Source of the DNA: Chrysomallon squamiferum
Lineage: Eukaryota > Animalia > Mollusca
Assembly: GCA_012295275.1 (NCBI GenBank)
Contig: CM022667.1
Location: 17,856,001 to 17,920,000, forward strand
Direction of reading: 5' to 3'
DNA length: 64,000 nucleotides
Shown here piece after piece: positions 1 to 64,000 of this stretch (the stretch's first letter is position 1; every line of letters begins with the position of its first letter). Below the pieces are notes generated by a model. That model was given only the letters and a program-made list of their open reading frames with translations, searched no databases and had not been told where the DNA came from. The translations under genes were made by a program, and so were the position numbers.

Positions 1-930
1 TTTATACCTGTTTAATAATATGAAAGGCACCGGGTAATTTTAGATTAAAATGCAGTGAATGCTTCGTCATAATTCACTCGGTCGCCCATTCATTCAAACA
101 GTAAGACGCGTCTGTATGTTAGTGAGTTTGTTTATGTATCTGTCATTCGATACTACAGCTGTTTTACACCTACTCAATCTCAAAAACAGTCAAATTAACA
201 AAAGGAAATGTAATATCTCCAACGCCCTCTTTTATCCTAACAATAACATATTATTTGCTGTTTTTTTAGTTGTTTTTTTTATTTTATTTTCTTTTCTTTT
301 ACTTTTTTTTTTTTATTATTATTATTATTAATTTTTTTTTTTTTTTTTTTTTTTCTAATATTTCATTCATAATTAAATTTAATATAAAAGTCAGCTGATT
401 TTTCAGTCAAAAATAAATTTCATGTAACTTCACCCTTGGACTTTTTTCAACCTTAATGTATAGTTTCACAGAGTTAATATTCTCATAATATCTGAATTAT
501 ATTTTCCGTTAAAATAACGTGGCAAAATACTCATTTCAAACAATCAGAAACAAAACAGTTTTCTTTACGTGAACATTTTTAATTCGTTGAATGTTGATAA
601 CGGTGACGCCATTTTTGTTTATTATTATTTATCACTAGTTTATTCATGTTATTTTCAAATAACGAGAATAAAAGTTCAAACAGCGTCATAGAATTTACAC
701 AGTGCGGTAACCTATGTAAGATCCGCAAAGAACCGATTTCACCTGTGTATGTTTATAAAGGCGTCACTAAAATGCAAGTCGTGGTGAAAGCTAATCTGTG
801 GTTAATTCACTGTCGACATAATAAGCGAATACCGTAACAAATAGTTGTTATGTAAAGTTGTTACCGGTTACAAGCATGAGGAGGGTGAATGCTATATATT
901 TTACTTACGGGTAATACTAGTTTATTTGTT

Positions 931-965
<35 letters not shown>

Positions 966-1412
966 TTATTATTATTATTATTCATTTGTCTTAAATTTTT
1001 ATTTTTAATTAAGTCTGAAAAGAGTATTTTATTGTTATAACTTTTGATCAGTAACTATATCGCTTTTTAATTAACTTATTAATAAATAACAAAACGTAAG
1101 TTTGACAATAAATAAAAATATTATAATTAATAACTGAAAGACTAAAACGTATGAATTAGATGAATGTCAGATTGACTTTGGCAAATCTAGATAATTCGAC
1201 ACCCATTGATCAGATTGACGATTGTCAGTTTCGACTTGTTTACATTCTACCTGCTGACTGAAAGAGAGTGTCACTGGCCCGGGGCCAGAAACCCGCGGCG
1301 TGTCTAAGAGCACTGGCGCCTCCAGCAACAGGTCAAAACCGGTATACGCGAATAACATTACACAAAGTATGGTTGCTTTAAATTAAAACCACCCGAGAAC
1401 TTAGAGATAGGT

Positions 1413-1451
<39 letters not shown>

Positions 1452-3794
1452 ATGAAATAATGAAATAAAGAAAGAAAGAACGAAAGGAAGAAAACCAGAG
1501 AAACATCTAAACACATATATTAATATAACAAAATTAAATCAAACTTACGTAAAGCGAAGTTATTATAAAAAAATAAAAACAATTTTTGTTTTTTTAAAAG
1601 GTTTGTTCGATTGTCGTTCTCCACCTTCGGACTGCCATACGTTCAGGTCATAGATTGTTTCAGTATAAAAGTAATTTACCTGTCTAGAAAAATGGACAAC
1701 AATACTAGCAAATACGTTACAGCCCGAAGTGGAATCGACGTCATTCGGAATTGGGCATCGTCCATTAACGGAATATTACGTCACAGTTTATACGGAAACC
1801 CTATTTCCGGATGCGAGATTTCATAATTCCGCCTACTTCATACTGAAAACATTATTAAGGAACTGCTGTATTAAAACTGTTATATGTTGAATACTTTTAA
1901 TATATAGAACTTAGAATAAATGAATTTTAAGTGTTTTCATTTAAATGAAAAAAAAAATGAATTTCGTTACTGAATATGTCGACATAAAATACAGAGTAAT
2001 TAGCACTATGAGATGAAACACAAACGCCTACATTTAGCGGTCATTTATATTTACATAGGGGAAACTAAAGATAGTTGCAAGACATGACTTTCCCCTATTC
2101 AGAATGGCAGATCTATAACCTTTGATAATTGATACAGTATTTATAAAGAATAATGTATAAACGCACTAAAGTTGAGAAATAATTAACATAATTTATAAAT
2201 GCATTTACAATAAGAATGTAAGTAGCATAATTTATCAATCAGAATTCTACGCCATCTGTTATTTTAATTAGCATAATTAATTCCGCCTGTCATGCACAGC
2301 TTAGTTCTCATAGATAATTATAATTACTGCTGAAACAAGCTTGGGTGGTGAGATCGCACTAGGAGGAATAACAGTCTTCAAGATCAATTCATAACACAGG
2401 GCTCATTCCCGTGCCAAAAGCTGTCAAATGAGTGTGTACGCGTATACATACTCACATGAATATAACATGTAACTGAATCTGATTAAGTCTTTCTAATTCA
2501 CCTGTTTTGATGTTTCTTTCATTCTTTTTTTTTCGACAATTTTTAATTCTTTCTTTCTTTCTTTTTTTTTTCTTTTTTCTTTTTCTGTCTTTCTTTTTTC
2601 GATAATTTGTGTGGGTTTTTTATTTTTGTTTGTTTTTGTTTTTCTTTCTTTCTTTCTTTTTCTTTGATATATTTGTTTCTTTCTATTTTTCTTATCAACA
2701 CACCTTTAGTTCAAATGAAGACCTGATATTACATATTTAACGAACTCTTGATTACCGACATGAAACAAAGTACGTACACCATTCATCGCTCTGTGTTCCT
2801 TCCTTAGACGTGTTTAACATGCACGAGACGACTGCAGTTCTTAGCAGGCTGTGTATAACCAGTGGAACGTAACAATCGACTAATTTGAAAATATCGTCAA
2901 GATGGCCACTTGGTCACGTGAACAAATCGAGTTAACCAGTCTTGACGATAGAAGAACTAACTGAATACATACACTGCAATTATACTGTACGCTTTGAAGA
3001 CAGCTAATTGTTACCAGAGAGCATGAACACCGGTGGAACCCGGTCTTTATTGATGGGTGTAAATATTTGTTTTTTCGCCGGTATTTTTCGAGTACCCTCT
3101 CAAACGTCTGCGTCTGAGATAGGATGTTTTGAACTTCACTTTTTCTTTTTGAAATATTTTCTCTGGTTCAGGTATTTTTCTAAAGGTTGTGACTTTTCAT
3201 TTGCGACTTTGCGACCATCTTGTAAGTTAGATATTTTTTACTTCTTTCTTTAAAGTAACATTTGAATTAATGTCTTTTCTTCTTTTTTTTAACCACTCTC
3301 TTGTTGTTTTCTTTCTTTCGTCTTTCAGTTAGAATAACCGATTAATGTACATAAACTATTCTATTTCATAATTACGAAGATTATCTTTATTTCTTTTCTC
3401 TCTATTCTTTTATTCTTTTATTAATTAATTTTTTCATTAATTCATTTAATAATTTTTATATAATAGTTTATATACACACAAACACATACTAAGTACAGAG
3501 AGCGATAGATAATAAATGCGTAGATTAGGGAGATAGATAGTTGACACAGACGGATGAATATATATATACACACATACACAATACTTACATAGATAAACAT
3601 ATGCGTGAGACAGACAAACAGACAGACATATAGAGTGAAGGCGGCTAAAACAGGCTTTATTAAAAGCTAGGCGTCGTATAAGTATCTTAACAAAAAGAAA
3701 GGATCACAAACCAACATTGACTGAGAAAAATGAAAGAATGAAACGGGTTTAAAAAGATGAAAGGATAGAAAGGAGGCAAAAAATATTTGAAAAG

Positions 3795-3982
<188 letters not shown>

Positions 3983-4117
3983 CTTTCTAGATATTCATTG
4001 ACAAGCATGATTATGACAAAAGATTTTCGTTGGGTTCCGCAACAATGTTTGCTTTAGCAAAAATGTATTTGTGTATTTCAGTAAATTCTACTGATAACCC
4101 ATCTAACAGTGTTGACA

Positions 4118-5928
4118 ATGAATCTACAGAGGTACCTGTCTATGACAGTTATGTTGGCCTTGTTTCATCTATCAGGTAATATATAGTTTTTATAGAAACG
4201 TTTGAGAAATAAAGTATGAATAAAGTAAGAAAGGAAGTAATGAAATAATAAAGGAATTAAAATGATATAGAGAAAGAGAAAGAAGGAAGAAAGAAATCGT
4301 TAAATAATCATTTTTGTTTCTTTTTACTGAACATTTTACAACCCACACCAAAGATAGCAATAAAGTTACATTAATATCAGAGAGAGAGAGAGAGAAAATT
4401 AATAACTTTTTAAAAAGCATAATTACTATATGGAAAAGTCTGACGATATTTTTTAAAATACTATAAAAAGTAACCTACAAACAAAATTTTGGTTTTTATT
4501 TTAGGAGAGGTATTCGCCTTGGATACGAGATGTACGGTAGACAACGGCCTTGTTCCTGACCAATCACGATGCGACACGTTTTTAATATGTATCCTCGGCA
4601 ATGTCCGGAGAACGGTCACATGTTCTAACGGACTTCTGTTCGACGCTAAAGAAGGAAAGTGTAACTTCAAAGAAAAGGTGGACTGCGGGAGCAGATCAAG
4701 GAAAAACCCAGGTAAGCTTAACACAATGGAAATAACCGAGGTGACAGTTTCATAAACCTGTCCGTTAAGGAATGTATTACTACAACGACTGCTACTTGAA
4801 TTATATTAATACAACTACAGGTACCGGACCAATTATCCGGCTCCTTGAGGCCTGAGGCATTTCGGATTTCTGGTACAAGGGCATCTAAATAAGTAAATAA
4901 TTAGGCATAAACATTTTAAAATTAAAGACAATTGACGATACACAACTGTGGCGATCGACACGTAAACAATGCAGCGAGTGAATGAACGCCACGCGGCTTG
5001 AAAGAGTAGTTCCGGTCTGATGAGGACAATACCCGCGCGCGCGAACTATGAAAATAACGTCTGGAAGAAACTTCCGGTTTTCTGGTCTTTCCGGAATCAG
5101 GATGCCGGATAATTGATCCGGTCCCTGTACTAACACTGCTGTTGCTTCTTTATCTACTACTTCTAGATTACTACTACTGCTACTACTAGTTCATGTACTA
5201 CTGTTAAGCTGCTACTACTGCTACTCAACTAAATTATTACCATATTTATTTCAAAAATTATGTTCGAAGATAGTGTCAATGAAATTAAGATTGACAACTC
5301 CTTTGTGAAAAGAAATAATAAAGTGAGGTTATCTCCCTTACTTTAATATAGATTTATTTTCTTTTACAAGACAGAAATAGTAGAATAATGTATATCAAAA
5401 TCTCTTTATTTAGGTAATAACATTATCTAACGTTATACTGGCAATATATTGTTTATGTTGGAGTGTCACTAAATACTGAATATTTAGGTCATTATTTGAT
5501 AATAAAACAAATAAAAGTTGAAATTATTTTGCGCAGAGACGGAAACTTGTATACCTTCCGAAATAACAGTCACAATTGTAGCCGAAAACGACCAAGTGGA
5601 ACCTCGATTTGCAATCACTACTTCCCTTTCTGCGCCAAGACAAAGCCTACGTAATTTCCTGTTAATGGCGGCTGGACAATATGAGTCGTTTAGGTACGTT
5701 TGTTTGTGGATTTGACGATAAACAGCTACAAATGAAAAATAATATAAACCGAAATACAATATTATAATAATATATATATTTAAAATCACAGTTTAAAACA
5801 CAGTGCAGATAGTCACGTTGTATTAATACAAAATCTGATTTACTATCTCTGTTGCCAGCTGTTACTCTTATATTTATTTTTTAACCCCTAGCCATGATCC
5901 TTGCTAAATAATTAATCGAATTCAAAAC

Positions 5929-5999
<71 letters not shown>

Positions 6000-6433
6000 T
6001 GTGTGTGAGTGTGTGTTACGGATTTCGAGGTAAAGAACACTCAACATCTGTAATTTTAAAATATTCAAATGGCTGAATTTGTATATATCTCAGGAATTAG
6101 TTTCTCTTCCAATTCAGACAGATATCATTAAGTATGACTCCTAAAGAAATTTTTACTTTCGTTTTTAGGTTCAAATCGCGAGAGATCGGTAGTTTCGGAG
6201 AGTTTGTGACGTCATTCAATGGCCTTGAATCGAACCCAGCAACTCTAACAGCATGGGTTCCATTTTTGTTTTCCGATAAACAAATATCCGAAGGCAAGTT
6301 CTTTAATTTTACTAAATATTTTGTCATCTTCTTCGAATTATATTATTTATTTTCGTTTTTCTTTATTATTATTTTTTTAATTTAATATTGCTAACATAAA
6401 AGACAGTATTTGATTTAAGTAGTTTAATTAGAA

Positions 6434-6479
<46 letters not shown>

Positions 6480-6593
6480 TCAGGAATAAAAACCATAATG
6501 CCTAGGAACAATTCTGTCTACCTGTTTAAGTTTTTCTCGTTTCGAGACGGATGTACAGAGTGCGAGGCGTTAAGCAGACAGATCCTCACATAG
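4118..6593 (+). CDS. Secreted chitin-binding (CBM14/peritrophin-A) protein fused to a transcobalamin-like C-terminal beta domain (DUF4430-like); 5 coding exons, ~218 aa
   Basis: Phase-compatible exons 4118-4175, 4505-4711, 5537-5693, 6169-6293 (GC donor) and 6484-6593. Translation begins with a signal peptide MNLQRYLSMTVMLALFHLSGEVFA. A six-Cys CBM14 follows (CTVDNGLVPDQSRCDTFLICILGNVRRTVTCSNGLLFDAKEGKCNFKEKVDC), then ITVTIVAEN...PRQSLRNFLLMAAGQYESFRFKSREIGSFGEFVTSFNGLESNPATLTAW...ISEGIKTIMPRNNSVYLFKF, which resembles the cobalamin-binding beta-grasp domain. Domain calls are by eye. Confidence 0.8.
4818..5127. mobile_element. Non-autonomous Tc1/mariner-pogo-type MITE, copy 1 (in intron 2 of the chitin-binding gene)
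   Basis: TIRs CAGGTACCGGACCAATTATCCGG ... CCGGATAATTGATCCGGTCCCTG, flanked by TA on both sides. A homologous inverted copy lies at 50478-50794. Confidence 0.85.
5931..6015. repeat. (GT)n microsatellite
   Basis: Directly visible. Confidence 0.95.
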
Positions 6594-6705
6594 ACCGTGC
6601 AGCTTACACATTTTATATTTTTAGTGTGGATAATGAAATTAATATAATGTATGACCAAAGAAAATGATATAAATAGTGTTAATAAACATGCATGTGTCTG
6701 TGATG

Positions 6706-6706
<1 letters not shown>

Positions 6707-6767
<61 letters not shown>
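6707..6767. repeat. (CT)n microsatellite
   Basis: Directly visible. Confidence 0.95.
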
Positions 6768-6771
<4 letters not shown>

Positions 6772-7592
6772 TGAATGTGATTATATGTTTGTGTGTGCGT
6801 GTGTATATGTATATATCTGTATATGTATATCTATACACACAAACAACACATACACACGCATACATACGTACATTTATATAATTCATATATTATGTGGATA
6901 TCAATGGTAGAAAACATACACACACGATTATATTGCATTTATCTTATTGTGAATGTGTGTGCTCGCGCGCGCGCGCGCTTGTGTATGTTTGATACTATAA
7001 AGTTAAAATTTTGCTATCTCACACAGACATTCATCCAGTTTAATATAAAAATAACGACGCACGCACATCAAAACTAATTATTCTGGCTACCATAATCTGC
7101 GATCACTAATTTGATTCACGAACAAAAACTAGCTTCTGTTCTACATCCGATATTCAGCGTTATTAACAAATGATTGTTACGTCATAGGAAATTACCAAAA
7201 CGAGGCTTCTTTGTGACTGACTTAATAAGGAAGCTGTGCCTACGTATTAATAACAACAATGAATATAAGTCTTTCTTAACAAGCTATTTAATTACGTATA
7301 TTTGATTAGCTAAATATTGGATGTGATATGCAGTAGGGTGTTGTGTTTATAATGAGGGTGGTGTTGTCCGCTGAGACATGTTAATTACGTTATTGTCTTC
7401 AAACACAAAAACGTGTTAGTCAAACATGTAAGTTAATGTACGGTCACAGTAACGTGTAAAATAATAATAGTAAGAAGAAGAAGAAGAAGAAGAACTGGAA
7501 GAAAACGAAGATGATGACGATGGTGATGAAAATGATGTTTAAAAATAGCACAGTGTTTATCGTATCATCCATTTACATTTACTGAAAAATTC

Positions 7593-7599
<7 letters not shown>

Positions 7600-7681
<82 letters not shown>
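7600..7681. repeat. (GA)n microsatellite
   Basis: Directly visible. Confidence 0.95.
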
Positions 7682-7687
<6 letters not shown>

Positions 7688-7995
7688 GAATATTAAAAAA
7701 AAAAAAAATTACTTTTTATTATAGTCATATAATGATACATGCCAGATAATAAGAGTAAATCACCTATAGGATTATGAAATATTTCTTTTCGTGCAGTTGA
7801 ACACGGCTGAGTTTCCGTGTTAGTCTGCTAAACCAAGTCATCAGAAAACAGTCTTCTTGAGCGTTTTTAATAATGAACTAAAAGTCAGTCTGATGCGAAT
7901 ACAAATAACTGTCCGTGTTCAGAGCTAGCCAGAGCAAACAGTCATGGGATCAACCGCTGTTCTCAGTATTTAGAATGTTTTGGGGGATTTGTTGC

Positions 7996-8034
<39 letters not shown>

Positions 8035-9446
8035 GCTCCACTTGTACCAGAGCTGTAGCAATAAACGTTCATTATAAAGATATATTGAAAACTGAATGAG
8101 TACATTTAGTAGTGCTAATTTTGTAAGTGAATGTAATTGTTCTTCTTCTTCTTTTTTCTTTCTTTTTATTATTATGATTATTATTGTTCTTATTACTAAA
8201 ACTTCTTCTTCTACTACTACTATATCATTACTACTACTACTGTTATTATCATTATCGTTATTATTATTATTGCTGTTTTATTATTACTGTACGCATCATA
8301 CGCTGTCTTCTCAAAGAAGGAAAACGTTACTTTAAACGATAAATTTCTTTTCAGTTACTATCACAATGACATTTCATTTCCTCATCTATAATTAAAGATT
8401 ATTTGATTGTTCGACGTTGTGAAAACAAACATCTGACTCTCCTAGTAATTCACATTAAAACGTGCTGAGATAGATTTAAACCTACATTCATTCTTTCATC
8501 AGTCACACAGACATGCTTAATTAATTCATTATTCATTTATTCCTTATTCACAGAATATTCATTTATTTATTTATTATTCAGCTGTTCATTCACTACTGAT
8601 ATCGCCCTAGTCGTTATTCAGTCTTTAGCTATATATTTTCTACATTTTGATCAGAATTCGATCAAATAGAGTAAGCCGTATAACTGTTTATAACAACAAA
8701 TAGATAATTGTACAGCGAACTCACTCCCGGCAGTCATTTCTCTTGAACCCCAGGCTAGGTTTGATTACAGCCATATTGTTTCAGTTTCGCTTCTACTTTT
8801 TTCGATACAGCAAAGCGCTGCAGATAATTGATGACACAAGACTACCTGCCGTCTTCGTCCCATTCAACCAATCGAAAACCGTCTTTCTAAACAGCTGCCA
8901 ATGACGATCGATGGTTCATAACTGCGATTGGTTATCTTTCTACCACCTTACAGACATTGTCTGATGCTGAAATAATACTCAGGGTTGAAAACAGTGTCAA
9001 GTTATGTATTTTGCGAAAGAAAGTTTATATTTATTCTTCCGCCAATTCAACAGAACTTTATGCTGATATTGTTTAAGTGAATGATTTAAACAAAGACAAA
9101 AAAAAAAAAAAAAAAAAAGAAGAAGAAAGAAAAAAATGAAGAAAGTTCTTAATTACGAATTTTAAAACTTCAGGATTTTCTTGAAGAAGAGAAAGTTAAT
9201 ATCAACAGAGAAGATGAAACATTCAACCGATTTTGGAGAAGTAAAGGTATAAATAATGTTTGTAAGTGTCTGTGCGTGTGTGCGTTTGCGTATATATATG
9301 TATGTATGTATTTATTTATTTATGTATGTAAGTATGTATGTATGTATGTATATGTTTGTGTGCATATTTGACGATAAATAGTGTATGCATATAAGTATGT
9401 AGGTATTATAGATGTATGTATTTATGTATTTGTGTATGTATGTGTA

Positions 9447-9487
<41 letters not shown>

Positions 9488-10097
9488 TATCTATCTATCT
9501 ATCTATCTATATATATATATATGCTATTGTGCCAGAGAATAAATAAAATTTTGGCTAATGTGTGCATGCATGCGTGTGTGTATATTTCTGTTGATGTGTC
9601 TGATGAAGTGAAATGAACATATGTATTTGTGAAATGATGATAGATATGTTTCAAGAATTAAACTGATGAGAAATTAAACTACATACAAATTTAATTAACG
9701 AATGCAGATTGGTTTGAATCTTTCTCCGAGTAAGCTGCACATGATTTGAGCAGGCCTGGGAACGACACACCTGTGACAGTTTTTCGATTCTTTACATTCA
9801 TCAGTGTTCTTCCAAACCTTGACAGAAATTCTCTCTTACATACAATTATATGAAAGGTTTTATGTACAACAACAACAACTTTACAACGAAACTGACGTCC
9901 ACAAAAAAAGGAAAGAAAATAGAGGTAGAGAGTTTAGTCTTAATTTTTTCTGTTACACTTTTATTATGAAAGAATGTCTCTAGTAAGAAATAAATAATAA
10001 TATACAAATGGATTTTGTAGGTATCGTGGTATGTATATTAATGTTCGATAAAAATTTCGTTTTCCTCTTTCAGTAACATCTTTGCAGAAAGACAAAC

Positions 10098-12502
10098 ATG
10101 CCGCCTGCAAGCGAACCGGAAACGGAATCAGAGAATTCGTCACTTATTGTTAATTCAACGTCACTGCCGAAACCGGAAATCTCCGAAACAGAACCGGAAG
10201 CGGAAGCAGAAATATGGCCGGAACCAGGTCCGGACTGGACAGTAGCGTTTTCTGCCTGGGGGCCAGCATGGCCTCTTCACGTGTATCTAACTGCAGTTAT
10301 TTTCACGTGCATAACAATACTCGCTCTGTTTCTAATTATAGCCAACGTGTTTAACAAAACGGGACAGAAAAAGAGTAAAACAACAATTTCTCTGAATTCT
10401 ATGATAGCTTTCTTCACTGGGACACGAGCTTGGGTCATGTTCCTGGATCCATACTCGCAGATTCGAGATCCGGTCCCTTTCATTGCCAGTCATTTAATCT
10501 GGTCCATAGGCCTGCCTGGACTCACGGCATCATTTAGCATTGTTTTCCTAATTCTTCTAGACACAACAAAAATGGAGATGGCTCCACCGAAGTTCCAGCG
10601 TCTTGGAACTATTGCCTGGATAACCGGGATCCATCTACTTATAGTGCTTGCTGTGGATTTGCTTGTTATGTTCGTTGGGTTTACAGTAAAACCTCTGTTG
10701 TTGGTGTGCCAGGCTCTGTTCATCGTATATGGCTTGTCGCTGGCTGTAGGCTTTGTCTACACTGCCGTGAAGATTCGTGGAAATCTACAGTCTAGCGGTC
10801 AGGTAAAAGGTGTGTACTGAAATTGTTTTGAGGCTATTAGGTAATTCGTTATTATGTTATTAAGTGTTTACTCATTTAGTTGCTAATCCATTCAGCTATT
10901 CAATTTCTGATTATCGTTTCAGTTACTAATTCACTAATCTATTCAGTTATTAACTTACCTACTAATTCAGTTACTCACTTACTTATTAACCCTTTCAGTT
11001 ACTCATTTACTTATTAATCCATTCAGTTACTCCTTATTCTGTAACCTTTAAGATAAAGAGACGATAGAACAACGCATTATAACAATGAAAAAAGAAACAT
11101 ATAGGAAAGAAAACAGATAGAAGTACAAAACAAAAATTTAATAGACACAGTTTCTAAATTTAAAATAATAATAATAATAATAATAATTAATAAATCGAGT
11201 GTATGACAAACAAAAACGAAAGAAGAGAAATTAAGAAAGAAGCAATAAGGTAATGAAGCAACGAAGAAAATAAGGGAAAAATAAAATGATAAATTTAAAA
11301 GTGAAGAATGACATAAGAAAGAAAGAAAAGAAACAAAGATGGGTACAAAGACAAAAATCAAAATAAAATGAACGAAAGAAAACGAAAACAGATAATAAAT
11401 ATAAAAAATTAAAAAGAAACAGACACAAAAATAAATAAAGAACACATAATTAGTAATCAATAGCTAATGTTGATGATAGTTTTATTTAAATACAAATCAA
11501 TGCTATGGCAATTTGCTAGACGAAGCGACTTAATTCCGCTATTTACAGTCACCGGCTGACATGGAAAGTAAATAAATATTGACTTCGTGTAATCTTTACT
11601 TTAATTTTTTTTTTTGAAAACAGAAATCCGACATGTACAAACCATCGATCATTTTTAGTTTATTTCGATATGTGTATGTCCATGTGTCCACGTTTGGTTT
11701 CGTTGTCTGTATGTCTGAATTTCAGTTTGACTGACTGTCGAGTGAATCTAAGATTATTAAATATTTATACTTTATCAACTGAATTATCCATCTATATTTG
11801 CGCCTGTGTGTCTATCTGTCTAATTACTTATATATCTACCTATCTACCCATATATCCATCAGCCTGTCTACCTATCTGCCTATCTCTCTAGATATATATT
11901 TATCTCCGTCTTTGTGTCTGTCTGTTTGGCTGTCTGCTTTAATTTTAAATCTTTTTTCTTTCTTCTCTCTGCATTTCCTTTACGCATTCATTAATTCATT
12001 ACTTTCTATCCTGTTTTTTTCTGTTTATATATTATTTTGTTTTTTCAAATTATTATTATTATTATTATTATTTATTTATTTATTTGTTCCAGACGAACAA
12101 ACTGAACGTCTGCTGAAACTGACGAGAACTATCGTCCTGGCGGCCGCTATTGCCCTGTCAATGTGTGTCACGTACATCTACTCCGCCGTCAGTGAATTCG
12201 GCGTGTACAGCAGTACCTCCATCATAGAGCCGTGGAGCTGGTGGTCGCTGCAGACGGTGCTGCGGTTGGAGGAAATCGCCTGTTCCATGGTGGTCATAAG
12301 TATATTTGTAAAGACGTCGCCCATGTCGACAATATCTGGTTACTTTTCTCAGCTCTGTCCGGGGATCTCTTCCAAGGTCGGACACCAGAGAGTGAACGAA
12401 GACCGGCCCGAGTTGACGTTGAAACGTCTTGACGGCGTCTCGAAAACCGTGTGGACGACGTCGGTTGTGCAGATAAGTGACGAAGAAAAGCACACAGAGT
12501 GA
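10098..12502 (+). CDS. Proline-rich transmembrane protein 3/4-like (PRRT3/PRRT4 family) multi-pass membrane protein, ~373 aa
   Basis: Coding exons 10098-10809 (AAG|GTGTGT donor, phase 1; the alternative phase-1 donor is at 10797/10798) and 12093-12502 (ttgttccag acceptor). A PE-rich N-terminus precedes the family-like motif WPEPGPDWTVAFSAWGPAWPLHVY and about 7 hydrophobic segments (TRAWVMFLDPY, LIWSIGLPGLTASF, PWSWWSLQTVLRLEE). Upstream acceptor at ~10073. Confidence 0.75.
10870..11040. repeat. Degenerate minisatellite (TTCAGTTACTCAYTTACTTATTAA-like units)
   Basis: Several imperfect TTCAGTTACT-containing units in the intron of the PRRT-like gene. Confidence 0.6.
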
Positions 12503-14914
12503 AGGACTCAAGAAATGTGATTGTTTTTCGCTGAACCGAAGGGTTTTCTAGAAAAGGAGTCTCACAGCCAAAGAAATCGTTTATTTTAGCAGTGCACTGT
12601 AAAGATAAACACGACAACTGCGAACCAAAATTCGAGTACAGTCGAAAATGAAATAACGGATTTGACGGCTTTTGGAAAAGAACCCATTCTGCCCAAAGCA
12701 CGATATTAGTTTGCTTAATAGTTATTTTTGGGTGAATTCATTGTCTTTTATTGACCATATATTGACTATGTTGGCCGTTGATTGATACAAAGAAATAACC
12801 GCAGTAACAAAATACTATATGATACAGGTGTTTCAGTATATTTATATAGAAACAGTCTCTGTACAAGACAGACAGCAAGAAGTATTAATTATCAGATGAA
12901 TATCGTACCAAAGAGAAACAGACTAAAATAATATGTAATTTCTCAAAGAACGCTGTATAAAACAGACACAAAAATGTATTTTATTGTGTATTATTAATGA
13001 ACTGAAATAATATAGAAATACTGTACGAAACAGAGACTAAGAGGTGATACTGTTACAGCGAAACGTAAATAATATGTAAAGACGTTATTATTAAACATGT
13101 ATAATATTAGTTTTTTAATGATCTACGATACAGTTATATTGCAGATAAGAGAGACCAAGGAATATGTTAACGATTTTCACAAGAAAAGTAAACAAAATGA
13201 TTATAATTTTTTATAGACATTCTTTGTCATAACAACAAAAATGTCGTTTCTGTTATTGAAAAACTCAACTACAAAAGCTGCACAAAGACCATGATATATT
13301 TTGTTCACTGTTAACAGAAATCAAAAATAATTTCGAATGTAAATACGAGCGTTTTCATTTTAACAACTGTAAGTAATATTTCAAAGAATTAGTAATATAC
13401 GAGGTGTTTTGATGTTAGTATATGTGTGTGTGTATATATATATACACATGCACACAGAAGTACTTAAAATATTTGCTAAAAATATTTTTCTATATTAAAG
13501 TGTTATTTCTTGTTTTTATAGATATTCCTCATTACGCTGTTACGTAGTCATGTTGTTAAACGATAATCATGTTTAAAACACACCAGTGGTGGCACAGTGG
13601 ATTTATTGTTCAGTGAAATGCAAACTGTATCTTTCATATTAGCTATTAAACCGTATGGGATATCACATGTATAATGTCGTTATCTTGGTGATTAATTATA
13701 AAAATCACATTTACACGATTTAAAATAATGAAAACAAAAATAAATGACGTAATTTCGTTAAAAGTAGTTGAAAGGTTTCATTTATTTAATAGTTTATATG
13801 TATTGATGTTAAAAATAATAGCAGCTGGTTAAATTCTTAGAATTATTTCTTCCGCTTCTGTTTTCTTTGTGTGTGTATGTCTCTGTTAGTATGAGAGTGC
13901 GCGCGCTAGCGCATGTGTGATTTTAAATATTTAATCAATTGTGAACATTTATTTTGAGTTTCCTCTTTATCTTCATTTCTAGATCGGAACCTGGAAGCAC
14001 TGATGTCATCATTTATAACGTCATAGTAAGTAACAACAATTACCTTGTAAGGTGAGAAAAACAAGGAATAATAGACTTCAAGTGAGTGAAGCTTATATTT
14101 CACTAGGTAGGTAAGTAGACAGGTTATCAGACAGAGAAATTCACTGATCCTCACCATCTAGTGCAGTTCAGTCAGTCACCAATGATTACCGTATAAAAAT
14201 GTCGTATGTTGTTCTGCAGTGGAGAATATGCATATACAAATATATCTTGCTGCTAATGGCAAACAAAGAAGATAAATACGTGGCACTTGAATACCTTTCT
14301 CGTTATGTATATAGTCCTTAATATTTTATATTATAATTCTTCGTTCCATTTCAGTTATTGTCTCAAGAATAATACATCAAATAATTTACTTCAGATCTAT
14401 GTATGTGTATGTGTATGATATGTACGTGTATATGTATTTATATAATATAATGTATCTATGTATCTACATACATATGTCACGTATGTCTTTATATACATGA
14501 TGTAACCTCTACAATATTACAATGTTCTGACGTGGCACAAAACAGTTATTTATCCACTGCTTCGATCCATTCACCGAACTTCTTAATTTACTGCAACAAT
14601 AAAAATAAACAAATCGAAGCTTGACTATTTCGAGTCCTGTGATTATTAACCTACATGCGGAAGGGAAGTTAGCCATTTGATAGATTATTGGCTCATTAAT
14701 AAAATAAACTCTGTAATCATCTCCCCACTACAGTTTGTATAAACAGACAACATACATAATTACTATGGGGATATCGCACTGATATGTAAAATACTGAGAT
14801 ACACTCAGATCACTGACCAAAGCGAGCCTTTAACTGAGCAAGCAGAAGAATTACGTCCTCACCGAAACAGCACCAGTACCCAGCATCCGCTATTTGTTTC
14901 AGCTAACATTGTCT

Positions 14915-15031
14915 TCATTTATTATTATTGTTATAGTGATCATCATCGACATTATCATCATCAACATCATTATCATTGTTGTTGTTGTTATTGTTATTGT
15001 TATTGTTGTTGTTCTTCTTCTTCTTCTTAGT

Positions 15032-15062
<31 letters not shown>

Positions 15063-15200
15063 TTATTATTATTATTATCGTTATTTTTTATTACAATCAA
15101 AACTATTACTTCAATCATCACCACCACCACTACTACTGCTACTGTTACTGCTACTACTACTGCTACTACTACTGCTACTACTACTACTACTACTACTAAT
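14915..15200. repeat. Compound trinucleotide microsatellite (ATT/ATC/GTT/CTT/CTA)
   Basis: Directly visible. Confidence 0.92.
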
Positions 15201-15748
15201 ACCTACTACATGTTATTGCTATTGTAATTATTGTTGCTGTTTTCATTTTATTATTATATATTTTTTTTTTTTTACTTTATTAACATTATTACTGCTATCA
15301 TCATCAACGGGTTTCATTTCTTATTATTTGTAGGTACCCATCACTTGCATATAACCACAGACTGTATTCAAATCTCTTTATTCCCACCACATAATGATGG
15401 CGCACAAATATTTTGTACGCCACTGTACACGAAAGTAAGATGAGATCTGCATTTCCTTCTTAAATTTGTTTATTCATTATTTCACTACTTCCTGTCCTGT
15501 CCTTTTAAATAAAACAGAAACAAAAAATAATTAATAAATAAACAAACAAACAAACAAACAAATTAAGAAAGAAAGAAAAAGTCCTCTGCTAAATTTTGTC
15601 AGGAGCAATGTTTTAAGAAATATGAGAGACATAATAGTAACAGCCAATAGTTTTATATCCTAAGAGTTCACCGTTTGATTCTGTGAAATATTAAACTTCT
15701 TTTTGTAAATATTTCTCTAATTTATGTTCCTTTAATGTTTCTCTGATC

Positions 15749-15788
15749 ATTAGCAAGCCATTATGATCAAAATATAGTATGTTTGTAA

Positions 15789-15851
<63 letters not shown>

Positions 15852-16176
15852 TATATATATACACAAACATACATATTCATACACATTCATATGCATACAT
15901 ACACCCAGGTTTAATGTACTAGGCAGTATGAATCAATGAATGATGATTTATTAACGAATATGTTATTTTAACCTTATCAAAAGAACAGTCTTCTATATAA
16001 ATGTTAAGCAGTGCTGACTGGAACGGGAAATATCTTATTTGGTTTCTGTCATGTGTATGGAATAATAATGACTGTTTTTATTATGGTAAATTAATTAATT
16101 TTTATTTTAAATTTTATATTTATATTTTTAACATGATTCTTTACATACCATATTTTGATCATAATGGCTTGCTAAT
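15749..16176. repeat. 34-bp inverted repeat with a ~360-bp spacer
   Basis: ATTAGCAAGCCATTATGATCAAAATATAGTATGT (15749-15782) versus ACATACCATATTTTGATCATAATGGCTTGCTAAT (16143-16176), with one mismatch. Confidence 0.9.
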
Positions 16177-16758
16177 TAAATCTAATGATCATGTTCTTGA
16201 CCTTTCCATTTCAAGGTCATCAAAAAGAGCGATTGATCCAATAATCGGACCGCGATGTCAAAGTCTCGTAAAGAGCTGAAAGGACTGTCGTTACAAACAC
16301 ATTACTTCTCTCACCCCGCTACTAATGCTTATTTTTATTATTTTATTAATTTACAGTAGGCAATCCTGCTGTTTTCACATTCATTTTCAATATCCGGTAC
16401 CTTTCACACTGTGTGCAGCCTCAAGCTGATTAAACAAAAGGCCGATCCATCGTTAAATATCCATTCTATTCCTTCCTTCCTGCTAGTCGTAGAAAAGGAG
16501 ATGATGGTACTGTCTACACTTACAACTCTGACACATGGTGTAGGTGTTTACCATTCGATAAGTATTGAAAAGAATGTTAGGAGTTCTGAAAGTTGATAAA
16601 TATAGATATTGTAAATATAATATCTAAAACTAATAATAATAAAAAATATATTTTTTGGAGGAGATCAATAGAAAACTAATACTTTTCTTTATTTGTATAA
16701 AAAGCCAGAAAGAAGTTATATACATACAAAAAGACAGACTGACACGCAAAGAAGCAAA

Positions 16759-17093
16759 CATACATACATACGTTTACATGCATCATACATTCATACATAC
16801 ATACATACATACATACATACATACATACACATACATACATAAACATAAATATATACGTACGTACATACATACATACATAAACAAAATATATATGTACGTA
16901 CATACATACATACATTCATACATACATACATACAGACATAAATATATACGTACGTACATAAATACATACATACATACATAAAAAAAATATATACGTTCAT
17001 ACATACATACATACATACATACATACATACATACATACATACGTACGTACGTACGTACATACATACATACATACATAAATATATACGTACGTA
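16759..17093. repeat. (TACA)n / (TACG)n tetranucleotide repeat
   Basis: Directly visible. Confidence 0.93.
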
Positions 17094-17744
17094 TCTTCCC
17101 CTTTCATGAAATACTGAACAGAACTGCTGTCGAGTCGTGGACACCTTGCTAGGTCAGGAATAATTATAATTATAAGAAGATCGTAAGTACCTTGAAAAGG
17201 GATGAATAAATAAAAACCTTTTTCTTGTGATGTTTCTGGAATCGCGAGTAGATGATTAATGGAACTGAAATAACACACACAAAACACACTAATGTATCCT
17301 AGCTTCAAAACATTTTAACAAGCTTTGTAATAAGTTTCTGATTTTAATCTTAACCAGGACGTAACTATGCACGTTATTTTGTGACAGTTTTTGTCTAATG
17401 TTTTTGAGGAAATTACACTGTAGACGGCACAATATGATCCTTGTTTTGTGGATATAATACGTGAAGAACTCATTTCGCTTAATAACAGTCTGCACTGTTT
17501 GCCGTTATCGAATAATAGACGAGAAAAGTAGCTAATGATTAAGAAAATATCTATACTAGTTGGGCAAAATAGGTAAATACCTATTAGCAAAACAAACAAT
17601 GTTCAAATGATTATCTTTTTGGGAATATAACAAGTTCTGAATTAAAAGACACTGACAAACATAACAACACACATATTCAGAAGCAAGACTGGTCGTTTAT
17701 AGAATATATATGTGTGTAGGCATATTTATGTTACATATATATAG

Positions 17745-17927
<183 letters not shown>

Positions 17928-20900
17928 AATCATGCACTATGTGCGCATGAGAATTATTTTCCTGTGACCGGTTGTGTGTATACAATTTCCTGCCTATTGA
18001 AGATGGGTATAAAAGATCCTTTGAAGCTAATTAATACTTGTAAAAACTGTCGACTGGCTTGTCGATTTATATTAGAGACTGTGAACTACCGTCTAGAGTT
18101 TTGTCTCCGCTTTTTTCTGTAGAGTTCCTCGTGCTGCCTGTGGTCTGACAGCTGTGTTAAATCAACGAACGGTTTTCTGATACTTAACAGCACATTAATT
18201 CACGGATTAAGATTATTAAGATCAAATATTAAATATTTCTTGAAAAATGTCTGAAATGCATTGTTTGATATGCAAAGAAATGTATTAGCGAAGAAGGAAT
18301 GTAATATAAAGCTTTATTAAGATACCAAACACGTGAACTCATGATAAACACATTCGCGTTTATGATGACTCGTTTTCAGTGAATTAGTTAATTTTCAGAT
18401 TATTCCTATACTATATTACTAAAATTATTAAAACATATGAATTCAGGTGAGTTTTTCTTTCTATAGATAAACTACATACCAATATGTCTGGCCCACTTGG
18501 AAAAGGTTTCTCCTCACCAACTTGATTCTCCACTCAAAGAAAAGTTGCAGTTAGTTCCTTTTGAAATGACGGACGGCTGATAAACTGTTTTTGTTTCCAG
18601 TTTTGTATCGGTCATATTGAATTCTGCATCATCCGTATTTACATGCCAGAGTCCTATAACTTATTTAACTATATATTTTTATAACTGAATCTTAATGCAC
18701 AAAAAAATTAATCTTTAAATGAATGACTTTAAATGCCAAACAGATGAGGCTTCCTGTAAGAGACAAACTTACTTAATTTATGTATCACCAACCTTTTCAC
18801 TGGTAAATTATCAGTATTACCTCATCGTATCCACTCCTTGGCAAAATCATGACACCGCAACAAAAATATAACTTATTATGAGCGATGATAAATATCAAAA
18901 TGGTAGCTTTTCTTCTTCTTTCTTTATTATTATTATTTTTTTACTAGTGATAGACAATGATAGGTAAACCTATGTGTAATTTGGAAGAGAAGTAGAAGTT
19001 AAATCTGCAATTTATTTTATTTGTTTTACTATTAATGCTGTTATTATTATTACTGTTGTTATTATTTATTATTATTAATATATTTACTTACCAACTTTTT
19101 CCATTCATATATATAAATTATGGTTTTTTGTTGTTTTGTCTTTGTTGTTTTTTATATAAACGACAATAAATTCTTTACTGAAATAACCGTTTTATTTTTA
19201 TTTCTTTGAACATACTGGGTCAAAAGATAAAGATACAAAATTTTATAAACTAAAAAAGGCGAAAGGAAAAAGAGGAGACAAAAAAGAAAAACAAAAACTG
19301 GACTTTTTAACTCGGTGAACATTTCTGTAAAAGAATAACAATTCAAAAGCGATAATAGAAAACTCAAATTATTAATAACTTTTTTCTAAATAATAATAAT
19401 AATAAGAATTACAAACGATAAAATAAATAAGCTTAGACAGCAAGCAAAATAGCTTCAGTATTGGTCTAATACTCATTTAATGAGACGGCAAACTTAGATA
19501 AGATTTTGCAAAAAAGCCTTTTCTTCATTATTTCTAATTTTTAAAGTTCGTCGGTACACTTCCTCGTTTTAAAAAAAAATGTCCATGGCCGTATCTAGAC
19601 TTTCTGAAATATGGCAAAAACACTTAATCACGTATATTTCATAAATAAAATCTGTGTGTGTGTGTGTGTGTACACACATTGATATATATCAATCATCAAT
19701 TTCGGAATGAGGCATTTGCCTCAAAATAGTTACGGACACGTTGTCTGCGAGTGAATTAAAATGAATAACGACGGGACCATGGTGCCAGAATTATGAACCA
19801 AGACAGATTAGATACAAACACGAAACAGGTTTCTTGACCTGTAAAATATGCTAATTACAATATTTACATGCACATATATATGTAATAATATGCAATGTCG
19901 AAATTTGAACCATTTATTGATTTATAGACTCAGCCTTTCTTCGTATTTGTCTTTCATCTGACTAAACAAACTACATACTGGTGGAGATCTAATAGCTTAG
20001 TGTAGGATGTGAATGAAATATGAGAGGATATTCTTCATGGATGGACGTATGTAATATCATAAACAAAGTCTAAATGTAAATGAAGAGTCTGCCATGACTG
20101 TCACATTTTTTTTTTATCATACCATAAAAATAAATTAAACATCATTAGTGAAGGTGAAGGTAATCTCGCGCTTTAAATTTATGCATTCGTATTAGATGTT
20201 TTACTGACGATATTGTTTTGTTCAAATAATAATAATAATAATATGAATTAATAAAATAATTAATAAGTAACAAAAAAATTATAAATTAAAAATACGGAGC
20301 TCATTTTGGCTTATTAAATTAACCAGTTTTCCACATCCTGACTGACCCCGATGACAAACCGGTGTAATATGTTTATTGTCATTTCTGGCATGTGGAAGTA
20401 CTGTGCGACTTACCTCTCTCGTATTAGAAGAATACAGTTTTATACCCGTTAAAAAAAGATTGTCGGCAGATACAACAGAATGGAAAAATTGGTTAACTTG
20501 ACACGCCCAAGTGAGATTTTGATAGTACTGGCTTACCTCCGCAGATTTTCAAGTTTTATTTGATGAAAATGAGGCTCTCAGGGTCATAATTATTTTTTTG
20601 GATGCTGTGTTTTATTAAATTTGTCCTTATCTGGATACATCGCTGTTTAATTTGTTGTTTTGTTTGTTGTGGTTGTTGTTATTGTTTTTGTTTTTTTAAT
20701 TATAACTCAACTTTCGACATTGCAGTCTCTTGTTTAAAAAAAGACAAATAAAAAATATAAGGGAAAACTATACATATCAATGACGGAAAAAATATTTTTG
20801 TGCTTCTTAGTAAACGTGAATGGTTTTCTATTATGAAACATTTAAAAATAAAAATGATTATTGTGGGACGTCATAAGTTTGGATCAATTATTTTGACCTA

Positions 20901-22431
20901 GGTACATAAAAAATACTACTTGGAAAATAATACTAAAAACAGCAGAAAAATGCACTTTCCGTTATAAAATAATAACAATTTAAAAAAATTAGCTAAATAA
21001 AAAAATTAAAAATCAAGAGACCTTTTTTTCAAAAATAAACATTTTTCACTATTACAACACAAAACGCAATTAATTAACGTATTCTGCATCTTCAACATCT
21101 GAAGTTTCGTATCATCTTTCGATTATTGCTGTTATTTATCTTCCTTCAGAGACTATTTAACTTCTTGCCGTTTTTATATCATTGCTCGTCTCAGTTTGTT
21201 TTCTAATGTAAATGCGAATTTTACATTAACGTGTTCCATTTAGTTCTTCATTCATCGCTTTCTTGTCTCTGAAGTTGATTTCGATCTTCTCTTTCCACTT
21301 CAAAACAGTTATCTTTCGTTTTCAAAATTATTTTTAAAGTTTACACATGCGAGAAAAATGAATTTGTGTAGTCATAATATAAGATCTTCAATCTCTGGAC
21401 GATTCGATTAAAATTATCAATACTTTTGACAGTCTGCTTTAAGTCGTAAACTATCTGGTTTTAGAAGAACTCTTGAATGTACAGCTCAGATTACTATAAA
21501 TGTCCTGCTTTTTCATTTTTCTCTTTTTTGTGCATAAATCTTTCCTTCCAAATTAATTAACTGTAAGGTTCCTTTTTAGAAGATCTGTAAATGAGAAGGG
21601 ATAAAAGGAAATTTTAAAATCGAGTGCCTTCTGACACTTATATCGTTGAAAAAAAAAAAAAAAAAATATCCAAACATGATAAACAATATACTAATACATT
21701 ATTGTAAAACAGTATTTGGCTCAAACCTTCTAATGCACTATTAATATAGTAATTTTATGGCGCTTAACGGCGTGTCGAAATCCTTAAAATAAAATAACAA
21801 TTTAGATCCAGCACTGTCTAATGAAGATAAACTATTTTGAGATTACTGTTGAGTTAATAGAGTAGTTTAGAAAACAAAAATAAGTAACAAAGCTGTTTAT
21901 GGATACACGGAATTTGTACTAAGAAAGAGTACTCTTATTGGTGGCTACATTCAGCATCTATTACTGTAAAAATTCGTCATTATCTCTGAAATCGAAGATC
22001 CGATAATATTTACATTACCAGTAAGGTGTATTAATTGAGCGAATTCACTATGGTGATAAAGCTTACACATGCGCATCAGCTGGTTCAGGTCTTGCTGAAG
22101 AATTGTTTCCTAACTCGACTCGGACATTATTATGATGGTGATGTTTATTTGACATTATTAAGCACGAGTTTTCTTACAAGTAATGAAATGCCGAATTTTG
22201 TATTAAGTTTTGAAATATAAATATAAGTTGGGAATTATATAATTTTGAATCATGAACGCACGAACAGACAACGATCCACAATCACACACAGAGACAGAAT
22301 ACTGTTAAATTTTTAACAAACGTTTGTGTAATGTTTGTGACACGTGTGTCACAAACGGATTTTAGACTAATTACAAACAGCAGTCAAATCTTTTCAAGTT
22401 TAAAATCAGCTTTAATTTAGCACTTTTTAAT

Positions 22432-23080
22432 ACGCTGTGCCAAATAAGTTTAGCAATTACGTACACGATATGAAATGCAGACATCCCGATTGGATGTTGA
22501 ATTTATTTGTACACATTCTTTCACTGATACAGCACTTTTCTTAATGTAGCCAGCAGTAACACGTTGTCACGGTGTCAGCGTCGTTACGTTGTCAACTGAT
22601 GAAACGGACGTGTACATCTACCAAAATGGCGAGAGAGGCTCAATAATGTGTGTGCGTGCACCATCTGCACAGACGACATCGTCGTCTCATACTTCTAATG
22701 AGAGCATTATCTCAGGAATAGTAATTGCGTTCCGTTCGCGGTTCAGAGAAATGTGTAGGTCATGTTGAAACAGAACGCCAAGATGCTGCTGCACTGGTGC
22801 AAAGATGGCAGCGTCATGGCATGGGCCGACATTCATGGTGGAGATGGAGGTAATACAGATCTCGTTTTCATTCTCGAGAACATGACTGCTCAACGTTACT
22901 GCGACGAGATTTCTCCCTGTCGCCTCCATACACGACGCCTGCCATCCGCAAACGAAAGACTAAACATGGATTCGTCTGCGAATAATGTCCGATCCCATTT
23001 TCTGCGACGCCAGCTACATTGGTCCTTTCTGGTGTATTCTGGCCCATCTCAGACATTCCTGAATGTGAGGATAACAGCTA
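22432..23080 (+). mobile_element. Decayed Tc1-like transposon fragment (catalytic DDE region)
   Basis: GSVMAWADIHGGDGGNTDLVFILENMTAQRYCDEI resembles the Tc1 motif GGSVMVWG...TDLVFI.GNLTAQRY.DEIL. It is frameshifted and truncated, and the boundaries are approximate. Confidence 0.7.
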
Positions 23081-23083
23081 CAA

Positions 23084-23331
23084 CAGGGCGACGCAATGGC
23101 GTGCAGAGGTGAGGGCCGAAGGGGCTGTGGCACCGGGCATCCAAATGTGTGGGCTTCCAATCAGAGAAAAGAACTTAATAAATTTGGTTGATTTATATTT
23201 AAATCTAGTAGTGTTTATTTTATGTTTTATTTGTGTTTACATATTCAGAATATCTTCCTTTCTCATAATTTGTCTCAGTACCAGCTGGGGCATACAATGA
23301 AGGAGTTGGTCCCGGGCACCACCAGACGTGC
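23084..23331. mobile_element. Possible small non-autonomous DNA element between the two Tc1 fragments
   Basis: GC-rich ends with a repeated CCGGGCAYC motif surround an AT-rich core. No clear TIR or TSD pair was identified. Confidence 0.35.
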
Positions 23332-23856
23332 TTATAATCCAGCAGCACTGAGACGGTTACGGATAGTTTGAGCATGAATTCTAGTGCCTGTGGTTTGCTG
23401 CAAAGTTCGGGCTAAACGTGGAGCACTTTCGAACCTGTGACCGCGGGATGTCCCTAAATACCTATCTTCCTTTGGAGTAGTTAATCGTGGTCTACCATAA
23501 CGTGGTCGATCTCGCACTTGCCCAGTTTGGAGCACGCGTTGTCGGAGTCCTGATTTGGTACTGTCATGAACACGAAAGTACTCAGCGACCTCGTGTCCGT
23601 TTTGACCAGCCTTAAGCAGTCCCACTGGTCAGCGAACCATTATAATAGGATGAATTCTTCCTTTTGTTTTTGGATAATGTTGGTTTAGTGCATCAAAATT
23701 AGATTTCAATACATCTGTATTGCACGTGCTTCTGCAACAGCACGAGCGCATCGCGTTTGCACATAGCAAAATGACAAACGGTGTTCTTTTCATTACCCAA
23801 AGCGACAGGGAATATGCAACTAACACTTTATTTTAATTTATTTGGAAGCAACAGTC
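23332..23856 (-). mobile_element. Decayed Tc1-like transposon 5' fragment (paired-like HTH region)
   Basis: ORF 23625-23332 reads GLLKAGQNGHEVAEYFRVHDST...TGQVRDRPRYGRPRLTTPKEDRYL...IHAQTIRNRL, with the GRPR motif typical of Tc1 transposases. No catalytic domain follows on this strand. Confidence 0.85.
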
Positions 23857-24095
23857 ACTTACAGAAACTTGGTTTAGTATATTTTTTGATAATTTTTATT
23901 TATTATTATTATTTTTTTAATATGTTTATCAGTTACAAAAAAAGCCGTCGTAAACCAAGCTGAACAGATCTGATTTATCCATTTCAGGAGCCAGCTTAGC
24001 GAACTGTAAATACAATGCCATTGTGACAGGCGTTTCTATAGTTCACTGGTAAAATGCACGTATACAGATATTGTATGTAAAGATTGCATTTAATA

Positions 24096-24163
<68 letters not shown>

Positions 24164-26626
24164 CATGCATCTTGCGAAATTATTGAATAAATGTGTAGAA
24201 TTTCTCCATTCATGCAAACTTATGATACTGGTCAATACTTTTGTAAAAATCTATTATGCATGACTGGAACTTATCAGTGCATTTTATATCGAATACAAAC
24301 TTTTTAAGGTCCCATCAATTAATCAGTTATCTTCTCTTTCGCTCAACAGCTCTCACAAACACACGTAAAGATAAAAACGCGCGCACCCATGCACAGACAC
24401 ACACCCACTGCATATAACCAAGAAATCAGAAACTTACATGACGAGCAATTATTACAAATTACGCATTCATCAAAATATTGTGTCAAAATTATTTCCATTT
24501 TGTTTTAGGTTCCTTAACTTTATTTCCACAACCGACAGCAGGATAGGCTTTGTGCAGAATACATTCGCCGGTAGACACTTCGTTCCGATTATTTACACGG
24601 GTAATTCTAATATGGTTTTGTGTAACAAAAAACTTTCTCTTTCATTTATTGTTTTAGATAAGCAGGCTATATTATTTCTCTGTAAATGATTTCTGAAACA
24701 TCCAGCAACCTTGCAGTTTAAATATTTTGTTTTTGTTAAAAGTATTCTCGTTGATTTCTTTTTAACAGAAAAAATACACATAAATATATGAAAATATATG
24801 TACGCTCGCACAAATAACGCAACATCATATTCAAGGTATTCGCATACTTCATTTTAAGCCGTTTTGTATTAGTATTTATATATGATGTTGCCGTTTACCC
24901 TTTCACCTAATCCAGTTAAATGTTGGAAACAGTTTAAAGATACAGAGACTATTAAAGAAACTAACATCACGAAGGAACTAAATAAATAAATGTTATAAAA
25001 AGAAATAATTAATGTCCGATACCGTTTTCTTCCTATTAAGTTTTAATGTAATGGCTTATGGTCACTGTGCTTCAAACTTCAAAGATATTTATTGTTAATT
25101 TGCAGTAGCTAATTATTAATGTAACATACCTAAATAAGTTATTTAGTTTAGTTTATTGTAACTACATTTTGAATACACATAACAGGGGGGGGTTGGGGGG
25201 GTCCTATTTATAATTGTAATGGCTAAAGTGAAACTTTTAAATACATCATTTATTATTAATCAGGCTCTCTGTCCTAGAGCACACTCAAACACATGGACAC
25301 GAACGCGCACAGTCACACACACCCCTGTAATCAAATACTGATTTTGTTATGGAATATATCTTACATAAAGCTAGTACGTAAATAAATTCGTTTTAGTACA
25401 GATTAAAAACCCATGTAACAAACAGTTCTAAACGCTATTACGTAACAAAATCAATAGCTTAAAACAGAGAACAGAAACGGAACTCATCATCAATTAAGGG
25501 AACTACTGGGACGGAAAACGTTGATGTTAACAAAACAAATTTCCGTCTTAAGAGTTAATTTGTGCTGGCATTAAGTTTCATTTACCAGACAGCAGCAGAC
25601 CGTCCTTGGCATCAATCGCTTCTGATGTTAGAAGAGATATGATCTAATTAATGGAGTCGATTACAAGACCACTCAATTAATCTGCAGTGGTGATCAATAG
25701 CTTTTCGATTTGTTTTGGAGGAGAAATAAGAGTCAATAAAGAATGATCCGAATGCACCAAACTGTTTCGGAACCCAGAGAAATAATGGGCACCGAATGAT
25801 TATCTTCCGAGACAATAAAAAGTGGGTTAATATGGAACGATTGAAAATGTCTGAATTGCACTAGTTTTAGAACTTGATTAGTATTCATTAGCGTGAATAC
25901 TGTTCATCCCTGAAAAAGTTTAGAGAAACGTCAATTACGTCCATATATTAAAAAAATAATTATTATTATCTTAAAATGTCTGGCAGATTCCTGAAGTTTA
26001 CACAGGCATTTATATTAATATCATAACGTATCAACTGCAGCAACGTTATAAAAATACCAGAATTATACAGGTAAACTATTTTATCCTGAATGTTCCACGA
26101 GTAGATTAGATTTTAGTTTCGGTTTCTGCCAAACTAAAACTGTAGGCTAAACATCAAGAATAAGAAAAAGCAAGAGAAAAACAATATAATAATTAAATTT
26201 GTTCAAAGACAGATTTCAGGCAGATTCTAATCTTCCAATGAATTTAAGGACAAGACGATGGCATGCTGTCACACGACCGACAGTGTTGATTTATTTTGTG
26301 AACTTGATTCATTTTTCATCTATGAGTTTGTAAATGAGACATTTAACATTATTGTTAAGCATATACGTCTAAACTTAAAGGGTTAATTTTGTGCAATGAT
26401 ACAGCAGTCATGATTTAATTTTAGAAAACCCCTCTAGAAATAAAAAGTATTTATATTTTTATCAGTTTTGTGTTAGTATGTGAACACGAAATTAAAGACA
26501 ATAATAAATGTAATCAGTATCTAGTGATAACAAAAATAATTTAAAAAAAAAGTGATTTATAATGTAAATTAACGAATAAACAGAAATGAAACGATTCCAG
26601 ACTTATTTCGTCAAATCTGAACGTAA

Positions 26627-26677
<51 letters not shown>

Positions 26678-29600
26678 ATTAAATTAAAATAAAAATAAAA
26701 ATAAAAATAAAAATAAAATAAACAATGTAAAAGATTTGTAAACTGATTATTGGCCTCCGTATGTATAACCGTTTAATAATTTATTATTAATTCATCCGCT
26801 GTCCTCATCTATTAAAGGTTTCATTATATGGTCTTGCCTATGAAAAGATCCGTTTGAAACAACACATTTAGTAGCCACCAATGTCCTGGTTATAATGTCA
26901 TAAAGCGAAGAAAAAACCCGCAATAAACTCATGGCTTAAGTTTTAAAAAATGTCAATATTTGAGATATATTCCTGCAATAAGCTTCGTATTTAATTTTTA
27001 TTTTATTATCGTTTTTATTTCTTTTAAATTGTCTTATACAATAAATTTCTTCTTTCTTTCGATTTAAATTTGTAAAGAGCTGAATTTGTTTCCGTTTGTA
27101 TTTCTCAAGGGTTACTTTTGTCATCTTTTTTATATAATGATCTCAATGCAGTACAATGTCATATGCCCAGAACATGCGTGAAACCGTGAAATGTTTTAAA
27201 AATAGAAAATGCATAACAAGGGAAAAGAAAGAACTGGGTGTGCCTAAGTGAATTATCACTTACAGCCAATAAACAAAAGCGACAAATTATAGACGAGAAT
27301 GTTTACAGATAATAAGCTGTTTTTTGAACCTTGTAAATTTATTAGGAAACGTTTTCACCTAGTAGATATTGTCGGTAAATTTTATCAGCTGATAAAAATG
27401 ATATTGTTAGTATTGTTTTTGGTGAGCTATATTTTTTTCTGTAGCGTTCATTCGCCACCCAATCTCGACTGTATTAAAATAAAGGTATGAAAAAAAAAAA
27501 TATATATATATATATATAAAAATATATAAAAAAATATTTTTACATGTTTTATTATTTTTGAGCCGATGGTTTTCTCTATCCGACGACACAAGATCATGAC
27601 ATTTGCTCTTTAGAAATAAGCGATGACAAATTTTCTTTATGATTATTTTCCAAAAGTTTGCTGATCGATCGAAAATTAAGTTTCTCAAATAAACCAAGAA
27701 TTCTTACATTTTGCAACAAATTCTCCAGGCTTTCGTTCTATGGAAAATGGTTGACATAATTTTTTTTTTAAGAATTTGCATGTTTATTCAACTGAATTAT
27801 AATTATATGCAACAGAACATCTATAAAGAATATCACCTTCCTCCGTGTCAATAAGATATTCTAGTGTTACGTTCAAGATTTACCTGACACATAAACATGC
27901 ATACTTACTCCTATATATACATACATACATATACACACTGAGAAATGTGAAAAGAGTATATATATATACTCATACAACCATACACTTTTCTAATCTCATA
28001 TTTATTTCAGTTTACCAGAAAGGAAAGTCTAAAATCCCGTAACTTAAACTCGTGTATCTCTTAACGCACTATTTGCAATCTAAAATCATGCGAATGTGAA
28101 AAAAAAAATAACGTGCTAATCAAAGCAAGCTGTTGTGAAGCAAGCTAAGACAGGCACGCTTTCTGACAGGTCAGCGAGCGTGTCTGTCGCAGATAAAAAT
28201 CATACCCATTCATTGCTTAAATACAAACTGCTTTTCAGAATTAATTGTTATTATCATATTGCATCATATTCACAAAATCTCACATCAAGTTATCAGTTTT
28301 CTTATGTCGTTTATGGCTTTCAAAATGCATTCATTTTACGCCATCATATTTTACAAATATTTCATACAAGCCTACCTTTGCTTTCACAATCCAAAATCAT
28401 ACCAGAATTTTCCTCATACGTTTTTCATATAGCTTTCCACACATATATTCCTATCGTACTGCAGAGAACATCTTTTTAAAATCTTTTTATTATCATTATT
28501 AGTTTCAGTACAAACGGATGAAATCAGTTCTAGCTTCTTTAATATAAGTAGGCAGCGCGCTGCATGTGGGTGCGGGTATATGTGTGTGTGGGTATGTTCT
28601 GACTGCGTATGCACATAATTATTTTACGGCAATTTAAATAACGTTTTCATAAGGTACAAAGTGAATCAGCTTTCCGTTACGAGCAACATGATTTGAAAAT
28701 TGTTACTTGCATTTAATTCATTATTTCCATTCCAGGGTATTATAACAGATCCACATGCAGACATATACACACAGGAAAATAAGAAACATAGACACCCATA
28801 CACAAATATAAATACAAATGCACACACACGTATTTATTTATTCATTAAGGTATTTACCTCGCACTACCACAAGGACAAATATCAACCTAATTTCAAGAAG
28901 TGTTACTTCCGCACCATGTATTTAGTTTAAAAATACTCACGAAAACAAAACACATTAAATCATCGTAAGATACAGATGAATTTTGAACAGCTTGAACTAC
29001 ATACATACTTTATTACATTTAACCATTGTTTATAATTTATTTCTATTATTAATGTTAATAATAATATTGTTATCATCATCATCATCTTTGTCTTCGTTTT
29101 AAAGGTGGTTCTTTTTATATTATTATAAGCATTCGTATTCATACGCTCTCTCATGCACACACGCACAAACATACTCACACGTTTTCTTTGAACAGTCATA
29201 ATTACCTATCGTTTTATGGAATTTATATACTTATTTACTTATAAATGAATGGTAAAGTGCCTCTAATTTCAGAATAAAAATTAATTCTCATTTACATTTT
29301 TAAATCAGTTTAGAGAATAGTCAGATACTCTTGGTTTAACAATAGTTTAAAAGGCGAAACGTTCCAGTGAATTTGGTTTAACTAAATAAACAAAAACAGA
29401 AATAATAATGGAATTTCAGATTTGTTATTTTTTGTTCTGTCCAGTTTATTTTTTGTTTCCTTGTTTGTTTGTATGTTATTGTTGTTGCTTTTAAAGATAA
29501 TTATAAACATTTTTTAATGGTAAATTGTAGTTTATTTTATTCACACGAGATGAACATTGGTGACAACATTCATTATCTCAAACGTAAATATTAATAAGTT

Positions 29601-29864
29601 TCAGCTTAATAAACAGTGATATTATATATAAATGGCACTGATTTTATGATATACTATCATTCAGAAACTAACAGCGATGAAAAAATATAATTGTTCGTTT
29701 TAAAATGTATTTTTCCTTATTACTCTGTATTTTTAAATCCATATATTTTTATATATTTAAATTCAAAGACTGTTGAAATTTTTCGTCCATAATGAATGAT
29801 GTCATTAATATATAATAATGTTAGTTCAAAGGTTCAAATACTCACTGTTTCTACTCACCTCAGT

Positions 29865-30896
29865 TTAGTAAGATGCTGGATTGATAACGACCTGGTTTTG
29901 TCTGCAGAGGGCGTTATTTAGCTCGTGCATCGCTTTCATAGCTTCTTCACGTGACTCAAACCCGACAACAGCGTTGCCTGTTGGATGTCCGTCTCCTGTA
30001 TAGTGCAGTCTGATAGATTCTGGTACAGGATTGTGACCTTGAAAGAAACCAAGGATTTCTCTTATGGTTACTGACAAAGGAAGATTAGAACATCTCAAGT
30101 AAAACCAGTGTCTTTTCAGAACGCCTGGAGGAATAGGCTTGTTGATCTCACCAGCTCCTACCGGATCAGACATATCCGACATTAAGGGAGGGACGCTGCC
30201 GTGCATAGGATTTCGTCCAATGGGTCCGTACATTGAGACTAGACGTGCTTGTCGCATCCGTGAAACCATTTCCCCTTTTGTACATGTCTCTACTGTTATT
30301 TCATGCTGACCCATTGATTGTTTATCAAGCTGTTTACAGCGTTCTTGCTGTTCTTTAGCCTGGAACTCGAGGAATGCCTCTCCCGTTGGTTTGCCATCAC
30401 CATCATGACAAATTTGTAGTCCCCGAGGAGCTATGGTGACCCCGTGACAGAAATCGCGAATTTCGCGTTGAGTACACTGAGGTGGTAGTCCAGACAAGCG
30501 AACAAAGAACGTTTCGTCCGACTTTCGGCCGTCACTGTCGTTTCTTCTGATTGGCGACTGCATTCTCTTTGCATCGTTATCGGACTGGCGTTTCCCAGTA
30601 ACTGACGAATCTAACTTTCTATTATCAAAATCACCCATATTACTTTCGAACTGCGGGTATTTCTTCCTATGATCTTGTACTTCACTAATGTCATCTTTTG
30701 TGGCTAGGGTTACGCGAATGAGTCTTGGACCCATGGTTCTACATTCACAGGCGAATACTTTCTTCAAATCTTCTGGTGTGGCTACTTCAATATATGCTGT
30801 GCCATTTCCTACACCTTTCTGATCAATATCAATATATATAGCGTCTCCATCATTAACTACATTAACACCAGCCAAAAAGTGACGAATATCCTCCTT
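29865..30896 (-). CDS. RBM12: RBM12-like 3' ORF in the +1 frame (rest of RRM3, RRM4, RRM5); 343 codons continuing from the ACC-TAA-G site
   Basis: Skipping the T at 30897 gives ...LKGLPPKIT/KEDIRHFLAGVNVVNDGDAIYIDIDQKGVGNGTAYIEV, a continuous RRM. Two further RRMs follow: FFVRLSGLPPQCTQREIRDF...GKPTGEAFLEF and FYLRCSNLPLSVTIREILGFF...GHPTGNAVVGFESREEAMKAMHELN. The joined protein would be ~1287 aa. Confidence 0.85.
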   Translation of the reverse strand, partial: KEDIRHFLAGVNVVNDGDAIYIDIDQKGVGNGTAYIEVATPEDLKKVFACECRTMGPRLIRVTLATKDDISEVQDHRKKYPQFESNMGDFDNRKLDSSVTGKRQSDNDAKRMQSPIRRNDSDGRKSDETFFVRLSGLPPQCTQREIRDFCHGVTIAPRGLQICHDGDGKPTGEAFLEFQAKEQQERCKQLDKQSMGQHEITVETCTKGEMVSRMRQARLVSMYGPIGRNPMHGSVPPLMSDMSDPVGAGEINKPIPPGVLKRHWFYLRCSNLPLSVTIREILGFFQGHNPVPESIRLHYTGDGHPTGNAVVGFESREEAMKAMHELNNALCRQNQVVINPASY

Positions 30897-33729
30897 AGGT
30901 TATTTTTGGCGGCAAACCCTTTAAAGCTGCAATGTATGGAGGGGTTGTGGCAAGCGGTGCCTGTTCTTTTGTGGTATCAGATTCACTTGACTTCAGACGT
31001 TTTTGTGGAGTTGACGGGGAATCGCTGTCCGGAATAAAGGAATCCACAGCTTTTTCATAATCTTCTTTAGAACACCGCTGAATATCAACTTTTTTGTCGT
31101 TCATATATGTACCAGACTTTTTCAGTGCACTTAGTAAGTCCATTTCACTAGCGAACTTAATGTAACCTTGTCCTGTTCTTCTACCTCTCTCGTCATTTAT
31201 CAATTTGAGACCATCGAAAGGAATATCAATAGGTGCAAAGAATCGTCTGACTTCACGATATGATACATCTGACGACATGCTGTTAAGTACCACGTGAAAT
31301 GAGCCTCGGATATCGTCTGATCTCATTCTTTTCGAACCTCGACTTTCACTTCTGCTATCTTTATCTCCACTAGATTTTGAATCGCCTCTTGAATCTCTAT
31401 CTGATGAAATCTTCGATTGGCTAGGTCTGGAGTCCCTGTCTCTATCAGAACCACTTTTGGACTCTCTGTCCCTTCGTGACTGTTCTCTGTCGCGGTCTCT
31501 ATCTGAATAGCTTCTAGAATCTCTGTCACTGTAGCGACTGCTACGGTAATGGTCGTCCATTCTTCTTTCTGATCGGTAGTATGAATCTCTACGGTCGTAA
31601 TCTCTGTCCTCATTCCTTCCCTTTGACCGTGACCTGTCGTCTCTCTCACGATAACTTGTGTCTCTTGATGAAAATCGCCCACCATCTGAATTGCCTCGTC
31701 TGCCGTAGCCACCACCAAAGTGCCCATCGTCGGAGCCGCGTGAAGACATTTGTCGTCCCATTGTCCTGGATTCACGTTCGCTATGATCTCTGTTGTCCTT
31801 GTCTTCAGGTGCAGCTTCCACTGATACTGGAGCATCTCCTAGCAAACCTTTACCCGTGTTTACAGGTTTATTCACTGAATGATCGGCATAAGGAGGTCTA
31901 CCGTCTTTCCACTTCTCGTTTACGTCATGCTGCTTAGTTAAGCTGCCTGGAACATCTGAAAATCCAAGTCTCTCAACATCTCGACCAGATGCATCAGGAC
32001 CTAAAACTTTATCCATTAGTGGTACTGGACCTCTGACTAGAGGTCCACCTGGCCTACCTCTTCCACGCCCTTCGGGTGGAAATCGTCCTCCAGGTCCGCC
32101 AAATGGAATTCTCCCACCTGGTCCTGATGGAATATCGCCTTGTCCATCCGATGGAAAGTTTCCTGTTATTGCATCTGCTGGCATTCTAGGCTGTGGTCCT
32201 CTTCCAAATCTATCTGGAGGAAATCGACCTGCGGGTCCATCTGGTGAGTAACCAGTGCCTCTAGGATCAGGTCTAAATCTACCTCGATGACCTTCTGTGG
32301 AATAATGGTCATCTTGGCCAAACTCTTCTCCTGAATGATTTGGAGGAAATCTTTCCAGTGGTCCATCTGCTGGAAATCGAGGTCTAGGTCCATCTAGTGG
32401 AAACCGACCCCTTGGTTCAAATCTTCCTCCCGGACCAAATCTTGTTTCTGGCCTGAATGGTGGACGCAGACCACGTGGTGGTGCACCTGGAACTTGGTTC
32501 ATAGCTTCAAACGAGTCTGAAGGAAATGCACCCTGATTACGAGGAAAACCCGGTCGATACTCAGGATAATTTCCTGAGGCGTTTGCCCCTAATTCATCCA
32601 TATTTGGCCGTGAGAATCCTGTTCTTGGGGCATTTCGAAAATCTCGATCATCAGCAAAATCACTCCCAAATTTGGGGGCTTGTGGAGGTACTGCTGAATC
32701 CTTCCTTAAGTCTGGATCATCCAGGAATGGTCTGCCTTTCTGAAAACCGGGTTCAAAAGAATCTGTAGCCTTCCTGCCAGCTATAAAACCAGCAGCGTCT
32801 TTATACACAGATCCAGGTTTAGGAGGAAATGATCTCTTTTCTGCAGGAAATATCTGTCTACCAAATTCATCAAATTGAGGTATTTCTTCTGGTTCCTCTG
32901 GACCTACCGTGCCTTGACTCCAAGGATCATGACGGGGATGTGTTCCTTCTGCTGATTCATACCTGCCAGGGTGAGGATCTTCTCTTGGTCCTCGTTTTAA
33001 AGGTCCATCAAAATCTACTGGCCAGTTCTTGCTTCTTGGATCTGGTGGGAATGTGTCATCTGCTGGTTTTATACCTGGAGGCCCCCTGAAATCCTTTTTC
33101 AGGCCCGGCATAAATGGTTCAGTTACTGGTCTTGAGGATCTTATTTCTGGTGGCATAGCTCTTGTGTCTTTGGATAATCGATCTCCATCTGGTTGTCCAT
33201 AATTATAATTTCCAGGATCAGGATATATATCACTGTTTCTTGGAAACTTCTTAAAGTCTGCATTCTGTCCTTCGTACCAAGATGATGAATCTTTGTACAC
33301 ATTTCCAGGATCTGGTCTAGGAAAGGGTGCTTTTAGAGATGGTCCCCAACTATTCTCCCTTGTCAAAGGCTCTGGACCGTATGGTTCATTGTCTACTGCT
33401 CTTCCGTGAAGATCTGGCAGTTTGGGAGATGCTTCTGGTACTACCGATCCACTGTTCATAATAGGTGCTCTGGCCTGTTCAATGATGTTTTGCATTTCAG
33501 TTTTACTGCTGAGAAACAATTTGATGACAGAATCACTCAGCATTTCAAAATTTTTGTTCATTGCTTGTCTGGCATCTTCATCTGTGCTGAAGGCAATAAA
33601 GGCATCACCCTTCTCTCCACCGATTATATGTACTCCACCTGCTGGGATGCTGAGACCCTGAAAGAAATTCCGTATGTCCAGTGCACTAGCTGACCATGGA
33701 AGGCCTTGTAGTCTGATTATCACTGACAT
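30895..33729 (-). CDS. RBM12: RBM12/RBM12B-like RNA-binding protein, 5' ORF (RRM1, long Pro/Gly-rich and RD/RS-rich linker, RRM2, start of RRM3), ending at TAA 30897-30895
   Basis: ATG at 33729 lies just after the acceptor ctttacag (exon starts 33738). The N-terminus MSVIIRLQGLPWSASALDIRNFFQGLSIPAGGVHIIGGEKGDAFIAFSTDEDARQAM closely matches RBM12/RBM12B RRM1. The coding region is intronless, as in vertebrate RBM12. Confidence 0.9.
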   Translation of the reverse strand: MSVIIRLQGLPWSASALDIRNFFQGLSIPAGGVHIIGGEKGDAFIAFSTDEDARQAMNKNFEMLSDSVIKLFLSSKTEMQNIIEQARAPIMNSGSVVPEASPKLPDLHGRAVDNEPYGPEPLTRENSWGPSLKAPFPRPDPGNVYKDSSSWYEGQNADFKKFPRNSDIYPDPGNYNYGQPDGDRLSKDTRAMPPEIRSSRPVTEPFMPGLKKDFRGPPGIKPADDTFPPDPRSKNWPVDFDGPLKRGPREDPHPGRYESAEGTHPRHDPWSQGTVGPEEPEEIPQFDEFGRQIFPAEKRSFPPKPGSVYKDAAGFIAGRKATDSFEPGFQKGRPFLDDPDLRKDSAVPPQAPKFGSDFADDRDFRNAPRTGFSRPNMDELGANASGNYPEYRPGFPRNQGAFPSDSFEAMNQVPGAPPRGLRPPFRPETRFGPGGRFEPRGRFPLDGPRPRFPADGPLERFPPNHSGEEFGQDDHYSTEGHRGRFRPDPRGTGYSPDGPAGRFPPDRFGRGPQPRMPADAITGNFPSDGQGDIPSGPGGRIPFGGPGGRFPPEGRGRGRPGGPLVRGPVPLMDKVLGPDASGRDVERLGFSDVPGSLTKQHDVNEKWKDGRPPYADHSVNKPVNTGKGLLGDAPVSVEAAPEDKDNRDHSERESRTMGRQMSSRGSDDGHFGGGYGRRGNSDGGRFSSRDTSYRERDDRSRSKGRNEDRDYDRRDSYYRSERRMDDHYRSSRYSDRDSRSYSDRDRDREQSRRDRESKSGSDRDRDSRPSQSKISSDRDSRGDSKSSGDKDSRSESRGSKRMRSDDIRGSFHVVLNSMSSDVSYREVRRFFAPIDIPFDGLKLINDERGRRTGQGYIKFASEMDLLSALKKSGTYMNDKKVDIQRCSKEDYEKAVDSFIPDSDSPSTPQKRLKSSESDTTKEQAPLATTPPYIAALKGLPPKIT

Positions 33730-34024
33730 TCTCTCTGGCTGTAAAGGAAGCAAAATGTAGATTCATAAATCATCTTATTTTTCACAAAATTTCCACTTCA
33801 TCATCAATAGGATTATACAAGTCTTTTTGTTTTAAGAATTTACTGCCATCTCAAAATGTTTAAAAGTTGTATCTTTCAAAATATTTATAAAATAGATTTA
33901 AACTGCATTGTGTCTAAATAAAACAGATTTTAAATAAATAATGTTCAGTGTAAGATAAAAAACAAAGTTTAAAATTAAAATTTAAAATTAAAATAATTTC
34001 AAGGAAAGTTTGAATATTTATTAC

Positions 34025-34751
34025 CTCAAAGAATTACTCCACAGTTTTTTTCTAATTTTTGTAGTAATGTAATTTTTGTACTTTTCTTCCAAATCACTGA
34101 CACAAATTGTTATCTGTAAGCAAAAGCAAAATTAAGTGAAATAATAAACCTATTCTCATCATTAAATATACACTATTTTTTAAAAAAGGAATAACATTGG
34201 TTGGTAACATTAATCTTTATTTCAATGCTATTGGGGTTTTTTTTCTTATTCTTAATGTTTTAAGTGTTTAAAGATATTTATTTGTCAATGTTTTAAGCAG
34301 ACTATTTACAAAGGAACAATCCCTAAGTATTAGCATGGTATGTTTCCATGGTATGCTGTGTAAACAGTGGTATGACGTGGTTGCTCCCAATAAACTTATT
34401 GTGACTATGGGTTCCCGAAGGGCCTAGATTATGTTAATATGCACTGTGCTTAATCAAAATATATTTCACATTATAAAGAGATACATTAACTCTAGTCAGT
34501 AATGAGAATAAAATAATATAATAAATAAAAGTCATTACGATATTTTGATCTTTACCTCATTATCTTAAATTAAAAGGTAACATTGCAACAAATTTCTGTC
34601 TTTTTCAAATTATATTGGCTAAATTCATTTAACATCCTTATTAAGAGTTACTGAATGTTGCCAGAACTGTATTAACAAAACTCAACAAAAAATTGAACCA
34701 CAATCTGTCATTCAATCAGTACTATATATATTTTTTTGTTTTCTTTTTTCC

Positions 34752-34791
<40 letters not shown>

Positions 34792-35016
34792 GGTTTCTTG
34801 TTTTCTTTGCTTATTACAGTTTAATTTTTTAACCATTTTATTATGCCACAGATATGATTTTCTGCTTAAATGGATTTTATTTTATTTTATTTATTTTATT
34901 TTATTTTGTTAATCTCTGTTACTGTTTTTGTTTTACAATACCCCAGCACCAAATAATTATAAGGAATGGTAAGGAATATAATGAAAAATGCTAAATTACA
35001 GTATGATTAAAAAATA

Positions 35017-35072
<56 letters not shown>

Positions 35073-38000
35073 TGTTAGGTTTTAATATTTAGAATAAAAG
35101 CTTTATAACAAATTTTGAATGGAACCAATATGATTTCATCACAAAATAGTTTTAAAAATATTCCTTCTTCAAAATAAAAGACAAGAGTCTTACTATTAGT
35201 AGGACTGCCAATATGCAAAGACTGGCTTGACAGAATAACAACTGTTTCTACAAGTGTTTTTGATATAATACCTCCAAAGATATCTTACTGTTTTCACTTA
35301 TTCTTTATCCTGATTATTTTGTACAACTGACGTCTTATGTCTGGTTACTTCTGTCCATATAATCTGAAGGGGAAAAGAAACAAAAATAAGATCATAAAAA
35401 TGCATGTTTATGTGTTTGAGGGTTTGTTAGTTTACTATAGGTTTTTGTTCACTCTAGTAAAACACAGAAATTTCAGGAAGCCCAATAAAGAATAAAAAGA
35501 ACAAAATGTGTGGGACAGATAGCACTTCTTCATTAACACCTAGATATCCACCTCGATTAAACTACTGTTCTGAAATATACACCACAGCCATTAATAAGCC
35601 TTAGTTTGTAACAACTTTGAAAAAAAATTAGAAAAATACTGCATGCAGCTACTGCTTTACAATTTGTCACATTCCAGTAGATATGGTTAGTTTATAATTA
35701 CAGTAAAGAAATCCGTAAGTTCTATAACAAGCTTGACAAATTTGTATTTCTAGTCACTTCAAAGATAAATTGATAAATTTGTCCAAGAGTCTAAAAGGAA
35801 CTGATTTCATCTACTATCCTACCAAAATGTTGACAAGACAAGACACCATCACAAAGTCCTACTGCTAAATGGAATATTAATGAGCTATTAAACATTCCTA
35901 GAAGTGAACTGAAACTGTTTCAGTAACTGTCAACACTGCAGTTCTTTATGATTTGTATGATCTGTGTCGATTTCTTATATTTTTACTGTGAATTACTGGG
36001 GCATTTTTATTAAAATATGAGTAGCTTGGTTCATTTGAGGTTTCACACATTAATAAGACTATTTTTATAAATTCTTAAAACCAGCTGAATTTCAGTATAT
36101 TCTAAATACAATATTACTGTATATATTTTGCTATAATTCTAGTTGCTTCTGTTGGAAATAGGATAAAGACAAGAAAAAAATATTTAAAAACAAATTAAAA
36201 TTTTATTTTTTAAAATGATGAAGCTCCAGGATGTTCTTTTAAAGTGAACCTGTTCTAAAAGAATATAATTTAAGTTCCTGAAATATACAGATGATGCAGT
36301 AGATGAGGTTATCAAAACTGAATATCATGAAGAGACTCAGTCTTCCCAGAGATATTTAATGGATAAAGTCTTCACATTTCATAGCCACAACAAGGACCTC
36401 AAACGGCATAAATAAAAATGTTACACTCTCTCCATTACCATTTCACAGCAGTTCATGTGTCTGGCAAAAAAAAAAAAAAAAAAAAATTCATTGGTTTCAG
36501 ACTTTTCTTGATCTAACTTGATCTAATGTAGACCAGGCATGGGCGAACTTTTCTGAAAAGACAGAGCTCATTATCAGTCAGGCCACACTATTAAAAAGTA
36601 TTTATAAACAGATAATATGGATTGTTGCAGACCAACTCTGAGGAAAGTTGAAAATTACTCAGATAACTGATGATGGTGAATGCTTTGAATTTTCTGACTC
36701 AGGTAGCAACAATGTAACATGTAAGGAAGACTGGTAGGGCAAGTAATAGTTATTCCCTCTTTGAGAGAGAATGAGAGTGAGTGAACAAGTGAGAATGAAA
36801 AAAAATATATATATATATTTTAATAAATGTTATGCAGACCTCTGCTGACTTATCTAGAGATATAAACGTGGAGGTTATCAAAATCCTAGCAAGAACAGTA
36901 ACATCCTGTATATTCAATAGTTAAGAAGACACATTATACTTTTTTTTTTTTAAAGTTGCTTCCTATATTAAAATCTGTAATGGTACATGTATAATATTGT
37001 ATATTAGTGTAAATAATTTTGAAGTCTTCTCTTCATAATCTGTTCTTCTCATGTGCTTAAAATGAACTCTTTTTTTTTTTTATAAATTACTACATGTAAA
37101 GATGATCGAAAGTTGTGGCATGCACATTCTTCTAAATATTAAAAATTATATAGGATATAGTTAAAAGACACATTTCAGTAAGGAGAGAAATCAGGGGTAA
37201 ATAATAAATAAACAATATTTTTTTTAATACAAATAATAAAAGATTTTTTTACTTTCCACAATTAGGAGTCACCCAAACAAATTTTTTTTAAATATTACTT
37301 AAAAGGTATTTCTGAATTAAATTCTTTATGATTAACAGTGACAAAACATTTGGTGGTACACAGGAAAATCATAAATATTGGACAAGTTTCACAAAATTAT
37401 GTTGTTATTTGCAAAAGTGAAAAAACATCAACACAATGCAAAAACCTAATTTCAGTTATGTTAGTTTTAGAGATATGTCAAAAATTGTTTAATTACATCT
37501 TACTTGTAAAGAGAGGACTTGTGAAATAAAATCAAGTAATACACCAGAATTAAGTAGATTTTAAGTGAAGAATAAAACAGAGAAAAACTCAAAATCAATG
37601 TTTTGGTGCAAATGAAGCTTGTTTTATCATTCACATACATGTTGTTTCTTCTTTTTTTAAGGAAAGAAAATTTCAAGAATTGAACTTGAAATTCAAATTG
37701 TATGTTCAGTTCAGTTATATTAAAGATAGTGGTATATCAAATTTTTTCTTAACATTCATTATTTAAACAAAAATATAAAAAAAACCAGAAAATCCAAATA
37801 AGACATCTTGTTTGTTAAAACTTCATCTGATCAGTTTTGTGTTGCATTTAAAATATCATTTGGTTCTTTTAATTTTCAAATTCACTGCAGCATCAAAAGA
37901 AAACATCAATATATAAACAATCAATTATTTATTTTTATACTGAACTGTGTTCTACCAAGTTTTAACAGCATACCGTTTCTCAACAATAAATGTATGAAAA

Positions 38001-38476
38001 TAAAAAGCAAAGCAATAAAACTTATTTTGACCTATGCATCCAATTCTTGAACATTTTATCATTTAATAGCATTTTTCCCCTGTAAAAGTTTCTACATAAA
38101 CCCTGAAAACACAACTTAATTCTTAAAAAAATTAAAATTATACACTAAATTTTACATATAACAATGAAATGTTCATTTCAACAACTTTGTATTTTTATTA
38201 ATATAGTAAATTATAAAAACTTAGGATCCACAGGCAGTTAATAGACATTTCCTTTAAGGATTTTGTAATCATTTGCTACACATACATCAACATCATAAAG
38301 AAAAGGTTATGCTTTAATGCAATAAAATAAATACCATAAAGCCAGTAGTCTTGGTAAAAATTTCCCAAGTAATGATCATTAATATAATTCATTAATTTTA
38401 ACTCTTAAAATAGTACTAGATCCTATCTTCTTTTTCTTACTTAATTAATATATGATGTATTAATTTCATTTTATGG

Positions 38477-38511
<35 letters not shown>

Positions 38512-41500
38512 AAAATAATGTATATTTGAATTTGTAAAAGAAATTGGTCATACTTTGTTTCAAAGGCTCATTCCAGTCTTCACATTCAGCTATTGCAAAG
38601 ACAAAGTCAGGAACACCATAATTTTAGGAACTTAACACTGAATTGGAAAGATCATCCTCATTACCTTAAGATAAACCTTTTGCCATCAACAATTGCTAAT
38701 TGAGATATTTCTCCACATTATAGTCAATAATAATGCAGCTCGATATGTGAAACTGCCCTAGAGGCATTTTTTGTTCACAAATGACATGTAAATGCCATTT
38801 TCAGTCTTAGGAATCTTTCACCTTTGTAACATTAATTCAACCATCTTCCAATTTTGTGCCATCTGTTGACACATCTTTTTGCTTGTGTTGTAATAATGGA
38901 TGGATGTAGGTCACAAAGGCCATAAGCAATGGTCTACCTGAAGATAAATGTAGTAACTTTTAACATTCAAGATCAGTTATTTTCTTTAAGTTATGAAGAC
39001 AGTATGATTTAAATTCAAAACTACACTTGTAACATTACCCTTGTTTTTAAATCAACTGTTAAGTAACAAAATGTGCAACAATTCTTTTCTTTGCCTTCAC
39101 AATATTAAATGTATACTATGCTTAATTACTGAGCTTGAAGGTGCTGCTGAAACTTTACATTTATTTTAAGTGTGCCATTTTGAAGGGTTTTAATCTTAAT
39201 TTTATTTTATTAATCTATTTCCTTTTTTCTTTTTGGTAAAACTCATGGTTATGTCATTTTATTAGTTATTCATGATATAGTTAATATTTACAGGGTTTAC
39301 AATATTTTAGCATTTGTTCATTATTTTCACAAGATTTTTTTTTCTCTTAAACTACTGCAGAAATTAAACTCAATCAATTCATATATCAGGATTTGTCAGA
39401 GAAAGATGGATGCAGAAACACAAACACACAGAAATTCATTTTCAATGTAAAACGGGAAACTATTTCATGGTAAAGATCTGATGAATGTTCTCTTTTATAA
39501 TTTAGAAATTTTTTTCTTTTCTTTTATATATTAAAATTTAATGAAAAAATAACAATAACCTCATTAAACATATTAAAAGAATTTAAATTTAAAATAGTAT
39601 TATTTTTTAATGATTTGTTAAATATCACTCAATCAAGGATGGTTCATTATTAAACTTTATACAAAAGTAACGAATGCTGTAATAAAAGACCCTATTCTGG
39701 TTCTGATTTTAACATTCAATTTTGCATACTTCAGTTTATAATTTACTGTTTTTGTTTGCTGCTGTTTTTGGTGGGGTTTTTTGTTTTGTTTTGTTTTTTG
39801 TTTTGTGGGGGAGTTTGAGGGGTTATAAAGAAGAAATGAAAAATAAAGATTGAATCATAATACAATTCTACTCTCTATGGCATCAGTGGCTAAAAATAAA
39901 CATTATTTTATGATACAGAAATTTCTAAAGAATGAAAGCAATCTAAACTGAATTTTAAACTAAAAATGTGTTTAGATTTTTAACATGTTTTAAATACTGC
40001 ATGAAAACTGAAATTTCTGTTTCATTCTTACACATTTTCTTATTAATTATACAGTTGTTTGCTGTGTGGAGTTTATTTTTTTATATATATATTTTTTATA
40101 TACATTGTAGTTATTTGTAAAACTTTTAAGTTATTTACATTTTAAACATATTTTTACAGAACCTAAAAGTGAGACCTATTTTTTATGAGTGATTTAAAAT
40201 TATTTGTACAATATTTGCAAACAGTTAAATACAGGAAGTATGTTTTCATTATTTCTTTTCTAAATTTAAAAAATCTAAAAAAAGATCATTTTTAAATATA
40301 TGCACATTTTTAACATTTTTCTTTTACACTTCTTGCAGTTAAACACTGAAGAGTTTTTAGAGATAAATGCCAATTTGTATAAGTCACATTACATTCTTAG
40401 TTTGTCTTTGTTTTACACAATACACATTTGTAATTTTTTGTTTTAATTTGCAACAATATTTATTTTAAACGACAGAAAAGTCATTGTTAAATTAAATAAT
40501 CCATCATATCAAAATATAATTTCCAATAACAGATCAAAATTAGGTTTGAATGCTACTACTGAGTTTATTGGTATTTTAACAATGAAAATATGAATGGTTT
40601 TTAAAACCAATTTTCTTTTGTTGTGGAATAAACTTTTTTTTTTTAAACGAATATAAATGACTGTTTAGTCCTTTAATTTGATATCGGTAGTTAACATAAT
40701 CCCCAAATAATTACTGCACTAGTTGGATTAAAACAAAAGTAAAATAGAAAGTATCAAAATTAATGCTGAATCATTTCTAAAACCATAGTTCTAGACATTT
40801 AGGGATATTGCTTCTTAATCACATGCTTGAAGAAACTACATGGAATTTAAATCTTTCAAGACAAGACGATTTTTGACTGCTTAGACCTAGGTTTCATTGT
40901 TAACAGCAAAAATAGACTCTGAAGGAACTGCCATTTAAAATCAAAATCAGTGTCCATACAGAAACTTTTCAATAACTGCAGAAGTATGACAGAAATCTCA
41001 TGTTAAAGGCATTTTCATACCTAATATTCATCATCAAAACTATCAGACATGTTTAAATATTTTCTTTCACAACAGTGTAATATCAAAAATAAACTGAGAA
41101 TTCAAAATTAATAATAAAATAAATGTTGTTTTGTTTTTTAAATTAGCCTTTAGATTACTGGATTATTTTAGGGCAAAAAACAGATAATAATAAAAAATAA
41201 AATTTAAAATAAATCCTGATTACAAAATTGTTTGTTTCATTTTTACTAACAATTTGTAATGTTGACCATACATTTAAAAAATGTATTAAAAAATAGAAAA
41301 AAAGAAACAGAAAAGATCATTAACATTAAAAAAGTATTCTTTGATGTTGTTTTCTCATTTTGTCCAATACTTTTTTGAAAATACTCAAAAAAGAAACTTA
41401 TTTCAACTGCTGGTCACCGTTTTATTTTTATTAAACTAAAAATAGTCTTCTCTTTGTAAAATAATAAAATGTATCTATCTGTTACTCAGAATAGTCAGTG

Positions 41501-44500
41501 ACTGTATTTGTGAAGGCACATTACATGTAGTCAAGCAGATAACATGATATTGGATGAGATATCATCTCTCCAGTAGTCAGAAGACTGATGTCAAACAAGG
41601 TAATTCTCAAAATATTTATTCCTTTCTTACATTTTGAGAATGATTTCATACCAGATGGCTGCTACTAGTAAAAGAAATAACCCTGAAAATCTGGCTTTCA
41701 ACTGAACTTTGAGGAGAGATTTTTTTTATGCATTCATCGACAAGGTAATCAAAATGGGCGACTCAAAAATTAAAAATGCACCATGAAAAAACATTCTAAA
41801 ATTAACTGAACTTTCTGTCATTTGTGCTTTATGGATGTTGATTTAACCCTTTAAGAATACTGCATACATGTTATGTACAATAAACAAAATGTGTTCAAAC
41901 ACCATTTTTACATTCCAATCAGTGCATTAGCTTCCAATTTTGTAAATCAGTTGATAATTAATGCATGTACATACTGTCACGCTGATTTCAAGCCTTTTAT
42001 TTGAAAATGCTGCATTTACAAAGTATATTTAATGAAAAAATTAGAAACAGCTTAGATGAGTATTGACAGGCATTACGCTGAAATGTAGCAGGGTCAGTGT
42101 TAGTACAGGAATGTTTAGGAAGCATTTACAAATAATAGTAATGAAAAGTTTTTTTCACTGTTGTGAAATCAAACTGTCAATATGTCACTATGATTACATT
42201 TTTTTGGTGGTGAATGTTAAACAATCTGCAGTGTTTATGATGAGATTCATGCATGTTCAAATATTGTCAAAATTTTATTAATTCATGCTCCATTTTGCTT
42301 CCTGATACTTTTGTAGTTACTGGATGGAATAAAGTATTGGTCATACTCAAGATAATTTTATTTAATGATCTGGATGAAAGTCAGGTTTTTAAAATAATTT
42401 GGTTTGTTTTTGTCCCTTTTAATCTGTGTCGGCAACAAATCCCCTTGTTTTTGTCATAATTAAAATATGTACAACTGGATAGAAAAATCTAGTTTTCAAA
42501 ACAAAATTAAAAATTATAAAATACTGGTTCCATCTCTTTTGATTATATTTTACCAGCTGATTAAAAACAGTCATTCACTTCTAATGATATGTAATACAAT
42601 ATACTTCTATATACTTTCTAGACTTCTTTTAATGCTAAAAGCTAAAAAGGTAATGACTACTTCTATTGAAAATTAATTTTATTTTCAACAAATGCTTTAA
42701 AGTTCACTTTGAAAACATAGAAATACTGATAAATACTTGTGTTGTTAATTTATTTTTATTACAATTTGTCTCACTCTTGTATAAAATCACATATATACTT
42801 TTCCCATGCTTACTGTACAAAATATAGATATTGTCTCAAACTGAGTGAGGGGTTTTATTTTTCTTTATTTTGGTTTTGGTGGGGTGCAATTTAAACTGAT
42901 TATAAACCAAGACTGAATTCAGCTGATTTCAAAATAAAATGAAAATGATGCAACACAGAGCAATGCTCTGACAATATCTTTGTAGAGGTGATTAACCATC
43001 TTATTAGCAAATATTGTATTTGAAACAATTGGGTCCATAAGTCTCATTTTATTACACCTGATCAAAGTATGTAGAAACTATCATTTAATAAAGGTCATTT
43101 TTATCAATGTCAAATTATTATTTGAAAAGTATATACAAAACTGCAGTGGAGATTTTGCTAACAATTTTAAATAATTTTGAACAGCTAATTTTGAGATGGT
43201 TTGGTTTCATTCTTTTTCTTTTCTAAATGTTTACATGAACTAAAGTAGAATCAAGTTAAAGAGCTAAGAAATTTTGCTTGGCTTGTATTAATAATATACA
43301 AAACTTATTTACCTGACAGGTGGCTCATTAGCTGTATTTTAAAGGTACTACCATAGATAATTTTGTTGCTTCTCAAACCATATGATAAACATTTTATTAA
43401 CTTATTTACTTATCTGAAAAAATAAAAATCTTCAAACTTTACATCATAAATATAACTGAAAAATGTATTGTTTTGTATGAAAATTACTATTCCAATGGTA
43501 TTAAAAGAAAGGACATACTTAAAATAGATAACCTGAAAAATGTATGATTTAGCACAAGGTTCTTTTGCTTCCTGAACTCAGCCAGACATTTTGCTCAAAA
43601 TGTGCAACTACTGTCAAAACTGTTTTAATTTTTTGAAGAACTATTTGATATTATGCTCCTTTAGACTGATCAATTTCAAGTCTTCTAATAACAAACATTT
43701 CCTTATCACACTAGGGGCAGAAATCTCATCCACTGCACTTTTCACCATGGCATGAAGGAGACTACAACCCATTTAGTAACAGATTGTGACAAATAATAAC
43801 AAGCCTCTCACTTGATCTGGCTCTTTAAGTCTACAATGAACGGGGTTGTCTCATAGCTGCTACATTTACAAATACATTATGATTTGTTATGAACTTGCTC
43901 TGAACAATGGATGTTTATTTCAGTACTTGTTTTGAGACATCAGCTTGTTTATGCTAACAGTACTATCTATACTTTGCAATCGTAATAGTAATGCTACAGA
44001 AATGGTTTTTGATTTATTGTTCAAAAAATAACATGGGACTGTAATGTTATTTTGCTATAAATTAAAATTTATTATTTAAAGTGATTTTGTTAATTTGTCC
44101 TACACCATATTAAACAGATAAAATGATTTAGTAAGGAAAAAGCATTTTTTAAATAACATCCTTATAAATGTTTATTAAAAACCCACGTTTCTGAATTTCT
44201 CTTGGAATAGTCATTTAAAAAAGACTTTTTTTTTAATGCAGTCCGTCTGAAATTCAGTTGTGTATTTTAGTAGTTATGAGACAACCACTTCAAATGATGA
44301 TTATCGATAGAATGTTACGTAATTTTAAAGATAAAATATTGTTTTTACGTAAACGAAAGAAGAAAGACCTTTTATCAATGCATATAGTGAGTAAATCTAA
44401 AATCTTAAAATTAAATAACAGACCAGAATTGACTGATTAGTGATGAGACAGAGTCAGTGGCTCCTAGCTCCTTGTAGCGTGTAAAATGTTTCATTACTTT

Positions 44501-44995
44501 GATCTTCAGAAAAGGCCGCCATTTTTTTCTTTTGTATTTGGTTTTCACGAATACTTTTATCATATATGTCAGTAATTAATTATAAAGTTTTAACCTTGTT
44601 GTGAAACTTGAATAAGAAAAGTTGTTGTTAGCAGTATTATTAACAGGTACCTCAGATTCATAACAAATATCTTCGCACAATAAGCATCTTCTTCCCTAGG
44701 CTATAGGCAATACCAAACATCCATTATGGCTGCGAGATGTATGCAAATGAAGCTCGGGACTAATAAAGCTAACTAAAATTAAATACTTAGATATGTTCCT
44801 TCCCATATATGTAAGTAAATAGATTCAAAAGTAAACTAAACTTTAATATCGAAACAATAATAACATTAAAAATTAACAGATTTGATAAATTTGGCCAATG
44901 AAAACACGAGAAAAAAATTGTTCGTTTTTAACATTCGGCAATATTCGTAAGAAATCCGGACAGCTAATTTCAGTGCAAGTCGTATTCAACTCACC
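34025..44995 (-). other. Predicted non-coding 5' UTR exons of the RBM12-like gene
   Basis: Minus-strand AG/GT-bounded segments: a first exon ending at 44995 (GAG|GTGAGT), then 43413-43313, 38937-38665, 35363-35289 and 34113-34025, leading to the acceptor at 33739. Predicted from splice consensus only. Confidence 0.45.
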
Positions 44996-45733
44996 TCACT
45001 ATTTTGGCGCCAAAACAGATAACAAACGTGATAACATGTAATTATTTAGTATAAAAATAAACAAATTAAAAAGAAAATTGTAGTGTTTTTGGTGGTGTGC
45101 AACCATAGTAACAATATAATATTTATAAATCGTTAAGATAAAATTTATTTTGCCAAGTAAAATAAATATAAATGTCAGTTAACGAAATGGCTGTTGTAAG
45201 TAGAGTATTTTAGATTAATCATAAAACAGTCACCATTTTAAGAAAGAAAGAAAAAAAAATGAAATGCCATAAATCTGAAAGTTTCAGGTTTAATATTTCT
45301 GTAATTTGTCCATATGTTTTCTAACTCAAATTAACCCTTCGAGTCTTCCATTAACAAAAATGATTAAATGAATTAAAAATATAATTCATTATTATGAAAA
45401 TTTCAATTATCTGTGTATAGTAATTACATTGATATATAAATAAATATTTATTCATTATTATGAAAATTTCAATTATCTGTGTATAGTAATTACATTGATA
45501 TATAAATAAATATTTATTCACCACATAACAATTGTCAAATATTTTAATCATTTCCAAAATAGACTGTTGCCTTCGCAGTGTGCCTTGAAAATCGCATTTA
45601 TTTGTTTGTCGTCCGGGAATTGCCGAGAACTAGCGAATGTCACTGGATGCTTACATTGGTTACGCTTATATGCATAGTAAGTGTACACACGCAGAAAACC
45701 AGGGAATCAAATATATTGTTTATAGACAACAAC
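44500..45733. promoter_or_regulatory. Bidirectional promoter region between the RBM12-like gene (-) and TMEM67 (+)
   Basis: CpG is locally retained within an otherwise CpG-depleted domain. Motifs: palindromic E2F-type site TTTTGGCGCCAAAA (45002-45015), RFX X-box-like GCAACCATAGTAAC (45099-45112), YY1-type GCCGCCATTTT (~44515), octamer ATGCAAAT (~44741) and CCAAT (~44895). Confidence 0.6.
45384..45520. repeat. Perfect 66-bp tandem duplication upstream of TMEM67
   Basis: The unit ATTCATTATTATGAAAATTTCAATTATCTGTGTATAGTAATTACATTGATATATAAATAAATATTT starts at 45384 and again at 45450. Confidence 0.92.
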
Positions 45734-63045
<17,312 letters not shown>

Positions 63046-63965
63046 ATTTATCTTAGACATTCTGAAAAACAGTGCATAAAGATTTTTAAGTTAGACCTTT
63101 TTTTTTTTTTTATTTGATATATTATAAAAATTTCTTAATTTTTAAAAAAAATATATTACTTTACTTTACATTATGATTATTATTAATTTATTTTTCTTAT
63201 TTCAGTTTTAATTGAAAAATTAAATGAAGCTAGTGATCATTATCTATCATTAAGATACGCAGTTAAGAAAAACTAGCCTTAACCTAAAATTTGTCAGTAA
63301 AATATACTAACCTGAACATTTTAATAGCATTTTACTGTTAATAACAGTGACAAAAATGAAATGCAGACAATAAAATGAAATAATGAATAATATTTATGTC
63401 TAGCATATGACAAACTTGTTTTGTCTGTTATCACATTCCATCAAAATTCAGAATTGGGTTAATTAATCCCTGATTAAAATGTCTTTGCAGCATGAAGCCT
63501 GATACCTGAGTTAAAACATTTATCTTGTATAATTGGATTTTTAATTTAGACTTGGGTCCCATTCTCATCAATCTTCAAATATATAAAAACTGCAAATACT
63601 GCAAAATACTTCTGGACTCTAGCATTTCTGATGAGATTTTAACTCTTTTTATGTTTGTACTTGATGCTAATTCCATCCTGTCAGATATACCTATATTTTT
63701 ATTTTTATTTTTTTATTTTATAATTTAATTAACCAATTAGTTTAACAGAAAAGTAGATTTAGTAGATAAGTATGTGAAATAAAATTTTCATTCTCTTCTT
63801 TATTTATTTCAAAGTAATATATATAGAATTAACATGTAAGTAATATTTTATTTATTCTTTGATGTTTCAGATAAGATATATTAATATAATTGTTTTTAAT
63901 TGTTATAATTCTTCTTTTTTCATTTATTCTTTTTTAACTTTGTTTTTGATTTATTATTATTTACC

Positions 63966-64000
<35 letters not shown>

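What the first reader, a model, noticed from the sequence alone, without database searches (positions are those of the whole stretch)
4118..6593. Unusual fusion: chitin-binding domain plus cobalamin-binding-like beta domain (a possible chitin-tethered vitamin B12 capture protein)
Seen: five short exons, only fragmentary in the ORF track, join in phase into signal peptide + CBM14 + a ~100-aa domain with the pattern V.....SL..FL..AA.....F.F......FGEFVTSFNGL.......W.........EG.....P.N.....F. Known: this pattern resembles the C-terminal beta-grasp domain of transcobalamin/intrinsic factor/haptocorrin (DUF4430-like), and stand-alone beta-domain proteins in zebrafish bind cobalamin. CBM14 anchors proteins to peritrophic, shell or radular chitin. 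Inference: a secreted protein that immobilises a B12 (or other small-ligand) binder on chitinous matrix, for uptake or for withholding it from microbes. I am not aware of a characterised protein with this architecture.
Basis: partly seen in the sequence, partly recalled or inferred. Interest (0 to 1): 0.72.

Follow-up and report, generated by a model that had tools for sequence, protein, structure and literature searches.

The report
Snail chitin-domain vitamin-B12-carrier fusion gene
This five-exon snail gene joins a chitin-binding-type domain to the vitamin-B12-gripping half of the animal B12 carrier proteins, is kept in limpets, abalones, periwinkles and a vent snail, and likely makes a secreted protein that would hold B12-like molecules on a chitinous surface, although neither binding is tested.

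Summary
The gene is real. Five exons at 4118-6593 (one GC-AG intron) give 218 aa, 71% identical across all junctions to a Gigantopelta aegis RefSeq protein. Orthologues with the same layout occur in 7 named gastropod species and one unnamed contig. Exon 2 is CBM14. The C-terminal domain is a true transcobalamin/intrinsic-factor beta domain: profile E 4e-7 to human intrinsic factor, predicted-model Z 16.8-18, and two internal introns at the same codons and phases as in human TCN2. The alpha domain is absent, with a phase 1-1 CBM14 exon in its place; an abalone RefSeq isoform lacks that exon. Function is untested. The two pocket aromatics and the Trp are kept in 8 of 8, but an invariant Pro and a variable Gly alter the pocket, conservation peaks on the helix away from it, and a gastropod CBM14 protein (EHEP) does not bind chitin. 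An invariant, probably unpaired Cys suggests a dimer. My paper searches and this scan's notes showed no such architecture; Burroughs 2007 proposed the tethered-scavenger design for prokaryotes. Verdict: new variant of a known kind.

The parts
4118..4175 (+). Exon 1: start codon and likely signal peptide (aa 1-20), phase-1 donor
   Evidence: hydropathy 1.93; in-frame stop upstream of the ATG
4505..4711 (+). Exon 2: CBM14/peritrophin-A module (six Cys, aa 29-80 = 4531-4686); symmetric phase 1-1, can be skipped in frame
   Evidence: Pfam PF01607 E 1.2e-11; skip keeps frame, 149 aa; Haliotis rufescens isoform X2 lacks the matching 72 aa
4816..5129 (.). MITE-like repeat in intron 2 (40-nt terminal inverted repeats); not part of the coding gene
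   Evidence: very high contig depth in run X1 and present in X2-X4
5537..5693 (+). Exon 3: linker with invariant Cys93 (5548-5550), beta-domain strands 1-2 and helix (aa 89-141); counterpart of TCN2 exon 7
6169..6293 (+). Exon 4: transcobalamin-type insert hairpin (Phe150 6194-6196, Phe153 6203-6205), Trp170 and Pro172 (6254-6262), up to Gly183; counterpart of TCN2 exon 8
6294..6483 (+). Intron 4, GC-AG type
   Evidence: junction agrees with P0001
6484..6593 (+). Exon 5: last beta-domain strand, C-terminal Cys pair and helix, stop codon
6681..6686 (+). Candidate polyadenylation signal
   Evidence: only AATAAA/ATTAAA in the ~1 kb after the stop; untested

Best explanation
The gene encodes a CBM14 domain fused to a transcobalamin/intrinsic-factor beta domain without the alpha domain; the protein is likely secreted, likely binds cobalamin or related corrinoids through the beta domain, and would be held on a chitinous matrix by the CBM14. 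Shown: gene model, both domain identities, descent from the animal carrier family, and single-copy conservation across four gastropod lineages. Inferred origin: a beta-only carrier gene gained a phase 1-1 CBM14 exon between the signal exon and the beta exons, and skipping that exon would give a free carrier. Inferred mechanism: the odd, invariant Cys93 and the highly conserved helix face would link two copies, adding avidity and partly standing in for the missing alpha domain. The bound vitamin would then be taken up by, or withheld at, the epithelium under the chitin (gut lining, radular or other cuticle; site unknown).
For: Fold: profile of five orthologous C-terminal domains hits human intrinsic factor at E 4.4e-7 and bovine transcobalamin at E 0.032, the only 3 sequences hit among 177,635. 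AlphaFold models of the Gigantopelta and Patella orthologues match intrinsic factor at Z 16.8 (rmsd 1.5 A, 104 aa; next unrelated fold 7.5) and Z 18.0 (1.4 A, 106 aa). Descent: introns split Arg141 in phase 2 and Gly183 in phase 1; human TCN2 introns 7 and 8 follow c.1106 (phase 2, mature codon 351) and c.1222 (phase 1, mature codon 390), and the alignment puts Arg141 and Gly183 on these residues (bovine-to-human offset of 5 taken from chain lengths 414 and 409). Pocket: both hairpin aromatics named as corrinoid contacts in haptocorrin (PMC4350170, PMC3331988) are Phe/Tyr in 8 of 8 orthologues, and Trp170 is invariant. An isolated human beta domain binds cobalamin and cobinamide (PMC5599065); beta-only zebrafish proteins bind cobalamin tightly (review PMC10778862). 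Most hairpin contacts are backbone-mediated, so low side-chain conservation is expected (PMC1796856). The genome has an intron-containing methylmalonyl-CoA mutase gene, so the animal likely needs B12. Cys counts from residue 27 on are odd in 11 of 11 sequences.
Against: Pro172 is invariant (8 of 8) and aligns without a gap to bovine TC Val384/human Leu379. From recall of the TC structure (paper not held), that backbone NH hydrogen-bonds a corrin amide, and Pro would remove it; against intrinsic factor the profile places a gap there, so the register is not certain. The Gly matching TC Gly390 is kept in only 4 of 8, and the Gln after the Trp in 1 of 8. Invariance is 10 of 22 in the helix segment 121-142 against 6 of 50 in the ligand-facing 143-192 (segments chosen after seeing the data), and the helix is not ligand-anchored in TC (PMC11107200). 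Isolating the TC domains lowers affinity. EHEP, a gastropod gut CBM14 protein and the top PDB sequence hit of P0001, and Der p 23 do not bind chitin (PMC10619976). The aromatic after the fifth Cys is Phe here and His in abalones, where aligned chitinases have Trp or Tyr.
Confidence: 0.45

Rival explanations
1. Repurposed scaffold: the beta domain has lost or weakened corrinoid binding and serves as a dimerisation or protein-docking module of a chitin-matrix protein (radula, cuticle, shell or operculum matrix), cross-linked through Cys93.
For: Conservation peaks on the helix face rather than the pocket; invariant Pro172 and variable Gly183; odd invariant Cys. An intrinsic-factor-like protein was listed among chiton radular cusp proteins (1 peptide per analysis, no chitin domain listed; PMC6351634).
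Against: Both exposed pocket aromatics stay aromatic in 8 of 8 across four gastropod lineages. The Lottia orthologue id was not found in 12 supplementary files of a Lottia shell proteome (identifiers may differ).
Confidence: 0.3
2. Soluble corrinoid carrier whose CBM14 does not bind chitin but caps the pocket in place of the alpha domain, or binds mucus, polyphenols or a receptor, as EHEP binds tannins.
For: EHEP and Der p 23 lack chitin binding and are the best CBM14-side structural matches (Z 7.1 and 6.3-7.0); the CBM14 exon sits where the alpha exons sit in TCN2.
Against: The linker is low-confidence in both models (pLDDT<50; pTM 0.56 and 0.59), giving no sign of a fixed interdomain pocket. 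Chitin-binding Avr4, tachycitin and chitotriosidase domains score within about 1.5 Z of those (5.6-6.7).
Confidence: 0.2
3. Prediction artefact: the CBM14 exon and the beta-domain exons belong to separate genes.
For: No RNA evidence from this species; one RefSeq isoform lacks the CBM14 exon.
Against: The same fused protein is annotated in 7 named species; an unnamed 1,526-base Logan contig encodes the whole 220-aa protein, which looks like a spliced transcript; the tree follows gastropod groups.
Confidence: 0.02

Closest known systems
Beta domain of human gastric intrinsic factor, transcobalamin and haptocorrin (PDB 2pmv, 3kq4, 2bb6, 4kki, 5np4)
   Same: Same fold with the insert hairpin (Z 15.6-18.0, rmsd 1.4-2.0 A), same two internal introns as TCN2, haptocorrin-type aromatic pair
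   Different: No alpha domain; CBM14 instead; invariant Pro after the Trp, an extra invariant Cys and a strongly conserved helix motif; 16-24% identity
Beta-only carriers: zebrafish Tcnba/Tcnbb, and a 157-aa mostly molluscan DUF4430 cluster in the ESM Atlas
   Same: Secreted-type beta domain without alpha domain; Atlas cluster TM 0.79 to residues 90-220; the CBM14-less abalone isoform has this layout
   Different: They carry no CBM14 (known from review text, and from the cluster's Pfam line); their pocket residues could not be compared here
Prokaryotic transcobalamin-like SLBB domains fused to polysaccharide-binding domains (FIVAR, fasciclin, Ig; Burroughs et al. 2007, PMC1796856)
   Same: Proposed there as polysaccharide-tethered B12 scavengers, the same design
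   Different: Prokaryotic, other tether domains, itself a prediction; this gene has animal-family introns. The words chitin and mollusc do not occur in that paper's main text
EHEP of Aplysia kurodai (PDB 8in3) and other CBM14/peritrophin-A proteins
   Same: Six-Cys CBM14 fold; gastropod secreted protein
   Different: EHEP has three CBM14 domains and no beta domain, and binds polyphenols, not chitin

Membership tests
CBM14 / peritrophin-A (PF01607) | Pfam match above the cut-off with six Cys | tested here: met
   45 bits vs cut-off 22.1; six Cys invariant in 8 of 8
CBM14 / peritrophin-A (PF01607) | Binds chitin | not testable with these tools
   Not universal in the family; aromatic after Cys5 is Phe/Tyr in 6 of 8 and His in 2 of 8
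Transcobalamin-like SLBB beta-grasp clade (DUF4430) | Beta-grasp fold with a beta-hairpin insert after the helix | tested here: met
   Models of two orthologues; Z 16.8 and 18.0 to intrinsic factor. The window's own spliced protein was not folded
Transcobalamin-like SLBB beta-grasp clade (DUF4430) | Conserved hydrophobic hairpin position that stacks on the cobalamin base | tested here: met
   Positions 150 and 153 aromatic in 8 of 8; feature described
Transcobalamin-like SLBB beta-grasp clade (DUF4430) | Pfam PF14478 above the gathering score | tested here: inconclusive
   Met in the Patella orthologue only; no hit in window exons or P0001; 2 of 9 at E<=1
Transcobalamin-like SLBB beta-grasp clade (DUF4430) | Two conserved SLBB glycines (after strand 2; in the turn before strand 3) | tested here: inconclusive
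   The Gly after strand 2 of IF/TC aligns near an invariant Gln124, with no Gly here; Gly159 is kept in 7 of 8; the mapping to the paper's figure is my inference
Animal cobalamin carriers (TCN1/TCN2/CBLIF family) | Shared exon structure of the beta domain | tested here: met
   Same codons and phases as TCN2 introns 7 and 8; preceding intron phase 1 as after c.940
Animal cobalamin carriers (TCN1/TCN2/CBLIF family) | [quoted passage not shown] | tested here: not met
Beta-only cobalamin binders (Tcnba/Tcnbb type) | Measured cobalamin binding | not testable with these tools
   Pocket evidence mixed

The most novel reading that the evidence does not exclude
Gastropods share an undescribed matrix-anchored corrinoid trap: a disulfide-linked dimer of CBM14-beta-domain proteins that holds B12 and cobinamide-type analogues on chitin without any alpha domain, with alternative splicing of the CBM14 exon switching between a tethered trap and a free carrier.
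Probability: 0.25. Interest if true: 0.75.

Novelty: new variant of a known kind. Interest (0 to 1): 0.52.

Why it matters
How invertebrates capture vitamin B12 is little studied compared with vertebrates (my own knowledge). A small, single-copy protein conserved from limpets to periwinkles gives a direct test in abalone or Lottia. If it binds both chitin and corrinoids, it is an animal version of the tethered scavenger so far only predicted for prokaryotes, and a candidate for vitamin uptake from, or competition with, surface and gut microbes. If it does not bind B12, it shows a vitamin-carrier domain re-used as a matrix module. The shared introns also make it a clean case of exon shuffling in the B12-carrier family.

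Tried and rejected
RNA evidence: no RNA holder was listed for 4000-6800. The three RNA runs added by study covered only the intron-2 repeat; this is no evidence for or against expression. Alpha-domain search: PF01122 in G000 gave no match, but the control also rang nowhere, so it is uninformative. PF14478 in G000 gave one E 0.98 hit with stops, which is noise. Paralogues: the beta-domain profile found only the three window exons in G000; intron-split divergent paralogues may be missed. Range: no hit outside gastropods, but one search listed only 150 of 938 hits, mostly CBM14 repeats, and depends on shared 5-mers, so a wider range is not excluded. Vent or symbiosis speciality: rejected, since shallow-water grazers have orthologues. 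Recent bacterial transfer: rejected by the shared introns. Gene cluster: no CBM14 or B12 gene was seen among 13 long window ORFs scanned, and no beta-domain match in 20 kb upstream. Atlas feature search on the whole protein gave no usable hit; on residues 90-220 it scored 0.84, a lead only. Four primary papers were not held (Benoit 2018, Furger 2013, Wuerges 2006; searches cover three papers), so the residue-level hydrogen-bond map is recalled. A search for those residue names found nothing.

Full report
Observation. Intron 4 is GC-AG with a strong donor; the two GT alternatives nearby give truncated products. A search with exon 4 alone found a 220-aa NCBI protein of Gigantopelta aegis (2 hits among 11 candidates), which aligns to the spliced model at 71% identity over 202 aa with no gap at any junction. 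The window's gene groups with it at 100/99 support, so the window is probably from a related gastropod. The gene is single copy by the searches run in G000.

Range. A search of 1.84 billion representatives with P0001 gave 938 hits, of which 150 were listed; 5 of the 150 covered both domains and 2 were exon-4 fragments. A profile of five C-terminal domains found 9 proteins among 825 candidates. Named holders are G. aegis, Haliotis cracherodii, H. rufescens, H. asinina, Patella caerulea, Lottia gigantea and Littorina saxatilis; sources call them uncharacterised, hypothetical or 'chitin-binding type-2 domain-containing'. One unnamed 1,526-base Logan contig encodes the whole protein and groups with Littorina. 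No non-gastropod hit appeared, within the limits given under Tried and rejected. H. rufescens has a RefSeq isoform lacking 72 aa that span the CBM14; in the window, skipping exon 2 also keeps the frame.

Domains. Exon 2 is CBM14. The C-terminal domain escapes Pfam DUF4430 in this species and in Gigantopelta but passes the cut-off in Patella. The orthologue profile hits only intrinsic factor (two entries, E 4e-7) and bovine transcobalamin (E 0.032) among PDB sequences. I could fold only database orthologues, not the window's spliced protein. The Gigantopelta model (mean pLDDT 73.6) has intrinsic factor, transcobalamin and haptocorrin as top Foldseek hits and Z 16.8, rmsd 1.5 A over 104 residues to intrinsic factor, the next unrelated fold being 7.5. 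The Patella model (pLDDT 77.0) gives Z 18.0. The Atlas adds a 157-aa, mostly molluscan DUF4430 cluster at TM 0.79.

Gene structure as independent evidence. Human TCN2 variant names place introns after c.940, c.1106 and c.1222, and exon 8 between the last two (passages of PMC6373502 and PMC9682804). These are phase 1, phase 2 at mature codon 351 and phase 1 at mature codon 390 (the last two computed, using an 18-residue signal recalled and consistent with the numbering). The window's introns 2-4 are phase 1 in the linker, phase 2 in Arg141 and phase 1 in Gly183. In the alignment these residues fall on bovine Arg356 and Gly395, that is human 351 and 390 with an offset of 5 from chain lengths. 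The domain therefore descends from the animal carrier family, and a symmetric CBM14 exon lies where TCN2 has its alpha-domain exons. Gain of the exon by a beta-only gene is my inference; replacement of alpha exons is not excluded.

Does it bind B12? Counts are over 8 sequences (window, P0001, P0008, P0153, P0012, P0015, P0154, P0021; left out: near-identical P0151, same-locus P0155, isoform P0152, fragments P0002 and P0069). For: positions 150 and 153, which match the two bulky residues that haptocorrin has and that intrinsic factor and transcobalamin have singly (PMC4350170 parts 1-3 of 4; PMC3331988 passages), are aromatic in 8 of 8; Gly151, Val154 and Trp170 are invariant. The human beta domain alone binds cobalamin and cobinamide (PMC5599065 Results and Discussion), and beta-only fish proteins bind tightly (one passage of review PMC10778862; the primary paper was not held). 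Against: Pro172 is invariant at a position where, from recall, transcobalamin offers a backbone NH to the corrin; Gly183 is kept in 4 of 8; the Gln after the Trp in 1 of 8. The most conserved stretch is the helix segment 121-142 (10 of 22 invariant against 6 of 50 in 143-192; Fisher p 0.004, post hoc), a part that the ligand does not anchor in rat transcobalamin (PMC11107200 sections 4 and 8). That points to a second interface. Cys93 is invariant, and the Cys count from residue 27 on is 9, 7 or 3 in all 11 sequences counted; the C-terminal two Cys come and go as a pair, so Cys93 is probably free to link chains. The dimer could not be tested.

Does it bind chitin? The six Cys and the G-L-x-F/Y core (Gly replaced by Asp in 2 of 8) are kept, but CBM14 does not guarantee chitin binding: EHEP of the sea hare, the best PDB sequence hit, and Der p 23 lack it (passages of PMC10619976). 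No expression data were found: the Lottia id is absent from the full-text library and from 12 supplementary files of PMC3374290; a limpet radula paper does not mention cobalamin or intrinsic factor in its main text (PMC9263180; supplements not read). A chiton radula proteome lists an intrinsic-factor-like protein by one peptide (PMC6351634 passages and supplement), and a pearl-oyster mantle study lists transcobalamin-2-like genes (PMC7998362 passages); both are leads only. The genome has methylmalonyl-CoA mutase exons, and G. aegis is reported to depend on its symbionts for B12 (PMC7895826 section 11), but the gene is no vent speciality.

Novelty. Searches on cobalamin/chitin-binding/transcobalamin/invertebrate, on intrinsic factor/mollusc/DUF4430/shell matrix, on DUF4430, on gastric intrinsic factor with gastropod tissues and on the SLBB clade showed no paper on this architecture; I saw listings for most and read the papers named above. 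Most subscription journals are not covered. This scan's notes had no match by words, place or sequence; other beta-domain notes exist. Burroughs 2007 (passages and section 7 part 1) already proposed prokaryotic transcobalamin-like domains tethered by polysaccharide-binding domains as B12 scavengers, and warned that other ligands are possible. So this is a new architectural variant of the beta-only carriers: it works like a tethered corrinoid binder with probability about 0.45, and it is not a canonical two-domain carrier.

Noticed in passing
window 4816-5129: MITE-like element in intron 2: 40-nt terminal inverted repeats, 80% complementary; summed contig depth up to about 78,000 against about 32 for flanks in run X1, so very high copy.
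   Followed up: partly
window 10077-12502 (+): Two exons of a multi-pass membrane protein with a Pro/Glu-rich N-terminal part; no Pfam hit at E 0.01. Resembles PRRT3/PRRT4-type proteins (name from recall).
   Followed up: partly
window 29865-33762 (-): Two long ORFs (344 and 955 aa) overlapping by a few bases, both with RRM_1 hits: a large-exon RNA-binding protein gene; the join between them was not examined.
   Followed up: no
window 53853-55828 (-): Purple acid phosphatase exons: N-terminal domain and metallophosphoesterase domain.
   Followed up: no
G000:C9:24062316-24067772 (+): Intron-containing methylmalonyl-CoA mutase gene, 10 matching pieces.
   Followed up: no
L006:3686-4771 (-): 362-aa stop-to-stop frame about 9 kb upstream of the gene, low-complexity at its start; possibly an exon of the upstream neighbour.
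   Followed up: no
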